Sequence record: ON190024.1 | Reading direction: 5' to 3' (one strand) | DNA: 64,000 bases | In this document: piece by piece, positions 1 to 64,000 of the stretch | How the letters are laid out: each line of letters opens with the position of its first letter | How positions within the stretch are numbered: position 1 is the first letter of the stretch | The notes under the pieces: model-generated | Database searches by the model: none | What the model was told of the DNA's origin: nothing | The model's input: the letters and a program-made list of their open reading frames with translations, nothing else | Translations under genes and position numbers: made by a program

Positions 1-104
1 ACTCGCCTTATGAAAATCTAAATCTCTTCGCATCTTTCCGCTTGACAGCCAATGCCATCCTGTGAGAGAATGAGAAGAGATTTGAACCGCCGACGGAGGT
101 AATT

Positions 105-251
105 GTGATTACATTGGCGTTATTTTATATGAGTCGCGACATGCAATACAGTGAGCGACCAAGTGACTTGTATCTCGGTACATGTATTTTAGACTTTGCA
201 TTAATCATTACGTTGTTCTGTGGTGTAATGATGTTCACGGGGAATTGGTAA
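105..251 (+). CDS. small membrane protein, 48 aa (below ORF-track cutoff)
   Basis: GGAGG RBS then GTG; hydrophobic C-terminus; TAATG overlap with next gene. Confidence 0.5.
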   Translation: MITLALFYMSRDMQYSERPSDLYLGTCILDFALIITLFCGVMMFTGNW

Positions 252-559
252 TGAGACGATTTAAACTTGGTAATCTCTTACGTGGTGGCTTTGCTGGTGA
301 GTTTGAGACGATAGAAGAAGCATGGGAGCAGCTTGGTTCACGCTTTCTACTGTCATTTCCGTGTGATGCATGGTCAAAAGAGCGTGGTGTTTACATCAAT
401 GAAGACGGTGGTCGCCATGTTTACATGTATGTAAAAGAAGAGAACAAGTATGGTCAGCTTGATTGGGCTCTGTGTAAAGGTGATGTGTTTTATATGAAAG
501 ACCGTGTGCCGGTTACTGCTGACGATTATGAATACTGTCGTGATGCTGAATTTTTCTAA
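251..559 (+). CDS. hypothetical protein
   Basis: ORF track 182..559; start moved to ATG 251 (TAATG coupling). Confidence 0.7.
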   Translation: MRRFKLGNLLRGGFAGEFETIEEAWEQLGSRFLLSFPCDAWSKERGVYINEDGGRHVYMYVKEENKYGQLDWALCKGDVFYMKDRVPVTADDYEYCRDAEFF

Positions 560-568
560 GGGTTAAAG

Positions 569-1174
569 ATGAAAAGAGTTGAGTTACACAAGAAAGTGGT
601 AGACAAGCAAGCTGTTCTGCCAGATCATTCCCATGTACAAGTTGAGACGTATTACCACACGTACAAGGGTTACATGAATTATCTAACTGGTTTGCGTGGT
701 GTAGAAGGTGATCAGTATCTACTTGTTACAGATGATGGTCGTTTTGTTCGAGTAGAAGAGAAACATCTAAACGGTCAAGAGCAGAAACAGCGCAAGATCA
801 GTGGTGGTTTAATTGATGTACGAGCGCGTTTGCAACTGCCAGCGAAAGATTGGGATTGGTATGATTGTATCTGGCGTAATGGTAAGATTGTTTACAAGTA
901 CCGCGAGACAGATTTCGTTACTGAAGAACACGAGTTAGTGGTTGGTGAGATAGTAGACATTTACGAGTCTAACGACTTTAATGGTGATTATCCGCATGAT
1001 GCTACAGTGGTGTTATCTAGACCGAAGCAAATGGTACTTGAAGCATATGGTAAACTAGTAGTGTTTACAGTGCCGAAAGAGCCATGTGGTGATAGTTTAG
1101 TCTCTGATTGTGGTGATTATCGTATTGCTGGTAATTACGCCGCGAGTGAATACGACGAAGAACTGCATTCGTAA
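569..1174 (+). CDS. hypothetical protein
   Basis: 201-aa ORF, co-directional, no recognised motif. Confidence 0.75.
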   Translation: MKRVELHKKVVDKQAVLPDHSHVQVETYYHTYKGYMNYLTGLRGVEGDQYLLVTDDGRFVRVEEKHLNGQEQKQRKISGGLIDVRARLQLPAKDWDWYDCIWRNGKIVYKYRETDFVTEEHELVVGEIVDIYESNDFNGDYPHDATVVLSRPKQMVLEAYGKLVVFTVPKEPCGDSLVSDCGDYRIAGNYAASEYDEELHS

Positions 1175-1180
1175 TTGAAG

Positions 1181-1260
1181 AAAAGGGTTGACGCTTGTCA
1201 GCCCTTTCTTGTATTATCTCTATATCGAAACGACATCGACTAACTAGAGAGAAAATTATG
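1181..1260 (+). promoter_or_regulatory. early sigma70-type promoter with terminator hairpin overlapping -35
   Basis: TTGACG 1188-1193, TATTAT 1212-1217, hairpin AAAGGGTTGAC-gctt-GTCAGCCCTTT, ATCGAAACG leader, GAGAGAAAATTATG. Confidence 0.85.
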
Positions 1261-1614
1261 TTTAACGCTACTACTGTTCTGAATCAACTAACTGCTTCAA
1301 ACCATGGTCATTCACGTCTTGTTGCTATGACTGGTGCTAAGAATATCATGCAATCTGTAGAAAATCGTTTTGTTTCTTTCAAGTTGCCGAAAGCAGTACG
1401 TGGTATTAACTACGTGAAAATCACTCTGACTGACGCTGATTTGTATGATATTGAGTTTGGTAAGCAATCTAGCAAAGCTTGTCCAGACATGAAAGCAATT
1501 GGTATTAAAGTGATGATGCCGCATTACGCTCAGAAGAAAGTCGTAAATGGTGTATACAACGACATGCTAAAAGAGATTTTCGAGCAAGAAACTGGTCTTT
1601 ATTTGTCACTTTAA
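1258..1614 (+). CDS. conserved phage hypothetical protein
   Basis: start after promoter leader; motifs AMTGAKN, ITL..DLY.IEF, IFE.ETGLY.SL recall a widespread phage family of unknown function. Confidence 0.75.
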   Translation: MFNATTVLNQLTASNHGHSRLVAMTGAKNIMQSVENRFVSFKLPKAVRGINYVKITLTDADLYDIEFGKQSSKACPDMKAIGIKVMMPHYAQKKVVNGVYNDMLKEIFEQETGLYLSL

Positions 1615-1616
1615 GC

Positions 1617-1690
1617 AAAAAGTGGTTGCTCTATGTAGCCACTTTCTGTATTATCTCTATATCGAAACGAGATACAGAGAGAACATTATG
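1617..1690 (+). promoter_or_regulatory. early promoter/terminator cassette
   Basis: AAAAGTGGTTGC-tctat-GTAGCCACTTT hairpin, TATTAT, ATCGAAACGAGATAC, GAGAACATTATG. Confidence 0.85.
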
Positions 1691-1936
1691 AACTTAATCA
1701 CACGCAGCAAAATCAATCACGATTCACTTTGGCTTAAAATCATTGCTTCTGACAAGAGCGAAGTAAAGCTATTCATCGGTCGTACTGGTGTAAAAATCAG
1801 CCACAAAACGACTGCTGCTTCAGCTACTGTTATTCGTGAAGTTGCGAACAACGTAAACAAAATGTTCAATGAGCTATACAAGAGTGGTTTGCCTTACGGT
1901 CAAATCATTGAGAAAATCGAAGCCGCTTACAAATAA
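1688..1936 (+). CDS. hypothetical early protein
   Basis: ORF track 1622..1936; start at leader ATG 1688. Confidence 0.75.
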   Translation: MNLITRSKINHDSLWLKIIASDKSEVKLFIGRTGVKISHKTTAASATVIREVANNVNKMFNELYKSGLPYGQIIEKIEAAYK

Positions 1937-1947
1937 GGGATAAAAAT

Positions 1948-2361
1948 ATGTCTTACAATGTCGTGCCAGTTATTAAGAAAACAGCTTTAGCCATGTCTGA
2001 AGACGATTCACTCTTACGTGACACGTTCGCGTATAGCTGCTGTGTCGTCTGTGATAAAGCAGCACTTGAAATCGACGATGAATTGCCAGAGAGTGATTAT
2101 GCCGTAATCTGGACAACTTGCAATCGCTTTGTTGAAAAAGCAGGTGAAGCGTTCTTGCGTCGAGTAATTGCCGATACCAAGTCTGTCCTTGGCTTTGATA
2201 TACCGCAATTGGTTAAAAACGAGATTCTAGAAGATCTTGAATACGATATGGTTGGTGCTTTTGTTCATACACTAGCGCGTTCATACGGGCCGTTGAATGA
2301 AGAGCATTTTGTACTTGCTCGTAAAGCATGGCTGCAATTTTTATCAAAATATGAGGGTTAG
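1948..2361 (+). CDS. hypothetical protein
   Basis: ORF track, co-directional. Confidence 0.75.
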   Translation: MSYNVVPVIKKTALAMSEDDSLLRDTFAYSCCVVCDKAALEIDDELPESDYAVIWTTCNRFVEKAGEAFLRRVIADTKSVLGFDIPQLVKNEILEDLEYDMVGAFVHTLARSYGPLNEEHFVLARKAWLQFLSKYEG

Positions 2362-2363
2362 AA

Positions 2364-2711
2364 ATGACTTTAGCTGAATTAGCAGTAGACCATCCGTATT
2401 ACTGTGCTGACTGTAATTACTACAGTCGCGAAGCTGGTGCAACTTACGACACAATGAAAGAGTTTTTAGACGAGTTCGAAGACGCTGACGTTGACTACAA
2501 CCTTGTTTTTCGTTGGGATGTAAAGCCGATTTTAGACGAACACGACAAGCCAACTGGTGAGTTTTACGCTGAAGTCTTTATCATGCAGCAACGCAAAGGT
2601 ATTTTCGCGCCGTTTTACATTCGTTCTATTACGGAAGATGACGTGCCGCGTTTTGTCGAGTACTTGAAGCCGCATAAAGAACGTCTTGAGCAAATCTGGA
2701 TGCCGCTATGA
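2364..2711 (+). CDS. hypothetical protein
   Basis: ORF track, ATGA overlap with next gene. Confidence 0.75.
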   Translation: MTLAELAVDHPYYCADCNYYSREAGATYDTMKEFLDEFEDADVDYNLVFRWDVKPILDEHDKPTGEFYAEVFIMQQRKGIFAPFYIRSITEDDVPRFVEYLKPHKERLEQIWMPL

Positions 2712-2956
2712 TTCTGAATATCTTAATGTGGTACTTCGGGATTGCACTTGTGTACTTTCTTTACTGTGAAGCACACGACTGGATTTTGTACTTCAAGAAC
2801 GGTCGTCGTGCAGACAACAAGTTCCCGATTACACACTCTGGCACTCATACGCTTTATTTGTTTATGGGTTTATTATGGTTCCCTTTGATGTTACTTTTGT
2901 TAAAGTGTGAACTTGAACTGCGTTTTAAAATGGTGAAACTATGGCTGAAGAAGTAA
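2708..2956 (+). CDS. hypothetical membrane protein
   Basis: two hydrophobic segments. Confidence 0.7.
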   Translation: MILNILMWYFGIALVYFLYCEAHDWILYFKNGRRADNKFPITHSGTHTLYLFMGLLWFPLMLLLLKCELELRFKMVKLWLKK

Positions 2957-3252
2957 AAGACTATGACCGCGCTGTTGTCGTGATCAACTATAAGAGTGGT
3001 AGAGCCGTTGCGTTTTGGGTTTATTCCTTTACGCATGAAGAAACGATGCGTGGCGCGTCTGTTGAGTGGCATTCAGCGACCAATCCGCTTGATGAAAAAG
3101 AGAGTAATGAACTTCGTGAGCGTTTAGCACGTCAGAACATTGCATTGTTAGAAGACCCAGTTCGACTCGCTACCGACGTTTCAGACATTGAAAGTATCTG
3201 GGTAGCAGAGCGTTATCTAGGTCAAGATGGGGAAATTCCAGAAGATGAGTGA
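2941..3252 (+). CDS. hypothetical protein
   Basis: ORF track, co-directional. Confidence 0.7.
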   Translation: MAEEVKDYDRAVVVINYKSGRAVAFWVYSFTHEETMRGASVEWHSATNPLDEKESNELRERLARQNIALLEDPVRLATDVSDIESIWVAERYLGQDGEIPEDE

Positions 3253-3475
3253 TTTAATTGCAGGTATTGTCGGCGTGTTCGTCGTCCTTTTCATGGCAAT
3301 TGTCGGTCTAGTGTGGTCGATTATTGAGTTTATCATTGGTGTGCTTGTGCTACTAGGGGCAGTAGTAGTGGGTATTATCGCGACTGTACTAGGCGCTGCA
3401 ATTGCAACGATTGCATGGCCATTTGTAGAAGCGCGAAAAGCTTACAAAGAACACCGTCGCAAGAAGAATGATTAA
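3245..3475 (+). CDS. hypothetical membrane protein
   Basis: long hydrophobic stretch, basic C-terminus. Confidence 0.7.
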   Translation: MSDLIAGIVGVFVVLFMAIVGLVWSIIEFIIGVLVLLGAVVVGIIATVLGAAIATIAWPFVEARKAYKEHRRKKND

Positions 3476-3788
3476 TCTAAGATCATTGATTGCCAGAGTC
3501 AAACAAGAACGTGATGGCCCCGTAATGGATGAATGTCGCTGTACTGTATGTCATAAAGACTTTGCAGTTGCAGATTGCATTCATGATTACGGGCATCATG
3601 ACGGTTGGGAAATGCCGCCTTATACTGAAATTCAATGTCCCGAATGTGAATGTGGCGGTTGTATTGAAGATTTCTGGTCGAGCGATAAAGCCGTTCTTGA
3701 ATATGGTGAATATCTTCAAGAGCACGAATCGAGTCGATTTGAAGAATACAAGTCGTATTTCCCAGATGTGTATGGAGAGACAAAATGA
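3468..3788 (+). CDS. hypothetical Cys-rich (Zn-binding?) protein
   Basis: CTVC and CPECECGGC motifs. Confidence 0.7.
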   Translation: MINLRSLIARVKQERDGPVMDECRCTVCHKDFAVADCIHDYGHHDGWEMPPYTEIQCPECECGGCIEDFWSSDKAVLEYGEYLQEHESSRFEEYKSYFPDVYGETK

Positions 3789-4219
3789 TTTACCGTTTCT
3801 GGAAAACACCCGATAATATCTGTCTCATTGAAATGACAGACGACCATGCCAACGAAGGCACACGAGCTTACATGACCGATATGCATGATCTATACAATGA
3901 AAATCATGGTCGTTATATGCTGCTTGGTCACGTTCATTCTTGGGGTACGGTTGATTTCACCGCTTACGATATTCGTGAGCTACGTTGTCTCGGCTCTATT
4001 GAAACTGAAGAACTGACGCTTTCAGCACAAGATAAATCGGTCTTGTCTCGAACGGTTGGTAAAGAAGGGTTCGATTACGCCATGTTGCATTACAGCGATT
4101 ACCAGTCTGTGATGCATAATGTCGTCGAGTCAAGAGAGTTTCACGTATTGAGAAACAACTTGATTAACGCACGAACTGAACTCGAAACGTGGTTACAGCT
4201 ACAAGGGATAGTAGAATGA
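3785..4219 (+). CDS. hypothetical protein
   Basis: ORF track, ATGA overlaps. Confidence 0.75.
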   Translation: MIYRFWKTPDNICLIEMTDDHANEGTRAYMTDMHDLYNENHGRYMLLGHVHSWGTVDFTAYDIRELRCLGSIETEELTLSAQDKSVLSRTVGKEGFDYAMLHYSDYQSVMHNVVESREFHVLRNNLINARTELETWLQLQGIVE

Positions 4220-4401
4220 ACGTAGGTGATGTTGTTAAAGTCACTGCTGCGCCAGCTAGTCGTTATCACAACATCGACGGTCAGCCAGTGACTATAATTG
4301 CAATTACTGAACATGACAACAAGCCGTTGTACGTGTTCTTTCATGGCGGTCAGAACGGCACTGGTTATGGTGCAATGCAAGAACACGGGTTTAAACGATG
4401 A
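4216..4401 (+). CDS. small SH3-like hypothetical protein
   Basis: MNVGDVVKV start typical of small beta-barrel phage proteins. Confidence 0.6.
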   Translation: MNVGDVVKVTAAPASRYHNIDGQPVTIIAITEHDNKPLYVFFHGGQNGTGYGAMQEHGFKR

Positions 4402-4549
4402 ACAAAATGTACGCCGTTCGTTCTTCTTTATACGGGTTGTTATGGAAAGTCGTTATTTTCGCGAACAACTACGACCGCAGAACCGTTTCATATCATTTCA
4501 CTTATAACGGGGCTTATGAGCTTTGTCGTAAGCTAAACGAGGAAAGACA

Positions 4550-5017
4550 ATGATACAGGTACAACATGTTTCACTCGATATTGACCAATGGCTTGAATAT
4601 TCTTTGCAGAAATTCGAAGATGCCAAGACGCAATATCTCAAAGCCGTGGCTACAGCGAATGCATTCTCATGGAAGAAAGAAGAGCCAGTTCTGGTGAAAA
4701 CGTTCTTCATGGAATACGGTGGTGAAAGTGATCCCCGTTATCTGCTTGAGTTCTGGTCTGAAGTCAATGCATATATTGACGAGCACACGAGCGACGACTG
4801 GCAGTTTTGTTGTATTGAAGAAAACGAGTATGACGCCAACGATGACCCGTATGAAGATTACGAAATGCTATCGACTTCTATTGCAGTATATGCAACGGTC
4901 AAAGGCGATGATTACACGCAGTCTGAAGAGTATCGAGCGTTGAAAGATGACGTTGATCGTTGTCTAGAGCATCTATTAGAATGCAAGGAAAATTTCAAAC
5001 GGGAGTTTAACAAATGA
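4550..5017 (+). CDS. hypothetical acidic protein
   Basis: GAGGA RBS, 155 aa. Confidence 0.75.
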   Translation: MIQVQHVSLDIDQWLEYSLQKFEDAKTQYLKAVATANAFSWKKEEPVLVKTFFMEYGGESDPRYLLEFWSEVNAYIDEHTSDDWQFCCIEENEYDANDDPYEDYEMLSTSIAVYATVKGDDYTQSEEYRALKDDVDRCLEHLLECKENFKREFNK

Positions 5018-5340
5018 GCCAAATGGAATACAATAAAGGCGTATTGCATCCAACTAGCAAGTCGATTGAAGAACTAGCTGAAGAGCTTGTGACAGATTTA
5101 CCAAGCTATTACGATTCTAAAGTCGAATATCTCTTGGATAATCACGTCGATTATGGGCTAGTTTTGGTTTGTGGCAAGCCTTACACTGTCACTTTTGAAG
5201 CCGAACGCGAAGACCTATATCATCTTGCACGTGCTGACGTTCAAGAAAACGGTGATATTCATTTCGAGACGTATCACTATAACGGTGGTGCTCATTGGAC
5301 TGAAGTAGTAGAAGATGCATTACGTGAGGTTAAGCAATGA
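5014..5340 (+). CDS. hypothetical protein
   Basis: ORF track, ATGA overlaps. Confidence 0.75.
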   Translation: MSQMEYNKGVLHPTSKSIEELAEELVTDLPSYYDSKVEYLLDNHVDYGLVLVCGKPYTVTFEAEREDLYHLARADVQENGDIHFETYHYNGGAHWTEVVEDALREVKQ

Positions 5341-5510
5341 TCATTCTTGAGTTCATTTTTACTCTATTAGCCGCATACGCAGGGAACTACATCGGTCGCT
5401 ATATCTCGGTGAATAATGGCACATACACTAAGCCGAATCCGTTTGCGTTTGAAAATCTCAATCACGAAGTCAATTGGGTATTGGCGATTGTACTAATGGT
5501 GATTGTCTAA
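5337..5510 (+). CDS. small membrane protein, 57 aa (below cutoff)
   Basis: fills gap with ATGA and TAATG overlaps; two hydrophobic segments. Confidence 0.6.
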   Translation: MIILEFIFTLLAAYAGNYIGRYISVNNGTYTKPNPFAFENLNHEVNWVLAIVLMVIV

Positions 5511-6094
5511 TGGCAAAACTTTACTACAATTATTCCGCTATGAACGCGGGTAAATCTGCACAGTTGTTACAAGCTGCTCATAACTACGAACAGACTGGTT
5601 CTACTGTGTGGTATTTTAACTACTATCAAGACGACCGTTTTGGCGGTGTTGGGAAGATCTCTAGCCGTATTGGCTTAGAGCATGACGCTGTGCTATACAG
5701 TGAAGAGTTCGATTTCATTGACTATGCTTTATTTGAGCGAGTTCCAGCCGCGATTTTCGTCGATGAATGTCAGTTCCTTACTGAGAAACAAGTACTTCAG
5801 CTTGCTACGCTGGTGGATCAGTACAACATACCAGTGCTTTGTTACGGTATACGTAACGATTACATGGGTAATTTGTTTGCGGGTTCTGCTGCGTTGATGT
5901 GTCATGCCGATGAGATTCGAGAAATCAAAGCTATGTGCTCAGTCGAGGGTTGTCATAAGAAAGCAACTCATATCGGGTTGTACATCGGCGGTGAGCGTGT
6001 AACACAAGGCGAACAGACATATATTGGTGATACTGATTACCGTAGTATGTGTCGTAAGCATTTTCTAAGGGATGCAAATGGACAGAGTACTTGA
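5510..6094 (+). CDS. tk: thymidine kinase
   Basis: YSAMNAGKS P-loop, IFVDECQFL, YGIRNDY, C-terminal Cys residues; start moved to ATG 5510. Confidence 0.95.
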   Translation: MAKLYYNYSAMNAGKSAQLLQAAHNYEQTGSTVWYFNYYQDDRFGGVGKISSRIGLEHDAVLYSEEFDFIDYALFERVPAAIFVDECQFLTEKQVLQLATLVDQYNIPVLCYGIRNDYMGNLFAGSAALMCHADEIREIKAMCSVEGCHKKATHIGLYIGGERVTQGEQTYIGDTDYRSMCRKHFLRDANGQST

Positions 6095-6380
6095 ATTGGA
6101 GTCGCAGATTGCGGCTCTTCAACGGGAATTACAAGACGAGCGTAACCGATGTCGTCATACTCGCGTTACATATGAGTTCAAGTCGAATACGGGTAATTAC
6201 GATCCGCATTCAGATTGCTACTGGAATGAAGTGCAGTGTATTGACTGCGGTTCTCGTATGCACTTCGACTCAGATGATGACAATGATAATTATCGCCTTG
6301 CTGGTGTAATCGGTTCTGAAGGTAAAGTTGAGAAACACGATTACGAAACATATTTGAAAGTGAAAAAGGAACTAGAATGA
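6072..6380 (+). CDS. hypothetical Zn-ribbon protein
   Basis: N-terminal coiled coil, CRH ... CIDCG. Confidence 0.7.
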   Translation: MQMDRVLELESQIAALQRELQDERNRCRHTRVTYEFKSNTGNYDPHSDCYWNEVQCIDCGSRMHFDSDDDNDNYRLAGVIGSEGKVEKHDYETYLKVKKELE

Positions 6381-6727
6381 AGTACGTACGTTATACTGAA
6401 TTCAATGACCACGAAGGTGAGACATGGCATCGTTTTATCCCGATGACAGATCCGTGTTTAGACAAGTTTCTAGATGTCATGAAGCTAGTTGAAGATGACC
6501 CCGAAGAAGCGTATTCGATTGAAGTCGATGCCAACGGAAAGCTTGTCCAATACGATGAGTCATACGTAAAAGTGCTAGTGGACGAAGCAGCCATGTATAT
6601 GAGCGGTTACATGAACATGTATGCCGTATGTAATATTAACGAAAAGCTATTCGAATGGGTTGCCGATGTCGATAATGACGTTGAAGCCGTTTGCGAAATG
6701 CTATACAAAATGGGGTGGGCGAAATGA
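6377..6727 (+). CDS. hypothetical protein
   Basis: ORF track, ATGA overlaps. Confidence 0.75.
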   Translation: MKYVRYTEFNDHEGETWHRFIPMTDPCLDKFLDVMKLVEDDPEEAYSIEVDANGKLVQYDESYVKVLVDEAAMYMSGYMNMYAVCNINEKLFEWVADVDNDVEAVCEMLYKMGWAK

Positions 6728-7047
6728 GCCAAGCACTATATGACGCAGTAAAAGCGTACAACGACGAACATGGTTATTCAAACGAGCCAGATTCGATGTA
6801 CGAGACGTTTGTAGAATGTCTAAGCAAACGCATTGTACAAGAAGAAACCGAATCTGAGCATCGTTGGTATGATGTTCGTTCTGTCGTACATGCTGTTGAC
6901 ATCGACGGGACAGAGCGATACTTCCAGACCTTTGATTATCATATTACTGGTGATAACTGTGCGCGTGACATGGATTTAGACATGCCGACGCTTGACAATG
7001 TAACAGAAGTGCATCCGCATCAAGTAACAATGACTGTTTACAAGTAA
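6724..7047 (+). CDS. hypothetical protein
   Basis: start moved to ATG 6724; ends before terminator. Confidence 0.75.
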   Translation: MSQALYDAVKAYNDEHGYSNEPDSMYETFVECLSKRIVQEETESEHRWYDVRSVVHAVDIDGTERYFQTFDYHITGDNCARDMDLDMPTLDNVTEVHPHQVTMTVYK

Positions 7048-7049
7048 CG

Positions 7050-7074
7050 AAAGCCCCTTAATTGGGGCTTTTTT
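7050..7074 (+). terminator. intrinsic terminator (repeated sequence)
   Basis: AAAGCCCC-ttaatt-GGGGCTTTTTT; same sequence at 24127 and 40729. Confidence 0.9.
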
Positions 7075-7116
7075 AGGTCTGAAGAAAAATAAAAGAAAAA
7101 AGTTTAAGTTTTTTGC

Positions 7117-7207
7117 AAAAAGTGGTTGCATGGCGAATGGCAATTTCCTATTATAGCTACATCGAAACGCACAACGCGCTAGACCAAAATAGAGAGATAA
7201 CAAAATG
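7117..7207 (+). promoter_or_regulatory. early promoter
   Basis: TTGCAT 7126-7131, 17 bp, TATTAT 7149-7154, AGCTACATCGAAACG leader. Confidence 0.85.
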
Positions 7208-7804
7208 GCAAGCAATCTGAACAACATCAAAATCAAAGACATTCGCGAATTCGGTATCAGCACTATCTCATACAAAGATTTCACTATCTTTGCTACTGAA
7301 GAAGCTGACGAGATTGTTCTACGCGCTGCTGTAGAATACGATGAGAACTCAGACGCTCACGTATCAGTTACTGAAGTGTGTGGTGACACATTGAAAGAAG
7401 CGAAAGCTTACTTGCAAGCTGAATTGAACGACGTTGAGCACACTGCTGGTCAGATTGCTGAAATGGCGATTGCTCTTGACTTCACTGGTCAATACGACGT
7501 TCTAGTTGAGAAATTCAACGCGCCGAAAGCGAAGCCAGTTGCAGTAGTCGCTCCTGTAGCTAAAGTATCTGCTCAAGTAGAAGAGACTAAGCCAGCGCCT
7601 AAGAAAACTAACGCACGCGGTGCTGCTGCACGTGAGCTAGTCGCTGAGAAAGCAACTGAAGTTCTTGGTCTGACTGACATCACTTTCGAGCAGCGTGGCA
7701 AATACAAAGACTGGTACATCATGGGTACTGACGCTGAAGGCGAAGCATTTGAGCAACGTCTAGACGTATTCAAGAAGAAACTAGTAGTAATGGGAGCATT
7801 GTAA
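7205..7804 (+). CDS. hypothetical early protein with Ala/Pro/Lys linker
   Basis: 199 aa; first gene after promoter. Confidence 0.8.
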   Translation: MASNLNNIKIKDIREFGISTISYKDFTIFATEEADEIVLRAAVEYDENSDAHVSVTEVCGDTLKEAKAYLQAELNDVEHTAGQIAEMAIALDFTGQYDVLVEKFNAPKAKPVAVVAPVAKVSAQVEETKPAPKKTNARGAAARELVAEKATEVLGLTDITFEQRGKYKDWYIMGTDAEGEAFEQRLDVFKKKLVVMGAL

Positions 7805-7974
7805 TGGTTAATCAAATTAGACGCATCAACGGTGATGATTACATCGTGAAATCTCACCGTGACAACAAGTGTGAAGTACAAAAACTTTCACATGCTGAAT
7901 TAGTTCTTGACACGTACGACGTTCACGAGCTAGAATCTTTCGAACTTATTACAACACTATCTGATACTTTTTAA
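7804..7974 (+). CDS. hypothetical protein, 56 aa (below cutoff)
   Basis: TAATG overlap, open to TAA 7972-7974. Confidence 0.6.
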   Translation: MVNQIRRINGDDYIVKSHRDNKCEVQKLSHAELVLDTYDVHELESFELITTLSDTF

Positions 7975-7983
7975 GGACATATT

Positions 7984-8565
7984 ATGAACATCAAAGCAGG
8001 TCAAATCGTAGTTTCAACGGCAACATCACACAAGTCAGTTGCCAAGAATGGCGAGCACGGATTGGTTATGCACGCCAACAACACTCTAGCAATCGTATAT
8101 TGGCCAAGCGCAGGTCGTTGTGTCAAACAGTTTTTCAAAAATGCGACTATCTCACGTGTAGAATCTGCTGACAGTGACCTTGTAGATATTAATCCAGACG
8201 AAGCCAGAGCTGCGTACGCGAAATACAAAACAGACATGGCAGACAAAGTAAAAGCAAAGAAAGGAAACAGAGCGCCTACTGTGAAACTTGGTACGGCTGA
8301 TAATGTTCTTGATGTAGTGAATACAGAAATGGGTGCGGTATCTGCTATCATGAGTGATGTGCAATACAGCCCACTTCAAGAAGCTGTAATCATGAACAAT
8401 CTAATGAAGCTAGTTGAACGTTGCCGAGTGAAGTTCGGGATGAAAGAGCTAATGCTAATGGGTGACGGTGTTGACAAAGCTGAAGAAACAATGCAATCCA
8501 TCAATGACATTCGCACCAAGATGGAAACTCTAGGCGCATCATTCGAAGACTTACTAAAACTTTAA
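7984..8565 (+). CDS. hypothetical protein
   Basis: AGGA RBS, 193 aa. Confidence 0.8.
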   Translation: MNIKAGQIVVSTATSHKSVAKNGEHGLVMHANNTLAIVYWPSAGRCVKQFFKNATISRVESADSDLVDINPDEARAAYAKYKTDMADKVKAKKGNRAPTVKLGTADNVLDVVNTEMGAVSAIMSDVQYSPLQEAVIMNNLMKLVERCRVKFGMKELMLMGDGVDKAEETMQSINDIRTKMETLGASFEDLLKL

Positions 8566-8613
8566 TACAACTTTAAGCATTCACATACATTTAACAATTG
8601 AGAGAATTACATT

Positions 8614-9171
8614 ATGAATAAATCAGTACAACTAGCAATCTCATTCGCTGGCACACACATGGTAACTGCATACGAGCTTGCTCAGAACTTCTATGACGAA
8701 AGCAAAAGCAAGTCATATATCGACTCAGTGCGTCGTCGATGTGCTAAAGAGCTTGAGGAAGGCGTGAAAGCGGGATTACTAACTCGTGTTAAAGGTAAGA
8801 AGTATGCTGGTTCAACTAAGTTCGCGCACCGTTACACATGTCGTAAGTACGCTGATAAGATTGGTCTGAAGAACGTACCTTACCGTGACGGTCGTAATGC
8901 TCCACCGCGTACTGGCATTATTGCACTGATTGAAAAATGCGTTGCTGAAATGATTGTTGACAAAACGTATCGTCACAAGAAGTTCACTTCAAACGAAGTT
9001 GGTATCGCTACTGTTATTCAATACATTCGCGAAGGAAAAACACCTGCTGCACGCAAGATCTTGAGCAGCCACGCGAACACATATGAAAAGAACGTGAAGT
9101 ACGTTGTTCGCAACCATCGTGGTGTCCTTGATGACAAAGGGCTTAACTTACGCGACTTAGTGAAAGCATAA
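8614..9171 (+). CDS. hypothetical basic protein (possible DNA-binding)
   Basis: Lys/Arg-rich, 185 aa. Confidence 0.75.
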   Translation: MNKSVQLAISFAGTHMVTAYELAQNFYDESKSKSYIDSVRRRCAKELEEGVKAGLLTRVKGKKYAGSTKFAHRYTCRKYADKIGLKNVPYRDGRNAPPRTGIIALIEKCVAEMIVDKTYRHKKFTSNEVGIATVIQYIREGKTPAARKILSSHANTYEKNVKYVVRNHRGVLDDKGLNLRDLVKA

Positions 9172-9240
9172 TGCAACCAAAGTGCATTACTATCTGACAC
9201 TTTGGAAAGATGATTTCCCATTAATTCAAAAATAACCAAA

Positions 9241-9315
9241 AAAAGGGTTGCTTCGGCAGCCCTTTTCTCGTATTATAGCTTTATCGAAACGAGATACGAA
9301 AGAGAGAACATTATG
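9241..9315 (+). promoter_or_regulatory. early promoter/terminator cassette
   Basis: AAAAGGGTTGC-ttcg-GCAGCCCTTTT, TATTAT 9271-9276, ATCGAAACGAGATACGAAA; near-identical to 37461 cassette. Confidence 0.9.
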
Positions 9316-9555
9316 ACTTCAGTAATCAACGAAAAATTCCTAGCAGTGATTCACGCAGCACAAGACGCAGTTGTTGCTGAAAATGCTTCTTTCGATTACG
9401 TAGCATCTAACGCTGAGATCGCAACTGACATTTGGCACAATCACATGACTCCATTCGAGCGTCTAGAGTTTGTTCAGTTGTTCACTAACGAGTCTCTAGT
9501 GATTGAACGTCGTTACGACCTTGCGCTTTGGTTAATTGAAAATTCTTTGAAATAA
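9313..9555 (+). CDS. hypothetical early protein
   Basis: GAGAACATTATG start. Confidence 0.8.
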   Translation: MTSVINEKFLAVIHAAQDAVVAENASFDYVASNAEIATDIWHNHMTPFERLEFVQLFTNESLVIERRYDLALWLIENSLK

Positions 9556-9558
9556 TGC

Positions 9559-9618
9559 TTGACGAGTTTCACCAAAAAGCCGATAATAGCTACATCAAAA
9601 CAGAGAGAGAACATTATG
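9559..9618 (+). promoter_or_regulatory. early promoter
   Basis: TTGACG 9559-9564, 17 bp, GATAAT, AGCTACATC leader, GAGAACATTATG. Confidence 0.8.
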
Positions 9619-9906
9619 AACTACACAACTGAAACAATCAAAGCATGTCTTGAACTAGTTGCAACTTTGAAATCAGACAAGATCACAAAAGGCAACGTAG
9701 AGAAGCTACGCGCTGCATATCGTGCGCAAGCTGACCAAGAAGTGTCTATTGCTATGTCTTCTATCTGTTCTATTGCAGAGCGTCATTTAGACCGCAAAGC
9801 AGCGAATCGTCCTGCAATGAGCAAGTGTGCTGAGTCTTACTTGAACTTTGATTGGCGTACAATCCCGGGTTGTGTTGGTTTTTCACGTGAAGTACTAGAG
9901 GTGTAA
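9616..9906 (+). CDS. hypothetical early protein
   Basis: start moved to leader ATG 9616. Confidence 0.75.
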   Translation: MNYTTETIKACLELVATLKSDKITKGNVEKLRAAYRAQADQEVSIAMSSICSIAERHLDRKAANRPAMSKCAESYLNFDWRTIPGCVGFSREVLEV

Positions 9907-9907
9907 C

Positions 9908-10189
9908 ATGGTTAGTCTTTTAAAAGCAGTTAATAGCGAGTTCACGAGCTATACAGGTCGTGTGCTGCCTGATGCGATTGCAAGTAAAGTCGCTCGTACA
10001 TGTGAGCGAGAATATTGGGCTACGTTTTACATGCACGATTGCACGTCACTAGACACCGCTGATCGTGATGTAGCTTTCGATCTCATTGCAAACGAGCTTG
10101 GTCTAGAAGATGGTTGGCCAATGTACGGATCGTCTGACGAGTACAAAACAAAGTTTCAACAAGAACTTGAGAAATTGGAGTTAGCATGA
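9908..10189 (+). CDS. hypothetical protein
   Basis: GAGG RBS. Confidence 0.75.
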   Translation: MVSLLKAVNSEFTSYTGRVLPDAIASKVARTCEREYWATFYMHDCTSLDTADRDVAFDLIANELGLEDGWPMYGSSDEYKTKFQQELEKLELA

Positions 10190-10470
10190 GTCTAATAGGT
10201 AAAGTCAAAGAATTTCTGTTCCCGACGATCACGCCGCCAGCAATTGGTGATAAATTTCGTCAAATCGAGAAGAATTGGGTTGACGTTGATCGCGATTCAA
10301 CTATAATCGTAATCACTAACGTATCGAAAGATGGTCGATACATCAAATACGAGTTTACACAGATTGAAGGTAAGCCTGTAGAAGTCACACACGTTGGTAG
10401 AACATCATCAAGTGTTTCATATGAGTTCCCGACGCATCAACTTTATAGACTATTCGAGAAAGTAGAATGA
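10186..10470 (+). CDS. hypothetical protein, paralogue of 11322..11675
   Basis: shared IGD.F/Y ... TII.IT..SKDG...Y motif. Confidence 0.7.
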   Translation: MSLIGKVKEFLFPTITPPAIGDKFRQIEKNWVDVDRDSTIIVITNVSKDGRYIKYEFTQIEGKPVEVTHVGRTSSSVSYEFPTHQLYRLFEKVE

Positions 10471-10883
10471 CACGAATCAATTGTATGCCGGTTGAAACGC
10501 TCTCAGACAAGCATTTGCTTGCAGAGTACAAAGAGATAACCAGACCGTTTAACAAGGTTGAGAAGCGCATACAAGCGCATACAATGGGTGATGTGAGCAT
10601 TCCTGAGCACTACGTACTTGGTACAGGTCACGAAACGTTCTTTTTTGATAAGTTGCATTATCTTTACGTTCGTTATCGTGACTTGTGTGAAGAACTATTG
10701 CACCGCGGTGTGAATATCAACGTTGAACAGTTCGATGAAATCTGCGAATGGATTGAGAACACGTTTGTTGACACGCCGTATTGGAACTATTGGACACCGC
10801 GACCAGAAGACATGTATTTGAACATGGCGCGACTTGTGAAGCGCAGCAACTTTGATGCTGCAAAAGCTGAAGCACTAAACTGA
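10467..10883 (+). CDS. denV: endonuclease V, pyrimidine-dimer DNA glycosylase
   Basis: MTRIN...LSDKHLLAEYKEITR and YVLGTGHETFFFDKL match T4 DenV. Confidence 0.92.
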   Translation: MTRINCMPVETLSDKHLLAEYKEITRPFNKVEKRIQAHTMGDVSIPEHYVLGTGHETFFFDKLHYLYVRYRDLCEELLHRGVNINVEQFDEICEWIENTFVDTPYWNYWTPRPEDMYLNMARLVKRSNFDAAKAEALN

Positions 10884-10893
10884 GGAAATTATT

Positions 10894-11325
10894 ATGACAC
10901 TAGCACATTTTCCACAAGACGAATTGCCTGAGCGTTTTGATTTTAAAATGCCTGACGAGCCTGAAACTCGAAAGACGCATTGCAAAGTAACTGAAGAGAA
11001 AGACAAGAACATCTTCAAGATCATCATGTTCTGGTTCTTCATGTCGATATTTGCAATCGGTGTAGCAGCGTTCTTTGGGTTTTTCAGCAAGATAGAAATC
11101 GGTGATCGTTATTACCTTCTGCAAGACGTGGGATGGGAACGCTCTCAGAGTGTATTATTCGGTATTGAAATCACAGACGTGAATTACGCAGCCGAGCGAG
11201 TACGGTACAAGTACATCAACTTAGATGCTGTAGATGAGAAAGAAATGGCGTTTAGTGCTTTGAAACGTTCTTACGTACCGGCTGACAGTGTTGAAATCAA
11301 TCAAACTATGGAGAAAACAAAATGA
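10894..11325 (+). CDS. membrane-anchored hypothetical protein
   Basis: one TM segment then IEIGDRY domain. Confidence 0.7.
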   Translation: MTLAHFPQDELPERFDFKMPDEPETRKTHCKVTEEKDKNIFKIIMFWFFMSIFAIGVAAFFGFFSKIEIGDRYYLLQDVGWERSQSVLFGIEITDVNYAAERVRYKYINLDAVDEKEMAFSALKRSYVPADSVEINQTMEKTK

Positions 11326-11675
11326 CAGCGACAAAATTCGTAGGTTCAATCGTAGCTGTATGGCTTGGTATTATATTTCTCGTAGCCATGAACATCACTG
11401 AGTATTCGTTATTCAAACCAGACATTAAAGTTGGTGACGTATATCAGTCTGTCAAAGAAGCAGAATTTGCCAGTGACCCCGATGAAGTAACGATCATCGA
11501 AATCACTGAAATCAGCAAAGACGGCGATGACGTTCGTTACATTTACAAAATGATAGACAACAAGGCGTATGAAAACGACGATCCATATCATTGGAAAATG
11601 AAAAAGCGTTATATCTACCGTTACTATGAGAAACTTGATTATGAAAGCAACGCAAAAACAGATCGAACTATGTAA
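11322..11675 (+). CDS. membrane-anchored hypothetical protein
   Basis: N-terminal TM then IKVGDVY domain. Confidence 0.7.
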   Translation: MTATKFVGSIVAVWLGIIFLVAMNITEYSLFKPDIKVGDVYQSVKEAEFASDPDEVTIIEITEISKDGDDVRYIYKMIDNKAYENDDPYHWKMKKRYIYRYYEKLDYESNAKTDRTM

Positions 11676-11865
11676 CTTACTCATTGACAACGGTGCTCCG
11701 TTTGAACTAAAACACCCACACGAAGATTCCATCGAAGCTGCTGATCAGTTCATCAAAGCGAATCGTCATTATCTACAGCGTGGTATCGTCAAGCACGAGA
11801 ACTATTATCACAAAGCAGTTGAGAACGGTTTGATGCCTGAAGACATCGGTGTATGGAATATGTAA
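11641..11865 (+). CDS. hypothetical protein
   Basis: ORF track 11626..11865, start moved. Confidence 0.65.
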   Translation: MKATQKQIELCNLLIDNGAPFELKHPHEDSIEAADQFIKANRHYLQRGIVKHENYYHKAVENGLMPEDIGVWNM

Positions 11866-11931
11866 AAAGTGGTTGCAATGCCGAATCAGATGCGTATAAT
11901 GAACTCATCAACTAAAGAGAGACACGTTATG
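11864..11931 (+). promoter_or_regulatory. early promoter
   Basis: AAAAAGTGG-TTGCAA, 16 bp, TATAAT 11895-11900, GAGAGA RBS. Confidence 0.7.
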
Positions 11932-12117
11932 ATTTTGAAATACATCATAATGCAATATGACGAAAAAGACGTGACGTATCATGATGAGTCTGTTTTCGAC
12001 TATCAACCAATATTCGTATCGTATGATTCTGCTGAGGCAATTGCCAAACTTGAATTGATGCGAAGATCTGAAACTAAAACACGTTGGTTTGCTTGCCACG
12101 TTGAGGAAGAGAAATGA
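11929..12117 (+). CDS. hypothetical protein
   Basis: start moved to ATG 11929. Confidence 0.65.
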   Translation: MILKYIIMQYDEKDVTYHDESVFDYQPIFVSYDSAEAIAKLELMRRSETKTRWFACHVEEEK

Positions 12118-12324
12118 GCTTTAAAACACGAGTACAAATTTGGCGCGTCGCACGAGTCATTGTGATGTTCACTTACAATCTCTCGGTCGCTATCTCGCGT
12201 AGCTTCTAACACACGAGGGATGGTATGCAGTTCACGCTATCCCTAAACGACTTATCACCAATGGGATTCGACGAGTTCAACAAAGCCGTCGATAAAGTCA
12301 GGGAAGAATCAGAGGAAAAGAATT

Positions 12325-12549
12325 ATGAAAGTAGTATACGAAAATGCGACAAAGCACGAGAAAGGTCTGCTTGTTTACTTGCATTTCAATGACGAGACTG
12401 AATATCGTGTTGGTAAGAATGGCACTGTTCAGCGTGGTAAGTCGTTTCACGGCAAAGTAAAGCGCGGTGAAAAGGTCTACGCAAACGAACATGTTGTCGG
12501 TCACAAAAGCAACACGCTTGAAGAAGCGAACAAGCGAGTATTCAAATGA
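12325..12549 (+). CDS. hypothetical protein
   Basis: ORF track. Confidence 0.7.
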   Translation: MKVVYENATKHEKGLLVYLHFNDETEYRVGKNGTVQRGKSFHGKVKRGEKVYANEHVVGHKSNTLEEANKRVFK

Positions 12550-12929
12550 ACGATAACGAACTAAAAGGCTTACCAACTGACATCGACTTGCTAGAAACAG
12601 CAATTCAGTTGCTCAAAGCAAAACCTTATGATCAGCGCCGTTTAGAGCATTTAGCAAATGTCATGACTCGCGTTCAGCCTCAAGTGCTCAAGCGAAAAGC
12701 TGAACTCGACTGCTGGGCAGTGAAGCCATTCACCAGAATGGATATGAAAAAGCTACAAATCGTACCAACGAACGGCGTGTTTTATCAAGATCAATTGATT
12801 CACACGTACGACAAAGACGCTCAAGCGTTTCACATGCTTGATTATTTCAAAGAGAACGACATCAAATCATACGGTGAGTTTCTTGACCATCTTAGCGAAT
12901 TGGAGAATAAAGTATGCACGCAGGTGTAA
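12546..12929 (+). CDS. hypothetical protein
   Basis: ORF track, ATGA overlap. Confidence 0.75.
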   Translation: MNDNELKGLPTDIDLLETAIQLLKAKPYDQRRLEHLANVMTRVQPQVLKRKAELDCWAVKPFTRMDMKKLQIVPTNGVFYQDQLIHTYDKDAQAFHMLDYFKENDIKSYGEFLDHLSELENKVCTQV

Positions 12930-13888
12930 TTGGCAAGTTCAACAACTATCATCAAGGTCATTTCAAACTGATCAAGTTCGCGCTATCGCTTGCAGACAAA
13001 GTAACTGTTTTGCTTTGCACTGAAGACACTGACCCGATTCCAGTTGAAACGCGCATGAAGTGGATGCACCAGGACTTCGGTAATCGCATTCGCATTAGTG
13101 TAATCTGTCCGAGTGATGAAAATCTATCGAACAAATCAGAGTCCGACCGCGAAGTATCGAAGCAGTGGGCTGCTTTCATCGACGAGCGTTACCCAGAGAT
13201 TGATGCATTCGTTGGTTCAGAGCAGTACATCAATTACTGTGCTGAGTACGGTAACTTTGACGGAATCATTTACGACGAAGAACGCGAGATCACTCCTTGC
13301 TCAAGCACTTCGGTTCGCGAGAACGATTCTCACGAGTTCTACAGCCCGAGCGCACAACAAGACCGAGTACGTCGAATTGCATTCATCGGTCCCGAGTCTT
13401 GTGGTAAGTCATGGAACGCAGCATCAATCGCAGCCGCTAACGGGTATGAACTTGTACTCGAAGCAGCACGCGACATCATGAGCGACAATCACTACACTGA
13501 ACACGATGTTCTTGAGTTCGCGATTGCACAAACTGCACGAATCGAAGCAACCGGTAAAGAAAGTGACACTGTAATCGTTGATTCTTCAGCTATTACGTCG
13601 GCAGTTTACAGTCAGTTTCAATTCAATCAATCATCGGTTCTTCTGAATGCATTAGCTGCTTTTGAAAACATTGATGCTTATGTACTCTTCCGACCAAACT
13701 GTGAGTTTGTTCAAGATGGTACACGCACACAGACGCAAGAAGACCGCGAACGCTGGTTTGAACTTGCAAAGTCTATGCTTCTTCGATTGAACAAGCCATT
13801 CTTGATTGTTCAGAAAGGCAATGATTGGGAAGAACGTTTACACGAAACTGCCAGTCATGTGGCATTATTGAGAGGTAAAATATGTTAG
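12914..13888 (+). CDS. nadR: NadR-like bifunctional NMN adenylyltransferase / ribosylnicotinamide kinase (no HTH)
   Basis: GKF...HQGH HIGH-type motif, SSTSVR, then P-loop GPESCGKS and VIVDSSAITS. Confidence 0.9.
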   Translation: MHAGVIGKFNNYHQGHFKLIKFALSLADKVTVLLCTEDTDPIPVETRMKWMHQDFGNRIRISVICPSDENLSNKSESDREVSKQWAAFIDERYPEIDAFVGSEQYINYCAEYGNFDGIIYDEEREITPCSSTSVRENDSHEFYSPSAQQDRVRRIAFIGPESCGKSWNAASIAAANGYELVLEAARDIMSDNHYTEHDVLEFAIAQTARIEATGKESDTVIVDSSAITSAVYSQFQFNQSSVLLNALAAFENIDAYVLFRPNCEFVQDGTRTQTQEDRERWFELAKSMLLRLNKPFLIVQKGNDWEERLHETASHVALLRGKIC

Positions 13889-14226
13889 TGAAAACTTTGG
13901 GCGCAATACTGCTATTCGTTTGGTTAGCTAATTTGGCGATTCCAGTAGTTCTATCACTCGGCGGGTCATTGATCAACTTCATGTTCCGTACCGAAATCCC
14001 ATTTATAAAGTGGGCTGAGAAATATCAAGAACTCAAATACGGGTGGTTGTTTACTCACTACATGGAAGCCGACGACCACGCAATTGCGTTTTTCATGCTT
14101 GATTTGATTGTGGGATTCATAGTAACATTAATCAGCTTGTGGCTGATTGAGCAAAGCATCGTCGTGTGGTTGATTATCGCCATGCCATTCATTGTCCGAT
14201 TTATTACAGGGTTGATTAAAAAATGA
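13882..14226 (+). CDS. hypothetical membrane protein
   Basis: three hydrophobic segments. Confidence 0.7.
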   Translation: MLVKTLGAILLFVWLANLAIPVVLSLGGSLINFMFRTEIPFIKWAEKYQELKYGWLFTHYMEADDHAIAFFMLDLIVGFIVTLISLWLIEQSIVVWLIIAMPFIVRFITGLIKK

Positions 14227-14489
14227 GTTTAGCAAATTACACCGAGAACGCTCTCCGCGAAGAACTACAACGTCGCGAAGCTGAACGCGAACTACTTGGT
14301 AGCATTCAAGTAGTACTTGACAAGACACCGGTTCAAGAAGTTGAAACACGACTAGTCAATTTGGCTAAATCATACCTCGAAGATGAATTGCAAGATCGAG
14401 AAATCGACACGCAATATGCATATGAAGAGATTATGATGCTCGTATACGGTAAAGACGTGTTTGATAAACTGAATCGTCTTCGTCGCTAA
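14223..14489 (+). CDS. hypothetical protein
   Basis: ORF track. Confidence 0.7.
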   Translation: MSLANYTENALREELQRREAERELLGSIQVVLDKTPVQEVETRLVNLAKSYLEDELQDREIDTQYAYEEIMMLVYGKDVFDKLNRLRR

Positions 14490-14513
14490 CAATTACTTTG
14501 AGAGAAATATATC

Positions 14514-15179
14514 ATGTTTGATTTACTGTTTAACATTAACCACACTGTGTTTTCAATTGGTGATTATGCAGTGTCTGGTCTAGAACTCTGGGCAACTCTT
14601 ACTGGTTTGATTTGTGTCATCATGGCACGAATGAATATGAAGCACAACTTCACAGTCGGCATTGTGAACTGTATCGGGTTCGCAATTCTGTTCTTCCAGA
14701 TTCAGTTGTATAGTGACGTGCTCTTGCAGGGGTTCTTCATTGCAATGTCGATCTTCGGCTTCTATCAATGGAACAAGCAAGGTACAGATGAAGTCAAAAT
14801 CCGTTACTTGAAGATGCGTAAATTCGCAGGTTCGATTATAGCGACGTTGATTGGTACTGCGGCACTCGCGTACTTCATCGACCCGATTATGAACTTCAGT
14901 GGTTCACTGCTTGTTACCGATTACGTACACGCCCCTGCTGAACTCGCTGTGCAAGATGCATTCACGACTGTAGCAAGTATCATGGCATTTATGCTCATGA
15001 TTCAGCGTAAAGTCGAGGCATGGTGGTACTGGGTTGCAGTAAACGTAGTGTGCATTGTGAACTACAGCACGCAGGGCGTAATTGTAGTTGCTGCTGAATA
15101 CTGCATTTTCCTAGCAAACGCGCTTTATGCAATCGTAATCTGGCATAAAGAAGGCATGAAAAACGAGGCACAAGCATGA
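14514..15179 (+). CDS. pnuC: nicotinamide riboside transporter PnuC
   Basis: multi-TM; QIQLYSD..LQGFF, GFYQW, DAFTTVAS, RKVEAWWYWVAVN. Confidence 0.92.
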   Translation: MFDLLFNINHTVFSIGDYAVSGLELWATLTGLICVIMARMNMKHNFTVGIVNCIGFAILFFQIQLYSDVLLQGFFIAMSIFGFYQWNKQGTDEVKIRYLKMRKFAGSIIATLIGTAALAYFIDPIMNFSGSLLVTDYVHAPAELAVQDAFTTVASIMAFMLMIQRKVEAWWYWVAVNVVCIVNYSTQGVIVVAAEYCIFLANALYAIVIWHKEGMKNEAQA

Positions 15180-15424
15180 GTACATGGGACGAAGTGAAAG
15201 ACGCTGTAAACGGCGTCTTCAAAACAACTGGTGAATTCACAAAACGATTCCCAGATACTGACGTTGTAGCAGTTGTCTTTGATAACGCACTACCGCAAGC
15301 ACTAGACAAAGCGTTGCAGCTTGCATTCATTCACAATCTCGACCGTAACAGCGTTGATTGTCAAGTCATGTTAAACGGTTACGAGCAACTAAAAACAAAA
15401 GGTTGGATTGGCGATGGTTGTTAA
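15176..15424 (+). CDS. hypothetical protein
   Basis: ORF track. Confidence 0.7.
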   Translation: MSTWDEVKDAVNGVFKTTGEFTKRFPDTDVVAVVFDNALPQALDKALQLAFIHNLDRNSVDCQVMLNGYEQLKTKGWIGDGC

Positions 15425-15701
15425 AGGGTTACCTGTTTATCTAGTCGGCGCACCGGTCATCATGATCGATGCGCAAACTAAAGCTCCACTAAATGGCACG
15501 GAAGGCGATGTCGAAAAGCAAGTATTGGAAATTCGAAGCTTCTTGAGCAAGCCGAACTGGTGGCTTGAGAAAGTACTCGAAGAACTAGCTGAAGGTGCAA
15601 TTCAAGAAGGTGCAACTGCACTGTACTTGTATGACGTTGATCATTATTCTCATATCCCGAACACGGGTATTATTTACAAGATTCGCGGGGCTTGGGCATG
15701 A
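15414..15701 (+). CDS. hypothetical protein
   Basis: ORF track 15408..15701. Confidence 0.7.
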   Translation: MVVKGLPVYLVGAPVIMIDAQTKAPLNGTEGDVEKQVLEIRSFLSKPNWWLEKVLEELAEGAIQEGATALYLYDVDHYSHIPNTGIIYKIRGAWA

Positions 15702-16195
15702 CATATCGAAAGTTCAACTTACGTGAGAACTTCGAACACTGCACAGATGAAGAAATGACCAATTTACACTTCGTATTTGAGAAAGTCGAACCGTATTGGC
15801 GTGATTGTAAGATGTTGACAGAAGAGCAGCGTTATCGTTTAGCTCAATGTCATACTATGGCAGTTGTTCAGACGTTAAGAAACGCTATTATTGACCGTGA
15901 GCGCGGTCGAATCATGGAACGATTACGACAAGAAGAAGCTGATCGACTATACAAAGGCGATAAATCGAAATTGTACTTGTACTATCCTCACCATCTTGTA
16001 GATGACGAGTACAAAGTCAAAGCATGTTGGTGGGTTGAATATTGCGAAGAAGACGCTGAAAACATCGAAGCTGCTCTTGTGAAAAGTAGCTATAGTGAAG
16101 GTCGCTTTATGACCCGTGATCGTTATCACCTTGAAACGATGATGAATGTTTTTGATGTAGTACGTGAAAAACTTGAAAGAAGATACTTGATGTAG
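15698..16195 (+). CDS. hypothetical protein
   Basis: ATGA overlap. Confidence 0.75.
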   Translation: MTYRKFNLRENFEHCTDEEMTNLHFVFEKVEPYWRDCKMLTEEQRYRLAQCHTMAVVQTLRNAIIDRERGRIMERLRQEEADRLYKGDKSKLYLYYPHHLVDDEYKVKACWWVEYCEEDAENIEAALVKSSYSEGRFMTRDRYHLETMMNVFDVVREKLERRYLM

Positions 16196-16215
16196 TGTTT
16201 TGATTCGTGTATACT
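16187..16215 (+). promoter_or_regulatory. possible internal sigma70-type promoter
   Basis: TTGATG, 17 bp, TATACT before AAGGAG RBS. Confidence 0.55.
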
Positions 16216-16234
16216 CTTAAAAAAGGAGTATCAC

Positions 16235-16429
16235 ATGAACCAAGTACCAGATTTAATCTTCCATCTAATGAACGACAATGAAATCATCACAATGTGTTTC
16301 ATTGTTGCTCTAACACTCGTGATAATGCACGCAATTACGTTTAGAAATTGCGTTGTGTTATTCTTTTCATCATTTATTCACGGCATCATGACGTTTGTTG
16401 CCTTATTCTATACGCCTATGGGAGGCTAA
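16235..16429 (+). CDS. small membrane protein
   Basis: AAGGAG RBS, two TM segments. Confidence 0.7.
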   Translation: MNQVPDLIFHLMNDNEIITMCFIVALTLVIMHAITFRNCVVLFFSSFIHGIMTFVALFYTPMGG

Positions 16430-16430
16430 T

Positions 16431-16700
16431 ATGAGCGCACCTAGTACAGCACACTTCTTTACTGTTCACGAAAACGGTGAACGTGAACACTTAGGTTATA
16501 TTTTCTGCAACTGTGGTTGGGTCTTCCATGAAGAACACTTCTTGGCTGATCTTGCAGACGACATCGAACACAGCGCGATTCTAAACGGCACTATGAAGAA
16601 AGGTGTTGAGTGGGATTATGTCGAGGCATATGGCATGGTATGGTCGAAAGAAACTGTCATGAGTCATCTACCAGAACTAGCACCAAGACGTGGTGAATAA
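16431..16700 (+). CDS. hypothetical protein
   Basis: GGAGG RBS, start moved to 16431. Confidence 0.7.
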   Translation: MSAPSTAHFFTVHENGEREHLGYIFCNCGWVFHEEHFLADLADDIEHSAILNGTMKKGVEWDYVEAYGMVWSKETVMSHLPELAPRRGE

Positions 16701-16918
16701 TGCTAGATGCAATTCATTACACGATCATCAAGTCACCAATCTTGTTCACTGTAATAGAAGCGTTTCTTCTTCTATTCACAGCGGGAGCAATGGAGTGGAT
16801 ACCCGAAACAGACGAATCAGAAATTGGAATAGCTGTATGTTTGTTTTTGATCTTTATGTCACTAATGGTATTCATTGCATACATGTGGTTTTTCTACGAA
16901 CCATCGTATGTTTTTTAA
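16700..16918 (+). CDS. small membrane protein
   Basis: two TM segments, TAATG overlap. Confidence 0.7.
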   Translation: MLDAIHYTIIKSPILFTVIEAFLLLFTAGAMEWIPETDESEIGIAVCLFLIFMSLMVFIAYMWFFYEPSYVF

Positions 16919-16939
16919 GACGCTTCGGCGTCTTTTTTT
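16917..16939 (+). terminator. intrinsic terminator
   Basis: AAGACGC-ttcg-GCGTCTTTTTTT. Confidence 0.9.
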
Positions 16940-16960
16940 CGGTTTGAAGAAAATAATTGC

Positions 16961-17035
16961 AAAAAACGGTTGCATGAAACAACGAATAGACCTAATATAG
17001 CTACATCGAAACGAGATACGAAAGAGAACATTATG
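16961..17035 (+). promoter_or_regulatory. early promoter
   Basis: TTGCAT, 17 bp, TAATAT, AGCTACATCGAAACGAGATACGAAAGAGAACATTATG. Confidence 0.9.
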
Positions 17036-17395
17036 AAAACTCATCTACGCGACAACGCAGTAACAAGCACAACTCACATCGAACTTGAAATCACAACTGA
17101 AGTACTTGGTTGGTTCAATAATGAATTCAATCAAGCTGACGGTTGGGTGATTGTTGCTCTTGATGAATTCGAAAAAGGTTTTCTTGAGAATGCATCAATC
17201 GATCATTCAAAAGTGTATCGCGTTATGAATGATGACCGTACAAGCTTATGTCGCATCAACGTTGAAAAAGAAACATATGCGTTTCTTGACAACGCTGAAC
17301 TAATGGAAACTGGCATGTATAAGTTCGAGCGCCCAGCGAAATACCGCTCACTTTACATTGACAGCAAAAACGAACTATTCAATCAAGGGAAATAA
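17033..17395 (+). CDS. hypothetical early protein
   Basis: start at leader ATG. Confidence 0.8.
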   Translation: MKTHLRDNAVTSTTHIELEITTEVLGWFNNEFNQADGWVIVALDEFEKGFLENASIDHSKVYRVMNDDRTSLCRINVEKETYAFLDNAELMETGMYKFERPAKYRSLYIDSKNELFNQGK

Positions 17396-17396
17396 T

Positions 17397-17627
17397 ATGT
17401 TGAAACTAACTGTATTTGATGTTGAACAACTTGTTCAAGTCGGTATGCCAATTCGTGTGCAAAACATTCGCACTGAACGAGTTTTCACAACTCACGTCGG
17501 GTTGATTCGCGGCACATGCGTTGCAGTATTCGAAGATGATGCCATTTATGTATTCTCTTCAGATAGTCGCAAAGACGATACTGAAATGTATCAACTAGCA
17601 GACAACGCAACACTTACTTTTCACTAA
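17397..17627 (+). CDS. hypothetical protein
   Basis: start moved to 17397. Confidence 0.7.
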   Translation: MLKLTVFDVEQLVQVGMPIRVQNIRTERVFTTHVGLIRGTCVAVFEDDAIYVFSSDSRKDDTEMYQLADNATLTFH

Positions 17628-17638
17628 GAGGACACATC

Positions 17639-17878
17639 ATGTTTGGTATTTTTGATAGCGTAGTAGACAGCGTATCGCGCACAGTAGATGATTTCATCGA
17701 CGATCCAGTTGGTCAGACTGTGTATCATGCAACTTCACCGATTCGTGACGCTGCTGAGATTATAGACGGTCTAACTGAAGGCGAGATCAGAGGCATGGCT
17801 GTAGCTCGGTTAGGCGCAGATGTAGCGGCTGGCATGGCAATTTCTGAAATCATCGAAGTACTTGAGTTAGGAGAATAA
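17639..17878 (+). CDS. hypothetical acidic protein
   Basis: GAGGA RBS. Confidence 0.75.
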   Translation: MFGIFDSVVDSVSRTVDDFIDDPVGQTVYHATSPIRDAAEIIDGLTEGEIRGMAVARLGADVAAGMAISEIIEVLELGE

Positions 17879-17879
17879 T

Positions 17880-18146
17880 ATGAAACAAAGTATCTGGCTA
17901 CCGCACGTTTCGTTAACTTACTTTCATGCATTCTTAGTATTGGTTAACTTGTGGACTGCTTCGACAATCTACGAATACGCTGTTCCAATGCTAATCGGTC
18001 TAATCCCTGGCATAGGTATCGGCATGAGCGTCACCCTTGTAGTATATCAATGGGAAAAGAACTCAGAAACGTTTGTTGCAGACGTTAAAAAGCCAATTCA
18101 ATTACTTCTTACCAAGATTCGCGGTAAGATTGGTAAGCAATCATGA
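17880..18146 (+). CDS. membrane protein
   Basis: two TM segments. Confidence 0.7.
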   Translation: MKQSIWLPHVSLTYFHAFLVLVNLWTASTIYEYAVPMLIGLIPGIGIGMSVTLVVYQWEKNSETFVADVKKPIQLLLTKIRGKIGKQS

Positions 18147-18310
18147 AAGCAGTATTCACACTATCTCGAATAGTAGCAATCTATGCAGCGGGTGTAATGA
18201 CGCCTGCTCTATACGCAAGCAATCCGTGGACAGTTATCGCACCAGCTATGGTAGTTATCGGATTTGGAATTTCACTAATCTCGGATGTAGTATCAAATGA
18301 AAAAAACTAA
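18143..18310 (+). CDS. small membrane protein, 55 aa (below cutoff)
   Basis: ATGA overlap, two hydrophobic segments. Confidence 0.55.
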   Translation: MKAVFTLSRIVAIYAAGVMTPALYASNPWTVIAPAMVVIGFGISLISDVVSNEKN

Positions 18311-19034
18311 AATCACAGCACAAGTCGGTATGATGTCTCTTTGTGGTGTATCAGGTTCATTTCCATTCTCACACGGTAATTACTGTAGCAACACACAAGG
18401 CTATTACTTTGTCAATCTATGGGCAGAGAATCTTAAACATCTAGTAGCTAACGATTACTTGCCTGACGGGCAAATCGAAGTGCTACTGTTTAGAGACAAT
18501 AAGCGCCAGAACTACGTTTATGCCTATGTTATTGACGAGCGTGTGCCGAAAGAAGCACTCCACGCGCCATACTTCTGTGGTATTGCGACCTCAGTTGAGA
18601 TCATGCGCTACCATCATCAAACACCAGACGATAAATGTCTATGCTATTCTGAAGACTACAGATTGCTTAGTATGCGTTCGCAAGACATGAAAGGTCGTTC
18701 AGTACGTCATTGCCCTGAGTGTGACACTCGCTACACGATTCAGCTACCAAGGCGCAACGATGTCTTTCGTGTTCAGACGTTCTCCGAGGATGGTTGGCAC
18801 AAGTGGAATCTGTTCTATCACAAAGACGGTGTTTTCTACACAATTCCCGAAAATGAGCCGGTGCCTGCCGAAGACATCATCAAGGTCGACGCGAAACCTG
18901 TCAATAACTTCGGTACTGGCGAAGAACAGCAAGCGGCAATCTCGCTTGAAGAGTTCAACTTCAGCGGCGTTGTTGAGAAAGCTGTCCCGAAAATCGAGAA
19001 TGGTCAGACACGATACGAAGTTGTACAAAAATAG
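18297..19034 (+). CDS. hypothetical protein with Zn-ribbon motif
   Basis: CLC ... CPEC. Confidence 0.75.
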   Translation: MKKTKITAQVGMMSLCGVSGSFPFSHGNYCSNTQGYYFVNLWAENLKHLVANDYLPDGQIEVLLFRDNKRQNYVYAYVIDERVPKEALHAPYFCGIATSVEIMRYHHQTPDDKCLCYSEDYRLLSMRSQDMKGRSVRHCPECDTRYTIQLPRRNDVFRVQTFSEDGWHKWNLFYHKDGVFYTIPENEPVPAEDIIKVDAKPVNNFGTGEEQQAAISLEEFNFSGVVEKAVPKIENGQTRYEVVQK

Positions 19035-19108
19035 TACAAAAAATCGGCGTTCCTGCGGAGCTGAGTGTCTGGCGACACTGTATCAGCTCCTTGGGTATTG
19101 AGGTACTT

Positions 19109-19426
19109 ATGGTATTCACTGAAGAGCAGCTTGATCAAATCGAGCACAACTACTCGCATATTGATACTGTCAATCTTGCAGATAGAAAGGGCGTGCCACA
19201 AGCGAAGTATGTCATAGAGATACGACAAGGCACGTATACTAAATTCAAAACATCTTGGTTAAGTCAAGATTCATGCGAAGAACTAGATATTGACCCAGAG
19301 CTAGTCGGCTACTGGATTCTATCTCACGAAATCGACCCTTATTGGTACTCAGTTCAAGAATGTTTGAAAGAGTATGAATGGGAACGAGCGCACGAAGTAA
19401 CAGTCACAACATGGGAAGCAATTTAA
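19109..19426 (+). CDS. hypothetical protein
   Basis: GAGG RBS, start moved to 19109. Confidence 0.75.
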   Translation: MVFTEEQLDQIEHNYSHIDTVNLADRKGVPQAKYVIEIRQGTYTKFKTSWLSQDSCEELDIDPELVGYWILSHEIDPYWYSVQECLKEYEWERAHEVTVTTWEAI

Positions 19427-19800
19427 TGAGCACAAATTCAAGCATTAGCATTACACAAGAAAACGGTCATGTTCGTTCAATCTACTGTCATTGGGATGGT
19501 GGTATGTGGACGGGTGGCGTAGCTGAAACCCTGATCGAGAACTATCGCACCGAAGCTGAAGTCAATGCACTGATCGACCAAGGTGGATGTAGCTCACTTG
19601 GCGGTACAATCGAAGATAGCGTTTTCTACGCACGTGACCGCGGTGAAGAACTCGAAATCTACATCGACAACATCCCCGAGCAAGAATACAACTACATGTT
19701 TAAAGACGGAAAATGGTTTGTATGTTGTCCGGAAACGAATTGGGAAGATGTCGTTCTAACAAATGAACTTCGTGTTGAACTTGAAAACTATGAAGAGTAG
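19426..19800 (+). CDS. conserved phage hypothetical protein (IYCHWDG family)
   Basis: MST.S.I ... SIYCHWDG motif; function unknown. Confidence 0.75.
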   Translation: MSTNSSISITQENGHVRSIYCHWDGGMWTGGVAETLIENYRTEAEVNALIDQGGCSSLGGTIEDSVFYARDRGEELEIYIDNIPEQEYNYMFKDGKWFVCCPETNWEDVVLTNELRVELENYEE

Positions 19801-19802
19801 CC

Positions 19803-20165
19803 ATGCCAGAATACAAACCCGCTGAAACAATCAAAGACTCTGCCGGTCATGAATATCAGATCGGCGCGTATTATAAAGTTCGTTGCACTGACAATGGCCC
19901 ATTCGGTTACGGTGAAACTAAAATCGTCCCGATGACAGCAAATTTCGATTTTGCATATCACACAGTCGAAGAAGTTCACGGTGTGTTTGGTACAATTCGC
20001 AAGCCACCACCGAAACTAATCGAAGGTAGGGCATATATGTTCTACATGTGCGATTCTAACGAGCGTAGCGTGGGTATATGGGGCGGAATAGACAAAGGCT
20101 TTGTATGCGGTCCCGTTAATCTTAAAATGTCTCAAATCGACGCACAGACGCTCTCAGAGGTATAG
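19803..20165 (+). CDS. hypothetical protein
   Basis: ORF track. Confidence 0.7.
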   Translation: MPEYKPAETIKDSAGHEYQIGAYYKVRCTDNGPFGYGETKIVPMTANFDFAYHTVEEVHGVFGTIRKPPPKLIEGRAYMFYMCDSNERSVGIWGGIDKGFVCGPVNLKMSQIDAQTLSEV

Positions 20166-20345
20166 ATGAAATGTGAAATCTGCGGACACCCTGACGGGTA
20201 CAGTGACGGTGTAGGTATGATTCTGTGCAATGACTGCTACAGTTTAGCACGTCGACCATTGATTGGTTACACTGAAGAAAGTCAGCCAGTTATCGTGCCA
20301 CCGTCACTTGTAGACAAAATCAAAAAACTTTTCGAAAAGGGTTGA
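20166..20345 (+). CDS. small Zn-finger protein, 59 aa (below cutoff)
   Basis: MKCEICG...CNDC; its TGA stop lies inside the next -35 box. Confidence 0.65.
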   Translation: MKCEICGHPDGYSDGVGMILCNDCYSLARRPLIGYTEESQPVIVPPSLVDKIKKLFEKG

Positions 20346-20409
20346 CTACGGTCAACCCTTTCTTGTATTATAGCTTCATCGAAACAAAACACGAAAAGAG
20401 AACATTATG
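20335..20409 (+). promoter_or_regulatory. early promoter/terminator cassette
   Basis: AAAGGGTTGAC-tacg-GTCAACCCTTT, TATTAT, CATCGAAAC, GAGAACATTATG. Confidence 0.9.
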
Positions 20410-20697
20410 ATTACACTATCTACTAACAAAGAACAACTAGCTATCTTCTGCGTACTTGATTCAGCACTAAGTGCTCCAATCATGAACTTCGTTGAGACGA
20501 AGACAGTTCTAGACATGACTGTGTATCATCTTGTATTATCTCGCGAAGATGTTCTCGCACTAGCAAAAGCAGTTGAAGCAAGTGACTTTGTTCACGAAGA
20601 TGAGTTCGGTCTTATCTTTAACGAAACAATGTCAGAACTGCTTTTTGAAATCTACGAAGAAAACGACACAGAATCTGTTCACGGTATCGCACTATAA
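20407..20697 (+). CDS. hypothetical early protein
   Basis: leader ATG. Confidence 0.8.
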   Translation: MITLSTNKEQLAIFCVLDSALSAPIMNFVETKTVLDMTVYHLVLSREDVLALAKAVEASDFVHEDEFGLIFNETMSELLFEIYEENDTESVHGIAL

Positions 20698-20707
20698 GGA
20701 GCGCATT

Positions 20708-21160
20708 ATGATTTACCCATTATCACCTGTACTTTGGTCTTTTCAAGATGTTGAACGCGAAACTGGTCTTCGCATTTGGGAAGAAATGATCCCTAACGTA
20801 GAAGGTACTGGCATTCGTCTGTTTGCTGCGAAGTACAATCAATTTGTATTCGACGCTGTTCACCCTAGTGTACCGCTGTGCGACCACTTTAACGTACTGC
20901 CGCCTCTTGATGCGACAATCAACTTTCATAAAAATAGCTATACGATTGTTATCATCACTGAAGATTCATTCGATGTGCTTTTCTCAGAGCGTGCAAGCGA
21001 ACGTACAATTGCAGACGTTGAACGTATCATTAACGATGTCGCCGAGAGTTGGAACGAACATCGCCTTTGTACTCACGAGCAGCGTTATACAATCGAGTGG
21101 TGCAGTGCTATTCAAGACTACATCATTAATACAGTCACGTTTGAACGCAAGTGGGGATAA
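20708..21160 (+). CDS. hypothetical protein
   Basis: AGGAG RBS, start moved to 20708. Confidence 0.75.
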   Translation: MIYPLSPVLWSFQDVERETGLRIWEEMIPNVEGTGIRLFAAKYNQFVFDAVHPSVPLCDHFNVLPPLDATINFHKNSYTIVIITEDSFDVLFSERASERTIADVERIINDVAESWNEHRLCTHEQRYTIEWCSAIQDYIINTVTFERKWG

Positions 21161-21162
21161 TC

Positions 21163-21429
21163 ATGGAATATATGTCTTTCATTGCATTTGTTGGTTTTGT
21201 TGCATATGCAATATACATTCTTGTGAGAAAAGAACCTTGCAAGCACGACTGGATTACTATCAAAGACGATACGACAAAATCTCGCGGTGAAATATACGGT
21301 GAAATGACTGGAAAAGTTCCCTCGCCGCGCAACTCGTATCACATGGAAGAGCTTACAAAGCGCAAACGTATCATAATTTTAAGCTGCTGCAAGTGCGGTA
21401 AGCTAGACAAAACAGTGGAGAATATCTAA
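21163..21429 (+). CDS. membrane-anchored Cys-motif protein
   Basis: N-terminal TM, CKHDW ... CCKCGK. Confidence 0.7.
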   Translation: MEYMSFIAFVGFVAYAIYILVRKEPCKHDWITIKDDTTKSRGEIYGEMTGKVPSPRNSYHMEELTKRKRIIILSCCKCGKLDKTVENI

Positions 21430-21707
21430 TGCAGTACACACTTGATTTACTCAATGAAAAGCTTGAATCCCTCAAGTCAGAACAATTCGGTTGGGTTGTT
21501 GCATTACCTAAAAAAGAAGGTGATGACATTGCAACTGTTCAGAAAATCATTACTGACATTGCAGTTCAGATTACATCAATCGAGCACGATATTAAACTCA
21601 TCGAAGCATCACGAGGTCTAAATGCAAGAGTAGTTAAGCAAATCGTCGATGAACATTACCGCGAACACTACAAACTTGACGAAAACGACAACTTTATCGG
21701 AGATTAA
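21429..21707 (+). CDS. hypothetical coiled-coil protein
   Basis: ORF track. Confidence 0.7.
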   Translation: MQYTLDLLNEKLESLKSEQFGWVVALPKKEGDDIATVQKIITDIAVQITSIEHDIKLIEASRGLNARVVKQIVDEHYREHYKLDENDNFIGD

Positions 21708-21708
21708 C

Positions 21709-22533
21709 ATGGAAATTGAAATCGAGCGCAAATGGCTAGTCACTGCTGAACAGTATCGTGAATTCGTAAACTGGATGCATTATCGCGATAACGGCGCCAC
21801 TTCAATGAACATCTTTCAGCGTTATTTCAAGAAAGATGAGATCTCATTCGTCGATGGCTCGTTTTACATCAACAGTCGAGTGAAGGAAGGTCGCGGTTAT
21901 TTGATTAAAGCACCGAAAGACTGTCCTGATCTAACTGGCGTGAATCTACGCAAGCTAGGTGCGCGTATGCGACTAACCACGTCTGAAAACTTCATTGACA
22001 AGCTTGAATTCACAATCAAGATTCCACACGGTGACGGCATTGCCAAGCGTGAAATCAATATCCCACTTGAATCTGGTTATGCAGACTTGATCACAGATTC
22101 GATTGAGAAAGATGACAAGCTAAATCGCAATACAACCGAAGTCGTCCCGACGGGATTGATTAAAAAGGTTCGGTGGTCAGGTGAAGTTGACGACGTACAT
22201 TACGATGCTGACCGTTTCACGAATCGACCTTTTTACATAATCGAAGCTGAATTCAAAGATGAAGCTGAAGCTGAAGCATTCGTCTCACCTTTTGAGTTCA
22301 TTCGCGAGGTGACGGAAGACAAGCGATTCAGCAACAAGCGAATGGCATGGAATCACGATGCCGCCGACGGGTTGGCTAGTAATATTCGTCTTTATGTCGA
22401 GAAGCTTGAGAAAGAAGCGAATGCATTGCGAAGTGATACGCTAGTATCAATGCGTGAAAGCGTAACGAACGAAATCATGGCAGAACGTTACGAGAAAATT
22501 GCTCGTGACTTAAAACACATTGTAGGTGCGTAA
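21709..22533 (+). CDS. CYTH-domain protein (adenylate cyclase/triphosphatase-like)
   Basis: MEIEIERKWLV, REINIP, IKKVR, IIEAEF, EVTEDKRFSN. Confidence 0.85.
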   Translation: MEIEIERKWLVTAEQYREFVNWMHYRDNGATSMNIFQRYFKKDEISFVDGSFYINSRVKEGRGYLIKAPKDCPDLTGVNLRKLGARMRLTTSENFIDKLEFTIKIPHGDGIAKREINIPLESGYADLITDSIEKDDKLNRNTTEVVPTGLIKKVRWSGEVDDVHYDADRFTNRPFYIIEAEFKDEAEAEAFVSPFEFIREVTEDKRFSNKRMAWNHDAADGLASNIRLYVEKLEKEANALRSDTLVSMRESVTNEIMAERYEKIARDLKHIVGA

Positions 22534-23015
22534 TGAAAGTAATTGCAATTCACATTAACAACTTAACAACTGGTATGATGTGCGGGTCTCCACTCGCACA
22601 AGGTTCTTTCAATCTAATCGTTGATCGTCTACCTAGCGAAGCAGTGTATGAACGACACGGGAGATTTCTGATCAGCAACACAGACGGTGTTTGGCGTCAC
22701 TTTACAATCGGCGAACAAGGCGGTTTTGCAGGTCGTACGTTCAAACTACGCATGAAGGGTGGTACTGTATTCAAGAACAAAGGTTATCATTATGAAGAAT
22801 TCAAAGGTAATCTGTGGGATACTGCTGCTGGATTGCAAAAGTGTATGGAACTTGCTGGCGGTCCCTTGATGAGCGTTTCATTGCGTAGTTGTCGAGACAA
22901 TGGCTGTTTCATTGGTGGATATTACTTCAGTCAAGAAGAAATTCTCTTGAAGTTTAGCCACTTGATTCGTTTCGCACCTGCGACTCAAAACAGCGCGATT
23001 ACATTCGGTGAGTAA
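22533..23015 (+). CDS. hypothetical protein
   Basis: ORF track. Confidence 0.75.
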   Translation: MKVIAIHINNLTTGMMCGSPLAQGSFNLIVDRLPSEAVYERHGRFLISNTDGVWRHFTIGEQGGFAGRTFKLRMKGGTVFKNKGYHYEEFKGNLWDTAAGLQKCMELAGGPLMSVSLRSCRDNGCFIGGYYFSQEEILLKFSHLIRFAPATQNSAITFGE

Positions 23016-23546
23016 ATGAATAGTCATAGAGCAGAAATCATCGCGTTAAAGAAACGAGTTTCTAAGCTAGAAGAATTGGTGAAAACTCTCGTAAATCGTG
23101 ACGTTACACCCCGTAACGTTTTCGAAGATGAAGAAGACGAGCCCATTTCATTGCATCCCGTTGATGACACATTCGATATGTTCCGAATCAAGCGTGAGCT
23201 ATTGCAAGCAATGTCTCAACAATCTGTGCGTTATCTCGATATTACGTTCGAGAATTACCCTGACGTAGCTAGACACAAAGTGTATCAGAATCATCTAATG
23301 CAAGATGTCGGTATGTCAGATACCGACCGCAAGAAACTTGCAAAGACTCGTTACATGATTGCCGATGAAATGTCAGTAGGTGATGAGTTCGAATGTCCTG
23401 GATGTGGTGAGAAAGTCATTAAGAAATCTTACCAGCATCGTTTCTGTGGCGTGAAGAAACAAGGTCAGAGCAATTGCAAAGACTTTATAAACAATTGGTT
23501 TAACCCTAGTCGATTAGAACGCACACTTGAATGGCTTGAAAAATGA
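23016..23546 (+). CDS. hypothetical protein with C-terminal Zn finger
   Basis: CPGCG...FC...C. Confidence 0.75.
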   Translation: MNSHRAEIIALKKRVSKLEELVKTLVNRDVTPRNVFEDEEDEPISLHPVDDTFDMFRIKRELLQAMSQQSVRYLDITFENYPDVARHKVYQNHLMQDVGMSDTDRKKLAKTRYMIADEMSVGDEFECPGCGEKVIKKSYQHRFCGVKKQGQSNCKDFINNWFNPSRLERTLEWLEK

Positions 23547-23791
23547 AGACAAGAATAGTAAGATTCGAAGACGGCACGGGAAAATCACTGTATCGCATAC
23601 AGTTCAAGAATTGGTATTGGCCATTCTGGACATTTTACAAACGCATGAACAACGGTGGCGGTGAAGGCATTGTTGAGTTCGAGACTATTGAAGGTGCAAT
23701 TGGGTGTCTTCAAGGCGACGCTCAACGAGAATTACACCGTCATCGTGAGTTCAAAGAAGTTGTAGGAATTTATGATGATCAAATCCGTTAA
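23543..23791 (+). CDS. hypothetical protein
   Basis: ORF track. Confidence 0.7.
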   Translation: MKTRIVRFEDGTGKSLYRIQFKNWYWPFWTFYKRMNNGGGEGIVEFETIEGAIGCLQGDAQRELHRHREFKEVVGIYDDQIR

Positions 23792-24125
23792 AGCTTTATT
23801 CAGCAAACGCAAATGGAATGTGGTAGGTCGTTCTGAAAATCTCGATTTATGGACAGTGACTACCCGCAGATCACAAGTGAAATGTCGATTACTATTGAAA
23901 GAAGATCAGTACGGGAATCGTGATTATGAACTTGACATGCTCGACGACTCTCCCGTTAATTACAATAGTTCAATTCGCTATTGCATGATTGACCAAATCA
24001 TCCCGCGTGAATACATTCACAAGTTCTTGAAAGGTTGGTCCGTAGACAAAATCAACCGTATTTACGGGAAGACTGTCTTTACCATTGAGAAAACGCCATA
24101 CGAGTCTTTCAAAGACTGGCGTTAA
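23772..24125 (+). CDS. hypothetical protein
   Basis: ORF track; ends at terminator. Confidence 0.7.
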   Translation: MMIKSVKALFSKRKWNVVGRSENLDLWTVTTRRSQVKCRLLLKEDQYGNRDYELDMLDDSPVNYNSSIRYCMIDQIIPREYIHKFLKGWSVDKINRIYGKTVFTIEKTPYESFKDWR

Positions 24126-24126
24126 T

Positions 24127-24152
24127 AAAAGCCCCTTAATTGGGGCTTTTTT
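24127..24152 (+). terminator. intrinsic terminator (repeated sequence)
   Basis: AAAAGCCCCTTAATTGGGGCTTTTTT followed by AGGTCTGAAGAAAA as at 7050. Confidence 0.9.
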
Positions 24153-24172
24153 AGGTCTGAAGAAAATAATTG

Positions 24173-24249
24173 AAAAAAGTTATTGACGAGTGTTTAGAAT
24201 TTGCCTAATATGTGTCTATCGAAACGAAACAACGAAAGAGAAAATTATG
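24173..24249 (+). promoter_or_regulatory. early promoter
   Basis: TTGACG 24183-24188, 17 bp, TAATAT, ATCGAAACG, GAGAAAATTATG. Confidence 0.85.
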
Positions 24250-24576
24250 ACTACAATCACATTTACGAGCGACACGCACTTCAGTCACGCTTCTGTTTCT
24301 TCAAATGATCTAGTGACTAAGCTGTTCAAAGAGATTCTTCGCAAGAACAACATTAGCTATCGCAAATTGTACCGCGAGAAACGCACGTCAACGCATCGTA
24401 GCAACATTAGCGGCAAGAGCGTACGATTCGTCGGGATTAGTCATACAATCGCTGAGAAGCGCATACAAGACGTTATAAACGTGTTCAACGCTATCATGCC
24501 AGATACTTACGTTGTTGAGTACAACAAGCCATGGTGTCGTTATGCATGTGCATCATTTCAAATTTTTAAGAAGTAG
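24247..24576 (+). CDS. hypothetical basic early protein
   Basis: leader ATG 24247. Confidence 0.75.
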   Translation: MTTITFTSDTHFSHASVSSNDLVTKLFKEILRKNNISYRKLYREKRTSTHRSNISGKSVRFVGISHTIAEKRIQDVINVFNAIMPDTYVVEYNKPWCRYACASFQIFKK

Positions 24577-24579
24577 ATT

Positions 24580-24927
24580 ATGATTAAAAAAGACGTTAGT
24601 CGCCTCACGGTAGGCGACATCAATTACGACACTGATTGGACGAGTACTATCATCTTAGATGAAGGCGTCTACAAACTTTCAGGTGTTCAAAAAGACGGTG
24701 AGAAACTGCCTGACTTTGAGCACGAAGAACTTGAACACGTGATCGCGGTTGTTAATCAATCAATCGCTGATAGAACAAGCGGATCATTCATGCGACAGTT
24801 CAATCGTCACATTGTCATTGAATCGACAAACAGCTTGCTGCATGTTCGCTTAGGTTACGGTTCGTATGATAGTAAATCACCAATGCATTACTTGCACGAG
24901 ATTAAAATCGAGGTTAAAAATGACTAA
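24580..24927 (+). CDS. hypothetical protein
   Basis: ORF track. Confidence 0.7.
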   Translation: MIKKDVSRLTVGDINYDTDWTSTIILDEGVYKLSGVQKDGEKLPDFEHEELEHVIAVVNQSIADRTSGSFMRQFNRHIVIESTNSLLHVRLGYGSYDSKSPMHYLHEIKIEVKND

Positions 24928-25354
24928 AGGTTGGTCAGATTACGAGCTTGAAGGTCGCTCAAAACAAGAACCTGTTCGACACAAGATGCAAGATTCAGTC
25001 GATGAAATGTGTCGTATTATGCGAGACGAGCATGATCGTTTCAGCGTCTCAACTCACACGGTTGATTTCGACAATGGGATTGAGTTATGGCGCACCGATA
25101 TGACTTGCATTTGGACTGGTAGAACTACTCAAAAGGTATTCACATGGGAACAAGCAAAACAGCTACGTGATGCATATGACGACGGTATGCAGACTAAGAA
25201 GACTAAAGCACAAGAAGAAATCGAACGCAAATTCTTGCGCAAAAAACAACGTCCTCAAGAGCCAGTAGCTGAGAAAAACAGTGATCGTGGCATTGGCGTT
25301 GAAATGGTTGGTATTAAGAAGTCAGATAAACGCTGGTGGGAGTTTTGGAAATGA
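24920..25354 (+). CDS. hypothetical protein
   Basis: GAGG RBS, start moved to 24920; ends WWEFWK. Confidence 0.75.
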   Translation: MTKGWSDYELEGRSKQEPVRHKMQDSVDEMCRIMRDEHDRFSVSTHTVDFDNGIELWRTDMTCIWTGRTTQKVFTWEQAKQLRDAYDDGMQTKKTKAQEEIERKFLRKKQRPQEPVAEKNSDRGIGVEMVGIKKSDKRWWEFWK

Positions 25355-25815
25355 AATCACAAGAAGAATTTGCACGTCAAGCAATGCGCGTAAGAGCAGC
25401 CGTTGGCTTGTTTGATACAGACATTAGCTTTCAAGAAGCATTAAATGATGATTTGTCTCATCGTGGTCAGCGTGTCATGTCAGCGTTACCAGACAACATT
25501 CAGTTCATGTGGCAGAAACGCGACGAAATGAACGAAAAGATTTTAGCTGAAATCAGTTGCATCCAAAAGCGCATTGACAAAACTCTATGCGAAATCAACG
25601 ATCCGTTACATGCAATCGGAAAATACGTAGCGAAGAAATCAGGCAAGCCGTTTAAAGGCGGCGAAGATATTGTCAAAGTGACGGGTATTACAAGACACCC
25701 TCACGTCGATGGGTATGCGTTTACTTACAACTACTCAGAAGAAGACGGTACACTGGCACAATCATACATTCACACAGCTATGGTAATTATCAACTATTCT
25801 AGTTTGAAATTATGA
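25351..25815 (+). CDS. hypothetical protein
   Basis: ATGA overlap. Confidence 0.75.
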   Translation: MKSQEEFARQAMRVRAAVGLFDTDISFQEALNDDLSHRGQRVMSALPDNIQFMWQKRDEMNEKILAEISCIQKRIDKTLCEINDPLHAIGKYVAKKSGKPFKGGEDIVKVTGITRHPHVDGYAFTYNYSEEDGTLAQSYIHTAMVIINYSSLKL

Positions 25816-26282
25816 TCATTTATGAAAACGGGATCCCCGTCAAGACTCACGAACATCAACCAGAGAGTAAAACAATGTTAGAAAAAGTAAACGAATTTGT
25901 AAAAGCAAAGCCACTTGTATCACTTGCCCTTGCCGTTGCAATCGGTGTAATTGGTACTAAAGTGATTCAATCTGATCCACTTGCTGAAAAACCGCTATTG
26001 AAATACCGCGTCGTGTACGAATACAACAAAGATTACGGTCGTGATTGTGGTGATTTAGGCGACGGTTACTACTGGTACACGCAAGAACTCAACGAAGGCA
26101 TCATCTTCGATAACTGGAAGCCAAGTGGCTGGTGTTCAGAAACTGAATCAGGTGCGCGTGAGTTGGCAGAAAGCGCGATTAAAAAGCGCATCGAAACTGA
26201 AAACTCGAAAGCGCGTGTATATCAAGCATGGGCAACTAAGGAAGACTCGGTTCGTTTCGAGCCTCTAAAGGTGACTGAATGA
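25812..26282 (+). CDS. membrane-anchored hypothetical protein
   Basis: single TM near N-terminus. Confidence 0.7.
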   Translation: MIIYENGIPVKTHEHQPESKTMLEKVNEFVKAKPLVSLALAVAIGVIGTKVIQSDPLAEKPLLKYRVVYEYNKDYGRDCGDLGDGYYWYTQELNEGIIFDNWKPSGWCSETESGARELAESAIKKRIETENSKARVYQAWATKEDSVRFEPLKVTE

Positions 26283-26608
26283 TCTCATTAGGTACATTGA
26301 TTGCACTGTTCGCATTGCATTTCATTGCTGATTTCTTCGTACAAACTGAGCATCAAGCAATGAACAAGAGCAAAGACATATGGCCACTAGCTAGACACTG
26401 CCTAACATACGCACTGTGCTTCTTACCATTTGGTATTATGTTCGCAATCGTAACTGGTATACTGCATATGGTTGTCGATTACATGACATCGAGAATGACA
26501 AGCTCACTTTGGGCGAAAGGTGAAACTCGTAAGTTCTTTCAAGTCATCGGCTTCGATCAGTTCTTACATGCAGTTAGTTTGGTAACGATGTACGTTATTT
26601 TGAATTAA
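26279..26608 (+). CDS. DUF3307-family membrane protein
   Basis: HFIADFFVQT...NKSK, HCLTY, HMVVD, IGFDQFLH. Confidence 0.8.
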   Translation: MISLGTLIALFALHFIADFFVQTEHQAMNKSKDIWPLARHCLTYALCFLPFGIMFAIVTGILHMVVDYMTSRMTSSLWAKGETRKFFQVIGFDQFLHAVSLVTMYVILN

Positions 26609-26614
26609 TTGAAG

Positions 26615-26694
26615 AAAAGTGGTTGCTTTATGCAGCCACTTTCTGTATTATAGCTACATCAAATGACGAGTTAAACAAAAAAGAGAACATTATG
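26615..26694 (+). promoter_or_regulatory. early promoter/terminator cassette
   Basis: AAAGTGGTTGC-tttat-GCAGCCACTTT, TATTAT 26646-26651, AGCTACATC, GAGAACATTATG. Confidence 0.85.
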
Positions 26695-26940
26695 AAAATC
26701 AATCTTCGCAAACTTCTAATGTGGTGGGACGAAAACGAACAAGCTGCTGACGAGTTCACGAACTTCGTGCTTGAGTATGCAATGAAAGCTGGTAGTGACA
26801 ACTTCATTTCAGATTATGCAACTCACTTGCGTGATTCTGGCAAGTACACTGTACCAAATCTAGCTGATTTAGAATCTCTTCTTCGTCATGCGGGATTAAA
26901 ATCTGAGTTTGATGGTCGTCATACTCGAATTGTTTTATAA
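26692..26940 (+). CDS. hypothetical early protein
   Basis: leader ATG. Confidence 0.75.
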   Translation: MKINLRKLLMWWDENEQAADEFTNFVLEYAMKAGSDNFISDYATHLRDSGKYTVPNLADLESLLRHAGLKSEFDGRHTRIVL

Positions 26941-26949
26941 GAGGTCATC

Positions 26950-27369
26950 ATGTTAAAGAAAATCTGGCAAACATTATTTCCAGACCCTGAATGGAAAGTA
27001 GCAGCATACACAGCTCAGAAGTCGTTCGATGTATCTAGCTCTTGGTGTCACAAGGGGGTTATTAAGTGTCGTGCAGTTATTCTAGTAGACAAGCATGACC
27101 GCCGACAAGTTAGAGTCGTATTCGATGAGTACGATTATGGTCGTGAAATATCAGCGTACAATGAGAACTTAATTCGAAAAATCTTATCGAGTAATAGTCT
27201 GGCATTGATTCGAGGCTCGATGAGTACCAGAAAGTTGAATAGCTATGATGGATTTGATCTGTGCGAACACCACGAAGCATTCTACGATTGGGAAACGTTC
27301 AAGAATAACTTCATCTATGGTGAAGTTGATCTATGCGGGAACTTAATTGAGAAAAGCGAAGCGGAATAG
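26950..27369 (+). CDS. hypothetical protein (TAG stop; possible in-frame extension to 27453)
   Basis: GAGG RBS; see findings. Confidence 0.75.
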   Translation: MLKKIWQTLFPDPEWKVAAYTAQKSFDVSSSWCHKGVIKCRAVILVDKHDRRQVRVVFDEYDYGREISAYNENLIRKILSSNSLALIRGSMSTRKLNSYDGFDLCEHHEAFYDWETFKNNFIYGEVDLCGNLIEKSEAE

Positions 27370-27399
27370 CCAACTGAGGCGGAAAAATTCCGCATCATC

Positions 27400-27448
27400 T
27401 TAGTAGAATTAGTGGTTTTAGTGAAGTTAGTAATATTAGGAGTATTAG
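27400..27448 (+). repeat. six TTAG motifs at exact 9-bp period
   Basis: TTAG at 27400, 27409, 27418, 27427, 27436, 27445. Confidence 0.85.
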
Positions 27449-27449
27449 A

Positions 27450-28145
27450 ATGAAGAAGCTCGTACTTGTAGCTGCTGCGGCTGTAGCTCTTGTTGGATGT
27501 GGTGATTTGCCACGTCTGGAAACTAAGACAGACAAGAAATTCACCACGGTTAATGCCGTTGTGAACAAAAAAGAGCGTGAAATGATTAACTACTGGATGG
27601 CAGATGCTGACGGTAGTAACTATCTTTACAACAAGCTTTGGACTGCACTTGCTACTCGTAACAAATACGGTTCTAATGCTGTGCGTCGTTCAGATGATGA
27701 AGTCCCGTTCTGTGATGTTATTGTAGCCCTTGCTAAATCTGAAGAAGGTATTCGAAGCACGTACGAGCGCACATTTAACAATCAGTGGCGAACTCAATAC
27801 GGCATTAGTCTTAATCAGCAATGTGGCTATACTCCACCAGAAACACTCGAAGAGCAAGCAGAGCGCATTGAGCAACTTGAAATGCAAGCTGATTTGAAAA
27901 AGCGTGAGCAACAAGCACAGAGTATTGAAACTCTTGATGACGTTGCCGACGCGACGACTGAGCTACTTGATCCGCATGAGTACGACTATCTAATCGAATC
28001 GGCACGCGAGTGTAATCGAGCCAAAACCAAATTGCTTGAACTAACGCAAGCAGGCAAACCTCTGACACAAGCTGACGGCTCAGATGCACGTAAGCTAATT
28101 ATCGAATGCAAAATGCATAAACTTGAAGTTGAATTGAATAAGTGA
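27450..28145 (+). CDS. lipoprotein, paralogue of 39992..40711
   Basis: signal peptide with LVGC lipobox; shared EVPFCDVI, CNRAK, KLEVELNK. Confidence 0.8.
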   Translation: MKKLVLVAAAAVALVGCGDLPRLETKTDKKFTTVNAVVNKKEREMINYWMADADGSNYLYNKLWTALATRNKYGSNAVRRSDDEVPFCDVIVALAKSEEGIRSTYERTFNNQWRTQYGISLNQQCGYTPPETLEEQAERIEQLEMQADLKKREQQAQSIETLDDVADATTELLDPHEYDYLIESARECNRAKTKLLELTQAGKPLTQADGSDARKLIIECKMHKLEVELNK

Positions 28146-28152
28146 GAAAAGC

Positions 28153-28935
28153 ATGTTGAGAACAAATATTGCAATTGAAGAACTGAAAATCCGAATGCAT
28201 CCGTTCGATCAAGTTGCGAACGCAAACAACGACGATAGCTCAGTTCGCGACTGGCGCCAAATCCCTGACGTTGCTAATGACAATATCTTGAAGAACTCGG
28301 TTCTACCGTCGTGGGTAATTCGAGAGTTTCACTGGCGTGATATTTCATTCAATCAACCATCAATGAGTGATCTGCCCGTTGAGTACAAAACAGAAGCAGG
28401 TGAAATCGGTAAATGTCAATCGCATTATCTCGGTGAACTTGATAATTGCAAGTTCTGGCGCCCTGATATTGTATCTTTGAATGCTCAATTCATTGATTCA
28501 AAAGACGTTGATAAAGCACTTGCAGAATTGCAAGCCGTTGATGTGTTTGACGCTTCACAAGGATTCGCTGACGGTCGACCTGACCCGGTTAGTCACAATG
28601 AACACGGTATAACCGATGATGAGCTTGAAGCTGCAATCGTCGAAGCTGAAATGGCAGCGGCTGTAGATGCTTTAAAAGTTGAGTCGCAATCGTTGTTCGA
28701 TCCAGATCATGTTTATTACATGAATGAAAAGTATTATATTATCGGTGACGACCCGTTTGACGAAAATTACTGCTATGCGTTGAATGCTGCAAAATACCCA
28801 CAGCGTATTGCAAAATCTCAACTCGTAACCGATGAGCAATACAAAGAAGCTGAAGTTTTGAAGAGTCAGTTCCCACAGATGTGGACTGCTCAAGATTACG
28901 CAAAGCTTGCTAAGTTCATTCGCAGCAAAAAGTAG
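28153..28935 (+). CDS. hypothetical protein
   Basis: 260-aa ORF. Confidence 0.75.
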   Translation: MLRTNIAIEELKIRMHPFDQVANANNDDSSVRDWRQIPDVANDNILKNSVLPSWVIREFHWRDISFNQPSMSDLPVEYKTEAGEIGKCQSHYLGELDNCKFWRPDIVSLNAQFIDSKDVDKALAELQAVDVFDASQGFADGRPDPVSHNEHGITDDELEAAIVEAEMAAAVDALKVESQSLFDPDHVYYMNEKYYIIGDDPFDENYCYALNAAKYPQRIAKSQLVTDEQYKEAEVLKSQFPQMWTAQDYAKLAKFIRSKK

Positions 28936-28964
28936 TTTCCGATGCGGGTTGTTACGACATCCCG

Positions 28965-28972
28965 CATAAATA
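28965..28972 (+). promoter_or_regulatory. T4-type late promoter
   Basis: CATAAATA, same as the element upstream of the tail-fibre gene (62447-62454, minus strand). Confidence 0.7.
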
Positions 28973-29004
28973 GTTCTATATGGACTAACAAGGAAATTAC
29001 GACA

Positions 29005-29535
29005 ATGCCAACTCCTACAACAGGTGCGATTTCAATCGGTACCGTTCGTGATTATTTCAGTAGAACCGGCGCTGCTTCATTGTCTCAGTACTACAGAGGC
29101 GGCGGTATTGTTCCTGATATTACTGAAAATGCTCACGTACCAACTTCAGGCGCGATTAGCTTGAATGACTTGCGCGGTGTATATCGCTTGTCAACGTATA
29201 CGACATCATTTACGACAACATACAACACCACTGTATCAACATCGAATACGACTTCGCGTAGTACATCAAGAAGTACAACTAGAAGTACTGCATACAGTAC
29301 AACTCGCTCGACTGCGTATACTACTAGTTGGACAACTAGCCGAACTACGTCGGTGGCGAAAGGATCGTATACGACCACATACGCAACTTCACGTGCTACA
29401 ACTCGTTCAACTGCGTATAACACGACACGTTCAACTGCTTATACGTCTACATGGACGACATCGTGGACAACGACGTACAACACAACAAGATCAACATCAA
29501 ACACAACTTCTCGAAGCACGCAAGTTGCAGTTTAA
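29005..29535 (+). CDS. Ser/Thr tetrad-repeat protein, putative virion fibre/adhesin
   Basis: AAGGA RBS; N-domain with two GAIS motifs; 26 X-[STNA]-T-[STA]-type tetrads. Confidence 0.8.
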   Translation: MPTPTTGAISIGTVRDYFSRTGAASLSQYYRGGGIVPDITENAHVPTSGAISLNDLRGVYRLSTYTTSFTTTYNTTVSTSNTTSRSTSRSTTRSTAYSTTRSTAYTTSWTTSRTTSVAKGSYTTTYATSRATTRSTAYNTTRSTAYTSTWTTSWTTTYNTTRSTSNTTSRSTQVAV

Positions 29536-29547
29536 CGAGGTTAAATT

Positions 29548-29766
29548 ATGAGCTACAATGAAGAACACGAGAATCGAATCAACGAGCTTGAGTCAAAGGT
29601 TGCAAGGCTTGAGTCGATAATTGAAAATCTGGTTGAGTCTATGACATCAAACAGCGAAGCTATTATCGAACACATTGCATCACTTGAGACCGAGAGAGAT
29701 TCGATTCTTGCATCATATGATGACAAACTTAATGAGATCGTGAACAAATATGAACCCAAGCAATAG
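29548..29766 (+). CDS. small acidic coiled-coil protein
   Basis: GAGG RBS, heptad pattern. Confidence 0.75.
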   Translation: MSYNEEHENRINELESKVARLESIIENLVESMTSNSEAIIEHIASLETERDSILASYDDKLNEIVNKYEPKQ

Positions 29767-30604
29767 AGAAATGACTGGGTTCAATAACATATCTCGCATT
29801 GGTAAGTTGAAATTACAATCCGATGCAGACAACGTCCGTGCCATGTGTATGGACGTTGTTCGTTTATTGAACTCCAAAAATATACCATCCAACTTCGACA
29901 TCAATCACAATGACGGTGGTAACATCGGCGTGCATGAGTGGGTGTCACAAATCCGCTTCATTCACTTGAAATACATGAACGTTAATTTTCAAACGAAGAT
30001 TTTCAAGCATGCCTATCACAACACTGAAAACGTCGTTGACTATTTTGACACGTTCAAACATTCTGATAAATATCATCTTTCGGCGAAGCCTCGATTCCTA
30101 GAATATGAAAACGTCGTATTTCTATGTGGATCGAATGTGCTTGAATTGGCAATTGACTTTGACAAGATTGATGCGTTAGTCGAACAATATCCTGATTTGG
30201 TGATTAAACCTCACCCGATTACGACGTTGTATTACATCAATATGCTTAAATCTAGATATGGTTCAAAGCGAATTCTATCCCAAAAGATCAGTGGTGTTGA
30301 TGTGCTTAAAGCTGCTAAACGTGTTTGGTTGCCTTCAACGTCTGAGTTCTGGTTTAGTGCCTTGAACTACGACAAAGAAATCGGGTTTATCTCTAAAGAT
30401 GGTTTCTGTGGAACGTACACGTCAATCATCAACGCAGTATGGGAATTGCATGAAGAAACCGGTGATCCATTGAAAGATATTGTGAATAAAATTATCTCGT
30501 CACCTTACTCAGGTCTGTATGGTAGTATGGCAGACTTTGAAGAGCATCACGAGAAATACTGTAATGTGATTCTAGAACTAGGGGGTAATTTCGATAATGT
30601 ATGA
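29750..30604 (+). CDS. GT-B glycosyltransferase-like protein (capsule biosynthesis KpsC/KpsS-like)
   Basis: LVIKPHP, then VWLPSTSEFWFSALNYDK resembling the S..G.EAL motif region; alternative start 29771. Confidence 0.6.
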   Translation: MNPSNREMTGFNNISRIGKLKLQSDADNVRAMCMDVVRLLNSKNIPSNFDINHNDGGNIGVHEWVSQIRFIHLKYMNVNFQTKIFKHAYHNTENVVDYFDTFKHSDKYHLSAKPRFLEYENVVFLCGSNVLELAIDFDKIDALVEQYPDLVIKPHPITTLYYINMLKSRYGSKRILSQKISGVDVLKAAKRVWLPSTSEFWFSALNYDKEIGFISKDGFCGTYTSIINAVWELHEETGDPLKDIVNKIISSPYSGLYGSMADFEEHHEKYCNVILELGGNFDNV

Positions 30605-31229
30605 TTATGTAATTCACACTTCGATTAGTGACAAAAGTCAGCTAAACCAACTAGTGATGTTTGTCGGGTCTTTCATCGAGACGCACAAAAAAGGTCGCGT
30701 GGTCTGCGTGACTGATCTTGAACTTGATTTCACGATGCCTCGACTGTCATTTGAGAAAAAACTACCCGAAGAGTACGTTTTCATTTCAGTTGACAATCTA
30801 TTTTTACAAAAAACATACGGCGTTGTTAGCTACATTGACAGTGGTACTTGGCGATGTACTTGGCAAAAGAATGATCATGATGATTTCGTCATTAAAAAGC
30901 ATGGCGAAAGAAGCGGGTTGATTCACCCTGATATTGCAATTGCAAATTACAATGTTTCGAGACATGGCGATCTCGACATGTATTACAACGCGCTTCGTTA
31001 CATTGAGAGCGCAATCACGATCAACTGCAAAGACTTTGCCCCTGCTGCTGAGAATAAAATCAACAGCTTTTACACGCTTGTATTTCCATGGGAGATTTAT
31101 TTTCACGTTATGATCACTTACCAAGAGTATATTGATTCTGAATACGTTGAGCGAGTTCGCGCTAACTGTCATAAGTTCGCACACTCGGTTTATTACAGAA
31201 AATCAGGGTTGTTACGTGATGGGTTATGA
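30597..31229 (+). CDS. hypothetical protein, possibly degenerate GT-A glycosyltransferase
   Basis: N-terminal beta-alpha-beta pattern ending VVCVTD, similar to GT8-type starts; weak. Confidence 0.4.
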   Translation: MYDYVIHTSISDKSQLNQLVMFVGSFIETHKKGRVVCVTDLELDFTMPRLSFEKKLPEEYVFISVDNLFLQKTYGVVSYIDSGTWRCTWQKNDHDDFVIKKHGERSGLIHPDIAIANYNVSRHGDLDMYYNALRYIESAITINCKDFAPAAENKINSFYTLVFPWEIYFHVMITYQEYIDSEYVERVRANCHKFAHSVYYRKSGLLRDGL

Positions 31230-31902
31230 TGAGATAATTTTAGTATCTGGTCTTGATAGTTTAGTTCTATATGAATTTCTTGAACGAAAGCCACACCCTG
31301 TTTACTTTAAATGGGGTTTTGCTATCGACGACATTGAAATGGCTGCTTTGCCTGAAGAAACAACTATCATAGAAATGCCAGAGATTTTGCATTTGAAACA
31401 TGATCCGTATGAGTTCAAGACACCAAGAAATCCCGATTTAATTGGTCGGAATACGTTGATGTTTAACTCAGTTTTCCATGCATTCAGACCAAACGTAATT
31501 TATCGCGGGATGTTGAAAGGTGATGATTTCTATTACGACGCATCGCCTACGCATTCAGATGAAATCGCAGCTATGTGGTCGAAAATGCTGAATAAAGAGT
31601 GTCGAATTGAACAACCGTTTAAAGACAAAACGAAACGTGACATAATGCAAATGGCGGTCGAATACGGTATTGATGCGAATTCATTACAGCATTGTTACAA
31701 TCGAGAACACAACTGCGGTCGATGTAGCAAGTGTGTGGATGCACATGTTAATTCTATGTACACCGACAACCCAGACATCATGTGGCTGAAACGAATAGTC
31801 AATGATTCGGGTATGTCATCAATGGCTAATCACATGTTTGGTGTTGATACAGTTGACAGAATAAAGGAATTTCTAGATGAATTTGATCGAACAGACTGCT
31901 GA
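31219..31902 (+). CDS. QueC-like PP-loop ATPase
   Basis: SGLDS, GRN, YYD, PFKDKTKRDI, CY...CGRCSKC Zn motif; 227 aa; PP-loop lacks one Gly. Confidence 0.75.
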   Translation: MGYDEIILVSGLDSLVLYEFLERKPHPVYFKWGFAIDDIEMAALPEETTIIEMPEILHLKHDPYEFKTPRNPDLIGRNTLMFNSVFHAFRPNVIYRGMLKGDDFYYDASPTHSDEIAAMWSKMLNKECRIEQPFKDKTKRDIMQMAVEYGIDANSLQHCYNREHNCGRCSKCVDAHVNSMYTDNPDIMWLKRIVNDSGMSSMANHMFGVDTVDRIKEFLDEFDRTDC

Positions 31903-32770
31903 TAAATTCGAGCATAGTTACCGAGAAGACGTTCAAGGCGTACAGTGGTATTTCGGTAGTCGAACGCATGATTTTTATCTGTATGGAATAGACTCTCTTA
32001 TTGATAAAGTCAAAGACTGTGATTTTATTGAAATCAAGCATGTTCAAGAGGGTACGCTGGTTAAACGAGGCGAAGCTGCGGTCACGGTTACGATTACAGA
32101 TCATAGTCGTATCGCATATGGGAACATGATTGAAACATTGTTGTACAATGAGTTGTGGTATTCGAGCACGGTCGGTACGATTTTACATCGTTGTCTTGAT
32201 GTGTTGCATGAAAACGGCTATGACGCTCGTTCAGCATACCCTCAAATCGGACGGGCGAGTTCAACGCCAGAACAGTCAGCTAAAGCAAGGGATGTGTTCG
32301 CACGTATATTTTATCAATCGTCGAATGAGAAAATACCCGTTGCGATGCACAGTGATATTTTAATCAACGGTGAGGAATATTGCATGGAACATTATAACGG
32401 CATTATGATTGATACTTTCGATAAGCAAGCTTGCATTGACTTGATCAACAAGAAAGACTTTCGAGGGACTGTGATGGTTGACTCTCAGCCAATAATTGAA
32501 ACAATTGAGAAAGTTCTAGCTGAAACAAAATGCTTTGTTGCACAAGCTGAAAGTGTTACACTCGATGAGTGGATAAAGATAGTGCGACATTTTAAAGGCA
32601 ATAAGCGAATTTTCTACGGGATTGGTAGCTTTGCATTTAGCAATATATCACGAGACACATTTGGTTTGATTTACAAAGTGTGTGCAGTTAAGAAAAACGA
32701 CAACTGGATCGGAGTTTCAAAGATGACGACAGGTAAACAAACATCGGCTGGTTATAAGGTTATAGGTTAG
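31877..32770 (+). CDS. compact NAMPT/NAPRT-like type II phosphoribosyltransferase
   Basis: aligns by eye to NAMPT at 35934 (EGT, ET....LWY..TV, IDTFD, DS, YGIG, RDT, KM...K...AG). Confidence 0.75.
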   Translation: MNLIEQTADKFEHSYREDVQGVQWYFGSRTHDFYLYGIDSLIDKVKDCDFIEIKHVQEGTLVKRGEAAVTVTITDHSRIAYGNMIETLLYNELWYSSTVGTILHRCLDVLHENGYDARSAYPQIGRASSTPEQSAKARDVFARIFYQSSNEKIPVAMHSDILINGEEYCMEHYNGIMIDTFDKQACIDLINKKDFRGTVMVDSQPIIETIEKVLAETKCFVAQAESVTLDEWIKIVRHFKGNKRIFYGIGSFAFSNISRDTFGLIYKVCAVKKNDNWIGVSKMTTGKQTSAGYKVIG

Positions 32771-32772
32771 TT

Positions 32773-33762
32773 ATGAATTATTGTATAGCGCCGTTTACAT
32801 CGCCGTCTATTACACCAGACGGTTTTAAAATTTGCAGCATGCCAGGTCAGAAAGTATACCCTGATATTTCATTCTGGAATAGTGATGAAGTGATCAAGAT
32901 TCGCGAACAGATTATCGCTGGTGAAATTCCTGAATCGTGCAAGGCATGTCGTAGTATGCGTGACGGGTTGATTGTGTCAAAAGAAAAACCAACTGATACT
33001 CATGTTGACTTGAATTTCAAAGCTCTTTACATTGCGCGGTCGAACAAGTGTGAATATGCTTGTGAAATGTGCAGTTCATCAATCTCACATAGCTATGACA
33101 AGAAATACAATGACGGTAAGTTGGGGATTATTGAGAATGACTTTGATGTTATTCCGTATCTGCACGAAACACAAGCCGTTGCTATTTCGGGCGGGAACCC
33201 TGTCATTGACAAAAAGGTTGCAGAGATTCTTGAGAATCTAGACCCTGACGTGGTAGAACGTTTCATTATTACTTCAAATGGGACAGTCTTTCCAGACAGA
33301 TTCTTGAATGCAATTAAGAGATTGAAATGTGACGCGACTTTGATATTCTCTATGGACGGACCGAAAGAGTTTAATGAAGTGGTTCGATCTGGTGCGAAGC
33401 AAGAGAGAATCTATCGCACCATTAATCGAGTTCTTGACGAGATTGAAGATTACCCAAACTTGCATGTGGCAATTGAGTATACTTTCACGAATAAGTCAAT
33501 TCATCACTACGTTGATTTGTATGATGAAATGCTCTTCGAGATCAACCCGAAGCATTTGAAAAACAACTCAGTTAAAGTGATTGCGAATATGTGTACATAC
33601 CCGCATCACCTTAGCGTTACAACTGTTCCCAAAACCGTCATTGATGACATATTGTTCAATCAGTTGCCATATTTGAGACAGCAACCCAGCCCATTGTCAA
33701 ATCAATTCAAACTTGGCTATGATAAGTTTTTGACTCAGTATCACAACAGCGTGATTATGTGA
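32773..33762 (+). CDS. radical SAM protein with N-terminal twitch domain
   Basis: C.APF...C...WNS...IRE...CKAC then CEYACEMC, GGNP, SMDG. Confidence 0.85.
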   Translation: MNYCIAPFTSPSITPDGFKICSMPGQKVYPDISFWNSDEVIKIREQIIAGEIPESCKACRSMRDGLIVSKEKPTDTHVDLNFKALYIARSNKCEYACEMCSSSISHSYDKKYNDGKLGIIENDFDVIPYLHETQAVAISGGNPVIDKKVAEILENLDPDVVERFIITSNGTVFPDRFLNAIKRLKCDATLIFSMDGPKEFNEVVRSGAKQERIYRTINRVLDEIEDYPNLHVAIEYTFTNKSIHHYVDLYDEMLFEINPKHLKNNSVKVIANMCTYPHHLSVTTVPKTVIDDILFNQLPYLRQQPSPLSNQFKLGYDKFLTQYHNSVIM

Positions 33763-34879
33763 TCAGATCATACGCTTTGATATGTGAGTAAAACTCTGGA
33801 CACGCAGACGATAAATTAGTTTTCGTCTTCGTGTCTATTCTTTTGTTAAGAACAAAGAATTCAGGGTTGAATTTACAAACACTGTGTTCCAGAGTAAGAC
33901 ATTCAGCAACGTGCTTAAATGGTCTAGCCAAATCCTCACGCCCATCTTTTAAATACGCTTCTTCTTTCACTTTGAATCTTGATAATAGCTGGTCTCGAAA
34001 TGCAACTGGAATGTTGTAAATTGAGTATGGATTATCAGGCTCACCGACGACATGCACAGACAAACGTACACGTTTACCATCATAAAGCGAATCAAAATCT
34101 GAAACCAATGTTTCAAGATGTTCAAGAGTCACGTTTGACACGGTCGCAGTGATAACTACATCAAAGTGTTGCTTGATGACTTCAATGTTTGATTTGACTT
34201 TTTTGATGTCTGCAAACAATCGAATATAATCTTGGTATTCTCGTAGACCGTCGATTGATACGAACACCGTTGATGCATTAGCTTCTTTAAGCGATTTGAT
34301 GAGATCTGAGCCATCGGCTAACACTAGTGATGAGCCATTCGTGAAAATATTCACTGCGGCTTTAATGTCGCCTACGTTGCGAAGAACTTCAGGAGCATTT
34401 GACGAGCGGGTAATTTCACCGCCTAGAATTGTCAATGACGAAAGTCCTTTGCTGATTGTGTTGATTGTCGTACTCAAATCATTGAATCGAGTACTTGAAT
34501 CTTCTTCATTGAACAATCTAGCTTTCAAGTCTGATAATTTGCTGTAGCAGTAACGACAAGCTTGGTTACATTCATTACTAGGGAATACTTGTAGCCAGCG
34601 AACTGAATCAGCGGGCATAATAGGTGAAACTTCAGAATCGTGTTCTGTTAGACGCTGTGGGTCATTATCAGTGATGCACATTTGACATGCCTTTGACAGC
34701 TTGCTCATGTCGTGGTTTAGCATTGCTTCACGATAAGCGACAAGCTTTTCATCATTCCAAGCGTCTGCTAGTGTTTTTTCATCAGTAAACCATTCATAAT
34801 CAGCCGAACAGCAAAACGTAATTTGATTGTTTGCTCGTGTGATGAACTGCTTGAACGGCATATAACATAGTGGTTTCAT
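33755..34879 (-). CDS. radical SAM protein with N-terminal twitch domain
   Basis: CYMPF...CC...WN...YRE...CQMC then CNQACRYC, GGE, SIDG. Confidence 0.85.
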   Translation of the reverse strand: MKPLCYMPFKQFITRANNQITFCCSADYEWFTDEKTLADAWNDEKLVAYREAMLNHDMSKLSKACQMCITDNDPQRLTEHDSEVSPIMPADSVRWLQVFPSNECNQACRYCYSKLSDLKARLFNEEDSSTRFNDLSTTINTISKGLSSLTILGGEITRSSNAPEVLRNVGDIKAAVNIFTNGSSLVLADGSDLIKSLKEANASTVFVSIDGLREYQDYIRLFADIKKVKSNIEVIKQHFDVVITATVSNVTLEHLETLVSDFDSLYDGKRVRLSVHVVGEPDNPYSIYNIPVAFRDQLLSRFKVKEEAYLKDGREDLARPFKHVAECLTLEHSVCKFNPEFFVLNKRIDTKTKTNLSSACPEFYSHIKAYDLIT

Positions 34880-34889
34880 GTTTCTGTCC

Positions 34890-35462
34890 TTAGTTAAAAA
34901 TGCTACTTGTATATATAGCAGTCTTCAGAGCATTGAAATGATCGTCAACTCTATTCACGTGTATGCATTCAATGTCAAATTTTTCTTGGATTTCTCGGAT
35001 GTTGTCTAGCGAGTCGTCGATGAAGTATTTCACCTCATGCAGTTCACACAGCTTCTCAACATATTTTGCCTTCGAGTCGAAGTACTCAATCGAAATCACC
35101 TCACTTATCATCCCTGGGAATAACGCATTTAGATTATGCACGCGATTTGACCATGAAGTTCTACTCATGCTGAACTTGGTTAGTGCAATGATGTTATACC
35201 GGTCTGAGAGTTCGCGTAACGCATCGTAAGCGTCTTCATATGCGGGTATGTACTTTGCACACTCATGTTCATTGTATGCACCTATAAGCTTGCCTAGCTG
35301 CATGTCACTCACGTTAATAAATAAAGAGCGTGCATCGGTATCAGTATTTGAACCGTTGATATTCAAATTATCAAGCATGCCTAATTGCATCATGAAGAAT
35401 GGCAAGTTGGCTTTCCAGTTAAGCAAAACCCCGTCTACATCTATGATGATCGTCTTTTTCAT
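34890..35462 (-). CDS. HAD-family phosphatase (5'(3')-nucleotidase-like)
   Basis: IIIDVDGVL, FIDDS. Confidence 0.85.
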   Translation of the reverse strand: MKKTIIIDVDGVLLNWKANLPFFMMQLGMLDNLNINGSNTDTDARSLFINVSDMQLGKLIGAYNEHECAKYIPAYEDAYDALRELSDRYNIIALTKFSMSRTSWSNRVHNLNALFPGMISEVISIEYFDSKAKYVEKLCELHEVKYFIDDSLDNIREIQEKFDIECIHVNRVDDHFNALKTAIYTSSIFN

Positions 35463-35492
35463 TACTACCTCGAAAAAAATTAAAATTTTTCG

Positions 35493-35531
35493 AAAAAAAG
35501 TATTGACACTTAGTTTCGTTCATGTAATACT
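35493..35531 (+). promoter_or_regulatory. early promoter
   Basis: A-tract, TTGACA 35503-35508, TAATACT -10-like. Confidence 0.7.
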
Positions 35532-35597
35532 TATCTCAACTTAACGAAACAAGTTAAACAAACAAGACAACATTTAATCAAAAAAAAGGAAATACAC

Positions 35598-35834
35598 ATG
35601 AAAAACTTCAAATCAATCGCAACTGCACTTCTTCTAACTATGACTTTCTCTGCTGGTGCTTTCGCACACGGCTCAGGCGGTACGCTAGGTGGTAACCTTG
35701 GCATCGAAATGTGCAAAATCGGAGCAATCAACTGCGGCTTCCCTAAACAAGAAGTTAAAGTTGAAAAAGAAGCACCAAAAGCTGAAAAGGCTGAGGTGAA
35801 AGAAGTTAAGCTGGCAACTGATCTGACAGCTTAA
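35598..35834 (+). CDS. small exported protein
   Basis: Sec signal peptide ending AFA, two Cys, Lys/Glu tail. Confidence 0.75.
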   Translation: MKNFKSIATALLLTMTFSAGAFAHGSGGTLGGNLGIEMCKIGAINCGFPKQEVKVEKEAPKAEKAEVKEVKLATDLTA

Positions 35835-35837
35835 TTG

Positions 35838-35868
35838 AAATGTGCAGATTCGTCTGCACATTTTGTTT
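35838..35868 (+). terminator. intrinsic terminator
   Basis: AAATGTGCAGA-ttcg-TCTGCACATTTT. Confidence 0.85.
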
Positions 35869-35933
35869 AATAACGACTCATCGAGACATATACTAAAGTC
35901 TCACACAATCAAGCATAAAATGGGAGCCATACA

Positions 35934-37427
35934 ATGCTAAATCTTAATCAAAATATCGCAATCGCAACTGACAGCTACAAAGTTTCACACTGGTCTCAAT
36001 TCCCTCGTGGTCTAGAGTACAGCCAATATTACGTCGAAAGCCGGGGTGGTAAGTTCGACAAAATTATGGTCGATGGTATGGCATACATGTGTCGTATTCT
36101 CGAAAAAGGTGTTTCGATGAACGATGTCAAGCGTGCGAAACGTCTGTTCAAAAAGCACTTCGGTTCTGAAGTCTTCAATGACAAGGGTTGGGACATCATC
36201 GTTAACGAACTGAAAGGCAAACTGCCTATTAAGATTCGTGCGGTCAAAGAAGGTACTGTAGTACCAGTTAAACACCCTATCTTGACGATTGAGAACACAG
36301 ATCCGCGTTTTGGTTGGCTGCCTGGCTATCTTGAAACGTTCATCTTGCGTGCTCTTTGGTACCCGACAACTGTAGCAACGATCTCGTTCGAGGTGAAGAA
36401 AATCATTCGCCAATTCATGAAGAAAACGGTTGATGATGAACGCATTGCAGAACAAGAGCCATTCAAACTTCACGACTTTGGTTCTCGTGGTGTATCAAGT
36501 GGCGAATCTGCGGCTATCGGCGGCTCTGCTCACTTGAAAAACTTCTTGGGTACTGACACTGTAGAAGCACTTGTTGCAGTTGAAGAACTTTACGCTGAAG
36601 ATGTTGAAGATTTCATTGCGGGATTCTCTATCCCTGCGCGTGAACACTCAACAACTACAATCTACAAAGAAGTTGGTGAAGATCAAGCATTCTTGAACTC
36701 TATCGAGCAATGGGGTGCGGCATTATACGCTTGTGTAATGGACAGCTACGACTACGAAGCAGCAATGAATCGTGTCTCAACTGGTCGCTTCAAAGAGCTA
36801 ATCATCAGCAAAGGCGGTACGTTTGTTGCTCGTCCTGACTCTGGTGTGCCTGTAGATGTAGTAATGAAAGGTCTTGAGATTCTTGGTAAAAATGTTGGTT
36901 ACACAATCAACAGCAAGGGTTACAAAGTATTGCACCCTAGCTACCGCATCATTCAAGGCGACGGCGTGAACATCGAAGAAATTCGTCGAATTCTGTCTTA
37001 CATGGAAAGTAAAGGCTGGTCGGCAGAAAACATTGCATTTGGTATGGGTGGTGGTTTGCTTCAGCAACTCGACCGTGATACTCAACGCTTTGCAATGAAA
37101 ATGTCAGCGGCAATCATCAACGGCGAATACGTTAGCGTGTTCAAAATGCCGAAGACTGATCCGACAAAAGCATCAAAAGCAGGTTTCTTGGATTTGATTG
37201 CAGTCGATGCAGACAATCCGAACCCAGCGGCTCGTGGTTACGTGACGTTCTCTTCTGAAGATTACGATAATCGCGTTCACCCGAAAAGCGTGATGCAGAC
37301 AATCTTCGAAGACGGTGTAACAGTTGCTGACTTCTCACTAGAAGAAGCTCGTAAACTGTCTGACGTACAAGCTGATTTCCTGAACGAAGGTGAATGGAAA
37401 ATCGCGAAAAAGATTCAAACTGCGTAA
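35934..37427 (+). CDS. nadV: nicotinamide phosphoribosyltransferase
   Basis: TDSYK.SH, LWYPTTVAT, HDFGSRG, PAREHST, RPDSG, IIQGDG, FGMGGGLLQ...RDT. Confidence 0.93.
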   Translation: MLNLNQNIAIATDSYKVSHWSQFPRGLEYSQYYVESRGGKFDKIMVDGMAYMCRILEKGVSMNDVKRAKRLFKKHFGSEVFNDKGWDIIVNELKGKLPIKIRAVKEGTVVPVKHPILTIENTDPRFGWLPGYLETFILRALWYPTTVATISFEVKKIIRQFMKKTVDDERIAEQEPFKLHDFGSRGVSSGESAAIGGSAHLKNFLGTDTVEALVAVEELYAEDVEDFIAGFSIPAREHSTTTIYKEVGEDQAFLNSIEQWGAALYACVMDSYDYEAAMNRVSTGRFKELIISKGGTFVARPDSGVPVDVVMKGLEILGKNVGYTINSKGYKVLHPSYRIIQGDGVNIEEIRRILSYMESKGWSAENIAFGMGGGLLQQLDRDTQRFAMKMSAAIINGEYVSVFKMPKTDPTKASKAGFLDLIAVDADNPNPAARGYVTFSSEDYDNRVHPKSVMQTIFEDGVTVADFSLEEARKLSDVQADFLNEGEWKIAKKIQTA

Positions 37428-37460
37428 AATGTGACATTGATCACTAAAAATCGTAAATTT

Positions 37461-37537
37461 AGGGTTGCTTCGGCAGCCCTTTTTTCGTATTATAGCTACA
37501 TCGAAACGAGATACGAAAACAAAGAGAGAACATTATG
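37461..37537 (+). promoter_or_regulatory. early promoter/terminator cassette
   Basis: AGGGTTGC-ttcg-GCAGCCCTTTTTT, TATTAT, AGCTACATCGAAACGAGATACGAAA, GAGAACATTATG. Confidence 0.9.
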
Positions 37538-37861
37538 CAACTAACTACTAACATGACTAAAGCGCAAAAAAATAAAGTTGTTGAAGGTTTCAACTTCGAG
37601 CGTGAAACAGGTCAAGGTCAATATAAGTTCCGTAACGGTTCTTATGCTATGGAAGGATCAGATGTTGCACGTCGATTCAATCTAATCTCTACTATCGTGA
37701 CTGGTAAGCCAGCGATTATTCCTGAAGCGACAGTTGCTGATTTTGACCGCATTGTTCTTATGCAAGCAATGACTGATCAGTTCTTAACAATGAGTGCTGG
37801 TAAATCTTCTCTTGAAGAATCTAACGAATTTGGTAAAAAAGTGCTTGCACACTTCGCTTAA
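37535..37861 (+). CDS. hypothetical early protein
   Basis: leader ATG. Confidence 0.8.
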   Translation: MQLTTNMTKAQKNKVVEGFNFERETGQGQYKFRNGSYAMEGSDVARRFNLISTIVTGKPAIIPEATVADFDRIVLMQAMTDQFLTMSAGKSSLEESNEFGKKVLAHFA

Positions 37862-37902
37862 TTCAATTAGAATACTTACATCAACTGAGAAGAGAGAACA
37901 TT

Positions 37903-38145
37903 ATGAAAGCAACTATCCCACAACTTAAAAAGAAAATCAATTCACTTGCTGACAAATACGGTTACGCTTTTGATAAAAACGCACCGTACTACGTAAACGA
38001 CGGTCGCATCAAAGCAATCGAAGCTGCCATCATTACTGTCAAAGAAGACGGTGAAGCGAATCCAACTCGTCGCTACGAAATCAGCGAAAGGCAGCTTGTA
38101 TCATTGAACAATTGGGTTCGTGATTTGAAACGCAAATATCTGTGA
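37903..38145 (+). CDS. hypothetical protein
   Basis: GAGAGAACATTATG start. Confidence 0.75.
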   Translation: MKATIPQLKKKINSLADKYGYAFDKNAPYYVNDGRIKAIEAAIITVKEDGEANPTRRYEISERQLVSLNNWVRDLKRKYL

Positions 38146-38151
38146 GGTAGA

Positions 38152-38391
38152 ATGTACGCAATAAAAGCAACAAGTCATTTCGTTCAATTCGTTCTAAAGA
38201 GCGTGAGCGTAAATGGCTTCCCGAAATACGTGCCAATGTATACGTTTAATTTGGGAATCATAACAACATTCGCAACTCTTGAAGAATGTCAAAAGTTCAT
38301 CGACGAGTACGATCCCAACCCCGACGCATGTCTGCCATGGCGTGCATATAAACTACACGATCTTGAAATCGCTCAACTGGAGACAAAATAA
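38152..38391 (+). CDS. hypothetical protein
   Basis: GAGG RBS. Confidence 0.7.
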   Translation: MYAIKATSHFVQFVLKSVSVNGFPKYVPMYTFNLGIITTFATLEECQKFIDEYDPNPDACLPWRAYKLHDLEIAQLETK

Positions 38392-39659
38392 TGGGTTCAT
38401 TTAACACTACTTGCGCAATCACTCGTACACCAATTCAAGAAGGCGGTCTTGCGCGTGTCTTTTTCTTAGAAATGGACGCATTTGCAACAAACTATTACGG
38501 TCGTCAAGGTCTGTTTAAGAACATCATGATGGGATGTGGTTGCTACCCGTGGGATAATTTCAAGATCATTGGTTACCCTTTGCTTGGCAAATATGCTGAT
38601 TACAACAATTACGAGTTTGAAGATGCAGATATGGCTAATATGACGCTGGCTGCAATCAACAAACGATACGTACCAAATCGAGTAGCTGAAGGTAAGACGC
38701 TTGAAGATTACAATGAATATCATGATTACATGGAAATCGACGAGATTTCAGACATGAGTCAGCTTCAAGATATGGAACACAGTGGTTCGCTTCGAGTTAA
38801 AGGTGCGCATGGTAATGTAACTGCGGTTGTTAAAATGGCAATGCATGAAGAAGTGTACCAAATGATGCTTGAAGGTAACGTGACTGAGGGTTGGGGTGAT
38901 GATGCGAAGACATATTCATTTGCCGACGACTTGAAACGTCTCACAGATAAGTATAGTGGTTCAGTATCAGGTTTTGATGCATTAACCGAGCAACAACAGA
39001 AGCGAATGAATGACATGCGTGATGAGCTTTACGCTAAGGCTGACGCGGGCGAAATCAATGAACGCACTGGCGAACCATATACTCGTGAACATGCTGACAA
39101 GAGCTTCGAACAAATGGTTGAATGGCTTGCTGAAGACCGTATTGAGCTTGGCGGCGAACGCGCTGAATGGTTTGCACATCAATCTCATAGCCGAGATATG
39201 GCAAATCTTAAAGACAATCAAGAACTACTTCACAAACTAGCTGAAGCAGTCGTAGGTGCAAAATGGTGTGCTCGATGGATGATGTGTAACAACTACGAAT
39301 TTGCACCTGTGATGACATGCGGTCAAGATTACGATACTGCTTCTCATGCGTCGCGTCTTCGTAAGCTTGCTGACATCATCGAATCGAAGAAAAACAAATA
39401 TCACTACGAAGAGCACGTTGAACTTGATGTAGTTCGTTCTGAGCGCGTTGAACTGTCTCTAAGTAATCTGAAAGAGCGTTTTGCTGATTGGTACGATGAA
39501 GATGAACAAGAATATCAAGATCTACTGTCAGCGATTGAAAGTGTAAAAGAACAATCAAGCTTTGTTTACGGTGATGGTTCTATTTTCGATAAATTCATTG
39601 AAGAATACGACGTTCTACGTGATGTTGAAGAAAATACACAAATTCATTTCAAAAAGTAG
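38391..39659 (+). CDS. hypothetical acidic protein, 422 aa
   Basis: MGSFNTTCAIT...I start; no assignable motif. Confidence 0.8.
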   Translation: MGSFNTTCAITRTPIQEGGLARVFFLEMDAFATNYYGRQGLFKNIMMGCGCYPWDNFKIIGYPLLGKYADYNNYEFEDADMANMTLAAINKRYVPNRVAEGKTLEDYNEYHDYMEIDEISDMSQLQDMEHSGSLRVKGAHGNVTAVVKMAMHEEVYQMMLEGNVTEGWGDDAKTYSFADDLKRLTDKYSGSVSGFDALTEQQQKRMNDMRDELYAKADAGEINERTGEPYTREHADKSFEQMVEWLAEDRIELGGERAEWFAHQSHSRDMANLKDNQELLHKLAEAVVGAKWCARWMMCNNYEFAPVMTCGQDYDTASHASRLRKLADIIESKKNKYHYEEHVELDVVRSERVELSLSNLKERFADWYDEDEQEYQDLLSAIESVKEQSSFVYGDGSIFDKFIEEYDVLRDVEENTQIHFKK

Positions 39660-39722
39660 TTGACAGAGCGTGTGAGTGGCTGTAATATGTCACTCAACGC
39701 CTAACGAGAGAACAATATTATG
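39651..39722 (+). promoter_or_regulatory. early promoter
   Basis: TTGACA 39660-39665, 17 bp, TAATAT. Confidence 0.85.
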
Positions 39723-39980
39723 AAAGATGAAATTACGCTGCACATTAAGAATCATTGGTTGCACCGTCGCGCATATTTCGTACTTTACAATAAACCGATG
39801 AAATTCAGAAAGAAAGCATTGGCTGAGTGGGAAGAAAAACGCAGTGAATTTTGGTACGTAGTTCAACGACTTAATCCTGAGTTTTTCGCGCAGTGTCCTG
39901 AAGGTATGCAACCGTATTTGTCTTGCGTACCAACCCCGCGCAATGGCGCACAATACTTCTACATCAAATTTGACAAATAA
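39720..39980 (+). CDS. hypothetical protein
   Basis: ORF track. Confidence 0.7.
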   Translation: MKDEITLHIKNHWLHRRAYFVLYNKPMKFRKKALAEWEEKRSEFWYVVQRLNPEFFAQCPEGMQPYLSCVPTPRNGAQYFYIKFDK

Positions 39981-39991
39981 GAGAGAACATC

Positions 39992-40711
39992 ATGAAAAAA
40001 TTAATCGCAATCGTAGCACTAGCAGCATCAGTAGCAATGACTGGTTGTACTGACACCATCGACAATTCAGCAACTGATCAGCTAAAAGCAGCCATGCCAG
40101 TTCTTTCTCAAACTGAAAAAGATATGCTGAATGTATTCGCTGCTCCGAACTTCTTGAGCCGTTACGACAACATGTATGCAGAAGTGGTCAAAAATCGCGT
40201 ACACTTCGGTCAGAAGCCGATTCCACGAGCAGATACAGAAGTGCCGTTCTGTGATGTAATCGACGCTGTAATCGCAGCAGAGCGCGAAAACAATCTAACA
40301 GAACGTGATTACTCACTGAGCAATCAATGGAAGATGAAATACGGCATCACACTTCTTGAGCAATGTAATCAATCAGACCGTGCTCGTATTGAAATGCAGA
40401 TCGCTAAAGCAAAAGCCGATGCTGAAGCAGCTAAAGATCGAGTAATCATCGAAGAACAAGAATTCAGCAAGAAAGAAATCAAAGCTGAGAAAATCATCGA
40501 AGACACCGTTGTAATCAAAGATGATGTGCTACTATCACCTGAACTTGTTCGTGAACTACGTGGCTCAGTTAAAGACTGTAATCGCGCTAAAGTCAAGCTA
40601 ATGAGTGTAGTTGATGCCGGTGAGCAGCTAACTACAAAGCACTACGACGAAGTTAAAGGTCTAGTTCTACAGTGTGAAATGTTGAAACTAGAAGTCGAAC
40701 TCAACAAATAA
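39992..40711 (+). CDS. lipoprotein, paralogue of 27450..28145
   Basis: signal peptide with MTGC lipobox; shared motifs. Confidence 0.8.
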   Translation: MKKLIAIVALAASVAMTGCTDTIDNSATDQLKAAMPVLSQTEKDMLNVFAAPNFLSRYDNMYAEVVKNRVHFGQKPIPRADTEVPFCDVIDAVIAAERENNLTERDYSLSNQWKMKYGITLLEQCNQSDRARIEMQIAKAKADAEAAKDRVIIEEQEFSKKEIKAEKIIEDTVVIKDDVLLSPELVRELRGSVKDCNRAKVKLMSVVDAGEQLTTKHYDEVKGLVLQCEMLKLEVELNK

Positions 40712-40728
40712 CATGACTTGAATCACAT

Positions 40729-40754
40729 AAAAGCCCCTTAATTGGGGCTTTTTT
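40729..40754 (+). terminator. intrinsic terminator (repeated sequence)
   Basis: AAAAGCCCCTTAATTGGGGCTTTTTT. Confidence 0.9.
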
Positions 40755-40759
40755 CGTTT

Positions 40760-40832
40760 TAGCGGTTGTATGATGAATGGCAATTGCCTAATATAGCTAC
40801 ATCGAAACGACGAACACAAAGAGAACATTATG
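40760..40832 (+). promoter_or_regulatory. early promoter
   Basis: TTGTAT, 17 bp, TAATAT, AGCTACATCGAAACG, GAGAACATTATG; spacer shares GAATGGCAATT with the 7117 promoter. Confidence 0.85.
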
Positions 40833-41138
40833 ATTATCACAGACTTCCACGCATTTGCACGCAGCGACATCGACTATAACGATAACGAGTACTTTTACAT
40901 CGTAGCTGAACTACCATGCGGTTTTCGATTCGCACTTCAGGGAACTAATTTCGGTGATGATGGTGACCGAGCAGAACGTTTCGCAGATAAGATTAATAAA
41001 GCGGGGCGTATTGACACAAATAATTGGTCAGAGATTGACCCTTGCTATGGGTCTGAAGCTCATCAACGAATCGGTGATTTTCATCTAATGAGCGAAGATG
41101 AACTCGAACACGGTAGAAAAATGGGTTATTGGTTATAA
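40830..41138 (+). CDS. hypothetical early protein
   Basis: leader ATG. Confidence 0.75.
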   Translation: MIITDFHAFARSDIDYNDNEYFYIVAELPCGFRFALQGTNFGDDGDRAERFADKINKAGRIDTNNWSEIDPCYGSEAHQRIGDFHLMSEDELEHGRKMGYWL

Positions 41139-41162
41139 AAAAGGGAGCACTAAGCTCCCTTT
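41137..41162. terminator. bidirectional terminator
   Basis: AAAAAAGGGAGC-actaa-GCTCCCTTT between convergent genes. Confidence 0.8.
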
Positions 41163-41163
41163 C

Positions 41164-42216
41164 TCATTTCACCATTTTGATTTGAATCTGATTGTCCATG
41201 TAAGCCATTTTCTTTTCAAATTCAACATCATATTCTGGTCGATGTTCGTATTCGACTGAAAGCATTTGCTTCAGACAACGGTACAATTCCGACTTGTAAT
41301 ACCCTTCTTTCATTCCCTTCATCTGTTCATATTGCTTTTTCATAGCAGCTTTGATTATCTTCGGGTCCATGAATTTGATTGACATTTCTCGCGGTGCTTT
41401 TACTGTGCCAAAGTCAACAAACACCTGAGCCTTTTCAGCTACTTGAATGAAGTCATAAATCGTGTCATAACTCATTCGACTTAGCGTGTGGTGCATACAA
41501 ACATGTTTGCTATGTTCTTTTAGCAACGGTACATTTGCAAGCATCAAGTCGTGGTCGATGTTCTGACGAATGTATTCGTTGCGCTCTTTTCCGCCGTCAC
41601 ATGAAATTGTAAACACTAGACGATGTTTGTACTTTTTACATATGGCTAGAATCTTCTTCGCAAGTGGCGTATGCAACACAGTACCATTTGTCAGAATGTA
41701 AACTTCCGCATTTGTTTCTTCCATGACTTCAGTCAGAACTTCGACTGTTCTCTTGTCCATGAACGGTTCGCCGCCGTATAGCACAACAGTTTCAACACCC
41801 TTCGGGATACTGAAATCGAGTTGTGTGTAATCGTAATGGTCGTCAATGTCATACAAGTCCATGTATGTTTTGCTATTCTTGCCATAGCACATTCGACACG
41901 CTAGGTTACATTTGTTTGACATCAATATTTGAATTGTTCTAGGATGCTCTTCGAGTGCTTCATATTCGAAGTACTTCTGATCAGACAATTCGCCATAACT
42001 CATACATTCTTTGCAGTATTCTGGTAAAGTGTCATACTCAAACATTTTGGCACGATGTTCATTGATGATGTCACTGTGCCACCAGTCTTCAACGTTCGGG
42101 AATGGTTCACTTAGCTGAGAACAGCAAATGTGATACCCATCAGGTTTTGCGTCACGTGTATTAAAGGGAGAGCCACAAAGTGGTCTCTTCCCGTCTTTAA
42201 ATCCGAATTTATCCAT
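41164..42216 (-). CDS. radical SAM protein with N-terminal twitch domain
   Basis: CGSPF...CC...WW...HR...CKEC then CNLACRMC, YGGEPF, TNG, SCDG. Confidence 0.88.
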   Translation of the reverse strand: MDKFGFKDGKRPLCGSPFNTRDAKPDGYHICCSQLSEPFPNVEDWWHSDIINEHRAKMFEYDTLPEYCKECMSYGELSDQKYFEYEALEEHPRTIQILMSNKCNLACRMCYGKNSKTYMDLYDIDDHYDYTQLDFSIPKGVETVVLYGGEPFMDKRTVEVLTEVMEETNAEVYILTNGTVLHTPLAKKILAICKKYKHRLVFTISCDGGKERNEYIRQNIDHDLMLANVPLLKEHSKHVCMHHTLSRMSYDTIYDFIQVAEKAQVFVDFGTVKAPREMSIKFMDPKIIKAAMKKQYEQMKGMKEGYYKSELYRCLKQMLSVEYEHRPEYDVEFEKKMAYMDNQIQIKMVK

Positions 42217-42488
42217 TAATCTAGCTCATCAAGAAGTGATTGAAATTCCTCGTCGCGTTCAGCGTCGATTGTACCAGTCATCAACTCTGTTAGAGTCTTC
42301 AACGACTTGATCTCTGGTGGTTGAGGGCGTAGATCTTCGAGAATGTGAATGATTGACTCGGCTGGGAGGTCGTGATTTACGATCTCATCTGGCAGGTGGT
42401 GTTTGTAAACGCAGTCGTCGCCCCAATCAATAACTACTGCATGTTCCCATTTGTCGATTTCTAGTATTTTAAAATTTGGTTTCATCAT
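42216..42488 (-). CDS. small acidic hypothetical protein
   Basis: ATGA-coupled to the glycosyltransferase gene. Confidence 0.7.
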   Translation of the reverse strand: MMKPNFKILEIDKWEHAVVIDWGDDCVYKHHLPDEIVNHDLPAESIIHILEDLRPQPPEIKSLKTLTELMTGTIDAERDEEFQSLLDELD

Positions 42489-43486
42489 AAGCCCCAGAGT
42501 TCTTTCCAATGTGTTTTAGCATCTTGTCGATACTTCTCAATGTCAAATTTTTGATATTTCTGTTCGATTGCATCATCAATGACGCGAATCAACGTATCAT
42601 TGTTTATATCAGCACGAATCACTGGGAAAATAAAATCCCGTGTGTAAGGTGCATCATGCTGAACAATACAAGGTATGTACTGACATGCTTCTAATAACGC
42701 ATATGGCATAATCTCGATTCGTGACATGTGAAGCAAAACTTTACTTTTCATCATATGTGCTATGACTCGCTCACGCCGTTGACAAGTTTCGACTATACAA
42801 TCAACCCCATTCGGGATTCTTATTGATTCGGTTGTGAATAGACGAATTTTAAGACCGCTGTATGCAAGCGCGTTTAGCATTTCGGGTATCTGCTTACGTT
42901 TGTATGCACCTGACACGATAATCACGTCAGACGCTTCAGCAGCGTCAATATCAGCTTGTGATATAGACGGAAGCTCAAATGGTTCAAATGCAGTCACATG
43001 TTTGCCACCGATTACTTCTCGACCCCATTGTGCAATCCCGTTCGATTGAGCAATGTTAGTGACTAATGACGTTGACATCATGTGTCGCCATTGAGGTAAG
43101 TTGTAAATTTGATGAATGTCCATGTATTCGCGATATGAATCTGGTACTATCAAGTCACCGAAATGATGTTGGTTGTAACAACGGCGCTTCGCTTCGATAC
43201 ATGCGCGGAGTGCTTCATATGAATGCGTATAGATAATCGCTTCGCTATCAATCGCGTTGATAACCATTGCGTTTGCCTTGTAGTCTTTATAAGACCGTTT
43301 CGTTAAAATGAAGTCACACCCGAAATCCCATTTACTCACGTGTGGACACGATTCGTCTCCGAGTACAATAACTTTGACATCACAGTTTAGTGATTGCATT
43401 AAACGAACGTGATCTTGAATGAATGTGTAAATACCGCCGCCAATCCCTAACATAAAGTCAGTTACTACGTAGCGAACTTTTTTCAT
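42485..43486 (-). CDS. GT-B (GT4-like) glycosyltransferase
   Basis: GIGGGI N-terminal motif, KRKQ, SRIEIMPYALLEAC (E-x7-E). Confidence 0.8.
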   Translation of the reverse strand: MKKVRYVVTDFMLGIGGGIYTFIQDHVRLMQSLNCDVKVIVLGDESCPHVSKWDFGCDFILTKRSYKDYKANAMVINAIDSEAIIYTHSYEALRACIEAKRRCYNQHHFGDLIVPDSYREYMDIHQIYNLPQWRHMMSTSLVTNIAQSNGIAQWGREVIGGKHVTAFEPFELPSISQADIDAAEASDVIIVSGAYKRKQIPEMLNALAYSGLKIRLFTTESIRIPNGVDCIVETCQRRERVIAHMMKSKVLLHMSRIEIMPYALLEACQYIPCIVQHDAPYTRDFIFPVIRADINNDTLIRVIDDAIEQKYQKFDIEKYRQDAKTHWKELWGL

Positions 43487-43487
43487 A

Positions 43488-43523
43488 AAAAGTGTTGACT
43501 CCCACTGTGTTTATCTGTAGACT
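43488..43523 (+). promoter_or_regulatory. sigma70-type promoter
   Basis: TTGACT 43495-43500, 17 bp, TAGACT. Confidence 0.7.
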
Positions 43524-43555
43524 AATTGTATCTCAAGCAGACTGGGAATTAAACA

Positions 43556-43762
43556 ATGCGACTATTATCTCAAGACCTAGTTCGCTTACGTGTAGAAGAG
43601 CTACCGTTCGTGAATTTAAGTGTTGAAACGCAGATCAAAATATGCGATTATCTCAACACGCTCGACGATGAGACTATTTACTCGCTTGAGAAGCATACTG
43701 AGACACCGCAAGGTGCAAGAAAACTATTAAACTTTTTATTAAAGAAGATTGGAGACACATAA
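43556..43762 (+). CDS. hypothetical protein
   Basis: ORF track. Confidence 0.65.
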   Translation: MRLLSQDLVRLRVEELPFVNLSVETQIKICDYLNTLDDETIYSLEKHTETPQGARKLLNFLLKKIGDT

Positions 43763-43763
43763 T

Positions 43764-44240
43764 ATGGCATATGAATCAGTTTTTAACGGTACAAACCGTT
43801 ACAAAGTTCTACGTGAAGGTCGTGAATACATCAACAAAGTTGCACATCGTCATGGCGCAGTTGACAAGGGTATTTACGTCACTATGGACTATCACGTGAT
43901 TGATCGCATCATGGATCATTCGTTCCCTGCACGTGTATTTGAAATCATCGTTGGTCGATTGATCAAAAATCACCAAGACGAGATTTTGAAAATCGCGAAT
44001 ATGCCAGCAGAAGAACGACCGAAGCACATCAATGTGTACGGCAACAAGCCAGATTCACCGTACATGGTTGGCATTACAATCAACAAAGCGCAAACAGGTA
44101 AAGTTTATGTGAACTTGAGAACGTGCTATAAAGAACGCAACAGCAAATACCGTCAACGCATCATCGAAGCATACAAGATTCGTGTAAAATCTTCTTCAGA
44201 ACTTGAAGGCGCAGAAAGTGAGGTTGATTCAGATCAATAA
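43764..44240 (+). CDS. hypothetical protein
   Basis: GGAG RBS, start moved to 43764. Confidence 0.75.
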   Translation: MAYESVFNGTNRYKVLREGREYINKVAHRHGAVDKGIYVTMDYHVIDRIMDHSFPARVFEIIVGRLIKNHQDEILKIANMPAEERPKHINVYGNKPDSPYMVGITINKAQTGKVYVNLRTCYKERNSKYRQRIIEAYKIRVKSSSELEGAESEVDSDQ

Positions 44241-44269
44241 ATAGAAAACAATTAACAAACGAGGGAATT

Positions 44270-46501
44270 TTGATGCTTGTAGTGAAGTCTTCTGGCATTA
44301 CAGAAGAATTTGAAGAAAGTAAATTGATGCGCGTACTTGGTGACGCATGTAAGAATACGACAATTGATCCACATCAATTACTTGCCCGCGTGAAAGCTCA
44401 ACTTAGCGACGGGATGACGAGCAAAGACATTCAAAAGGCAGCGATCAAAATCGCTGCCGATAGCATTTCAGTAGAAGAGCCAGATTATCAATACGTCGCG
44501 GCTCGACTGGCTATGTATGGTCTTCGCAAAGATGTATATGGTCAATTCGACCCTATTCCATTCAAACAACTCATTGAAAGAAACACTGCAATCGAAGTTT
44601 ACGATTCAGAGATTCTTGAAAAATGGTCAGACTCAGAACTAGAATACCTAGAATCTCAAGTCAAGCATGAACGCGACTTTGATTTTGCATATGCAGGTGT
44701 AATGCAATTCAAAGAAAAATACTTGTGTAAAAACCGTGGTACTGGTGCGATTTACGAAACACCGCAATATGCTTACATGCTCATTGCTATGTGCTTGCAC
44801 CAAGAAGAGAAATACGACCGATTAAAGCACGTTATTGACTTTTATAACGCTGTTTCAACTCAAAAACTTTCACTACCTACACCGATTATGGCAGGCGTTC
44901 GTACCCCGACACGTCAATTTAGCTCGTGTGTGAAAATCGAATCTGGCGACTCGCTGCGTTCGATCAACAAGGTATCTGAAGCTATCGTTGATTACATCAG
45001 TAAGCGTGCGGGTATTGGCGTAAACGGTGGTGCAATTCGAGCAGAGGGTTCGGTGGTACGTGCGGGTGAAATTCGTCACACTGGCGTAATTCCGTTCTGG
45101 AAACACTTTCAGACGGCGGTTAAATCGTGTTCTCAAGGTGGTGTACGTGGCGGTGCTGCGACTCTGACTTACCCGATCTGGCACTTAGAAGTAGAAAAGC
45201 TTCTTGTTCTGAAGAACAACAAAGGTGTTGAAGAGAACCGTATTCGTCATCTTGACTACAGCGTATCAATTAACCGATTGATGATGCAACGCCTAGTTAA
45301 TAACGAGTACATCACGTTATTCAGCCCCGATGAGCGTCACGGTGCGCTTTACGGTGAGTATCACACAAACCCAGAAGAGTTTGAGCGTCTTTACCTAGAG
45401 CTTGAAGCTGATCCTAAAGTGCGCAAGAAACGCATCAAGGCAACTGAACTATTCAGCATCTTTGGTCAAGAGCGTTCAAGTACGGGTCGTATCTACCCGA
45501 TCTTCGTAGATAACTTGAATGCACAGTCACCGTACATCGAAGCGATCAAGCAATCGAACTTGTGTATGGAAATCGCGCTACCTACGTACCCGCTTGGTAC
45601 TTCATATGAAGAAATCGCACTTTGTACGCTTGCTGCTTACAACTTAGGTGCAATTGAATCGCCAAGTGAATTTGCTCGACTAGCGCCAATCGTTATTCGT
45701 GCGCTTGATAATCTACTAGATTACCAAGATTATCCAGTAGAAGCCGCTGAAAAAGCAAAATATCGTCGCGCATTGGGTATCGGTATCACTAACTTTGCAT
45801 ATTTCTTGGCAAAGAACTTCGTTGGATACGACTCATCAGCTAAGTATCTCGTGCATGAATGGATGGAAGCAATGTCTTACTACAACATTCAAGCATCAAT
45901 GATGTTAGCAAAAGAGCGTGGCGCGAACAAATGGCATCGTAAGACGCGCTGGGCTAAAGGTCAGTTGCCAATTGACTGGTACAATAAAAATGTTGATAAG
46001 CTTGTCAAGCCGAATTATAATCTAGACTGGGAAGCACTTCGCGCTGACGTAATTCGTTACGGTATGCGAAATGACACCACTTCAGCTTTCATGCCATGTG
46101 AAAGTAGTTCTCAGATTAGCAACAGCACGAACGGTATTGAGCCACCACGTGGTCTAGTATCGACTAAGCAATCAAAAGATGGCGTTTTCAACCAAGTTGT
46201 GCCTGAAGTTGACTTGCTGAAAGATGAATACGGACTTGCGTGGAAAGTTTGCGAAAAAGATAACTTTGGTTATCTAACGCTTGTTGCAATCATGCAGAAG
46301 TTTGTCGACCAGAGCATTTCAGCGAACCAATACTACGACCCATCAAAATTCCCGAATGGAAAGATTCCGATGGAACGTATTTTCGAAGAACTGGCGTTCT
46401 GTAGCCATTACGGTCTTAAAACTTTGTACTACTCCAATGTTAGAGATGGTGCAAACGGAAACAACGAAGATGATGAAGATTGTGATGGGTGTAAAGTCTG
46501 A
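44270..46501 (+). CDS. nrdA: class Ia ribonucleotide reductase alpha subunit
   Basis: ATP cone (VVKSSG), TRQFSSC, QSNLCME, LCTL, C-terminal CDGC; uninterrupted. Confidence 0.97.
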   Translation: MMLVVKSSGITEEFEESKLMRVLGDACKNTTIDPHQLLARVKAQLSDGMTSKDIQKAAIKIAADSISVEEPDYQYVAARLAMYGLRKDVYGQFDPIPFKQLIERNTAIEVYDSEILEKWSDSELEYLESQVKHERDFDFAYAGVMQFKEKYLCKNRGTGAIYETPQYAYMLIAMCLHQEEKYDRLKHVIDFYNAVSTQKLSLPTPIMAGVRTPTRQFSSCVKIESGDSLRSINKVSEAIVDYISKRAGIGVNGGAIRAEGSVVRAGEIRHTGVIPFWKHFQTAVKSCSQGGVRGGAATLTYPIWHLEVEKLLVLKNNKGVEENRIRHLDYSVSINRLMMQRLVNNEYITLFSPDERHGALYGEYHTNPEEFERLYLELEADPKVRKKRIKATELFSIFGQERSSTGRIYPIFVDNLNAQSPYIEAIKQSNLCMEIALPTYPLGTSYEEIALCTLAAYNLGAIESPSEFARLAPIVIRALDNLLDYQDYPVEAAEKAKYRRALGIGITNFAYFLAKNFVGYDSSAKYLVHEWMEAMSYYNIQASMMLAKERGANKWHRKTRWAKGQLPIDWYNKNVDKLVKPNYNLDWEALRADVIRYGMRNDTTSAFMPCESSSQISNSTNGIEPPRGLVSTKQSKDGVFNQVVPEVDLLKDEYGLAWKVCEKDNFGYLTLVAIMQKFVDQSISANQYYDPSKFPNGKIPMERIFEELAFCSHYGLKTLYYSNVRDGANGNNEDDEDCDGCKV

Positions 46502-46512
46502 TTAGAATCGTT

Positions 46513-46560
46513 AGTCTCGCGTGTATAAATAATAACAATATTATACAAACACGCGAGACT
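46513..46560 (+). promoter_or_regulatory. RBS-sequestering hairpin with embedded late promoter
   Basis: 12-bp inverted repeat AGTCTCGCGTGT/ACACGCGAGACT; TATAAATA at 46524-46531. Confidence 0.85.
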
Positions 46561-46564
46561 ACCG

Positions 46565-47410
46565 ATGAACTACTCGAAAATATACGATGATTTGATGGAA
46601 AGAGCACGCTACCGAACAATTGATGGATATAGTGAAACACATCATATAATCCCGCGCTGCATGAATGGCGATGACTCAGCTTCAAACTTGGTTAAACTCA
46701 CTGCACGCGAGCATTATATCGCACATCAATTGCTTGCTAAAATACACCCAGAACACGCAGGGTTAGTTTTTGCTGCGATTCGCATGACAATGAGTCCTAG
46801 CGGGGATCGTGTCAATAATAGACTTTATTCATGGCTGAGAGAGAAAAATTCTGAGCATTCAAGTGAAAGAATGCGTGAATGGTATAAAAATAATGAACAC
46901 CCAAAGGGGTTCAATGGGAAGAGTCATTCAAGTGAAACCAAATCACTCATTTCGAAAAATACAACAAACGCATTGAGAGAAAAAATTGCAGTTGAGGTTC
47001 ACATGTTTGACATGAACGGAAAATACATCCGCACATTCGATGCATTGACAGACGCTGCAAATTTCGTAGGGGCTTCTAATGCATCAAACATAAAGTACAC
47101 CGCTGAAGGAAAGCACCAATATGCTTATGGGTATAGGTGGTCGTATGACCTCGACGCAAGTTTTGACGATATAAAGGCGCCCAGAGGGAAAAACAACGGG
47201 AAAATGTATATCACAAACGGCGTTGATAATAAAATGATCACGAAAGATGATGTAATCCCATCAGGGTGGCGTCGTGGGAAAACTCAGAAGAATAAGTCTG
47301 ATTCGTCGGCAATGAATCAACTCGCAACGTGTCCTCATTGCGGAAAACAAACGAACAAGGGTAATGCATTACGTTGGCATTATGATAATTGTAAGGAAAA
47401 ACATGTCTAA
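46565..47410 (+). mobile_element. free-standing HNH homing endonuclease (MobE-like position)
   Basis: ETHHIIPRC...NLVKLTAREHYIAH, NUMOD-like segments, CPHCGK...C; lies between nrdA and nrdB. Confidence 0.88.
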
Positions 47411-48527
47411 AACGATTTTCAATAAAAATAAGGTTGACCATCTTGGTCAACCTCTTTTCTTAGGCGAAGACCCAAACATTTCACGATTCGAAACGGTAAA
47501 ACACGGCGTATTCGAACAGCTTACTGAAAAACAACTTTCATTCTTCTGGCGTCCAGAAGAAGTCGATTTGACTCTTGACTCTCAAGAATTTGAACGAATG
47601 CCCGAACACTGGAAACACGTGTTCACGCAAAATCTGAAGTATCAATCACTGCTAGACTCAGTGCAGGGTCGTGCGCCTAATATCGCGTTCTTGCCTATCT
47701 GTAGTGACAACTCGCTTGAAAACTGGATCACTACGTGGGACTTCAGTGAAACTATTCACAGTCGCTCTTACACGCACATCATGCGCAACTTGTATTCAAA
47801 CCCGAGTGCGGTGTTTGACGAAATTGTTCTTGACAAGTCAATCATGGCACGTGCTGAAGCAGTTACCGAGCATTATGACAAGCTAATTGCCGAAACGCAA
47901 AAGCTAAATCAGCTCAAAACTATGAATCTAGATGAAGCTCACATTCTTATGCAAGAGAGTGCAGTGAAAGAAGCTCTTTATCTGTGTATGCACGCAGTAA
48001 ATGCACTTGAAGCTATTCGATTCTACGTTTCATTCGCGTGTACGTTCAACTTTGCCGAGCAAGGCATTATGGAAGGTAACGCTAAAGTAATGAAGCTGAT
48101 TGCTCGTGATGAACAGCTTCACTTGAAAGGTACACAAGCGTTGATCAGCATCTGGCAGAACTACAAAGACGACCCAGAAATGGCAGAAATTTCGCTTCGC
48201 CTTCAACCAGAAGCCGAAAAGATTTTCATGCAAGTCGTTGATCAAGAGAAAGAATGGGCACATTCCCTGTTCTCACAAGGTACAGTTCCAGGTCTAAACG
48301 CTCAAATTCTTTGTGAATATGTTGAATATCTTGCAGATAGTCGTATGCGTTCAGTTGGTTTGAATAGTCCGTACCCTCGACGTAAACACCCACTTCCATG
48401 GATTCGTAAGTGGCTAAATAGTGATTCAGTACAAGTAGCAGCGCAAGAAGCTGAACTTAGTTCGTACCTTGTTGGTCAGATTGACTCGACAGTACGCCCA
48501 GAATTCCTAAAAACGTTAGAGGTGTAA
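47403..48527 (+). CDS. nrdB: ribonucleotide reductase beta subunit
   Basis: WRPEEV, ETIHSRSY, EAIRFYVSF, RDEQLH. Confidence 0.97.
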   Translation: MSKTIFNKNKVDHLGQPLFLGEDPNISRFETVKHGVFEQLTEKQLSFFWRPEEVDLTLDSQEFERMPEHWKHVFTQNLKYQSLLDSVQGRAPNIAFLPICSDNSLENWITTWDFSETIHSRSYTHIMRNLYSNPSAVFDEIVLDKSIMARAEAVTEHYDKLIAETQKLNQLKTMNLDEAHILMQESAVKEALYLCMHAVNALEAIRFYVSFACTFNFAEQGIMEGNAKVMKLIARDEQLHLKGTQALISIWQNYKDDPEMAEISLRLQPEAEKIFMQVVDQEKEWAHSLFSQGTVPGLNAQILCEYVEYLADSRMRSVGLNSPYPRRKHPLPWIRKWLNSDSVQVAAQEAELSSYLVGQIDSTVRPEFLKTLEV

Positions 48528-48528
48528 T

Positions 48529-48828
48529 TTGGTAGAAATATTTGGTTGGGACGAAAGCGATTTTCGCTGCGTTCCTTGCTTGAAAGCAAAACGACTAGCT
48601 GAAACACGCGGCATGATCTTTGACTTCATCCCGCTTGCAAAAGAAAAGGTAACAGACGCACACAAACACAATCGAGAAGAACTAGAAAGGCGAATGCATG
48701 AAATGGGTAAAGAGCTAAAGACTCTCCCTCAAGTGTTCTTCGACGGTGTTCATGTGGGTGGTTTTGACGACTTCAAGGCTAAGATACATTCCATTGAAGA
48801 AGCTCGTTGGGATGCACGCATCAAATAA
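48529..48828 (+). CDS. nrdC: glutaredoxin (T4 NrdC-like)
   Basis: CVPC, TLPQVF, VGGFDD; TTG start. Confidence 0.88.
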   Translation: MVEIFGWDESDFRCVPCLKAKRLAETRGMIFDFIPLAKEKVTDAHKHNREELERRMHEMGKELKTLPQVFFDGVHVGGFDDFKAKIHSIEEARWDARIK

Positions 48829-48832
48829 TTAA

Positions 48833-48905
48833 AGAAAAGGGTTGACACATGTCAGCCCTTTTTTGTATGCTTCGTTTGCTAAATCGACAAAGAGTGAGAA
48901 ATATG
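48833..48905 (+). promoter_or_regulatory. promoter/terminator cassette
   Basis: AAAAGGGTTGAC-acat-GTCAGCCCTTTTTT, TATGCT. Confidence 0.8.
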
Positions 48906-49475
48906 AAAAAGCTAATGACACTGCTTCTAGCAGTTTGCGCGTTCAATGCATCTGCAAGCAATGTATGTCACGTCAAGTTCAACGGTCAAGAACTATCCGA
49001 GAAGCAATGGCACAATGTTCGTGCTGTGTTCATCAACGGCTGGTACAATGACTTGAGTTGGTCACTTGCTGCTATCGCTATTGTCGAATCTAGTGCTGGT
49101 GAGCAAATGATTAACAATCGAACGAAAGATTATGGTTTGATGCAAAACAACATCAAAACTGCGACTGCTCGATTGAAACGTTGGGAGAAAGCAGGTCGAG
49201 ACTTCGGTCCCTATGATCTCAACAATCCAGAAGATGTAAAAACAATATTGCTTACTGACCGTACGGTTTCAGTTCAGCTTGCAATTGAAGAGCTTGAATA
49301 CTGGAAGAAGATACGCGGTAAAAACAACTGGCGTGAAATCTATGCGAGTTACAATGGGGGTTTTTACAAAGATAAAACATGGGAAGCGCGTGCTGAAAAG
49401 TACTCTGAAAAAATCGTAATGACTATGCGCAAACTAAAACCTTGCAAAGAGCAACTATTGAGAGGGTTATACTAA
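48903..49475 (+). CDS. lytic transglycosylase (SLT-like) with signal peptide
   Basis: AIAIVESS, GLMQ, YASYNGG; N-terminal Sec signal. Confidence 0.8.
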   Translation: MKKLMTLLLAVCAFNASASNVCHVKFNGQELSEKQWHNVRAVFINGWYNDLSWSLAAIAIVESSAGEQMINNRTKDYGLMQNNIKTATARLKRWEKAGRDFGPYDLNNPEDVKTILLTDRTVSVQLAIEELEYWKKIRGKNNWREIYASYNGGFYKDKTWEARAEKYSEKIVMTMRKLKPCKEQLLRGLY

Positions 49476-49660
49476 TGGGACAGATATTAATTTGGGCAAC
49501 TGCGTGGGCGATTGTGATGAACAATCAGTGGATGTTGAAAATCTTTTGTGCGTTTGGTTGGCACACGTGGGAATATACGAAAGGCAGTAAGCGCGTATGT
49601 AAGCATTGCCAGAAGCGTCAAAGCCTAATTCGTGTCGGCAATGACACTGAATGGAAATAA
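49475..49660 (+). CDS. small Cys/His protein
   Basis: FC.FGWH.W ... CKHC. Confidence 0.65.
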   Translation: MGQILIWATAWAIVMNNQWMLKIFCAFGWHTWEYTKGSKRVCKHCQKRQSLIRVGNDTEWK

Positions 49661-49673
49661 ATTAAAAAAAATG

Positions 49674-49762
49674 AAAAAAGTGGTTGCGTTGGTCTCAAAA
49701 ATCATTAATATAGACGGTGTTGAAGAGAACAACGCAACTAACTAAAGAGAGAACATTATATG
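49674..49762 (+). promoter_or_regulatory. early promoter
   Basis: AAAAAAGTGG-TTGCGT, TAATAT, GAGAGAACATTAT. Confidence 0.75.
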
Positions 49763-50764
49763 CAAGCTATCATCACTAACGCACTTTACCGCAACACTGA
49801 AATCAACGGCACTTACACTCTAATCGAGAAAGTTTGGAATAGCTCAGACGCAGCACCAAAAAATGGTCGTATGAAAATCATGCTTGACGGTGCAGTACGT
49901 ACTATTCGCGTTAACAAAGAAGACGTGCAATACGTTGATGAAGCTGACGCATCACAAACAGCAGTACCTGCACTTGCACCAGTAATTGAAGCTGAAACTG
50001 AAGAGCAAATCGCACAACGCATCACTGAAGCGTTTGAAGCAATGGACATTTTCACAATCGGTGCTATCGCTGGTCACGTTAAATCACTAATTATCTCTGG
50101 TGCAGCAGGTGTTGGTAAGACGTTCACACTTGAGCGCGAACTAAACAAAGCTCAAGATCGCGGTGACATTAACTTCAAGAAAGTTGCTGGTACATGTTCT
50201 GGTATCGGTCTGTTCACCAAGCTTTGGGAATGTCGCAACCCAGGTGATGTTCTTCTTCTAGATGACGTAGACGTTTTCAAAGACGAAGATCAGCTAAACC
50301 TTCTTAAAGCAGCACTAGACACTGGTGAAGAGCGTTGGGTTTCTTGGATGAAAGCAAGTTCTTACCTAGAAGAGCAAGGTATCGAGCAAGAATTCTTGTT
50401 TGAAGGTACAGTAATCTTTATCTCAAACAAAGACTTCGACCGTGAACTTGATGCAAACACAAAGTTATCACCGCACTTCAGCGCACTGATTTCACGTAGC
50501 ATCTACCTTGACCTTGGTGTTCACACTAAAGAAGAAATCATGGTTCGCATCAAGCAAGTTGTTACAGCAACTACAATGCTAGAAGACCTTGGTCTAAACG
50601 GCGAGCAGATTGCTGAAATGCTAGTGTGGATTGAAAAGCACATGCTTGAACTGCGTACACTATCACTACGCACGTGTTTACACATTGCAGACATGATGCT
50701 AACATCACCTACTAAATGGGAAATGCTTGCGAAGATGACTATGCTATCTAAGAAGCGTAAATAA
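49760..50764 (+). CDS. AAA+ ATPase
   Basis: Walker A GAAGVGKT, Walker B LLLDD, ISN sensor, ALISR. Confidence 0.88.
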   Translation: MQAIITNALYRNTEINGTYTLIEKVWNSSDAAPKNGRMKIMLDGAVRTIRVNKEDVQYVDEADASQTAVPALAPVIEAETEEQIAQRITEAFEAMDIFTIGAIAGHVKSLIISGAAGVGKTFTLERELNKAQDRGDINFKKVAGTCSGIGLFTKLWECRNPGDVLLLDDVDVFKDEDQLNLLKAALDTGEERWVSWMKASSYLEEQGIEQEFLFEGTVIFISNKDFDRELDANTKLSPHFSALISRSIYLDLGVHTKEEIMVRIKQVVTATTMLEDLGLNGEQIAEMLVWIEKHMLELRTLSLRTCLHIADMMLTSPTKWEMLAKMTMLSKKRK

Positions 50765-50771
50765 ACTCTTT

Positions 50772-50795
50772 GAGGGGCTGAAAAGCCCCGTTTTT
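50772..50795 (+). terminator. intrinsic terminator
   Basis: GGGGCT-gaaa-AGCCCC-GTTTTT. Confidence 0.8.
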
Positions 50796-50809
50796 CATAT
50801 GAGGGATAT

Positions 50810-52096
50810 ATGCAACGTACACTATCAAGTATCGTTAATGACGAAGCGTTAGAATACGCTATGTATACCATCGAGAACCGCGCACTGGCAAACGGGATTG
50901 ATGGACTTAAACCTGTTCAGCGATTTGTTCTGTACAACGTGATTAAAGACGCTAGTACATCGTTTGACAAGGTCGCAGCGTTAGGTAGCTCAGTGTCAAA
51001 GATTGGTTACAATCACGGTGAGACTTCGGCACAAGACGCTCTAGCACTAATGGCAGCAGAATGGCAGAACAATGTCCCGATTGTACAAGGTCGCGGCAAC
51101 TTCGGTTCTCGAATGGTTAAAGAGTCGGCTTCTGCTCGTTACGTTTATGCAAAACTGCATGACAATTTTGATCTGTACTTCAAAGACATTCACTTGTCGC
51201 CTGAACATAAAGATCTCGAACACGTGCCGCCACAGTTTTATGTGCCTGTACTTCCGATGATTCTCATGAACGGTGTTCAAGGGATTGCGACGGGTTTCGC
51301 GTGTAACATTCTACCGCATGACCCTGAGTGGGTTAAGAAAGCTGTTCTTGAATATCTAGCGGGTAAAGAAATCAGCGAACCAGTTGTTAAGTTCCCTGAG
51401 TTTTACGGCAAGATTGAAAAGCTCGAACATAACAAATATGCTCAGATTGGTACAGTTGAAATTAGCGGTCTGACTGCGGTTGTTACTGAAATCCCGACAG
51501 GATTCGATCACGCGAAATACATCATTGAACTTGACAAACTCGTTGAGAAAGGTAAAATCAGTAGCTACGTAGACGAGACTAGCGAAACGTTTCAGTTTCG
51601 TGTGCGATTCAAACGTGGCGCGAAGATGACTGAAGAATCTGTAATCAAGACTCTGAAGCTGCAAAGCACTTTCACGCAGAACATCAACGTCATCGACGAG
51701 AACTATCAAATTCGTCATTTTGACGACGTGAGAGAGCTTGTGAAGTGGTTTGTTGATTTTCGCATGTCGTTCTTACCTAAACGCATTCAAGACTCGACAG
51801 AGCGCACAGAGAAGCGTGCTTCACTAGCAATTGCAAAAGTTGAGTTTATCAAACGTGTTGTTTCGGGTACAATTATATTATTCGGTAAGAAGCGTGCTGA
51901 AGTAGCAGCAGAACTTAAAGCCGATGAAGCATTTTCTGAGCATGTTACAGAGCTTCTAAATATGTCGGTCGACAAAATGACTGACGATGAGATTGCTCGT
52001 CTTGAGAAAGATGCCGCAGTAGCTCAGAAAGAACTTTCCTACTGGCAGAAAACAACTGCACAGAAAGAGTTTATCAAAGACATCAAGGCAATATAA
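50810..52096 (+). CDS. 52: type II DNA topoisomerase medium subunit (T4 gp52)
   Basis: RAL...DGLKPVQR, Y.HG..S, G.GNFGSR, SARY catalytic Tyr. Confidence 0.95.
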   Translation: MQRTLSSIVNDEALEYAMYTIENRALANGIDGLKPVQRFVLYNVIKDASTSFDKVAALGSSVSKIGYNHGETSAQDALALMAAEWQNNVPIVQGRGNFGSRMVKESASARYVYAKLHDNFDLYFKDIHLSPEHKDLEHVPPQFYVPVLPMILMNGVQGIATGFACNILPHDPEWVKKAVLEYLAGKEISEPVVKFPEFYGKIEKLEHNKYAQIGTVEISGLTAVVTEIPTGFDHAKYIIELDKLVEKGKISSYVDETSETFQFRVRFKRGAKMTEESVIKTLKLQSTFTQNINVIDENYQIRHFDDVRELVKWFVDFRMSFLPKRIQDSTERTEKRASLAIAKVEFIKRVVSGTIILFGKKRAEVAAELKADEAFSEHVTELLNMSVDKMTDDEIARLEKDAAVAQKELSYWQKTTAQKEFIKDIKAI

Positions 52097-52338
52097 TGAA
52101 CATAATCGTCGAAAACGGCAACATTTTGCCGACTGATCAAGCGACGTTATTTGCTGACGAAGAAGTATTGAGAGTGCCTGGCACTTTCAATCTTACTGAC
52201 TTGGTTTGTCATCTTGGTCTTTACAAATCAAAATCACAAGCCAGACAAGCGAATCGTGTCGGTGAAATTCCGACTGGTTACACTGAATTCAAAGGCAATA
52301 AGAAAACGCCTTTGTACGTCTGGAATCCAACAGAGTAA
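52096..52338 (+). CDS. small S4-like putative RNA-binding protein
   Basis: DL...LGL.KSKSQARQ resembles S4 domain helices. Confidence 0.5.
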   Translation: MNIIVENGNILPTDQATLFADEEVLRVPGTFNLTDLVCHLGLYKSKSQARQANRVGEIPTGYTEFKGNKKTPLYVWNPTE

Positions 52339-52346
52339 GGTAAATT

Positions 52347-53228
52347 ATGCAGGTAAGATGGACAGAAATGTTTTACAGCATTCAAGGCGAAGGGAAATAC
52401 ACTGGTCAAGCTAGTTTATTCTTTCGCTTCTGGGGTTGTAACTTAGAATGTCACGGCTTCGGGCAAGAAGATCCGACGAATAAAGATACATGGGTATTAG
52501 ACTTCAAAGACTACGACCCGAAAGCGAACAACGTGACTTCAGTCGAAGATCTGCCTGTATGGACTCGTGGATGTGACTCTTCTTACACGTGGGCTAAAAA
52601 GTATGCTCATCTTGCTTCAAAGTCTGAAGTCGCAGATGTATGCGAAGCAATGCTTGAGAAACTGCCTAATCGAGTTTGGGGAGATATTCATTGGGTAATT
52701 ACAGGTGGTGAGCCGATGATGAATCAAGCTCAAATCATCGAAATGATGAATTACTTCATCAAAATTGACAATTATCCAAAACATGTCACGATTGAAACTA
52801 ATGGTACGCGAGAACTCAAGCCAGAATTTGCAGAGCGTTGGGCGCTAATTCAGTGGAATACGCATAGTAATGTTCACTTGAGTTTCAGCGTATCAGCTAA
52901 GTTGTACAACGTAACTGGCGAAGTGCATGAAAAAGCAATCAAGCCAAAAGTTGTCAACAAGTATGCACGCATCGGAGAAGTCTGGCTCAAGCCAGTCGTC
53001 GTAGACAAGGAAGCGTGTTGGGACGAGCTTGATGCTGTGATCGCACAGTTCAAAGCAGAACGCAACTTACACAACGTTCCAGTGTATATCATGCCATGTG
53101 GTGCTACTCAAGAAGAGCAAGAACAAGATGGTTATATGGCGTCAATCGCAGGGAAAGCATTGGCGCGTGGTTACAACGTTTCTGTACGAACTCACGTATG
53201 GATTTGGGGTAACGCGGTGGGCACGTAA
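52347..53228 (+). CDS. queE: 7-carboxy-7-deazaguanine synthase (radical SAM)
   Basis: EMFYSIQGEG, F.RFWGCNLEC..F ... CDS, ITGGEP, IETNGT. Confidence 0.9.
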   Translation: MQVRWTEMFYSIQGEGKYTGQASLFFRFWGCNLECHGFGQEDPTNKDTWVLDFKDYDPKANNVTSVEDLPVWTRGCDSSYTWAKKYAHLASKSEVADVCEAMLEKLPNRVWGDIHWVITGGEPMMNQAQIIEMMNYFIKIDNYPKHVTIETNGTRELKPEFAERWALIQWNTHSNVHLSFSVSAKLYNVTGEVHEKAIKPKVVNKYARIGEVWLKPVVVDKEACWDELDAVIAQFKAERNLHNVPVYIMPCGATQEEQEQDGYMASIAGKALARGYNVSVRTHVWIWGNAVGT

Positions 53229-53263
53229 GTGCCCTTTTATTCCCTTTGAAGTGAGAAATTATT

Positions 53264-53518
53264 ATGATTCTATTTGGTCACGTAGTTGGTACAATCGGTA
53301 TGATTCTAATCTGTCTAGCATTCTGGATGGTGACGAGTGAAAAATATAAGCCTACCGATGATAAGTACTTGTGGACTAATATGTCGGGTGCTATACTGCT
53401 TACGATTAGCTTGCTAATCAACTTCAATCTAGGTAGCTTCATGATTGAGCTATTCTGGATTTACATTAGCGGCACCGCGCTATACAAGAACTACAAATTG
53501 CGAAAAAACGCTAAATAG
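53264..53518 (+). CDS. small 3-TM membrane protein (CBU_0592/SemiSWEET-like)
   Basis: G.IG.ILI.LAF, Y...N..GA.LL.ISL..NFNL.SF.IE.FW. Confidence 0.7.
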   Translation: MILFGHVVGTIGMILICLAFWMVTSEKYKPTDDKYLWTNMSGAILLTISLLINFNLGSFMIELFWIYISGTALYKNYKLRKNAK

Positions 53519-53586
53519 TAGTTGATAAGCTTGTCGATTCGTGTATAATCAACTGCGAATCGACAAACAAACTGGAGAATCTAATG
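53513..53586 (+). promoter_or_regulatory. early promoter
   Basis: TTGATA 53522-53527, TATAAT 53544-53549, GGAG RBS. Confidence 0.7.
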
Positions 53587-53742
53587 TCTAAAAATAAAAA
53601 GCCAAGCAATAAGCCACAAAACTTCGTTGCAAAGCACATGAATACTTTCAATCATGCTTCAGTTGAAGAAGATAGAAAGAAGAAGTCAAAGCGTTTAACT
53701 AAGCGCAAAATGAAACACAAAGGGAAAGCCTATGATGAATGA
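53584..53742 (+). CDS. small very basic protein, 52 aa (below cutoff)
   Basis: NFVAKH...KRKMKHK. Confidence 0.7.
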   Translation: MSKNKKPSNKPQNFVAKHMNTFNHASVEEDRKKKSKRLTKRKMKHKGKAYDE

Positions 53743-54031
53743 TGTTTTAGCTGGTATACCCATGCCGCCTCAGAAACCCAAGTTCATCCCAGAATCTGAC
53801 GACCATCAATTCTTTCACGATTGTGCTGGGTTTGATTGGTTCTATCAATTCAGTGATGATCACAGCGTATATCTTCGCGGTGAACGTGAATTGTCTAAGC
53901 TAAAGTCGCGAATGACAAACGAACGCAGAAATAAAATCTATGAAGCGTGGTGTCAGTATATGTTCAGCGGTCCCAATTTCGGGCTAGAGCAGCACCCTGA
54001 ACCAAAGTGGGAAGATTTTAAAGATGCATAA
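53732..54031 (+). CDS. hypothetical protein
   Basis: DWFYQFSDDHSVY.RG motif. Confidence 0.75.
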   Translation: MMNDVLAGIPMPPQKPKFIPESDDHQFFHDCAGFDWFYQFSDDHSVYLRGERELSKLKSRMTNERRNKIYEAWCQYMFSGPNFGLEQHPEPKWEDFKDA

Positions 54032-54293
54032 AGATGTACTCGGCAATGTAATCGAAATGAAAGATATTGTGTTTCGTCTTTCGAAAGAAAGATTATGCGT
54101 CGAACCGTGCATCGTAACCGGGTTTACACAGTACAAAGTGCTGTTAAATGATGGTCTTCAATGCGACCCAAATCGTGTCGTAGTTGTGACCGAACAAATT
54201 CAAAATAACGGTATCGACTTGTGGTCAAACACACTCGAATTCAAATATCGTGAGTATATCATCAAAGGCTATAAACGCCTGCAAAATAAGTGA
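54024..54293 (+). CDS. hypothetical protein
   Basis: ORF track. Confidence 0.7.
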   Translation: MHKDVLGNVIEMKDIVFRLSKERLCVEPCIVTGFTQYKVLLNDGLQCDPNRVVVVTEQIQNNGIDLWSNTLEFKYREYIIKGYKRLQNK

Positions 54294-54300
54294 GAAAAAC

Positions 54301-54573
54301 ATGACATTCTTTCAAAAACTAGTAGCAATCTTCACCAACACTCCTCGTCCAACAGAAGACATTCTGGAAGACATGAATCAGAAAGCGAACGAACTTCGCG
54401 CACGTGCTCAATTTGACCAAGAACAAATTGAAGCAAACGAAGCTGAAGAGCGTCGCGCACGTGAAGAAGTAGAGCGTCGTGCGCAAGAACTAGCAGCGCG
54501 AAATGCCGTTCATGCGCAGTCTAAAGAGCGTGCAGAACGTGTTGCGAAGCGAGTTGAAGAATTCACTGCGTAA
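54301..54573 (+). CDS. coiled-coil protein
   Basis: start moved to 54301; charged helix. Confidence 0.7.
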   Translation: MTFFQKLVAIFTNTPRPTEDILEDMNQKANELRARAQFDQEQIEANEAEERRAREEVERRAQELAARNAVHAQSKERAERVAKRVEEFTA

Positions 54574-54600
54574 TGTTCTAGAAACGTAACATAATCCCTA

Positions 54601-54650
54601 AAAAGCCCCGTTAATGTGCTCATTCAGTAACATTATCACGGGGCTTTTTT
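54601..54650 (+). terminator. long-stem terminator
   Basis: AAAAGCCCCG...CGGGGCTTTTTT with inner TAATGT/ACATTA pairing. Confidence 0.75.
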
Positions 54651-54658
54651 GTGTCTGT

Positions 54659-54666
54659 CATAAATA
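54659..54666 (+). promoter_or_regulatory. T4-type late promoter
   Basis: CATAAATA. Confidence 0.7.
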
Positions 54667-54687
54667 CAAATAAAATGTGAGGATGCA

Positions 54688-55806
54688 ATGAAAAATCTAA
54701 AATCTTTTATGGAAGAACTTCAATCATTGAACGAAGTCTTCATTCGTGGCGGTCGACCACGAAACGGGTCTAAGGTTCTTGCGAACGGCAAGAATATTTG
54801 GGTGTGGAATAACGATAGAGAGTTCGAACGTCTAGCGCCATTTATCAATCGTGAACTCGGAACCGACTTTGAAGAAGAGTACGATCTAGACTCTTGGTAC
54901 GAAGAGGGCGCACAAGCGGTATACGCGACGATTGAAAACGGCAAGCTAGATATGCAAGGGCAATCATCTTATCGCCCGTCTGTAGCGTCTGACACGCTTC
55001 GCAAGACTATTAAAGCCCTTAACCTGAACGGCGTGACTCGTCGAACGCAATCATTTAACCCTGATTACGATGAAGTTGAGCACGATTTCGAGACCGACCG
55101 TCGAGAATTCAACAAGAAACTGTCTCAGAAGACGTTCTATCACGGTACATCGACTACGTTCATCGAATCAATGTTGAAATTTGGTCTGAAACCGAATCCG
55201 AATGAAACGCAATTCGATAATATTGAACATGCTGATAAAGTCTTTATTACAACAGAACTTGACAAAGCAATGTTCCACGCGACACACTCAGCGAACCGAA
55301 ACAACTCGTTCCCTGTGATTATCGAGCTACGCATTCCAGACGAAAGCAAGCTTGTATCTGACTATGACGTTGTAATTGATGTTCTAGGCGCTAATTCGGA
55401 AGAAGCATCCGAGCTTGGGTATGCTGACATCTTCTATCAAATGCCACATTCGCGTGGTGACGGTACTAAGTATCACAGAGACGACATCGAAAGTCGATTT
55501 GGTAAACGCCTAGGCGGATTGAGTACTCGCATCGGTATCTTCGGGTACAAAGGTCGAATCCCTGCAAGTCATTTCAATTTCATCTACGCTGACGGTGACG
55601 TGATCGAAGAATCAATGCCAGAAATGTATTGGGAAATGGACGGCGAATTCGACATGGCAGAAATGCGTACTGAATCAGTCAACCACCGTTCGTTCGACTA
55701 CTGGGATCAATTCAAACCCACTAAATTCATTGCTCACTTCGAAGAACTTTGGGATGATCTCAAAGATGAATACGAAGACGAGGAAGAAGACGAAGATTGG
55801 GACTAA
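54688..55806 (+). CDS. ADP-ribosyltransferase-fold protein (KptA/Tpt1-like motifs), putative head-packaged
   Basis: FYHGTS...MLKFGLKP, VFITT...A..HA, VIIELRI; N-terminus MKNLKSFMEE. Confidence 0.65.
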   Translation: MKNLKSFMEELQSLNEVFIRGGRPRNGSKVLANGKNIWVWNNDREFERLAPFINRELGTDFEEEYDLDSWYEEGAQAVYATIENGKLDMQGQSSYRPSVASDTLRKTIKALNLNGVTRRTQSFNPDYDEVEHDFETDRREFNKKLSQKTFYHGTSTTFIESMLKFGLKPNPNETQFDNIEHADKVFITTELDKAMFHATHSANRNNSFPVIIELRIPDESKLVSDYDVVIDVLGANSEEASELGYADIFYQMPHSRGDGTKYHRDDIESRFGKRLGGLSTRIGIFGYKGRIPASHFNFIYADGDVIEESMPEMYWEMDGEFDMAEMRTESVNHRSFDYWDQFKPTKFIAHFEELWDDLKDEYEDEEEDEDWD

Positions 55807-55811
55807 ATACT

Positions 55812-55836
55812 AGGGAGCAATAACGCTCCCTTTTTT
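55812..55836 (+). terminator. intrinsic terminator
   Basis: AGGGAGC-aataac-GCTCCCTTTTTT. Confidence 0.85.
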
Positions 55837-55847
55837 AGGACTGAATC

Positions 55848-56333
55848 ATGTATAAATGTAAACATTTCAAAATCCAAGAGCTTGTAACTCCACAAATGCA
55901 CGCTGCATGGGGTGAAAGATGTTGGTCACTTTTCGATGACCGTCTATTACGCACGCTAGACGCGCTCAGAGAACGTTTCGGTCCCTGCACCATAAACGAT
56001 TGGAGTTGGGGCGGATCGTTCAAATACAGCGGTTTCAGAGACGAAAACTTCTACGGATCGACACAAAAGTACCTTGATAGCCGTTCTCAGCACAAATACG
56101 GTCGTGCAGCCGACTGCAAATTCAGAAATCACACCGCAGATCAAGTGCGTAAATACATCTTAGAGAACCCAGAAGAATTCCCTTATGTGAAATTCATTGA
56201 ATGTAGCCCGCTTGCAAACGGAACATCTATGTCATGGGTTCACATCGACGTACGTAACAGCGAAGATGTTCAATGCTGGTCTCCAAAAGAAGGCTTTATT
56301 GATGCTGACGAAGTAATCCGCAGAAAACTTTAG
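55848..56333 (+). CDS. peptidase M15 family Zn peptidase (endolysin candidate)
   Basis: LDALRE, SGFR, SQHKYGRAAD, WVHIDVR. Confidence 0.85.
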   Translation: MYKCKHFKIQELVTPQMHAAWGERCWSLFDDRLLRTLDALRERFGPCTINDWSWGGSFKYSGFRDENFYGSTQKYLDSRSQHKYGRAADCKFRNHTADQVRKYILENPEEFPYVKFIECSPLANGTSMSWVHIDVRNSEDVQCWSPKEGFIDADEVIRRKL

Positions 56334-56397
56334 TTTATCTGCCGATACATTGCCGTTACTATAAATCTGTCAAACAACACAACAAAAGGTCTACTAC

Positions 56398-57105
56398 ATG
56401 GGCAAAAAGAAGAACTCTGAAGAACGCACACTACAACGCATCGAGTTACTGACCTTCAACCAAGAGCAATACGCGGCTGCATTGCAGGAAGAAGTCGGTG
56501 AAGACGGCTCAGGTGCATTTGTATTTGCGATTGGTTCTGCGGGTACAGGTAAGACATGGCTTGCAACGACTCTAGGTGCAGACATGTACTCAGCTTTTGA
56601 CTACACCGAATTCATCATCTTGAAGCCGACGCTTTCATGCGGTGAAGAACTCGGTTACTTACCCGGTACTCTTGAAGAAAAGATGGAACCTTGGATTCAA
56701 ACAGTAACGCAGCCATTGAAAGACCGACTAGGCGCAGATAAATTCAAATGCGACTGGAACAAACGCATTCACGCTGAACCTATTCAATTCGTTCGAGGCA
56801 AGACATTCGACAACTGTTTTATCGTCGTCGATGAAGCTCAGAACTTAACTAAAACTGAAATTCAGACCATCATGACTCGTATCGGCGAGAATACGAAAAT
56901 GGTTTTCTGTGGTGACTTGAAACAAGACGACCACAAGATGATCTATCGTACTGGCCAGAAAGAAATCAGTGGTCTAGCGTGGATGGTCAATGAAATTCGT
57001 AATCAGCAACGCTCAGGCATCGAGATTATTGAGTTCACAAACAAGGACGTAGTTCGTTCTGGTGCTTGTAAGCTTGCTCTTGACATCATCGACAAGGCTC
57101 AATAA
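56398..57105 (+). CDS. phoH: PhoH-family ATPase
   Basis: GSAGTGKT, GYLPG, RG.TF, VDEAQN, TRIG, GD..QDD, DVVRS. Confidence 0.95.
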   Translation: MGKKKNSEERTLQRIELLTFNQEQYAAALQEEVGEDGSGAFVFAIGSAGTGKTWLATTLGADMYSAFDYTEFIILKPTLSCGEELGYLPGTLEEKMEPWIQTVTQPLKDRLGADKFKCDWNKRIHAEPIQFVRGKTFDNCFIVVDEAQNLTKTEIQTIMTRIGENTKMVFCGDLKQDDHKMIYRTGQKEISGLAWMVNEIRNQQRSGIEIIEFTNKDVVRSGACKLALDIIDKAQ

Positions 57106-57413
57106 TGGGAAAAATGATTGTAAATCAGACTGTGAAAATCACTGATACAGGCAATTTCAATACACTAGTCAAGTACTGGTATGCAGTCGGCGGAACTAAC
57201 GATTCGGTTGAACTTCAGTTAGAAGTCGGCGAAATCGTTAATATCAAGACGTTCCAAGACCCGACAGTTCCTGGTGGCGTGTATTCTCACATCACAAAAA
57301 CTTCGAAGCATTACACGAACGTGCTCGGCGTTTTAATTCAAGACCGTAATTCACCGGATTACGACATGAAGAAAGACCGACATAGAATTCAGGTAACTTC
57401 GAAACTCAATTAA
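57105..57413 (+). CDS. hypothetical protein
   Basis: TAATG coupling. Confidence 0.7.
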   Translation: MGKMIVNQTVKITDTGNFNTLVKYWYAVGGTNDSVELQLEVGEIVNIKTFQDPTVPGGVYSHITKTSKHYTNVLGVLIQDRNSPDYDMKKDRHRIQVTSKLN

Positions 57414-57414
57414 C

Positions 57415-57438
57415 AAAGCGCCTTCGGGCGCTTTTTTT
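57415..57438 (+). terminator. intrinsic terminator
   Basis: AAAGCGCC-ttcg-GGCGCTTTTTTT. Confidence 0.9.
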
Positions 57439-57481
57439 GTTTAGAACTCCCTAAACTTACATTAAAATATCTAGACGGGAG

Positions 57482-57703
57482 GTGTCGATGAAAGACAAGC
57501 AACAATTGAAAGTTCGATGTTCTATTCATATCGCAGAACAACTAATGCAGTTACCCGAATTTCGTGACATGTCGGTTACGAAAATCTTCCAAACACTATC
57601 TACAGATTATCTCAACAAGAGTGCGTTTCAGCACGTCGGGGCGATTAATGGAAAGAGCAGAAATCATCATTCCTACAAAAAGTGTAAGGAATGCGGGGTA
57701 TGA
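57482..57703 (+). CDS. small hypothetical protein (possible ribbon-helix-helix)
   Basis: GGGAGG RBS; QLKVRC then two helices. Confidence 0.55.
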   Translation: MSMKDKQQLKVRCSIHIAEQLMQLPEFRDMSVTKIFQTLSTDYLNKSAFQHVGAINGKSRNHHSYKKCKECGV

Positions 57704-58379
57704 GTTCGAAGTGATCGATACTAGCAAACTTGATCACTATCACGTGCGCTGTGTTACAAACACACTGTACGACAATAGAATCAAAGGGTCAAAACTAGAT
57801 GGTTTCAGAGCAGAAATTACGCTAATGGACGCGGAATCACTAGTTTTTTTAAACTCGATGAATCTATATGCTAACTTCACTGAATCTAACAGAGCAAACA
57901 ACGGCATGAAGCGTATCAAATCGGCAAGATACGACTATCATCATTATTATCAGCAACAAGAAGATTGGTTCAAATCAATATTACGTCAACACAAAATCAA
58001 AGTGAAATATCCAAACGGAGAGACTCGCGAGAAATTACCGATGTTCTACACGTGCGGGTTGCGACTTTCGAACGTTCGACGTTCAGCGGATAAAGCATGT
58101 GCAATGCTCGTTCTAGATGAGAATCAAAAGCCGAAGCTGTATGCATTTGCAATAGGTAAACTTAGGTATGTTGTAGACGCTTATGACAAGACTGCTAACC
58201 TAAACTGTCCGGCGCAGATCGGGAAGAAGACGGTTGACGTTATTGAGTGTTTAGACTATAATGATGAAGACGATTGGAATGATGAAAATGAACTCGAAGA
58301 AGTTCACAAAAAGATTGTTATTCCAGATGTATCCGATTTAGATAAAGTATTAATGTCGTTAGACGAAGAAGAGTTTTAA
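57648..58379 (+). CDS. hypothetical protein
   Basis: ORF track 57564..58379, start moved. Confidence 0.7.
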   Translation: MERAEIIIPTKSVRNAGYEFEVIDTSKLDHYHVRCVTNTLYDNRIKGSKLDGFRAEITLMDAESLVFLNSMNLYANFTESNRANNGMKRIKSARYDYHHYYQQQEDWFKSILRQHKIKVKYPNGETREKLPMFYTCGLRLSNVRRSADKACAMLVLDENQKPKLYAFAIGKLRYVVDAYDKTANLNCPAQIGKKTVDVIECLDYNDEDDWNDENELEEVHKKIVIPDVSDLDKVLMSLDEEEF

Positions 58380-58382
58380 TTT

Positions 58383-58682
58383 ATGAAAGAAGTATCAACA
58401 ACAACTTACAAAAGCACTCCAGAACTGGCTCTTGATATTGCAGCATATGCATCACTGTTAGTCAAGATGGGATATGATGAGTGTGTCACAAATCAGAAAC
58501 TCTTTGTTGAAATGTGCAATGAAGCAGGATTTAGAACTACAACGGGCAAAGAATTCACGCAGATGTCGTTTCGACAAATGTTTGCTCGTCTTCCGCAAGG
58601 GACTAAGCGCGAAGTTCGTGAATCGTTCTCGTGGGGTAATGTCCCGCAAGGTGAATCAATTTTAGAAAGCATTTATGTTTAA
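58383..58682 (+). CDS. asiA: anti-sigma70 factor AsiA homologue
   Basis: ASLLVK, VTNQKLF, NEAG, G...Q.SFR parallel T4 AsiA (ASILIK, VENRANF, NEIG, NQNSFR); T4-like position next to holin/tail fibre. Confidence 0.8.
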   Translation: MKEVSTTTYKSTPELALDIAAYASLLVKMGYDECVTNQKLFVEMCNEAGFRTTTGKEFTQMSFRQMFARLPQGTKREVRESFSWGNVPQGESILESIYV

Positions 58683-58690
58683 GGTAAATT

Positions 58691-58987
58691 ATGAATTTTG
58701 GAAATGCACTTGAATCTTTAAAAGCCGGTCGAAAAATATCACGCGAAGGTTGGAATGGTAAGGGTATGTTTATCGTTCTTATGCCAGCACTTTACTTGCC
58801 GCCTTTTAGCACGCAAGACACAATGCGAAAAGTCAATGATCGAACTGCAAAACACATCGGCGAAGATACGCCACTAGACAGTCAACCGTACATTGCAATG
58901 TTCACGGCTGAACAGAAATGGCAACCGGGATGGGTAGCGTCTCAGGCTGATATTTTAGCTGAAGATTGGGTCGTTCACGACGAATAA
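58691..58987 (+). CDS. DUF2829 protein, Tad2-like anti-defence signal sponge
   Basis: MNFG.AL..LK.G.K..R.GWNGKGMFI ... PGW.ASQ.D.LAEDW. Confidence 0.8.
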   Translation: MNFGNALESLKAGRKISREGWNGKGMFIVLMPALYLPPFSTQDTMRKVNDRTAKHIGEDTPLDSQPYIAMFTAEQKWQPGWVASQADILAEDWVVHDE

Positions 58988-58989
58988 AG

Positions 58990-59025
58990 AAAAGGGAGAG
59001 TAACAGTTGTACTCTCCCTTTTTTT
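58990..59025. terminator. bidirectional terminator
   Basis: AAAAGGGAGAGTA...TACTCTCCCTTTTTTT between convergent genes. Confidence 0.85.
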
Positions 59026-59027
59026 GG

Positions 59028-59603
59028 TCACTGTACTTTCTTAGTTCGCTTGTCAATCTCGTGAACTTTACTTTCAAGATTGTCAATACGAGTATTAAGC
59101 ATTTCTCCATCTTTCCCCGTAAAGCGGTCAGTTGAATCAATGTTAATCAATGTCTCGACTCTGGCTAAATCAGTCTCAATCTTAGAGTAACGTGAGTGGG
59201 TACCGTCTATCTTAGTAATAATGGCGTTCTGAGTACTTTTAATACTCTCCACTGAGTTTACTAGATTTTTGTCGCCCAACTCTGACGCACTCCTCAATGC
59301 TCTTACTTCGCTCTCAAGACTACCATAGTTTACAAGCACTTGATCTTGCTTTTTAACGATAAGAGCTTGCGCCCCTTCTAAGCCAATCAGTTGTTGTGCC
59401 TGCGTTGCGTTTGTTAGTTTGATGTCAGTTATTTCTTGCATGATTTTAGCGTTTTGAGCAACTGCGGTTTTACCTTGTTCTTGGACAACTTGTAATGCTT
59501 CCTGCATACTACCGTAGTTTGTCGCCACGCTCATTGAGGTGATAGCCAGAGGGATAAGAATAGTACCTATAACAGCTAACAAAAATTGCGCCATTTTACT
59601 CAT
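59028..59603 (-). CDS. single-TM coiled-coil protein, holin candidate
   Basis: MSKM start, one N-terminal TM, late promoter, position equivalent to T4 gene t. Confidence 0.45.
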   Translation of the reverse strand: MSKMAQFLLAVIGTILIPLAITSMSVATNYGSMQEALQVVQEQGKTAVAQNAKIMQEITDIKLTNATQAQQLIGLEGAQALIVKKQDQVLVNYGSLESEVRALRSASELGDKNLVNSVESIKSTQNAIITKIDGTHSRYSKIETDLARVETLINIDSTDRFTGKDGEMLNTRIDNLESKVHEIDKRTKKVQ

Positions 59604-59650
59604 AGTATTGGTTCCTATGTTGGGTTATCTTATTCTCTGACTGTCAGGTG

Positions 59651-59658
59651 TATTTATA
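59651..59658 (-). promoter_or_regulatory. T4-type late promoter
   Basis: TATAAATA on minus strand. Confidence 0.8.
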
Positions 59659-62416
59659 AACGAAGCAACTTCTTCCACCATGGGCGTTTAAGCTCGTGTA
59701 CTTCGTTCTGAAGCGTGTCTACTTTTGCATTAAGCTCTTTAATAGCTTCAATCAAAAGACCGTTCATATTGCCGTACGCGACTGATAGAATACGTTCTTC
59801 GTCGTCACTTTCCATCACTGCTTCTGGCAGTACTTTTTCCACTTCTTGCGCAATCACACCCGTCTCACGAATATATTCGTCAGAATCGAATGAACTACGC
59901 TTGTCATATGTATACCCGTTTAATTCACCTACTTTATTGAGTGCATTGTCAATAAGCTTGATGTTTTTCTTCAAACGTCGGTCTGAGTACGCTGTCACGT
60001 TACCCGGCGCAGTGAAGTTACCAGTTGAATACTGGAATGACCATTGCTTAGTCGTTGAGCTATTCAGCGACGAAACGATCTGAGCCGTATGCGCGCCAGA
60101 AGAACTCAAAATAGCACCGAATGAGTGCTGATAACGACCACCCGAGTGGTTAATATCACCTTTCATAAAAGCATGATATTCACTAGTACCCGAACTTGAT
60201 TTGTAGTGATAAAATGGGGCTTGTGACGTGTAATGCGAAGCATATGCATAAGACGCCGCAGATCCGTAAGCCGTCATCCTACCCGTAGACAACAATGCAC
60301 TTTGAACTGTTACATCAGTAAAGTCATTCCCATAGTTGACAATCAAGTTTGACGTTGTACCTACTAATGCTCGCTTATTACGAATCTTGAAATCTTGACC
60401 GCCATTTGAGCTAATCAAAGAAGACCCGAGATAGGTTGCTGTGGTAGCCGATGTCGCGTTGCCACTCAGAGAACCCACGAATGTCGGCGCTGTTACACTA
60501 TGCGCAAACACCGCAGTTCCGTTTTCGTTCAATCTGAAATCATCAGATGCACTACCGTTGTATCTAAACGCCATGACGCCGTTTTGATGGTCAAGCTGCC
60601 AGTAGTTATCGCTGTACGTACTGTCCATCAAGTTCAACTGAACGTTTGTGTGTCGAATCGTCAACTGTCCATTGATCGTATCACCTGACTTGCTAACTGC
60701 ACCAATTTCGGACAATGACCACGCAACGTTAGCAGATCCGTTTACAGATTTACCAGTGTTTCCGACTGTCAACGTACGAGCAGTTGTCCACGTGTCGGCA
60801 TTCGGGTGATAAATGTCAGTGAATATCTGAGCCCATGATTTCCATGTACCATTTTCTTGCGTGCGAACAAACCATTTATTCAAACGCCAGTCACTTGCCA
60901 GTTGAGTTTGCCACAAATCACTATATGATTGTGTCAATACTGCATGATCTTGCCCCGATGGTTTATTAGTCGCAGTTGACGTAGCATACATGAATGAATA
61001 TCCACTACCATCACCCGCTGTATCGAGGTTACTCGTGCTAATGTTAGACAAATATGGTGTTAAGATTCTTCCAGTGAATGTATCACCTGATACATTTGCA
61101 AACCGAGCGTCAGATTCAGCTTCAGTGTAGTATCGACCATCGTGCGTATGTGAGTCATTAGCAACCGTAACTGTCATTGTCGCATTTGCACTACCATCAA
61201 TAGAAACCGAGCCGCTTACATCGCCGTTTAATGTCAACGTACGAGCAGTTGTCCATTTGTCCGCGTTCGGGTGATATGCATCATGAAACACTCGTTGGTT
61301 TACTTTAGCAAAAATCTCACCTTCAACTTCAAGACCAGCAGGTGAACCAACACCGCCATTCTGACGAATGATCAACGCTTGACCATTTCCACCTGACGTG
61401 TTAATATCACCATCAGTGATCTCGTGAATCAATTCAAGGTTCTGGCTTGCACTGGTAATCCAGTTGATACCCGAGTTATCTGTTTGATAGTTTGTCTCGT
61501 TAAAACTCAAACGACCGCCAGCTTTGCTAATTGCAACGTTACCAGTGAACGTATCGCCAGCCACGTTAGCAAAACGAGCATCAGATTCTGTTTCAGTGTA
61601 GTAACGACCATCATGCGTGTGTGAATCGTTCGCTACAGTCGCTGTAACGGTCACAGTTGCGTTAGCCGACCCATCAATCGTCATAGACGCAGAACCGCTT
61701 ACATCGCCCGTTAGAGTCGTTGTGAGCGTGCGTGCAGTTGTCCACTTATCAGCATTTGGATGATAACCGTCGTGAAACACATTGTTATCTTTGTACTTGA
61801 TCGCAGTTGTATTAACAACAAACCCACTTGCAGTCGCTGAACCGACTTGCAACGTACCATCAGTACGAACTAGAGACGAGCCGAAGTATACCCCAGTTGT
61901 AAATGCGGCTTGGTCATTGATTCTCAACCACGAATCGAATCCGCGAAATGCTGTTTTCGAGTTGATGTCAATGTTCTCAATGCCGAAGTTTGCTGCCGCT
62001 GCATCAATACGGAAGCGAGTTGTCGCAGTATCATTTTCACGTAAACTAAAATTACCACCATCGTTGATCAGATACCAACGCTTTGTACCGTCATTATCTT
62101 GAAGCAACAGACGCGGAGAACCACCTCGAATCTCAATTTCATTCGCCGTATTTGTCAGTTTACCCGTCATCGTATCGCCGATCTTTTGAACGTAGCCACC
62201 GCCCGCAATCGGGGCAAATCGAGCATCAGATTCAGCTTTTGTAAATGCAGAAGTCGTCCCACCGTTACCTAGTTCGCCTGGCAGTGGTGTGTCGTGTTCT
62301 GTGTAAATTTTGTAGCCTTGGTAGCGGATAGTCTCGCCTTGCGGGTCAAAGCGAAGATTTCCTCCGTGCCAGACTATATTACCACCAATCGCGGTAGTTG
62401 ATCTTAGTTCTGCCAT
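59654..62416 (-). CDS. tail fibre with C-terminal peptidase S74 intramolecular chaperone
   Basis: YSDRRLKKNI...GYTY...GVIAQEV...VAYGN; internal repeats. Confidence 0.9.
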   Translation of the reverse strand: MAELRSTTAIGGNIVWHGGNLRFDPQGETIRYQGYKIYTEHDTPLPGELGNGGTTSAFTKAESDARFAPIAGGGYVQKIGDTMTGKLTNTANEIEIRGGSPRLLLQDNDGTKRWYLINDGGNFSLRENDTATTRFRIDAAAANFGIENIDINSKTAFRGFDSWLRINDQAAFTTGVYFGSSLVRTDGTLQVGSATASGFVVNTTAIKYKDNNVFHDGYHPNADKWTTARTLTTTLTGDVSGSASMTIDGSANATVTVTATVANDSHTHDGRYYTETESDARFANVAGDTFTGNVAISKAGGRLSFNETNYQTDNSGINWITSASQNLELIHEITDGDINTSGGNGQALIIRQNGGVGSPAGLEVEGEIFAKVNQRVFHDAYHPNADKWTTARTLTLNGDVSGSVSIDGSANATMTVTVANDSHTHDGRYYTEAESDARFANVSGDTFTGRILTPYLSNISTSNLDTAGDGSGYSFMYATSTATNKPSGQDHAVLTQSYSDLWQTQLASDWRLNKWFVRTQENGTWKSWAQIFTDIYHPNADTWTTARTLTVGNTGKSVNGSANVAWSLSEIGAVSKSGDTINGQLTIRHTNVQLNLMDSTYSDNYWQLDHQNGVMAFRYNGSASDDFRLNENGTAVFAHSVTAPTFVGSLSGNATSATTATYLGSSLISSNGGQDFKIRNKRALVGTTSNLIVNYGNDFTDVTVQSALLSTGRMTAYGSAASYAYASHYTSQAPFYHYKSSSGTSEYHAFMKGDINHSGGRYQHSFGAILSSSGAHTAQIVSSLNSSTTKQWSFQYSTGNFTAPGNVTAYSDRRLKKNIKLIDNALNKVGELNGYTYDKRSSFDSDEYIRETGVIAQEVEKVLPEAVMESDDEERILSVAYGNMNGLLIEAIKELNAKVDTLQNEVHELKRPWWKKLLRL
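60716..61781 (-). repeat. tandem tail-fibre modules
   Basis: two copies of VFHD.YHPNADKWTTARTL...GDVSGS...DGSANAT...VANDSHTHDGRYYTE.ESDARFANV.GDTFTG plus a partial third. Confidence 0.85.
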
Positions 62417-62446
62417 GTTATTCTCTCATTGAGTACGTTTATCATG

Positions 62447-62454
62447 TATTTATG
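62447..62454 (-). promoter_or_regulatory. T4-type late promoter
   Basis: CATAAATA on minus strand upstream of fibre gene. Confidence 0.75.
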
Positions 62455-62461
62455 AAGATAC

Positions 62462-62486
62462 AAAAAAAGCTCCCAAAGGAGCTTTT
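62462..62486 (-). terminator. intrinsic terminator
   Basis: AAAAGCTCC-tttg-GGAGCTTTTTTT on minus strand. Confidence 0.85.
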
Positions 62487-62487
62487 A

Positions 62488-64000
62488 TTAACTTAGTAGT
62501 GCTTCTAGTCTAGCGATTCGTTCTTCAAGAGCTTCGCGTTTGCGCTTCTCTTCTTTAATACCCTCAATCAATAGACCAACCATATTTCCGTATGCAACTG
62601 CATAGTGACCATCAGCATCGCCACCGGATTCAACAACAGCTTCTGGTAGAACTTCAAGAACTTCTTGAGCAATTACACCAGTTTGTCGCGGACATTCAAC
62701 GTCTGTACGATCATATGTGTAACCATTCAGACGGTCAATTTTCTCAAGCGGATTTGTGATTCGCTCAACGTTAGTCTTGACTCGCGCATCCGAGTATGCT
62801 GTAATATTACCAGCCGACTGAATGCTTTGATAGTAGTAGAAGCCGCTAGTCGCATCAGTTGAGTTGTGAAGCCAACTTGTGTTTCGATGACCAAAGTGCC
62901 ACGTTTTACCATTATCAGAACGGAAAACCCAACTACCCTCATTTGAAGATCTCTGCATGTATCGTGTAGTATCGCCACCCAATGCAATGACGTTCTTAAC
63001 CATCAAGTTGCCGTTTGTCGTTAATGACATTGCCCCATCAGTCGCTGCGTCACTCGAATCACGCCACAAGAATCCACGATCCGTATCGTTGTTCATTGTG
63101 AACGTCATTGCGTAGTCATTCAACCAACCAAAGGATTGTGCGCTTGCCATGCCGATTGTATATGAACCACTAGACCACACTCGAATCTTATCATAAGAAG
63201 AAACACCAGTTGAGATCAATGTCCCATTGACTGTGAAGCTCCCATCAGAATGAGTATGATTGTGTGAATCATCCGCAACCGCAACAGATAATGCAACGTT
63301 TGCGCTACCGTCGATTGAAGCAGAACCACTTACATCGCCGTTCAGAGTCAGAGTACGAGCCGTAGTCCACTTATCTGCCAACGGGTGATAAGATGAGTTG
63401 TAGTTAGCACGCCATCCCGGTGCATAATTAGAACCATTATCAATGTAAATGAATTCTCGTCTAGTTGTCGCACCAGAAGCAGTTGTCGGTGTAATAACTT
63501 TGATTGTGCAGTTTGTTGTTGAAGTACCATGAACTTCAATCACAGAACCCGCAGTACCAAACACACCAAATCCCGTGTCTACTGTCACCTGAGCAGCATA
63601 TGACCAACTACCACGACATGTCCAGTACCAAGTTGAAAACGCGCCTTTTGCAGACAGCAATGAAATAAATTCAGCAGTCGTTACTCGATTATTTGTCCCA
63701 AATGAAATTTGACCTGCACCGTTAGTGCCTGTAACCTCTTGAGGAGACCATGATACGTTCGCTGTACCGTTTACAGACTTGCCAGTTTTCCCGATTGTCA
63801 ACGTTCTCGCAGTCGTCCACTTCGTCGCTTGTGTAGCTGAAGTCGCAGATGTTGCAGTCGTAGCGTTACCACTCAATGCCCCGATGAATGTCGGTGCTGT
63901 GATATTCACAGTCGATGTAATTGAAGTACTCTTAACTGAAAATTGTTTATTGTCAGCTAGTATACCACCGACGCCAAGAACAATCTCACCTGCCGTGTTT
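62488..64000 (-). CDS. second tail fibre with S74 chaperone (5' end outside window)
   Basis: frame stays open to the window edge; YSDARVKTNV...GVIAQEV...VAYGN; shares WTTARTLT modules. Confidence 0.9.
   Translation of the reverse strand, partial: NTAGEIVLGVGGILADNKQFSVKSTSITSTVNITAPTFIGALSGNATTATSATSATQATKWTTARTLTIGKTGKSVNGTANVSWSPQEVTGTNGAGQISFGTNNRVTTAEFISLLSAKGAFSTWYWTCRGSWSYAAQVTVDTGFGVFGTAGSVIEVHGTSTTNCTIKVITPTTASGATTRREFIYIDNGSNYAPGWRANYNSSYHPLADKWTTARTLTLNGDVSGSASIDGSANVALSVAVADDSHNHTHSDGSFTVNGTLISTGVSSYDKIRVWSSGSYTIGMASAQSFGWLNDYAMTFTMNNDTDRGFLWRDSSDAATDGAMSLTTNGNLMVKNVIALGGDTTRYMQRSSNEGSWVFRSDNGKTWHFGHRNTSWLHNSTDATSGFYYYQSIQSAGNITAYSDARVKTNVERITNPLEKIDRLNGYTYDRTDVECPRQTGVIAQEVLEVLPEAVVESGGDADGHYAVAYGNMVGLLIEGIKEEKRKREALEERIARLEALLS

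Follow-up and report, generated by a model that had tools for sequence, protein, structure and literature searches.

The window, that is the whole stretch of 64,000 nucleotides analysed, corresponds to nt 1-64000 of Vibrio phage PVA8 (identity 100%), which is a KVP40-like T4-type phage, and shows 98.5% identity to the KVP40 genes KVP40.0254-0262. All nine ORFs of the 6.5-kb cassette described in the sequence-only reading were found at the positions claimed there, and the features are:

28965..28972, plus strand: late-promoter-like motif CATAAATA, a motif match 33 nt 5' of the repeat-protein ATG
29005..29535, plus strand: 176-aa repeat protein (phrog_30374), N-terminal domain and Thr/Ser tetrad-repeat C-terminal region
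29548..29766, plus strand: 72-aa coiled-coil protein, kept in 6/6 lineages
29750..30604, plus strand: 284-aa glycosyltransferase-like protein with HP motif, sialyl-/Kdo-transferase type, weakly supported
30597..31229, plus strand: 210-aa protein, no family match, occurring together with the cassette
31219..31902, plus strand: 227-aa PP-loop ATPase, QueC family, minimal Cap9-like type (sequence, profile and predicted fold)
31877..32770, plus strand: 297-aa truncated NAMPT/NAPRTase-like phosphoribosyltransferase (PRTase; PF04095 match)
32773..33762, plus strand: 329-aa radical SAM enzyme (rSAM1) with N-terminal Cys-rich twitch-like domain (NF033640 best match)
33755..34879, minus strand: 374-aa second N-twitch-like radical SAM enzyme (NF033640 best match), variable among lineages
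34890..35462, minus strand: 190-aa HAD-type protein, T4 30.2-like (weak Pfam match, phrog_420)

The ORF positions bear out the reported layout, with tight packing on the plus strand, where the junctions in gene order are a 12 nt gap, overlaps of 17, 8, 11-14 and 26 nt and a 2 nt gap, and with two convergent minus strand genes that meet the plus strand genes in an 8-nt overlap at 33755-33762. No intergenic terminator was found within the cassette, the downstream junctions of which overlap. The cassette genes are on the early-gene strand. The late-type motif said to precede the repeat-protein gene is present and the orthologous positions in relatives are alike, with related motifs in QD01, D484, F86 and L013 and a perfect late consensus before the replacement gene in VH7D. 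The motif CATAAATA as such occurs in 3 copies in the window versus 2.9 expected by chance, and 5/5 [TC]ATAAATA sites in the window are situated 20-45 nt upstream of a same-strand ORF start, including one in the intergenic gap that directly follows the long-tail-fibre gene. A late-promoter consensus with a variable first base has been described for KVP40-like phages (PMC1524935). From the motif placement we infer that the cassette may be co-transcribed late.

The description of the first gene product as a Ser/Thr tetrad-repeat protein agrees with its composition and periodicity. The C-terminal 114 aa contain 62% Ser+Thr, and the bulky R/Y/W/K residues form 19 and 17 pairs at lag 4 and 8, compared with 0-1 at other lags (z = 8.4). 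TRF detected only weak 12-nt DNA repeats in the gene, which indicates periodicity at the protein level rather than recent slippage. The repeat region varies in length from 106 to 305 aa among the lineages and the tetrad is kept in every one, including the existing but unannotated orthologues in D484, D479 and F86. The N-terminal domain (approximately residues 1-62, starting Met-Pro) has a YYRGG.VP core flanked by two 'SGxISxxxx' half-repeats, and its family is seen directly downstream of tail-fibre genes in phages of Xanthomonas, Stenotrophomonas, Ralstonia, Burkholderia and Pseudomonas, where it carries quite different C-terminal domains. In KVP40-type phages the repeat-protein gene lies 30 kb away from the fibre genes. 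Neither a virion proteome nor a transcriptome of KVP40 was found in the literature searched.

The 72-aa protein gave weak matches to coiled-coil families only and is possibly an assembly helper. Members of the family of the 284-aa protein match GT52, KpsC/KpsS Capsule_synth and polysialyltransferase, and the 'IKPHPxT' HP motif is conserved. The proposed KpsC/KpsS-like identity is thus consistent in its family matches and in the motif, but every match falls below the Pfam cut-offs, and the protein is best described as putatively glycosyltransferase-like on weak but consistent grounds. The 'possible GT-A' call for the 210-aa protein is the one assignment not supported, as no family or PDB match was obtained and a conserved DxD is absent.

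The QueC-like ATPase claim is substantiated by profile and predicted-fold matches. The only sequence-level PDB match of the protein is Cap9 (PDB 9nto_B; E 1e-5, full length), the PADLOC CBASS-QueC model covers its full length (E 2.3e-13), and the Cap9 profile fits better than QueC models. The AF2 model (pLDDT 91) matches the folds of QueC (2pg3) and Cap9 (for the latter TMt 0.69, rmsd 3.5). The protein has a 4-Cys zinc motif, an RN loop and a YxD motif, while its base-pocket residues are unlike those of Cap9, the Gln of Y/FxQ and the Cys of YxDC being replaced in all lineages. Sequence comparison places it closer to Cap9, which modifies proteins, than to QueC of biosynthetic pathways. Cap9 and QatC attach a base to a protein N-terminus (PMC13329287). 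Close relatives are rare, only 5 falling below 1e-10 among 1.84 billion representatives. Neither FolE nor QueD was found beside this clade in eight contexts, whereas the neighbours of the next QueC clades are FolE, QueD and QueE.

The PRTase is, as proposed, a compact NAMPT-like enzyme, with PF04095 scoring 28.2 bits (cut-off 20.8) and a length of 297 aa compared with about 490 aa in NadV, the N-terminal domain being missing. It keeps the ribose-phosphate loop on the PRPP side, the catalytic His and acidic residues, and the nicotinamide-holding positions of NadV are altered or deleted. For the two radical SAM proteins, NF033640 is the best match in agreement with the N-twitch assignment, but the scores of 118.6 and 127.9 bits are both below the curated 170. 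rSAM1 is a conserved cassette partner, and in P0008 it and the QueC-like enzyme form one 558-aa fusion (identities of 47% and 61% to the QueC-like protein and rSAM1, respectively). The minus-strand enzyme is not conserved across lineages, as it is shortened in D484 and was not detected in D479 and L013. A QueE-like radical SAM gene is located 20 kb away (52347-53228). The HAD assignment holds through a weak Pfam match and the annotation of phrog_420; the gene is near the cassette in all lineages and missing from the slot in VH7D and nt-1, and it travels with the cassette although the T4 homologue (30.2) exists.

The flanking gene (28153-28935) was detected in 49 Vibrio phage records, and the N-domain, 210-aa, QueC-like, PRTase and GT-like proteins each in 35 Vibrio T4-type phage records, which are the same 35 for the 210-aa, QueC-like and PRTase genes; the N-domain search returned 37 Vibrio records, of which at least 2 are weak matches in other phage types. 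The order repeat protein, coiled coil, GT-like, 210-aa, QueC-like and PRTase is found in 6 lineages at 31-79% identity, with rSAM1 after the PRTase or, in D479, just upstream of the repeat gene. In VH7D and nt-1 one N-domain protein (local hmmsearch E 4e-6 and 5e-6) fills the slot between the flanking gene and NadV, a globular protein of 177 aa in VH7D and an FG-GAP protein in nt-1, and none of the cassette enzymes was found in that slot. A single evolutionary event, or two, may account for this presence/absence pattern. Past the cassette, NadV follows after about 470 nt, a NADAR gene is found in L013 and NMNAT/Nudix genes near the cassette in D479. QD01 has an extra GT9 heptosyltransferase-like gene nearby, the VH7D slot also contains a PagP-like lipid A gene, and D484, F86 and L013 have an extra nucleotidyltransferase-kinase fusion of the type usual in sugar or choline activation.

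Parts of the set recur in other phages. GT-like homologues adjoin tail-fibre or neck genes in the Caulobacter phages Lullwater and Cr30, and in the T7-like Lullwater the tail fibre gp40 is followed by gp41, which has 40% Ser+Thr with Thr-Thr pairs highest at lag 4 (z = 7.2), and then by the GT-like gp42. An SU10-like contig has the QueC-like and PRTase pair within the structural module, and three genes downstream a Gly-rich protein that shares 52% identity at its N-terminus with the nt-1 N-domain. A siphovirus-like contig has, in this order, two S74 tail fibres, an 86-aa ORF, a Gly-rich protein without significant similarity to the N-domain (E 0.28-0.7), QueC-like, rSAM and PRTase.

Our preferred explanation, to which we give a probability somewhat below one half (about 0.45), is that 28965-35462 is one exchangeable cassette for a small late-expressed tail-fibre-associated protein and its tailoring enzymes. 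This would probably be a new kind of phage protein tailoring, and no paper addressing these cassette genes was found in the literature searched. From gene content, assigned families and the patterns of co-inheritance and recurrence we infer a virion location, a target and a chemical route. The repeat protein would consist of a widespread N-terminal 'anchor' and a tetrad region whose regular scaffold presents dozens of hydroxyls, to which the HP-motif transferase would transfer an activated acidic sugar of the CMP-sugar type. A carboxylated heterocycle, made or remodelled by the fused or adjacent radical SAM enzyme, would receive ribose-5-phosphate from PRPP through the cut-down NAMPT-like enzyme, and the Cap9-like ATPase would adenylate it and join it to an amine, comparable to the action of Cap9 on a protein N-terminus.

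An association of the enzymes with the repeat protein is supported by the synteny, the VH7D/nt-1 slot, the Lullwater pair and the QueC-like and PRTase recurrences. The idea that they act on the hydroxyl-rich protein encoded first is partly backed by the order kept in six lineages, the cassette-level presence/absence, the QueC-rSAM fusion, the two sub-modules recurring beside tail-fibre genes and the Cap9-like type, but the GT-A call does not hold up and the minus-strand radical SAM varies among lineages. Tailoring is also favoured because the QueC-like clade, unlike the next QueC clades, never occurs with FolE, QueD or QueE, and because of the late-type motif, the overlapping junctions and the lack of an intergenic terminator. 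It is weakened by the N-domain family being mostly without these enzymes. Further points against it are the NAD-metabolism neighbourhood, the Met-Pro start instead of the Gly of Cap9/QatC targets, the sub-threshold GT matches, the dissimilar siphovirus-like Gly-rich protein, the early-gene strand, and the fact that unrelated cargo genes often land between tail fibres and lysis genes.

The main competing explanation, which we consider unlikely, is small-molecule nucleotide metabolism, where PRTase, QueC-like amidotransferase/ligase, radical SAM and HAD enzymes would synthesise or recycle a pyridine or deazapurine nucleotide in free form, for instance from nicotinate via NaMN to NMN into the phage NadV/NatV NAD+ pathway or towards a toyocamycin-type nucleoside analogue, with the repeat protein as a mere neighbour. 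The nearby NadV, NADAR and NMNAT/Nudix genes and the retained PRPP-side residues and catalytic His are in line with this, as is the resemblance of the enzyme set to deazapurine nucleoside clusters, while NadV nicotinamide-holding positions are not retained in the PRTase. PP-loop enzymes of the same superfamily use pyridine mononucleotide carboxylates (LarE) or perform NH3-dependent amidations (PMC13329287), and KVP40 NadV/NatV counteract NAD+ depletion (bioRxiv 10.1101/2024.02.11.579819). Two other phages have the QueC-like and PRTase pair with neither GT nor tetrad protein, but its tail-fibre-module location in these small phages would be left unexplained, as would the joint gain and loss of the repeat, coiled-coil, GT-like and 210-aa proteins with the enzymes and the nearness of the QueC-like protein to protein-ligating Cap9.

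Remodelling of the host surface, where transferase and partners would alter an envelope glycan (LPS/capsule) late in infection, for instance to block superinfection or to keep progeny from sticking to debris, is quite improbable. It would fit the relatives of the transferase, which usually make LPS or capsule, and the GT9-like, PagP-like and nucleotidyltransferase-kinase genes of QD01, VH7D and D484, F86 and L013, respectively, but the enzymes have no evident signal peptide or membrane anchor (translations read by eye), the QueC-like and PRTase proteins are left without a role, and the constant pairing with a tetrad protein, also in the T7-like Caulobacter phage, is not explained. DNA or RNA hypermodification, which the sequence-only reading gave as its alternative, is weakened to a still smaller chance: phage 7-deazaguanine DNA modification typically involves QueC homologues and radical SAM enzymes, and the QueE-like gene is in the same window, but the FolE/QueD count is 0/8, a transglycosylase-like gene is absent from the cassette, the pair sits in structural modules elsewhere, and late-promoter placement is ill-suited to base supply at replication time. 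Counter-defence mimicry appears least credible. Homologues of defence parts are frequent in phages, and the full-length match to the CBASS QueC profile could mean that this enzyme, together with the PRTase, captures the carboxy-deazaguanine precursor of type IV CBASS/Qat or mis-modifies their proteins, but the replaced pocket residues, the poor timing of late expression and the idle GT, 210-aa and repeat proteins speak against it.

The closest known systems are Cap9/Cap10 of type IV CBASS and QatC/QatB, which share the minimal QueC-fold PP-loop ATPase with 4-Cys zinc motif, RN loop and YxD motif, and Cap9/Cap10 also a second enzyme with base-ribose glycosyl-transfer chemistry, although this is the TGT-like Cap10 there and a NAMPT-like PRTase of another family here. 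Unlike these, the PVA8 gene is phage-encoded and outside a defence island, the CD-NTase, Cap10/TGT, QatA, QatB and QatD partners are missing, the pocket Gln and Cys are replaced and the candidate target starts with Met-Pro, not Gly. Phage-encoded glycosyltransferases of mycobacteriophages modify capsid and tail-tube proteins; they adjoin and act on structural proteins via hydroxyl-rich segments. However, these systems use conventional GT-A/GT-B enzymes, and their targets are major capsid and tail proteins, whereas in PVA8 a small dedicated repeat protein is the candidate target, accompanied by QueC-like, PRTase and radical SAM enzymes as well.

A hydroxyl-rich repetitive surface protein encoded together with dedicated transferases is also seen in serine-rich repeat adhesins and O-glycosylated flagellins. 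Flagellin O-glycosylation relies on CMP-activated nine-carbon acidic sugars, a donor class to which the PVA8 HP motif also points. Both systems are, however, bacterial and secretion-linked and have neither nucleotide-type enzymes nor a strict Thr-x-(Arg/Tyr/Trp)-x tetrad. KVP40 NadV/NatV NAD+ salvage (NARP2) likewise involves a NAMPT-family PRTase, encoded nearby in the same phage, but the cassette enzyme has neither the N-terminal domain nor the nicotinamide-binding positions and is always accompanied by a QueC-like protein, not NMNAT. Deazapurine nucleoside clusters of the toyocamycin/sangivamycin type and phage 7-deazaguanine clusters combine a QueC homologue, radical SAM, PRTase and HAD phosphatase, whereas the cassette has no FolE/QueD, a type II (NAMPT) PRTase, an N-twitch-like radical SAM instead of QueE, and a late or structural context. 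The T4 adhesin gp38, a small protein encoded after the fibre gene, and the small coiled-coil chaperone gp57A nearby resemble the first two cassette genes in the conserved attachment end, variable low-complexity end and small coiled-coil neighbour, although no sequence similarity was found between them and the KVP40-type gene is remote from the fibre genes.

The enzymes of the cassette at 28965-35462, coordinates that are also those of the finding and serve as its limits, may tailor the product of its first gene, a Thr/Ser-rich tetrad-repeat protein (repeat protein) that is a candidate late, fibre-associated protein; we give this reading, drawn from sequence comparison, a probability of roughly 0.45. 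All nine ORFs of the sequence-only reading were found within 29005-35462, and the tight coupling ascribed to them also held: neighbouring genes among the seven on the plus strand either overlap or almost abut, with both minus-strand genes converging on them. The window is 100% identical to nt 1-64000 of Vibrio phage PVA8 and 98.5% identical to KVP40, in which the counterparts of the cassette genes are KVP40.0254-0262. The cassette lies in the plastic region of this T4-type genome, a long series of small plus-strand genes ending with NadV (the window's own NAMPT-family phosphoribosyltransferase), nrdAB, topoisomerase and asiA, and the long tail fibre genes are on the minus strand at 59-64 kb.

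The late-type motif reported ahead of the repeat gene is present and is conserved as a motif in relatives:
28965-28972, plus strand, late-promoter-like 8-mer, the T4 late consensus with its first base varied

The T4 late consensus is described in PMC1524935, as is the fact that its first base varies among KVP40-like phages. The 8-mer occurs in the window at a frequency not above chance expectation, and each of the five window copies of [TC]ATAAATA is followed, 20-45 nt on, by the start of an ORF on the same strand, one of these ORFs starting in the intergenic gap directly after the long-tail-fibre gene and another being a homing endonuclease. At the orthologous position the identical 8-mer is found in QD01, C/T-CTAAATA in the Vibrio phages D484 and F86, and the perfect late consensus in a metagenomic relative (L013), while no clear late motif was found there in D479. 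No intergenic terminator was found between the cassette genes, which together with the late motif at orthologous places makes the predicted late co-transcription of these genes plausible. A terminator-like, 14-bp perfect hairpin at 29828-29860, about 80 nt into the glycosyltransferase (GT)-like ORF, was rejected as an operon boundary since it lies within that ORF; it is kept in QD01 (-23.7 kcal/mol for a 70-nt segment) and not in more distant lineages, and it may be incidental, or it could leave less mRNA for the enzymes than for the two genes before it. No Rfam family was found within 27-38 kb of the window.

Two further loci of the window carry late-type signals. The homing endonuclease gene at 46524-47410, between nrdA and nrdB, has a perfect late consensus 33 nt upstream, and late promoters in this position are known for some T4 homing endonucleases. 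A protein encoded at 54659-55806 (plus strand) has a weak match to the PARP catalytic domain (PF00644, E 1e-4) and is preceded, like the repeat gene, by CATAAATA; it is possibly a late ADP-ribosyltransferase.

The co-occurrence of the repeat protein with the enzymes was examined in six lineages (PVA8/KVP40, QD01/VS1, D484/6E35.1a, D479, F86 and L013), which share the order repeat protein, coiled coil, GT-like protein, 210-aa protein, QueC-like protein and phosphoribosyltransferase (PRTase) at 31-79% protein identity. The radical SAM gene usually follows that of the PRTase and in D479 stands directly upstream of the repeat gene, and the HAD gene is nearby on the opposite strand in the lineages compared. 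In L013 the QueC-like and radical SAM genes are fused into one encoding a 558-aa protein, and a fusion of this kind is strong evidence that the two activities would belong to one pathway. D484, F86 and L013 have in addition a 2OG-oxygenase-like gene, a 307-aa protein of no assigned function and a nucleotidyltransferase-kinase fusion, all three absent from PVA8; the oxygenase-like protein, so called from a His-x-Asp...His motif with no family match, is encoded near the cassette in D479 as well. In L013, NADAR-domain and acyl-carrier (PP-binding) genes (L013:16262-17579) lie two to four genes from the HAD gene of the cassette.

The slot itself is informative. The gene just upstream of the cassette (28153-28935) is present in 49 Vibrio phage records, 14 of them beyond the cassette carriers. 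Between this gene and NadV, phage VH7D has a 177-aa globular protein and a PagP-like gene (L027:9812-10913), and phage nt-1 a single 402-aa FG-GAP repeat protein (L028:9789-10997). Both replacement proteins start with the N-domain, the conserved N-terminal part of the repeat protein (E 4e-6 and 5e-6 in a local hmmsearch, 2.6e-5 in blastp), and a perfect late consensus precedes the VH7D gene. Since both replacements share the N-domain, the slot is, as judged from these genomes, one that always encodes a predicted late protein with this domain, the tetrad version with all of the enzymes and the other versions with none, and in VH7D and nt-1 it behaves as a swap site for a single family of putative late proteins. 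Few evolutionary events may lie behind this pattern of presence and absence. Among the 50,697 phage records searched, the 210-aa protein, the QueC-like protein and the PRTase were each present in 35, all Vibrio T4-type phages, and the GT-like protein in 35 Vibrio, nine Caulobacter and one Stenotrophomonas records. For the QueC-like protein, an exhaustive phmmer search of 1.84 billion representatives gave no more than five relatives below 1e-10, and a word-based search of 5.8 billion proteins matched five clusters for the PRTase; word-based searches with the cassette proteins returned close relatives only, and KVP40 itself was the sole match of an IMG/VR pattern scan.

The description of the first gene product as an S/T tetrad-repeat protein is well founded. 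Its 176 residues comprise a non-repetitive N-terminal part of 62 residues and a region of 114 residues with 62% Ser+Thr, zero acidic residues and almost no aliphatic ones, where bulky residues stand almost only at every fourth position (Arg/Tyr/Trp/Lys pairs: 19 at lag 4, 17 at lag 8 and 0-1 at other lags). The DNA is not a recent tandem array; the repeat region ranges from 106 to 305 residues across lineages with the tetrad retained throughout, and the protein starts Met-Pro in all Vibrio-phage lineages. The gene is absent from the deposited annotations of D484, D479 and F86, in which spurious small ORFs, out of frame or antisense, are called at this place, yet an intact ORF is present in each:
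L004:4409-4942, un-annotated repeat-protein ORF of D484
L005:5110-5622, un-annotated repeat-protein ORF of D479
L006:4347-4904, un-annotated repeat-protein ORF of F86

Two ORFs inside the repeat gene of the window, one antisense (29133-29423, minus strand) and one out of frame (29165-29551, plus strand), were rejected as composition artefacts. The N-domain is built from 'SGxISxxxx' half-repeats, two or three in number, which in the repeat protein surround a YYRGG.VP core. It also occurs in phages of Xanthomonas, Stenotrophomonas, Ralstonia, Burkholderia and Pseudomonas, heading small proteins that are encoded directly after tail-fibre genes and whose C-terminal parts are Gly-, Ser- or Ala-rich, or globular. 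These proteins look like a modular family with a conserved anchor and exchangeable tips, and their gene position suggests that they are virion proteins. The proposed RiPP-like layout agrees with the conserved N-domain, the variable repeat and the adjacent radical SAM gene, but the N-domain is widespread without a maturase and no cleavage site is evident. In Stenotrophomonas phage DLP_6 (L007, 1-7569) two 2OG-Fe(II) oxygenase genes bracket the genes of an N-domain protein and a long tail fibre, which, with the oxygenase-like protein near the cassette, hints at hydroxylation of fibre-associated proteins.

Several features bear out the QueC-like ATPase call, among them those of PF06508, the fold and a match to the profile of Cap9, the CBASS QueC. 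The PP-loop SGGxDS is present as the variant S-G-L/I-D-S, and S10, G11, D13 and S14, as well as the four-Cys zinc motif (C159, C166, C169 and C172), are invariant in five lineages and 37 homologues. The AF2 model (pLDDT 91) returned the QueC fold in Foldseek (2pg3 2e-7, 9nto_B 4e-7 and 3bl5 2e-5). The substrate motifs of canonical QueC, YxQxHxxE and YPDC (PMC13329287), are not found, the aligned positions being W-G-F...E and Y-x-D/E-A/S, and the preQ0 synthase model TIGR00364 gives 28.7 bits against a cut-off of 150. Genes for FolE, QueD and QueE are absent from the neighbourhood in all eight contexts of the QueC-like clade. The next-nearest homologues (P0013, P0014 and P0018) sit with GTP cyclohydrolase I (FolE), QueD and QueE, by gene content an ordinary deazaguanine layout. 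A radical SAM protein of 293 aa, encoded at a long distance from the QueC-like gene (52347-53228, plus strand), matches QueE models over its first ~36 residues; no FolE or QueD was seen among the scanned window ORFs.

The NAMPT-like PRTase call is likewise sound (PF04095 28.2 bits, curated cut-off 20.8; phrog_448 E 9e-37). The protein has 297 aa versus 497 aa in NadV and is without the N-terminal domain of the full NAMPT/NAPRTase architecture of about 470-500 aa. Alignment with NadV shows that the G-x-G-S, R-D-T, x-H-S/N, D-S and E/D columns are kept. They include GxGS and RDT of the ribose-phosphate loop, the catalytic His (in EHS), a DS motif and an acidic residue. The segments by which NAMPT holds nicotinamide are lacking, the NadV stretches with the aromatic clamp and with the Asp that reads the amide having been lost or substituted; these residue roles follow general NAMPT knowledge. 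The PRTase has the look of an active enzyme that uses PRPP on a new acceptor. NARP3 was rejected as a relevant system, being the unrelated PnuC plus NadR.

Assignments were less complete for the other enzymes. Both radical SAM proteins have the CxxxCxxC motif and an N-terminal Cys cluster and score above the cut-off of PF04055; the N-twitch family NF033640 is the best match of both, as claimed, but at 118.6 and 127.9 bits, below the curated 170. The one on the minus strand is variable among lineages and was rejected as a core member of the cassette. A third N-twitch-like protein (350 aa, NF033640 134.6 bits) is encoded with 90-aa and 333-aa proteins of no assigned function at 41164-43486 on the minus strand; its gene (41164-42216) was also rejected as a cassette part, and the region is, on gene content, a separate module, since nt-1, which is without the cassette, still has a radical SAM gene in the corresponding position. 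The KpsC/KpsS-like GT assignment is weak: all matches fall in one related group and Lys-Pro-His-Pro is invariant (in ten homologues), but every Pfam match is below cut-off (GT52 5e-4, Capsule_synth 6e-3, polysialyltransferase 0.26), searches of the PDB with the single protein and with the family profile gave nothing credible, and the AF2 model from a three-sequence alignment, with a pLDDT of 33, is too poor to judge a GT-B-type fold. The 210-aa protein had been called a possible GT-A, which we withdraw: it has no Pfam, NCBIfam or PDB match, the last in searches by single sequence and family profile, and no invariant DxD in six homologues. The HAD protein, annotated as T4 30.2-like, has the N-terminal D-V-D-G motif, but PF00702 reaches only 19 bits against a cut-off of 26.4; a D479-type orthologue is listed with PF18143 HAD_SAK_2.

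Similar arrangements recur independently in other phages. In the T7-like Caulobacter phage Lullwater the order is tail fibre gp40, gp41, the GT-like homologue gp42 and holin, and in gp41 (215 aa, 40% Ser+Thr) Thr-Thr pairs peak at lag 4 (z = 7.2), with 34 pairs there and 2-13 at other lags. Cr30 has its GT-like homologue between fibre-like giants and neck genes, behind a 116-aa protein that is rich in Thr and Tyr and in which tetrad periodicity is not significant. The GT-like context of DLP_6 is without a tetrad protein and was rejected as a recurrence. A SU10-like podophage contig (L016) has adjacent QueC-like (35% identity) and PRTase (36%) genes flanked by a 670-aa tail-repeat protein and by further structural genes, and, three genes downstream of the pair, a Gly-rich protein of 289 aa that shares 52% identity at its N-terminus with the N-domain of nt-1 (E 2e-8). 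The 151-aa protein directly after it (L016:12130-12585), with a PP-loop-like start and no zinc motif, looks like a truncated second QueC-like copy, from sequence reading and one weak cross-match to the QueC-like protein of L018 (blastp 1.3e-5, 24% identity). In L018, a siphovirus-like contig, two S74 tail fibres and an 86-aa ORF are followed by a 266-aa Gly-rich protein, a QueC-like protein whose start overlaps the stop of the Gly-rich gene, a 251-aa radical SAM protein of another type, a 404-aa NAMPT-like PRTase and lysis genes. The likeness of this Gly-rich protein to the N-domain is at motif level only (E 0.28-0.7), and homology was rejected as not significant. Sites adjacent to tail fibres are common landing places for unrelated cargo.

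The proposal that the enzymes decorate the repeat protein gains support from their co-inheritance in the slot and the synteny of six lineages. The individual steps, which all come from family chemistry, are each less likely than tailoring in general. The transferase with the HP motif would O-glycosylate the tetrad hydroxyls, the radical SAM partner would make or remodel a heterocycle, the Cap9-like enzyme would join this carboxylated heterocycle by ATP-dependent ligation, and the NAMPT-like enzyme would phosphoribosylate it. The specific version, in which a carboxylated pyridine- or deazapurine-type heterocycle is ligated to the repeat protein by the Cap9-like enzyme and then phosphoribosylated in place by the remodelled NAMPT-like enzyme, alongside O-glycosylation of the tetrads, to give a nucleobase- or nucleotide-type adduct on a virion protein, we regard as improbable.

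It is also conceivable, though unlikely, that the cassette serves free nucleotide or NAD-type metabolism, for which the neighbourhood of NadV, NADAR and NMNAT speaks, as does the occurrence of the QueC-like and PRTase pair in places where neither the GT nor the tetrad protein accompanies it; if so, the QueC-like protein and the compact PRTase would form a new two-enzyme phage nucleotide pathway. Remodelling of the host envelope is quite improbable, modification of DNA or RNA is more improbable again, and counter-defence by mimicry of Cap9 has very little probability. All four account less well than tailoring of the repeat protein for the co-inheritance of the cassette, as a unit, with that protein.

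KVP40 has served as a reference phage from 2003 on, yet in the literature searched, whose coverage did not extend to the 2003 KVP40 genome paper, we found no published work on the nine cassette genes, nor anything on N-twitch radical SAM function, and neither a virion proteome nor a transcriptome of KVP40. If tailoring is correct, phages modify a dedicated surface protein with chemistry far past simple glycosylation, using a ligase of the QueC type, known elsewhere from bacterial immune systems, together with a NAMPT-type enzyme that acts on a new acceptor and an N-twitch radical SAM protein. Three orphan families (N-twitch radical SAM, compact PRTase and phrog_30374) would gain an initial functional foothold, and a modular fibre-associated family would be defined whose members share an N-terminal anchor and carry exchangeable tips (Thr/Ser tetrad, Gly-rich, FG-GAP and globular). 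The nucleobase adduct, if true, would be the first conjugation of a base or nucleotide to protein in a virus particle and a phage-side counterpart of the chemistry of CBASS type IV and Qat, so that nucleobase-protein conjugation would not be limited to defence systems.

Cap9 is among the closest known systems. Its PADLOC profile (PDLC00911) matches residues 6-176 of the QueC-like protein at positions 9-182 of 190 (E 2.3e-13), and so spans the full length, while the models of QueC in Pfam and TIGR cover only the C-terminal half; the Cap9 minimal core is ~185 aa. Cap9 (9nto_B) is the only PDB sequence match (E 1e-5, full length), and its structure aligns with the model at a TMt of 0.69 and rmsd of 3.5. 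The PP-loop (S-G-L-D-S), the Arg-Asn/Asp loop, the Tyr of YxD, PFx4K and the four Cys are shared, but the Gln of Y/FxQ and the Cys of YxDC are replaced in every QueC-like lineage, which suggests that the substrate would be a carboxylate other than carboxy-deazaguanine. The Cap9 operon includes a CD-NTase and the TGT-like Cap10, neither of which is in the cassette or related loci, and whereas Cap9 ligates carboxy-deazaguanine to the N-terminal amine of a protein, the candidate target here begins Met-Pro.

Follow-up and report, generated by a model that had tools for sequence, protein, structure and literature searches.

A proposed tail-fibre tip adhesin of KVP40-like Vibrio phages, with a C-terminal repeat predicted to form a long Arg-aromatic beta-hairpin

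The fibre of phage S16 is made of gp37, which ends in a C-terminal self-cleaving chaperone domain, and carries a separately encoded tip adhesin, gp38 (PMC7289586). Assembly proteins of the T4 gp38 and Mu Tfa type are small and encoded downstream of a fibre gene, and they act on the distal end of the fibre (PMC7289586). Here we analyzed a stretch of 64,000 nucleotides (sequence record ON190024.1), referred to as the window herein, in which one gene encodes a 176-aa protein with a small N-terminal domain and a long four-residue repeat. We read this protein as a gp38-like adhesin in two parts that sits at the tip of a tail fibre, and its gene as displaced from the fibre gene, a reading to which we give a probability of roughly 0.6.

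The window shows ∼96.7% identity to KVP40 and has the same sequence as bases 1-64000 of Vibrio phage PVA8 / PC-Liy1; the source phage is evidently a KVP40-like Schizotequatrovirus. KVP40-like phages are broad-host-range Vibrio phages and have been studied for use in aquaculture. OmpK is the reported receptor of KVP40, and a 2025 study of Schizotequatrovirus, which included virion proteomics and seven predicted fibres, stated "no candidate obtained for OmpK" (PMC12028318). In the re-annotation that accompanies this proteome, the homologue of 29005-29535 was not called, hence it is not among the annotated fibre candidates of that study. For the same reason the proteome search set probably did not include the protein, and the proteome is neutral on whether it is present in the virion. 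The product of 29005-29535 may thus be viewed as an overlooked receptor-binding candidate in KVP40-like phages.

The KVP40 counterpart of the gene, KVP40.0254, is annotated as a "hypothetical protein," and the PHROG to which the gene product belongs, phrog_30374, is listed with function unknown. In KVP40-like loci, the gene lies amid small genes of unknown function. We took the ATG at 29005 as the true start since it is preceded by an AAGGAA site and since the same ATG is common to the diverged relatives QD01, 6E35.1a, and D479. The KVP40 annotation uses a longer ORF of 197 aa that begins at 28942, and the upstream ATG of this ORF is not conserved. Because alternative frames across the repeat remain partly open, the gene is split or missing in the records of D479, K575, F86, and D480, as well as in the published re-annotation of 6E35-1a. 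Upstream of the start codon (Table 1), the stem-loop was not listed by a simple terminator scan since no T-run follows it. The adjoining motif, CATAAATA, also occurs at 62447-62454 (-) before the gene for the 920-aa S74 fibre, where the same layout of stem-loop, motif, ∼30 nt, and ATG is found. We infer that the 29005-29535 gene is expressed late.

Table 1. Features of the adhesin candidate gene, its upstream region, and the two S74 fibre genes in the window
Feature	Coordinates	Strand	Basis
Stem-loop GCGGG ... CCCGC after the upstream gene	28944..28965	+	Read from sequence; conserved in KVP40 and QD01
CATAAATA, 7/8 match to T4-type late promoter TATAAATA	28965..28972	+	Motif match only; 32 nt before ATG
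Ribosome-binding site AAGGAA	28990..28995	+	9 nt before ATG 29005
CDS, 176-aa protein, stop included	29005..29535	+	Translation; KVP40.0254 homologue; phrog_30374
N-domain, aa 1-62; proposed docking module for an S74-type tail-fibre tip	29005..29190	+	Homologues, model, loci of relatives
Predicted ascending strand, aa 63-119 (tetrad arm 1, aa 65-116)	29191..29361	+	Register
Central VAKGS, aa 117-121; predicted two-residue turn K119-G120	29353..29367	+	Register centre 119.5; AlphaFold2 strand break 119-120
Predicted descending strand, aa 120-176 (tetrad arm 2, aa 122-173)	29362..29532	+	C-terminal VAV opposite S63-Y65
920-aa distal long-tail-fibre protein, Peptidase_S74 aa 811-867; candidate docking partner	59654..62416	-	Pfam Phage_T4_gp36 + Peptidase_S74; PHROG "long tail fiber protein distal subunit"
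473-aa fibre protein, Peptidase_S74 aa 373-425; candidate docking partner	62488..63909	-	S74 domain

Translation of the gene agrees with the layout described in the original prediction, namely 13 + 13 tetrads placed around VAKGS, which here follow an N-domain of 62 aa. The count of five Arg per arm also agrees, and Thr occupies the third position in 25 of the 26 tetrads. When the arm residues were shuffled 100,000 times, none of the shuffles reached 25 and the maximum was 22. All 23 of the Arg, Tyr, Trp, and Phe residues in the arms fall at tetrad position 1. The absence of Asp and Glu that had been claimed for the protein holds for residues 63-176, a segment with a charge of +11 and no acidic residue; the claim does not extend to the N-domain, which contains three Asp and one Glu.

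What is maintained in the repeat is the protein sequence and not the DNA sequence. A slippage repeat in the DNA was ruled out by the codon families, since Ser is encoded by both AGY and TCN codons and Arg by both CGN and AGA, and by the output of Tandem Repeats Finder, which reported only two short arrays of 12 bp. Between PVA8 and KVP40, the repeat part differs by 10 synonymous and eight non-synonymous codon differences. Seven of the eight amino acid changes introduce residues already allowed at the same tetrad position, and the eighth is R162V, at position 1. Codons 1-64 (192 nt), and with them the whole N-domain, are unchanged, compared with 23 changes in the remaining 336 nt. We consider the frame to be coding, as it is continuous with an N-domain that has hundreds of homologues and as the PVA8/KVP40 substitutions follow this pattern.

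To find how the two arms might pair, we scanned every antiparallel sum i + j and counted Arg or Lys opposite Tyr, Trp, or Phe, with a null model in which residues were shuffled only among positions of the same tetrad phase. The best register for PVA8 is i + j = 239, with nine Arg-aromatic pairs and neither Arg-Arg nor other cation-cation pairs. The shuffles gave a mean maximum of 4.7, and none of 2000 reached nine (P < 0.0005). The register assumed in the original prediction, i + j = 235, yields six Arg-aromatic and two Arg-Arg pairs, compared with nine and zero at 239, and has to be replaced. With no register assumed, the ladder was recovered in 11 relatives of PVA8 with 8-13 pairs each, or five in the short L023, and without cation-cation pairs. 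Shuffling gave P < 0.0005 for KVP40 (i + j = 239, nine pairs), QD01 (231, nine pairs), D479 (231, 13 pairs on 13 of 13 rungs), 6E35.1a (240, 12 pairs), and L023, a metagenomic protein of 128 aa (195, five pairs). For VS2, K575, F86, D480, phi-pp2, and V07, the register scan alone gave 8-12 pairs, centred in each case on the protein's own turn. The ladder test failed for the closest metagenomic tetrad relative, P0004 (P = 0.40).

For each of the 12 tetrad-type proteins scanned, the ladder is centred in the central turn and the arms are balanced, as expected for the long antiparallel hairpin centred on VAKGS that had been proposed. Subtracting the protein length from the register sum gives 63 for the proteins of 168, 176, 177, and 185 aa, 61 for D479 (170 aa), and 67 for L023 (128 aa). 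It follows that, in each of the 12 proteins (128-185 aa), the C-terminal residue faces the stretch directly behind the N-domain and the arms stay balanced. The proposal that the tetrad number changes symmetrically in both arms also found support, as PVA8 has one tetrad more per arm than QD01. Counted outward from the turn, QD01 has 12 rungs, and PVA8 has these plus one extra rung, R85-W154. Which side of a pair carries Arg and which the aromatic residue varies among homologues. In D479, 6E35.1a, K575, D480, and F86, two Cys flank the turn, which takes the form of a short loop; an exact cross-strand Cys-Cys pair was ruled out since the Cys residues are 1-2 residues off the ladder register.

On this model, the chain would fold back at K119-G120, and residues 63-176 would form an antiparallel ribbon with two strands and ∼57 residue pairs, which would measure roughly 19 nm if extended. 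Based on the register and the two-residue turn, one face of the ribbon would present Arg opposite Tyr, Trp, or Phe at every fourth pair, alternating with Thr-Thr pairs, all at non-hydrogen-bonded positions, and the other face would consist of nearly all Ser, Thr, and Ala. A membrane hairpin and an ice-binding surface were both ruled out by composition (ten Arg and no hydrophobic face) and by context. AlphaFold2 run on the single sequence predicted strands at 97-118 and 121-138 with a break at 119-120 and a mean pLDDT of 52. When run with a 46-row alignment, it gave the N-domain a pLDDT of 92-97 and predicted strands at 62-75, 105-115, 124-134, and 162-175, with the arms below 50. Across the AlphaFold2 runs, the arms had pLDDT values of 29-71, so that the predicted topology agrees with a hairpin at low confidence; the strand spans are consistent with pairing at i + j = 239. 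Foldseek searches found nothing significant in the PDB (best E = 0.21, TM ≤ 0.19) and only uncharacterised homologues in BFVD.

One metagenomic relative, P0190, places a globular segment of ∼85 aa between its tetrad arms (65-115 and 208-258), which follow the same N-domain. At one register, the arms share nine Arg-Trp pairs and a total of 10 cation-aromatic pairs, a number that 1000 shuffles never reached. The C terminus of P0190 lies opposite residue 65. A ladder with an inserted head implies that the ladder can act as a stalk that carries a head, and the KVP40-like proteins appear to be the headless form of the P0190-type stalk and head. Thus, in some relatives the ladder would be a stalk with a globular head at its tip, and in KVP40-like phages the head would be reduced to the turn or to a Cys-flanked loop.

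The complementarity test equally fits pairing within one chain and pairing between chains. Arm 1 could pair with arm 2 of another chain, or ribbons could pack through their Ser/Thr faces to form a sheet, barrel, or rod. Fibre tips are trimeric, the all-hydroxyl face could self-pack, and the model confidence for the arms is low, all of which would suit a multi-chain arrangement. A free two-stranded ribbon of such length is not known to be stable alone. However, a single-chain hairpin predicts that the centre of the ladder should always coincide with a short turn of Gly/Lys or with a loop flanked by Cys, that the C terminus should always return to the N-domain boundary, and that a head domain should be inserted exactly at the turn, and each of these was observed, the last in P0190. 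We therefore consider pairing between chains to be improbable and favour the single-chain hairpin.

The records of phi-pp2, PVA8, PC-Liy1, QD01, and 6E35.1a name the protein "cell wall mannoprotein," which would imply a disordered Ser/Thr-rich linker that is possibly glycosylated. The C-terminal part is indeed 62% Ser + Thr, and the gene two positions downstream, at 29750-30604, has a weak match to glycosyltransferase family 52 (19.8 bits versus a cut-off of 26.1). The glycosyltransferase reading of 29750-30604 was rejected because this match is below the cut-off and finds no support in NCBIfam or the PDB. The label itself derives from automated similarity to yeast Tir proteins (PMC3468402), with no Pfam match behind it: the whole 176-aa protein matched zero Pfam families even at E ≤ 10. 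In NCBIfam, the sole match was to the serine-rich NF033849, which scored 16.8 bits where the curated cut-off is 650. When residues 60-176 were the query of a word-based protein search, no hit at E ≤ 1 was obtained, and composition correction removes the signal. With Tir-type mannoproteins the protein thus shares only a Ser/Thr-rich composition and no family match, and the label is an effect of composition. A disordered linker would also have to account for the strict period of four, with every aromatic residue and Arg in one phase, and for balanced arms whose complementarity is kept through sequence change. Taken together, these features make a disordered linker highly implausible, and an ordered hairpin is the better description of the repeat.

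To place the N-domain, we turned to its homologues. An initial search gave just two proteins. At E ≤ 0.001, a search with the N-domain returned 934 representative clusters (50% identity), in which the domain is nearly always found at residues 1-60 of proteins of 80-660 aa. In two large protein libraries, the best N-domain match is 62% identical, and close relatives of the window are apparently absent. Alignment of 70 members revealed near-invariant columns at G7, F18, Y30, R31, G32, G33, V36, P37, N42, P46, T47, G49, I51, and F56. The PVA8 protein shows the features of this family, with ∼60 N-terminal residues, a Tyr-Arg-Gly-Gly core, and two motifs of the Ser-Gly-x-Ile-Ser type. The family is present in neither Pfam nor NCBIfam.

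We then scanned 150 members against Pfam for their C-terminal architectures. The GP38 tail-fibre adhesin domain was found in 25 of them and is the commonest adhesion-type domain fused to the N-domain in this sample; PKD was found in eight, Gly_rich_2 in six, Calx-beta in four, the SBBP beta-propeller in three, and BACON in two. For instance, the relatives P0201, P0185, and P0253 match the GP38 profile at 27.7-56.5 bits. In P0201 the match covers residues 75-293, and a further match of this protein is to the receptor recognition protein of S16 (PDB 6F45 chain D). A profile built from the 70 N-domain members had no PDB match below E = 0.2 and did not return 6F45, a search in which a 62-residue domain has little power. 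When the N-domain model, which was confident, was run through Foldseek, 6F45 was likewise absent from the matches. The N-domain is an abundant, uncatalogued module that appears to mark detachable fibre-tip adhesins across very different phages, and an N-domain profile would find receptor-binding proteins that are missed by current predictors.

The genes of this family lie in a recurrent position. Using purpose-made S74 and N-domain profiles, we surveyed 88 loci outside the KVP40 group, and in 67 of them a fibre gene with a terminal Peptidase_S74 domain precedes the N-domain gene by no more than 2 kb. On the same strand, the S74 ORF ends no more than 20 nt upstream in 41 loci and 21-2000 nt upstream in 26. 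The gene of P0201, found on SU10-like contigs, starts at the stop codon of a 587-aa Peptidase_S74 fibre gene. On T4-like contigs, P0045 comes 447 nt after an S74 fibre gene, and the tetrad-hairpin member L023 is encoded 643 nt downstream of one. The N-domain gene also comes after a fibre gene in the cultured phages RTH11, DLP_6, X1, and YL1.

The remaining 21 of the 88 loci have no upstream S74 ORF, and six of these have less than 1500 nt of upstream DNA; of the 82 non-KVP40 loci for which 1500 nt or more of upstream DNA is present, 15 are thus without an S74 ORF in that region. The KVP40-like gene adjoins no fibre gene either, and zero S74 ORFs were found in the flanks of the KVP40-like loci (L001-L004 and L014). 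Both observations would be expected if the N-domain docks elsewhere on the virion or on a host structure, as part of a decoration or whisker-like element or of a non-structural protein. We judge such a site of docking to be unlikely given the same-strand S74 fibre gene within 2 kb upstream in most of the surveyed loci, often directly adjacent, and the GP38 adhesin domain in many members.

The window itself contains one N-domain gene and two S74 fibre genes, which lie ∼30 kb away on the opposite strand (59654-63909). It is the presence of these two fibres that makes a displaced tip adhesin the best reading of the protein. In the region before the S74 domain, the 473-aa fibre resembles only the fibre of one surveyed locus (L041), a single weak link, and the fibre gene of that locus has an N-domain gene directly 3′ to it. 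A 191-aa ORF after the 920-aa fibre was ruled out as an adhesin on account of its membrane anchor and coiled coil. The original prediction had envisaged a fibre-attachment N-domain on a displaced tip protein, and this proposal is supported by the relatives with GP38 and adhesion domains, by the position of their genes downstream of S74 fibres, and by the two S74 fibres in the window. The N-domain would thus be a compact docking module that caps the mature tip of one of the S74 fibres of the phage.

A place immediately downstream of a fibre gene is also where genes for assembly chaperones are found (PMC7289586), so that the protein could instead assist the S74 fibre during assembly and then be left out of the finished particle, as T4 gp38 is reported to be. 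However, the C-terminal parts of the family are typical displayed binding modules (GP38, PKD, Calx-beta, BACON, and beta-propellers) and vary freely next to a conserved N-domain. Moreover, S74 fibres already have a chaperone domain of their own, and variation among close relatives of the window protein is concentrated at the tip of the hairpin. A chaperone role is thus distinctly unlikely in our view, and we continue with the displaced tip adhesin.

Among PVA8, KVP40, phi-pp2, and V07, 15 columns of the protein are variable, of which 11 fall within the tip third of the hairpin and one within the N-domain. Close relatives differ most in the distal third of the ribbon, which is probably where the protein contacts the host. 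The target of the ribbon would be OmpK or a surface polysaccharide. In its furthest form, our proposal would be a core-less two-stranded sheet of 19 nm, held only by an Arg-aromatic/Thr zipper and without a described natural counterpart, which stands at the tip of an S74 fibre and serves as the receptor-contacting element of KVP40-like phages, the OmpK partner that gene callers missed by splitting its ORF. We put this full version forward tentatively and hold it to be doubtful. The Arg-aromatic ladder would present a protein-folding case, that of a natural and very long core-less beta-ribbon whose pairing can be read from sequence covariation, as for an RNA helix.

Compared with known systems, the protein would be closest to gp38 of the T2/S16 type (PF05268; 6F45 chain D), which is also small and joins an N-terminal docking part to a C-terminal binding part. 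As with S16 gp38, the genes of relatives of the 176-aa protein directly follow a fibre gene whose product has a self-cleaving chaperone end. Unlike gp38 of this type, the 176-aa protein lacks a GP38 as well as a polyglycine domain, with only nine Gly and no glycine-rich stretch, and its gene is ∼30 kb from the fibre genes rather than immediately downstream of the distal fibre gene. The sequence and fold searches of the PDB linked its N-domain neither to the N-terminal domain of S16 gp38 nor to any other solved structure. To T4 gp38 and Mu Tfa we found no sequence relation, and the variable, display-type C termini fit an adhesin better than a chaperone.

For the ribbon, the top Foldseek rows from the PDB were tail proteins of phi29 and Andhra and beta-barrel pore-forming toxins, which likewise have very long two-stranded hairpins; these matches are non-significant, and the window ribbon differs in having ten Arg and no hydrophobic face. 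Two-stranded sheets that lack a hydrophobic core are stabilised by Thr and by aromatic or Arg-aromatic pairs that face each other across the strands at non-hydrogen-bonded positions. In this respect the ribbon, whose Arg-aromatic pairs would all fall at such positions, would resemble tryptophan-zipper and cation-pi hairpins and the core-less, single-layer sheets in the centre of Borrelia OspA and in the rods of staphylococcal SasG. The zippers are 12-16 residues long and the others are three-stranded or capped by domains, whereas the ladder predicted here would extend over ∼57 pairs and is built on a natural four-residue repeat.

The gene for the tetrad-repeat protein, a candidate fibre-tip adhesin, is left uncalled in the records of phages D479, K575, F86 and D480 (L003, L095, L096 and L097, respectively), and likewise in the re-annotation of 6E35-1a. 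All five instead annotate short ORFs there that lie in a different frame or on the opposite strand. The order of target gene, ORF of ~70-100 aa, genes for proteins of ~284 aa and ~210 aa, and QueC was the same in KVP40, QD01, 6E35.1a and D479. The 284-aa protein gave a weak match to glycosyltransferase family 52 (19.8 bits, below the cut-off of 26.1), which searches of NCBIfam and the PDB did not support. For the 6E35-1a homologue of the 231-aa protein, Table S8 of PMC12028318 lists a small value, with larger ones for structural proteins in the same column. The 7-deazaguanine-type cluster is unrelated to the hairpin-protein finding.

Only two exact copies of TATAAATA, both identified by motif match, were found in the whole window. 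One precedes a homing endonuclease gene located between ribonucleotide reductase subunit genes, and the other precedes the 191-aa ORF, a member of phrog_15749 (PHROG function: unknown) with an N-terminal membrane helix followed by a coiled coil.

Features of the window and of the compared loci
Feature	Position	Strand	Remarks
231-aa protein gene	27450-28145	+	lipoprotein-type signal peptide
284-aa protein gene	29750-30604	+	two genes 3' of target
QueC-like and several radical SAM genes	31132-34879; 41164-42216		7-deazaguanine-type cluster flanking the region
Perfect TATAAATA	46524-46531	+	5' of homing endonuclease gene (46565-47410)
191-aa ORF	59028-59603	-	immediately 3' of S74 long-tail-fibre gene; own perfect late-promoter motif
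Perfect TATAAATA	59651-59658	-	5' of 191-aa ORF
CATAAATA	62447-62454	-	motif match; ~30 nt 5' of 920-aa fibre gene, after terminator hairpin
Ladder protein, short form (128 aa)	L023:6001-6384		turn includes Asp-Gly-Lys
Tandem N-domain genes (two)	L005:4001-4471; L005:5044-5502		Xanthomonas phage RTH11

The ladder of cross-strand pairs between the tetrad arms also varied. In two metagenomic proteins, P0190 and P0108, a globular head is inserted between the arms, and P0108 lacks Arg altogether. The gene for the short form, on metagenomic locus L023, lies 643 nt 3' of an S74 fibre gene. In RTH11, both tandem genes encoding the N-domain, the proposed docking module, come after a single very large S74 fibre gene.

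Follow-up and report, generated by a model that had tools for sequence, protein, structure and literature searches.

The product of the reading frame at positions 31219 to 31902 (plus strand) is a divergent QueC-family protein of 227 amino acids, with a PP-loop and a zinc ribbon; it is the second QueC-family paralogue in its phage and is referred to here as QueCL. It is encoded beside a miniaturised phosphoribosyltransferase of the NAMPT fold (PRTL), and on sequence grounds we tentatively propose, with somewhat less than even confidence, that QueCL is a ligase that activates 7-carboxy-7-deazaguanine (CDG) and that works with PRTL in a deazapurine route independent of DpdA. The window, i.e. the whole stretch of 64,000 nucleotides that was analysed, corresponds to bases 1-64000 of Vibrio phage PVA8, a KVP40-type phage; genome-wide comparisons drew on the KVP40, D484 and D479 records together with PVA8 matches.

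QueCL is 99% identical to its homologue KVP40.0258, which is labelled "QueC-like" in RefSeq and is given there a GTG start one codon upstream. The protein scores 37 bits against the Pfam QueC model (PF06508; cut-off 22), with the match confined to residues 76-173, and 28.7 bits against TIGR00364, below the equivalog cut-off of 150.3. The PADLOC CBASS-QueC model matches over its full length (48.7 bits, profile positions 9-182 of 190). Several records annotate the gene as queC, and those naming it '7-cyano-7-deazaguanine synthase' are probably in error. In a quick IQ-TREE run, KVP40.0124 and E. coli QueC fell outside the QueCL subfamily, which formed a clade of its own (SH-aLRT 95), and QueCL is 21% identical to the QueC of its own genome. 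Since a canonical queC is present elsewhere in the same genome, QueCL is a second, divergent paralogue.

A first-pass annotation had described a QueC-sized protein with a degenerate PP-loop and an intact cysteine zinc site, and both features are borne out. The N-terminal loop reads V9-S10-G11-L12-D13-S14 in place of the canonical SGGxDS, and the PP-loop is S-G-[LIF]-D-S in all members of the subfamily. The zinc site, C159-Y160-x5-C166-G-x-C169-x-x-C172, has a first spacer of six residues compared with eight in the canonical C(x)8CxxCxxC, and retains all four cysteines and the equivalent of Tyr189 (Y160); the equivalent of Lys165 (K139) is kept as well. Across six clusters, with identity to the query down to 28%, residues S10, G11, D13, S14, K139 and the four cysteines are invariant; the invariance of the four loop residues argues for a working phosphate-binding loop. 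Other canonical motifs are eroded. The YxQxHxxE segment is W-G-F-A-I-D-D-I-E, keeping only the glycine and the last glutamate, so that Gln37 and His39 are missing and the Tyr35 position is occupied by Trp, while the deepest member of the subfamily, P0016, retains Y-G-Q. Arg77 and Asn78 of VPxRN are present and Val-Pro is gone; Tyr105 and Asp107 of YPDC are present and its cysteine (Cys134) is replaced by Ala. In canonical QueC, Arg99 of VPxRN and Tyr131 of YPDC are essential. Among the residues of the YxQxHxxE motif of E. coli QueC, only substitution of Tyr35 has been shown to abolish activity (PMC13329287).

An AF2 model of QueCL (pLDDT 90.9) gave VIA Z scores of 16.4 with Cap9, 14.1 and 13.8 with QueC and 12.7 with QatC, and Cap9 was also the sole sequence match in the PDB (E 1e-5). 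Together with the separate clade and the lost motifs, this supports the earlier suspicion that the protein is non-canonical, and it does not group with canonical phage QueC. Cap9 residues L83, R86, Y115 and D117 contact the deazaguanine (10.1101/2025.04.06.647259) and align with QueCL L74, R77, Y105 and D107; in the subfamily as a whole, L74 and R77 are invariant, the Y105 position is Tyr or Phe and the D107 position is Asp or Glu. From these ring contacts and the zinc site, we infer that QueCL binds CDG. The four conserved contact residues, on which the identity of the substrate is based, are common to all QueC-family enzymes, a point that counts against a CDG ligase. Cap9 also requires an SxGxDS loop, an S18A/S23A mutant being dead (10.1101/2025.04.06.647259). 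The QueCL loop has two serines, one glycine and the aspartate as invariant residues, but with the spacing one residue shorter or the register shifted, and because of this difference ATP use by QueCL is not assured.

PRTL (positions 31877 to 32770, plus strand; 297 amino acids) overlaps the 3' end of QueCL, including its stop, by 26 nt, and a Shine-Dalgarno sequence, AAAGGAA, lies within QueCL. It matches PF04095 at 28.2 bits and NF006629 at 64 bits (cut-off 405), and no match to PF18127 (NAMPT_N) was detected in it. Its AF2 model (pLDDT 91.0) superimposes on human NAMPT with Z 25.5 and an rmsd of 2.4 Å over 293 of the 297 residues, and its best sequence match in the PDB is Namat (9w5x). PRTL A-M-H-S aligns with Namat A-T-E-H-S, so that the catalytic histidine is kept, as is the GIGSF...RD motif; with its PRPP-binding motifs retained, PRTL has the characteristics of a type II phosphoribosyltransferase. 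Conversely, PRTL has P-Q-I-G-R-A where NadV has D-F-G-S-R-G, the equivalent of NAMPT Phe193 is Gln, the equivalent of Asp219 varies across the family, and the N-termini of the family are variable.

The association of the two genes, already suspected from the window, is strong. Each of the 35 phage records with one of them also has the other, and they adjoin each other in four phage lineages (L012, L014/L015, L044 and the Vibrio myophages); by individual sequence, adjacency was seen in L012, L014, L044, L040, L043, D479 and D484. For every member of the QueCL clade with a readable context, the neighbouring gene is that of a phosphoribosyltransferase of the NAMPT fold, and the two often overlap translationally. 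A 251-aa gene located between QueCL and PRTL in L014 was considered as a QueE and rejected, as its product is a radical SAM protein whose only matches are to the cluster region of RlmN/Cfr-like proteins. The family is small and confined to phages: an exhaustive HMMER search yielded seven clusters at 50% identity, pattern-based scans of IMG/VR and JGI metagenomes found no further relatives, and a word-index protein search returned close kin only.

The 7-deazaguanine pathway proper lies outside the window. As the first-pass annotation had stated, folE, queD and dpdA are missing from the window, in which tblastn with KVP40 FolE, QueD, DpdA2, QueF and GATase gave no match; its implication that they and a canonical queC are lacking from the phage as a whole is mistaken. 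Both PVA8 and KVP40 carry a QueD-FolE-DpdA2-QueF-QueC cluster about 60 kb from QueCL (gene names as for KVP40 in PMC8056088), with dpdA2 at PVA8 218010-219386, so that the search of the rest of the genome proposed earlier did uncover a DpdA, an outcome that the first-pass annotation had named as speaking against its reading. The DNA-modification pathway of the phage (FolE-QueD-QueE-QueC-QueF-DpdA2) uses the canonical QueC. QueCL is not linked to queD, queE or dpdA; the closest of the que genes, queE, lies 20 kb off, as noted earlier, at positions 52347 to 53228 (plus strand). This presumed source of CDG is a QueE-like radical SAM protein, 99% identical to KVP40.0284 ('QueE-like'), although its best NCBIfam QueE score (48.7 bits) is below cut-off; the KVP40.0284-type protein has been called QueE, after Hutinet 2019 (PMC8056088).

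The occurrence of the QueCL-PRTL pair does not depend on that of DpdA2. DpdA2 is present and the pair absent in at least 13 Schizotequatroviruses, and phage D479 has the pair with intact FolE, QueD and QueE, QueCL being its only QueC-family gene; no QueC, DpdA2, QueF or GATase was found in D479. Since the TGT Pfam model misses DpdA2 even in KVP40, where it gave no match, the absence of DpdA2 from D479 is based on tblastn with the KVP40 protein. The gene content of D479 can be explained otherwise, e.g. by the feeding of a host QueC, which weighs against a CDG ligase. In the readable parts of the L012, L014, L044 and L046 contigs (about 30 kb of the circular 59.9-kb L044 contig and part of L012 and L014), FolE, QueD and QueE were not found, and going by the parts read, phages L012, L014 and L044 would need CDG from the host, which also weighs against the proposal.

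The surroundings of QueCL agree with the earlier description of glycosylation and radical SAM genes. A string of overlapping genes begins at positions 29750 to 30604 (plus strand) with a 284-aa protein that weakly resembles GT52 and capsule-synthesis proteins (Pfam GT52 19.8 bits, below cut-off; Atlas lead to Capsule_synth); it occurs in 35 Vibrio phage records at a coverage of at least 80% and is present in D479, L040 and L043. The following 210-aa protein (30597 to 31229, plus strand; phrog_30897, of unknown function) has a weak GT-A (GT8-like) structural lead, with Atlas rows at TM 0.45-0.5 from a low-confidence model, and is kept beside QueCL in D479, L040 and L043. Downstream of PRTL lies an N-terminal-twitch radical SAM protein, rSAM1 (32773 to 33762, plus strand; NF033640 118.6 bits, cut-off 170; PF04055 37.8 bits), present in 35 phage records at a coverage of at least 80%. 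In three contigs QueCL and rSAM1 form a natural fusion, P0004, in a single 558-aa reading frame, which connects this radical SAM enzyme with the QueCL-PRTL pair. A second N-terminal-twitch protein (33755 to 34879, minus strand; NF033640 127.9 bits, PF04055 45.4 bits) is convergent with rSAM1 and paralogous both to it and to 41164-42216. Next to it is a HAD-like protein resembling T4 30.2 (34890 to 35462, minus strand; weak Pfam Hydrolase match, phrog_420), whose gene is kept beside PRTL in D479 and near PRTL in L040 and L043. Upstream of the island, at positions 28942 to 29535 (plus strand), a small Ser/Thr-rich protein (47%) carries an SGAISLNDLRG motif, and has homologues in the same location in D479, L040 and L043.

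The route that we tentatively favour would run as follows. QueCL would still bind CDG, supplied by phage FolE, QueD and QueE or by the host, activate its carboxylate with ATP and pass the activated base to an amine, either ammonia or a larger one, stopping at the amide so that no preQ0 is made. PRTL would link N9 in an N-glycosidic bond to the sugar of PRPP or of a related pyrophosphoryl donor. The two core steps could occur in either order. They would yield, without DpdA, a compound of the 7-deazaguanine ribonucleotide type, which in the Schizotequatroviruses might be tailored by the nearby radical SAM, glycosyltransferase-like and HAD genes. There are precedents for both steps: QueC homologues of the RoyL type join CDG to amino acids (10.64898/2026.04.15.718813), and TubE is a CDG-specific phosphoribosyltransferase from the tubercidin gene cluster, which has no QueC (PMC6112128). 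The pairing with a phosphoribosyltransferase and the gene content of D479 favour the nucleotide route among the options raised in the first-pass annotation; entry of the product into DNA is not implied.

Alternatively, QueCL could, in the manner of Cap9 and QatC, attach CDG to a phage protein (e.g. of the tail-fibre or adhesin type) through an amino group of the latter, with the phosphoribosyltransferase acting on or binding the free N9 of the conjugated base. We consider this improbable, but synteny with tail-fibre genes keeps the virion-protein option of the earlier annotation alive: the pair lies directly 3' of tail-fibre genes in L012 and L044, precedes an internal virion protein gene in L044, follows two S74 tail-fibre genes in L014 and, in KVP40-type phages, comes two genes after the Ser/Thr-rich protein, a possible acceptor with a docking-like motif. 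However, accessory genes often settle beside tail-fibre genes by chance. That Cap9 is the closest solved relative of QueCL in sequence and structure, and that the QatC alignment reaches the extra C-terminal helices of QueCL (to residue 217), would fit such a reaction, and peptides are frequent targets of Twitch/SPASM radical SAM enzymes. Against it, no conserved acceptor was found, the N-termini of PRTL vary, and a 266-aa L014 protein shows no significant similarity to the Ser/Thr-rich protein of KVP40 (E 0.086). The late promoter TATAAATA does not occur in the 26-38 kb region, and a passage of the 6E35.1a virion proteome list contains none of the tags of the QueCL, PRTL and Ser/Thr-rich genes.

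PRTL belongs to a pyridine-specific family, the NAD-making Namat is its nearest solved relative in sequence, and NadV is encoded 3 kb away; a pyridine substrate is thus a live alternative, albeit one to which we assign a low probability. PRTL, with its full NAMPT fold and catalytic histidine, would then make a nicotinate-type mononucleotide whose carboxylate the PP-loop enzyme amidates, as NadE, NMN synthetase or LarE do, giving a third NAD+ replenishing module beside NadV/NatV. LarE, from the same Pfam family, does act on a nicotinate mononucleotide derivative (PMC13329287), and work cited in PMC12028318 has two-gene NAD-restoring modules spreading among phages as accessory genes. But QueCL has the QueC-type zinc ribbon and the exact deazaguanine contacts of Cap9 instead of LarE or NadE features, and the changes in PRTL at the Phe193 and Asp219 equivalents do not favour a pyridine. 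Nor does NAD salvage offer a role for the radical SAM, GT-like and HAD partners, and D479 keeps FolE, QueD and QueE.

It is very improbable that QueCL is an ordinary or back-up preQ0 synthase that does the work of QueC a second time, whether in the DpdA2 pathway or towards host queuosine. The score above the Pfam gathering threshold, the queC label in several records and the role of QueCL as sole QueC-family protein alongside FolE, QueD and QueE in D479 are offset by a TIGR00364 score far under cut-off, by the loss of Gln37, His39 and Cys134, the altered PP-loop and the Trp at the essential Tyr35 position, by the separate clade and constant coupling to PRTL, and by the phages in which DpdA2 and QueCL occur one without the other. 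Most improbable is a non-catalytic QueCL that binds CDG or a related base and delivers it to PRTL or, as a decoy, withholds it from host Cap9/QatC systems: the departure from the Cap9 loop, the matches of DefenseFinder-type models to QueCL as a CBASS QueC and its listing under 'Antidefense' in PMC12028318 are in line with this, but the invariant loop residues and the fact that the phage itself makes CDG are not.

Returning to the ligase-phosphoribosyltransferase route, the more general claim that phages carry a self-contained module, combining a QueC-derived CDG ligase and a NAMPT-derived phosphoribosyltransferase, which builds 7-deazaguanine nucleotides or nucleotide-like conjugates without a transglycosylase is possible but doubtful. 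Repurposing of the QueC scaffold is known from anti-phage defence (Cap9, QatC) and natural products (RoyL). If our proposal is correct, a phage-side repurposing of QueC would be coupled to a phosphoribosyltransferase fold not previously linked to deazapurines, and a role would be assigned to two conserved, unstudied genes of the model phage KVP40 (KVP40.0258 and, for PRTL, KVP40.0259). It would also offer a candidate, open to testing, for deazapurine chemistry that phages carry out independently of DpdA, a question that Hutinet et al. in 2019 reportedly left open for phages lacking DpdA. Such a module, if it exists, would parallel the TubE/ToyH step of actinomycetes by convergence and could account for the entry of deazapurines into nucleotide pools, virion decorations or signalling molecules where a phage has no DpdA.

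Among known systems, QueCL is most like Cap9, the QueC-like deazaguanylase of type IV CBASS (PDB 9nto; rmsd 2.4 Å over 167 residues), with which it shares the Rossmann-like core, the zinc ribbon and the base-contact residues. It differs in its S-G-x-D-S loop, in about 50 extra C-terminal helical residues and in being phage-encoded and paired with a phosphoribosyltransferase; no CD-NTase, Cap10 (TGT-like) or Cap11 gene was found near QueCL, whose neighbours are the GT-like, PRTL, radical SAM and HAD-like genes. With canonical QueC (7-cyano-7-deazaguanine synthase; PDB 3bl5, 2pg3), QueCL has in common the fold (Z about 14), the zinc cysteines and tyrosine, the VPxRN arginine, the YPDC tyrosine and aspartate and Lys165, whereas low identity, lost motif residues, clade and gene location set it apart. 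RoyL-type deazapurine amide-bond synthetases, likened here by description, and QatC are likewise homologous to QueC; in them the acceptor of activated CDG is an amine other than ammonia, the chemistry proposed for QueCL. However, QatC has about 400 amino acids with N- and C-terminal extensions, its specific motifs and extensions are missing from QueCL, its neighbours QatA, QatB and QatD are absent around QueCL, and its Z score is lower than those of Cap9 and QueC.

For PRTL, the proposed role on a 7-deazaguanine base is that of TubE and ToyH, the CDG or preQ0 phosphoribosyltransferases of tubercidin and toyocamycin, and D479 resembles the tubercidin cluster in having FolE, QueD and QueE without QueC. 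TubE and ToyH are type I enzymes (PF00156) and PRTL has the type II NAMPT fold, so that a shared function would be convergent. PRTL shares with NAMPT/NadV and Namat (NARP1) the complete fold, the catalytic histidine and the phosphate-binding motifs, but it has 297 residues compared with about 490 for NAMPT/NadV and, unlike these, is always coupled to a QueC-like gene.

The 7-kb region around the QueC-like gene is 100% identical, at the same coordinates, to Vibrio phage PVA8/PC-Liy1 and 98.6% identical to KVP40, which places the window (bases 1–64000) in a KVP40-type Schizotequatrovirus. The gene itself (31219–31902, + strand) translates to a 227-aa protein, QueCL (P0001), that is 99% identical to KVP40.0258, labeled 'QueC-like queuosine biosynthesis' in RefSeq. 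As the first-pass annotation had noted, its PP-loop reads V-S-G-L-D-S and its zinc site is present (C159-Y-x5-C166-G-x-C169-x-x-C172). QueCL and the gene upstream of it have 11 nt in common. The final 26 nt of QueCL also belong to the following gene, which has its Shine-Dalgarno sequence within QueCL. These overlaps and the internal Shine-Dalgarno sequence suggest a translationally coupled string comprising a 284-aa protein, a 210-aa protein, QueCL, a phosphoribosyltransferase (PRTL) and a radical SAM protein (rSAM1).

An AF2 model of QueCL (57 homologues used; pLDDT 90.9) was assigned to the QueC family by Foldseek and VIA-align. With VIA-align, the model scored Z 16.4 against Cap9 (9nto_B; rmsd 2.4 Å, 167 residues), Z 14.1 and 13.8 against the B. 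subtilis and Erwinia QueC proteins, Z 12.7 against QatC and Z ≤ 11.7 against the remaining PP-loop ATPases. Cap9 was also the sole PDB sequence match (E 1e-5), and the PADLOC CBASS-QueC model gave a full-length match (48.7 bits). In the Cap9 structure, the deazaguanine is contacted by L83 (backbone), R86, Y115 and D117, and the pyrophosphate motif consists of S18, D22 and S23 (10.1101/2025.04.06.647259); in a phmmer alignment these residues correspond to L74, R77, Y105 and D107 and to V9/S10, D13 and S14 of QueCL.

The downstream PRTL (31877–32770, + strand; 297 aa) matched Pfam NAPRTase at 28.2 bits and NF006629 far under its cut-off, and a Pfam profile search found no NAMPT_N domain. Its AF2 model (pLDDT 91.0) aligns with human NAMPT over 293/297 residues (Z 25.5, rmsd 2.4 Å) and portrays a pared-down yet complete NAMPT. 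Namat (9w5x) was the top PDB sequence match, aligning both at the segment with the catalytic His and at the phosphate-binding motif near the C-terminus; the D-F-G-S-R-G segment of NadV reads P-Q-I-G-R-A in PRTL. In 7-carboxy-7-deazaguanine (CDG) and in ADG, the carboxyl or amide stands 1,3 to the ribosylated ring nitrogen, as in nicotinate and nicotinamide, and with this shared geometry it is chemically plausible that a NAMPT fold was recruited. The reading we favor, possible though short of probable, is that QueCL still takes CDG as its substrate and would form an amide instead of a nitrile, and that the PRTase would make the N9-ribosyl bond.

Protein deazaguanylation by QueCL, to which the Cap9 likeness could point, seems unlikely. 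The study of phage 6E35.1a simply places its QueCL homologue under 'Antidefense', with a CBASS-QueC match (PMC12028318). According to its main text, virions contain FolE, Acb1 and NARP2 proteins, and the part of supplementary file 2 consulted has NadV (VP6E351A_0328) among the virion proteins detected; QueC-like and PRTase proteins are not among the virion entries examined in that file. Pyridine or NAD chemistry for QueCL and PRTL would suit the NAMPT fold, and we regard it as improbable; across the PRTL family, conservation is lost at the Asp responsible for reading the nicotinamide amide. We found no literature on the QueCL paralogue or on its pairing with a NAMPT-like PRTase in phages.

It is quite doubtful that QueCL is a plain QueC. 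Aligned to E. coli QueC, whose motifs have been experimentally defined (PMC13329287), QueCL retains Arg99 (R77), Lys165 (K139), the Tyr131 and Asp of YPDC (Y105, D107), the zinc cysteines and Tyr189 (Y160); the Cys of YPDC, the Gln and His of YxQxHxxE and the Val-Pro of VPxRN are gone, and the PP-loop has one Gly fewer or a register shifted by one. Scores against the family models are low for a genuine QueC (Pfam QueC, 37 bits over residues 76–173 only; TIGR00364, 28.7 bits, cut-off 150.3). Canonical KVP40 QueC lies at 73.7 kb (PF06508, 183 bits), clustered with a QueD-like gene, FolE, a 459-aa protein, a QueF-like gene and a GATase; in PMC8056088, after Hutinet et al. 2019, the assignments are QueD (0120), FolE (0121), DpdA2 (0122), QueF (0123), QueC (0124) and QueE (0284). 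The first-pass annotation correctly located a QueE-like gene (52347–53228, 99% identical to KVP40.0284), and FolE, QueD, DpdA2, QueF and GATase homologues were not found within the window. Its premise of an incomplete pathway did not hold, FolE, QueD, DpdA2 and canonical QueC being elsewhere in the KVP40 genome and DpdA2, a possible objection it had raised itself, being found in PVA8 too (218010–219386, 99.8% identity). From this cluster and the PVA8 DpdA2, the window's genome has all of the known transglycosylase route, with QueCL as an extra paralogue; QueCL shares only 21% identity with its own phage's QueC across 136 residues.

Across 1.84 billion representatives, searched exhaustively with HMMER, there were 68 matches, among which the S-G-x-D-S group amounts to seven clusters only. 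In a quick IQ-TREE phylogeny, these form a single clade (SH-aLRT 95) nested within divergent phage QueC-like proteins, with E. coli QueC at the base, where branching is unresolved. The clade stands apart from the KVP40.0124 branch, so that the grouping with canonical phage QueC once considered was not recovered. The closest outgroups with a normal SGGxDS loop adjoin FolE or a QueE-like gene on phage contigs, and together with the nesting this makes an origin from phage QueC most likely. In the deepest clade member (P0016), the S-G-x-D-S loop is already present alongside a surviving Y-G-Q. Six subfamily clusters (identity to QueCL down to 28%) show no variation at S10, G11, D13, S14, L74, G76, R77, K139 or any of the four Cys, and because the loop residues are invariant across clusters this divergent, we take the loop as a conserved feature, not decay. 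QueCL thus belongs to a conserved QueC-family clade that is specific to phages and combines an altered PP-loop with the family's base-contact residues; that it is a decoy or non-catalytic binder, as the altered loop might suggest, is very unlikely.

PRTL was found near every clade member with a readable context, and QueCL and PRTL occur in an identical 35 records of a 50,697-record phage collection. Vibrio myophage lineages with both include KVP40, QD01, D484, D479 and contigs L040 and L043. PRTL is directly downstream in an SU10-like podophage contig (L012; 36% identity, E 4e-60) and in a circular 59.9-kb contig (L044; stop/start overlapping), and both pairs follow a tail-fiber gene, with a gene for an internal virion protein coming after the pair in L044. 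In L014/L015, one radical SAM gene intervenes: in L014, where two S74 tail-fiber genes precede the pair, a 251-aa CxxxCxxC protein (L014:10659–11414; RlmN/Cfr-like matches only, limited to the cluster region) separates the QueC-like gene from a 404-aa PRTase. A 558-aa ORF (P0004; L040:10001–11677, also L041 and L042) fuses the QueC-like domain to an N-twitch radical SAM domain on three independent metagenome contigs of one lineage, with the PRTase one gene further on. The circular 59.9-kb SU10-like contig, ctg12061_17x_c (L046:15365–21032), looks like a phage-plasmid: it encodes Rep3 and ParE, and PBECR1, helicase and LPD39 domains are present in one of its ORFs (4618 aa). The readable parts of the incomplete non-Vibrio contigs yielded no folE, queD or queE.

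In Schizotequatroviruses the pair sits inside a variable island with the 284-aa protein (sub-threshold GT52 and capsule-synthesis leads), the 210-aa protein (weak GT-A lead), one to two N-twitch radical SAM proteins, and a HAD-like protein; certain lineages also carry either a weak 2OG-Fe(II)-oxygenase-like insert plus a nucleotidyltransferase-kinase fusion or a heptosyltransferase-like gene. The GT52-like protein and rSAM1 each occur in 35 Vibrio phage records at ≥ 80% coverage (counts only). No T4-type late promoter TATAAATA was found within 26–38 kb. A third N-twitch radical SAM paralogue (41164–42216, − strand) is 28–30% identical to the two at 32773–34879. The 284-aa ORF contains, near its 5' end, a hairpin with a 14-bp stem (29828–29860, + strand); the KVP40 RefSeq start is downstream of this hairpin, and the longer N-terminus is conserved in homologues. 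Paralogous ~235-aa proteins are encoded at 27450–28145 and 39992–40711 (both + strand; 32% identity, E 8e-32), the former with a lipoprotein-like signal that ends in a Cys; from the D484 gene-number offset, the 26-kDa VP6E351A_0309 of the 6E35.1a virion proteome list appears to be its homologue. Three proteins are encoded immediately upstream of a QueC-like/PRTase island: the small ones at 28942–29535 (+ strand) and L040:7165–8268 both have an SG-x-IS-x-N-DLRG-type motif at the N-terminus and strongly Ser/Thr-rich repeats after it, and that at L014:9204–10004 has a Gly-rich tail instead, its likeness to the others not being statistically significant (E 0.086).

The pair, linked in every readable context, shows genetic independence from DpdA2. 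Of the 48 Vibrio phage records that have DpdA2, the pair is missing from at least 13, including nt-1, CZ01, VH7D, ValKK3, phi-Grn1, phi-ST2, Va3, R10Z, R11Z, XZ1, PVA23, K566 and K567. Local tblastn of the entire genome of the Schizotequatrovirus-like D479 (OZ195776.1, loci L027–L039) found intact FolE, QueD-like and QueE genes scattered at ~53, 60 and 189 kb, together with the QueC-like gene, PRTase, both GT-like genes, rSAM1, HAD and NadV; canonical QueC, DpdA2, QueF and GATase were not found in this whole-genome search. By gene content, D479 would therefore combine CDG-making enzymes with the QueCL/PRTL module and have no enzyme for making preQ0 or for inserting it. QueC is likewise missing from the tubercidin gene cluster, where CDG goes to a PRTase (PMC6112128), the same pattern of CDG enzymes plus PRTase, with QueC missing, as in D479.
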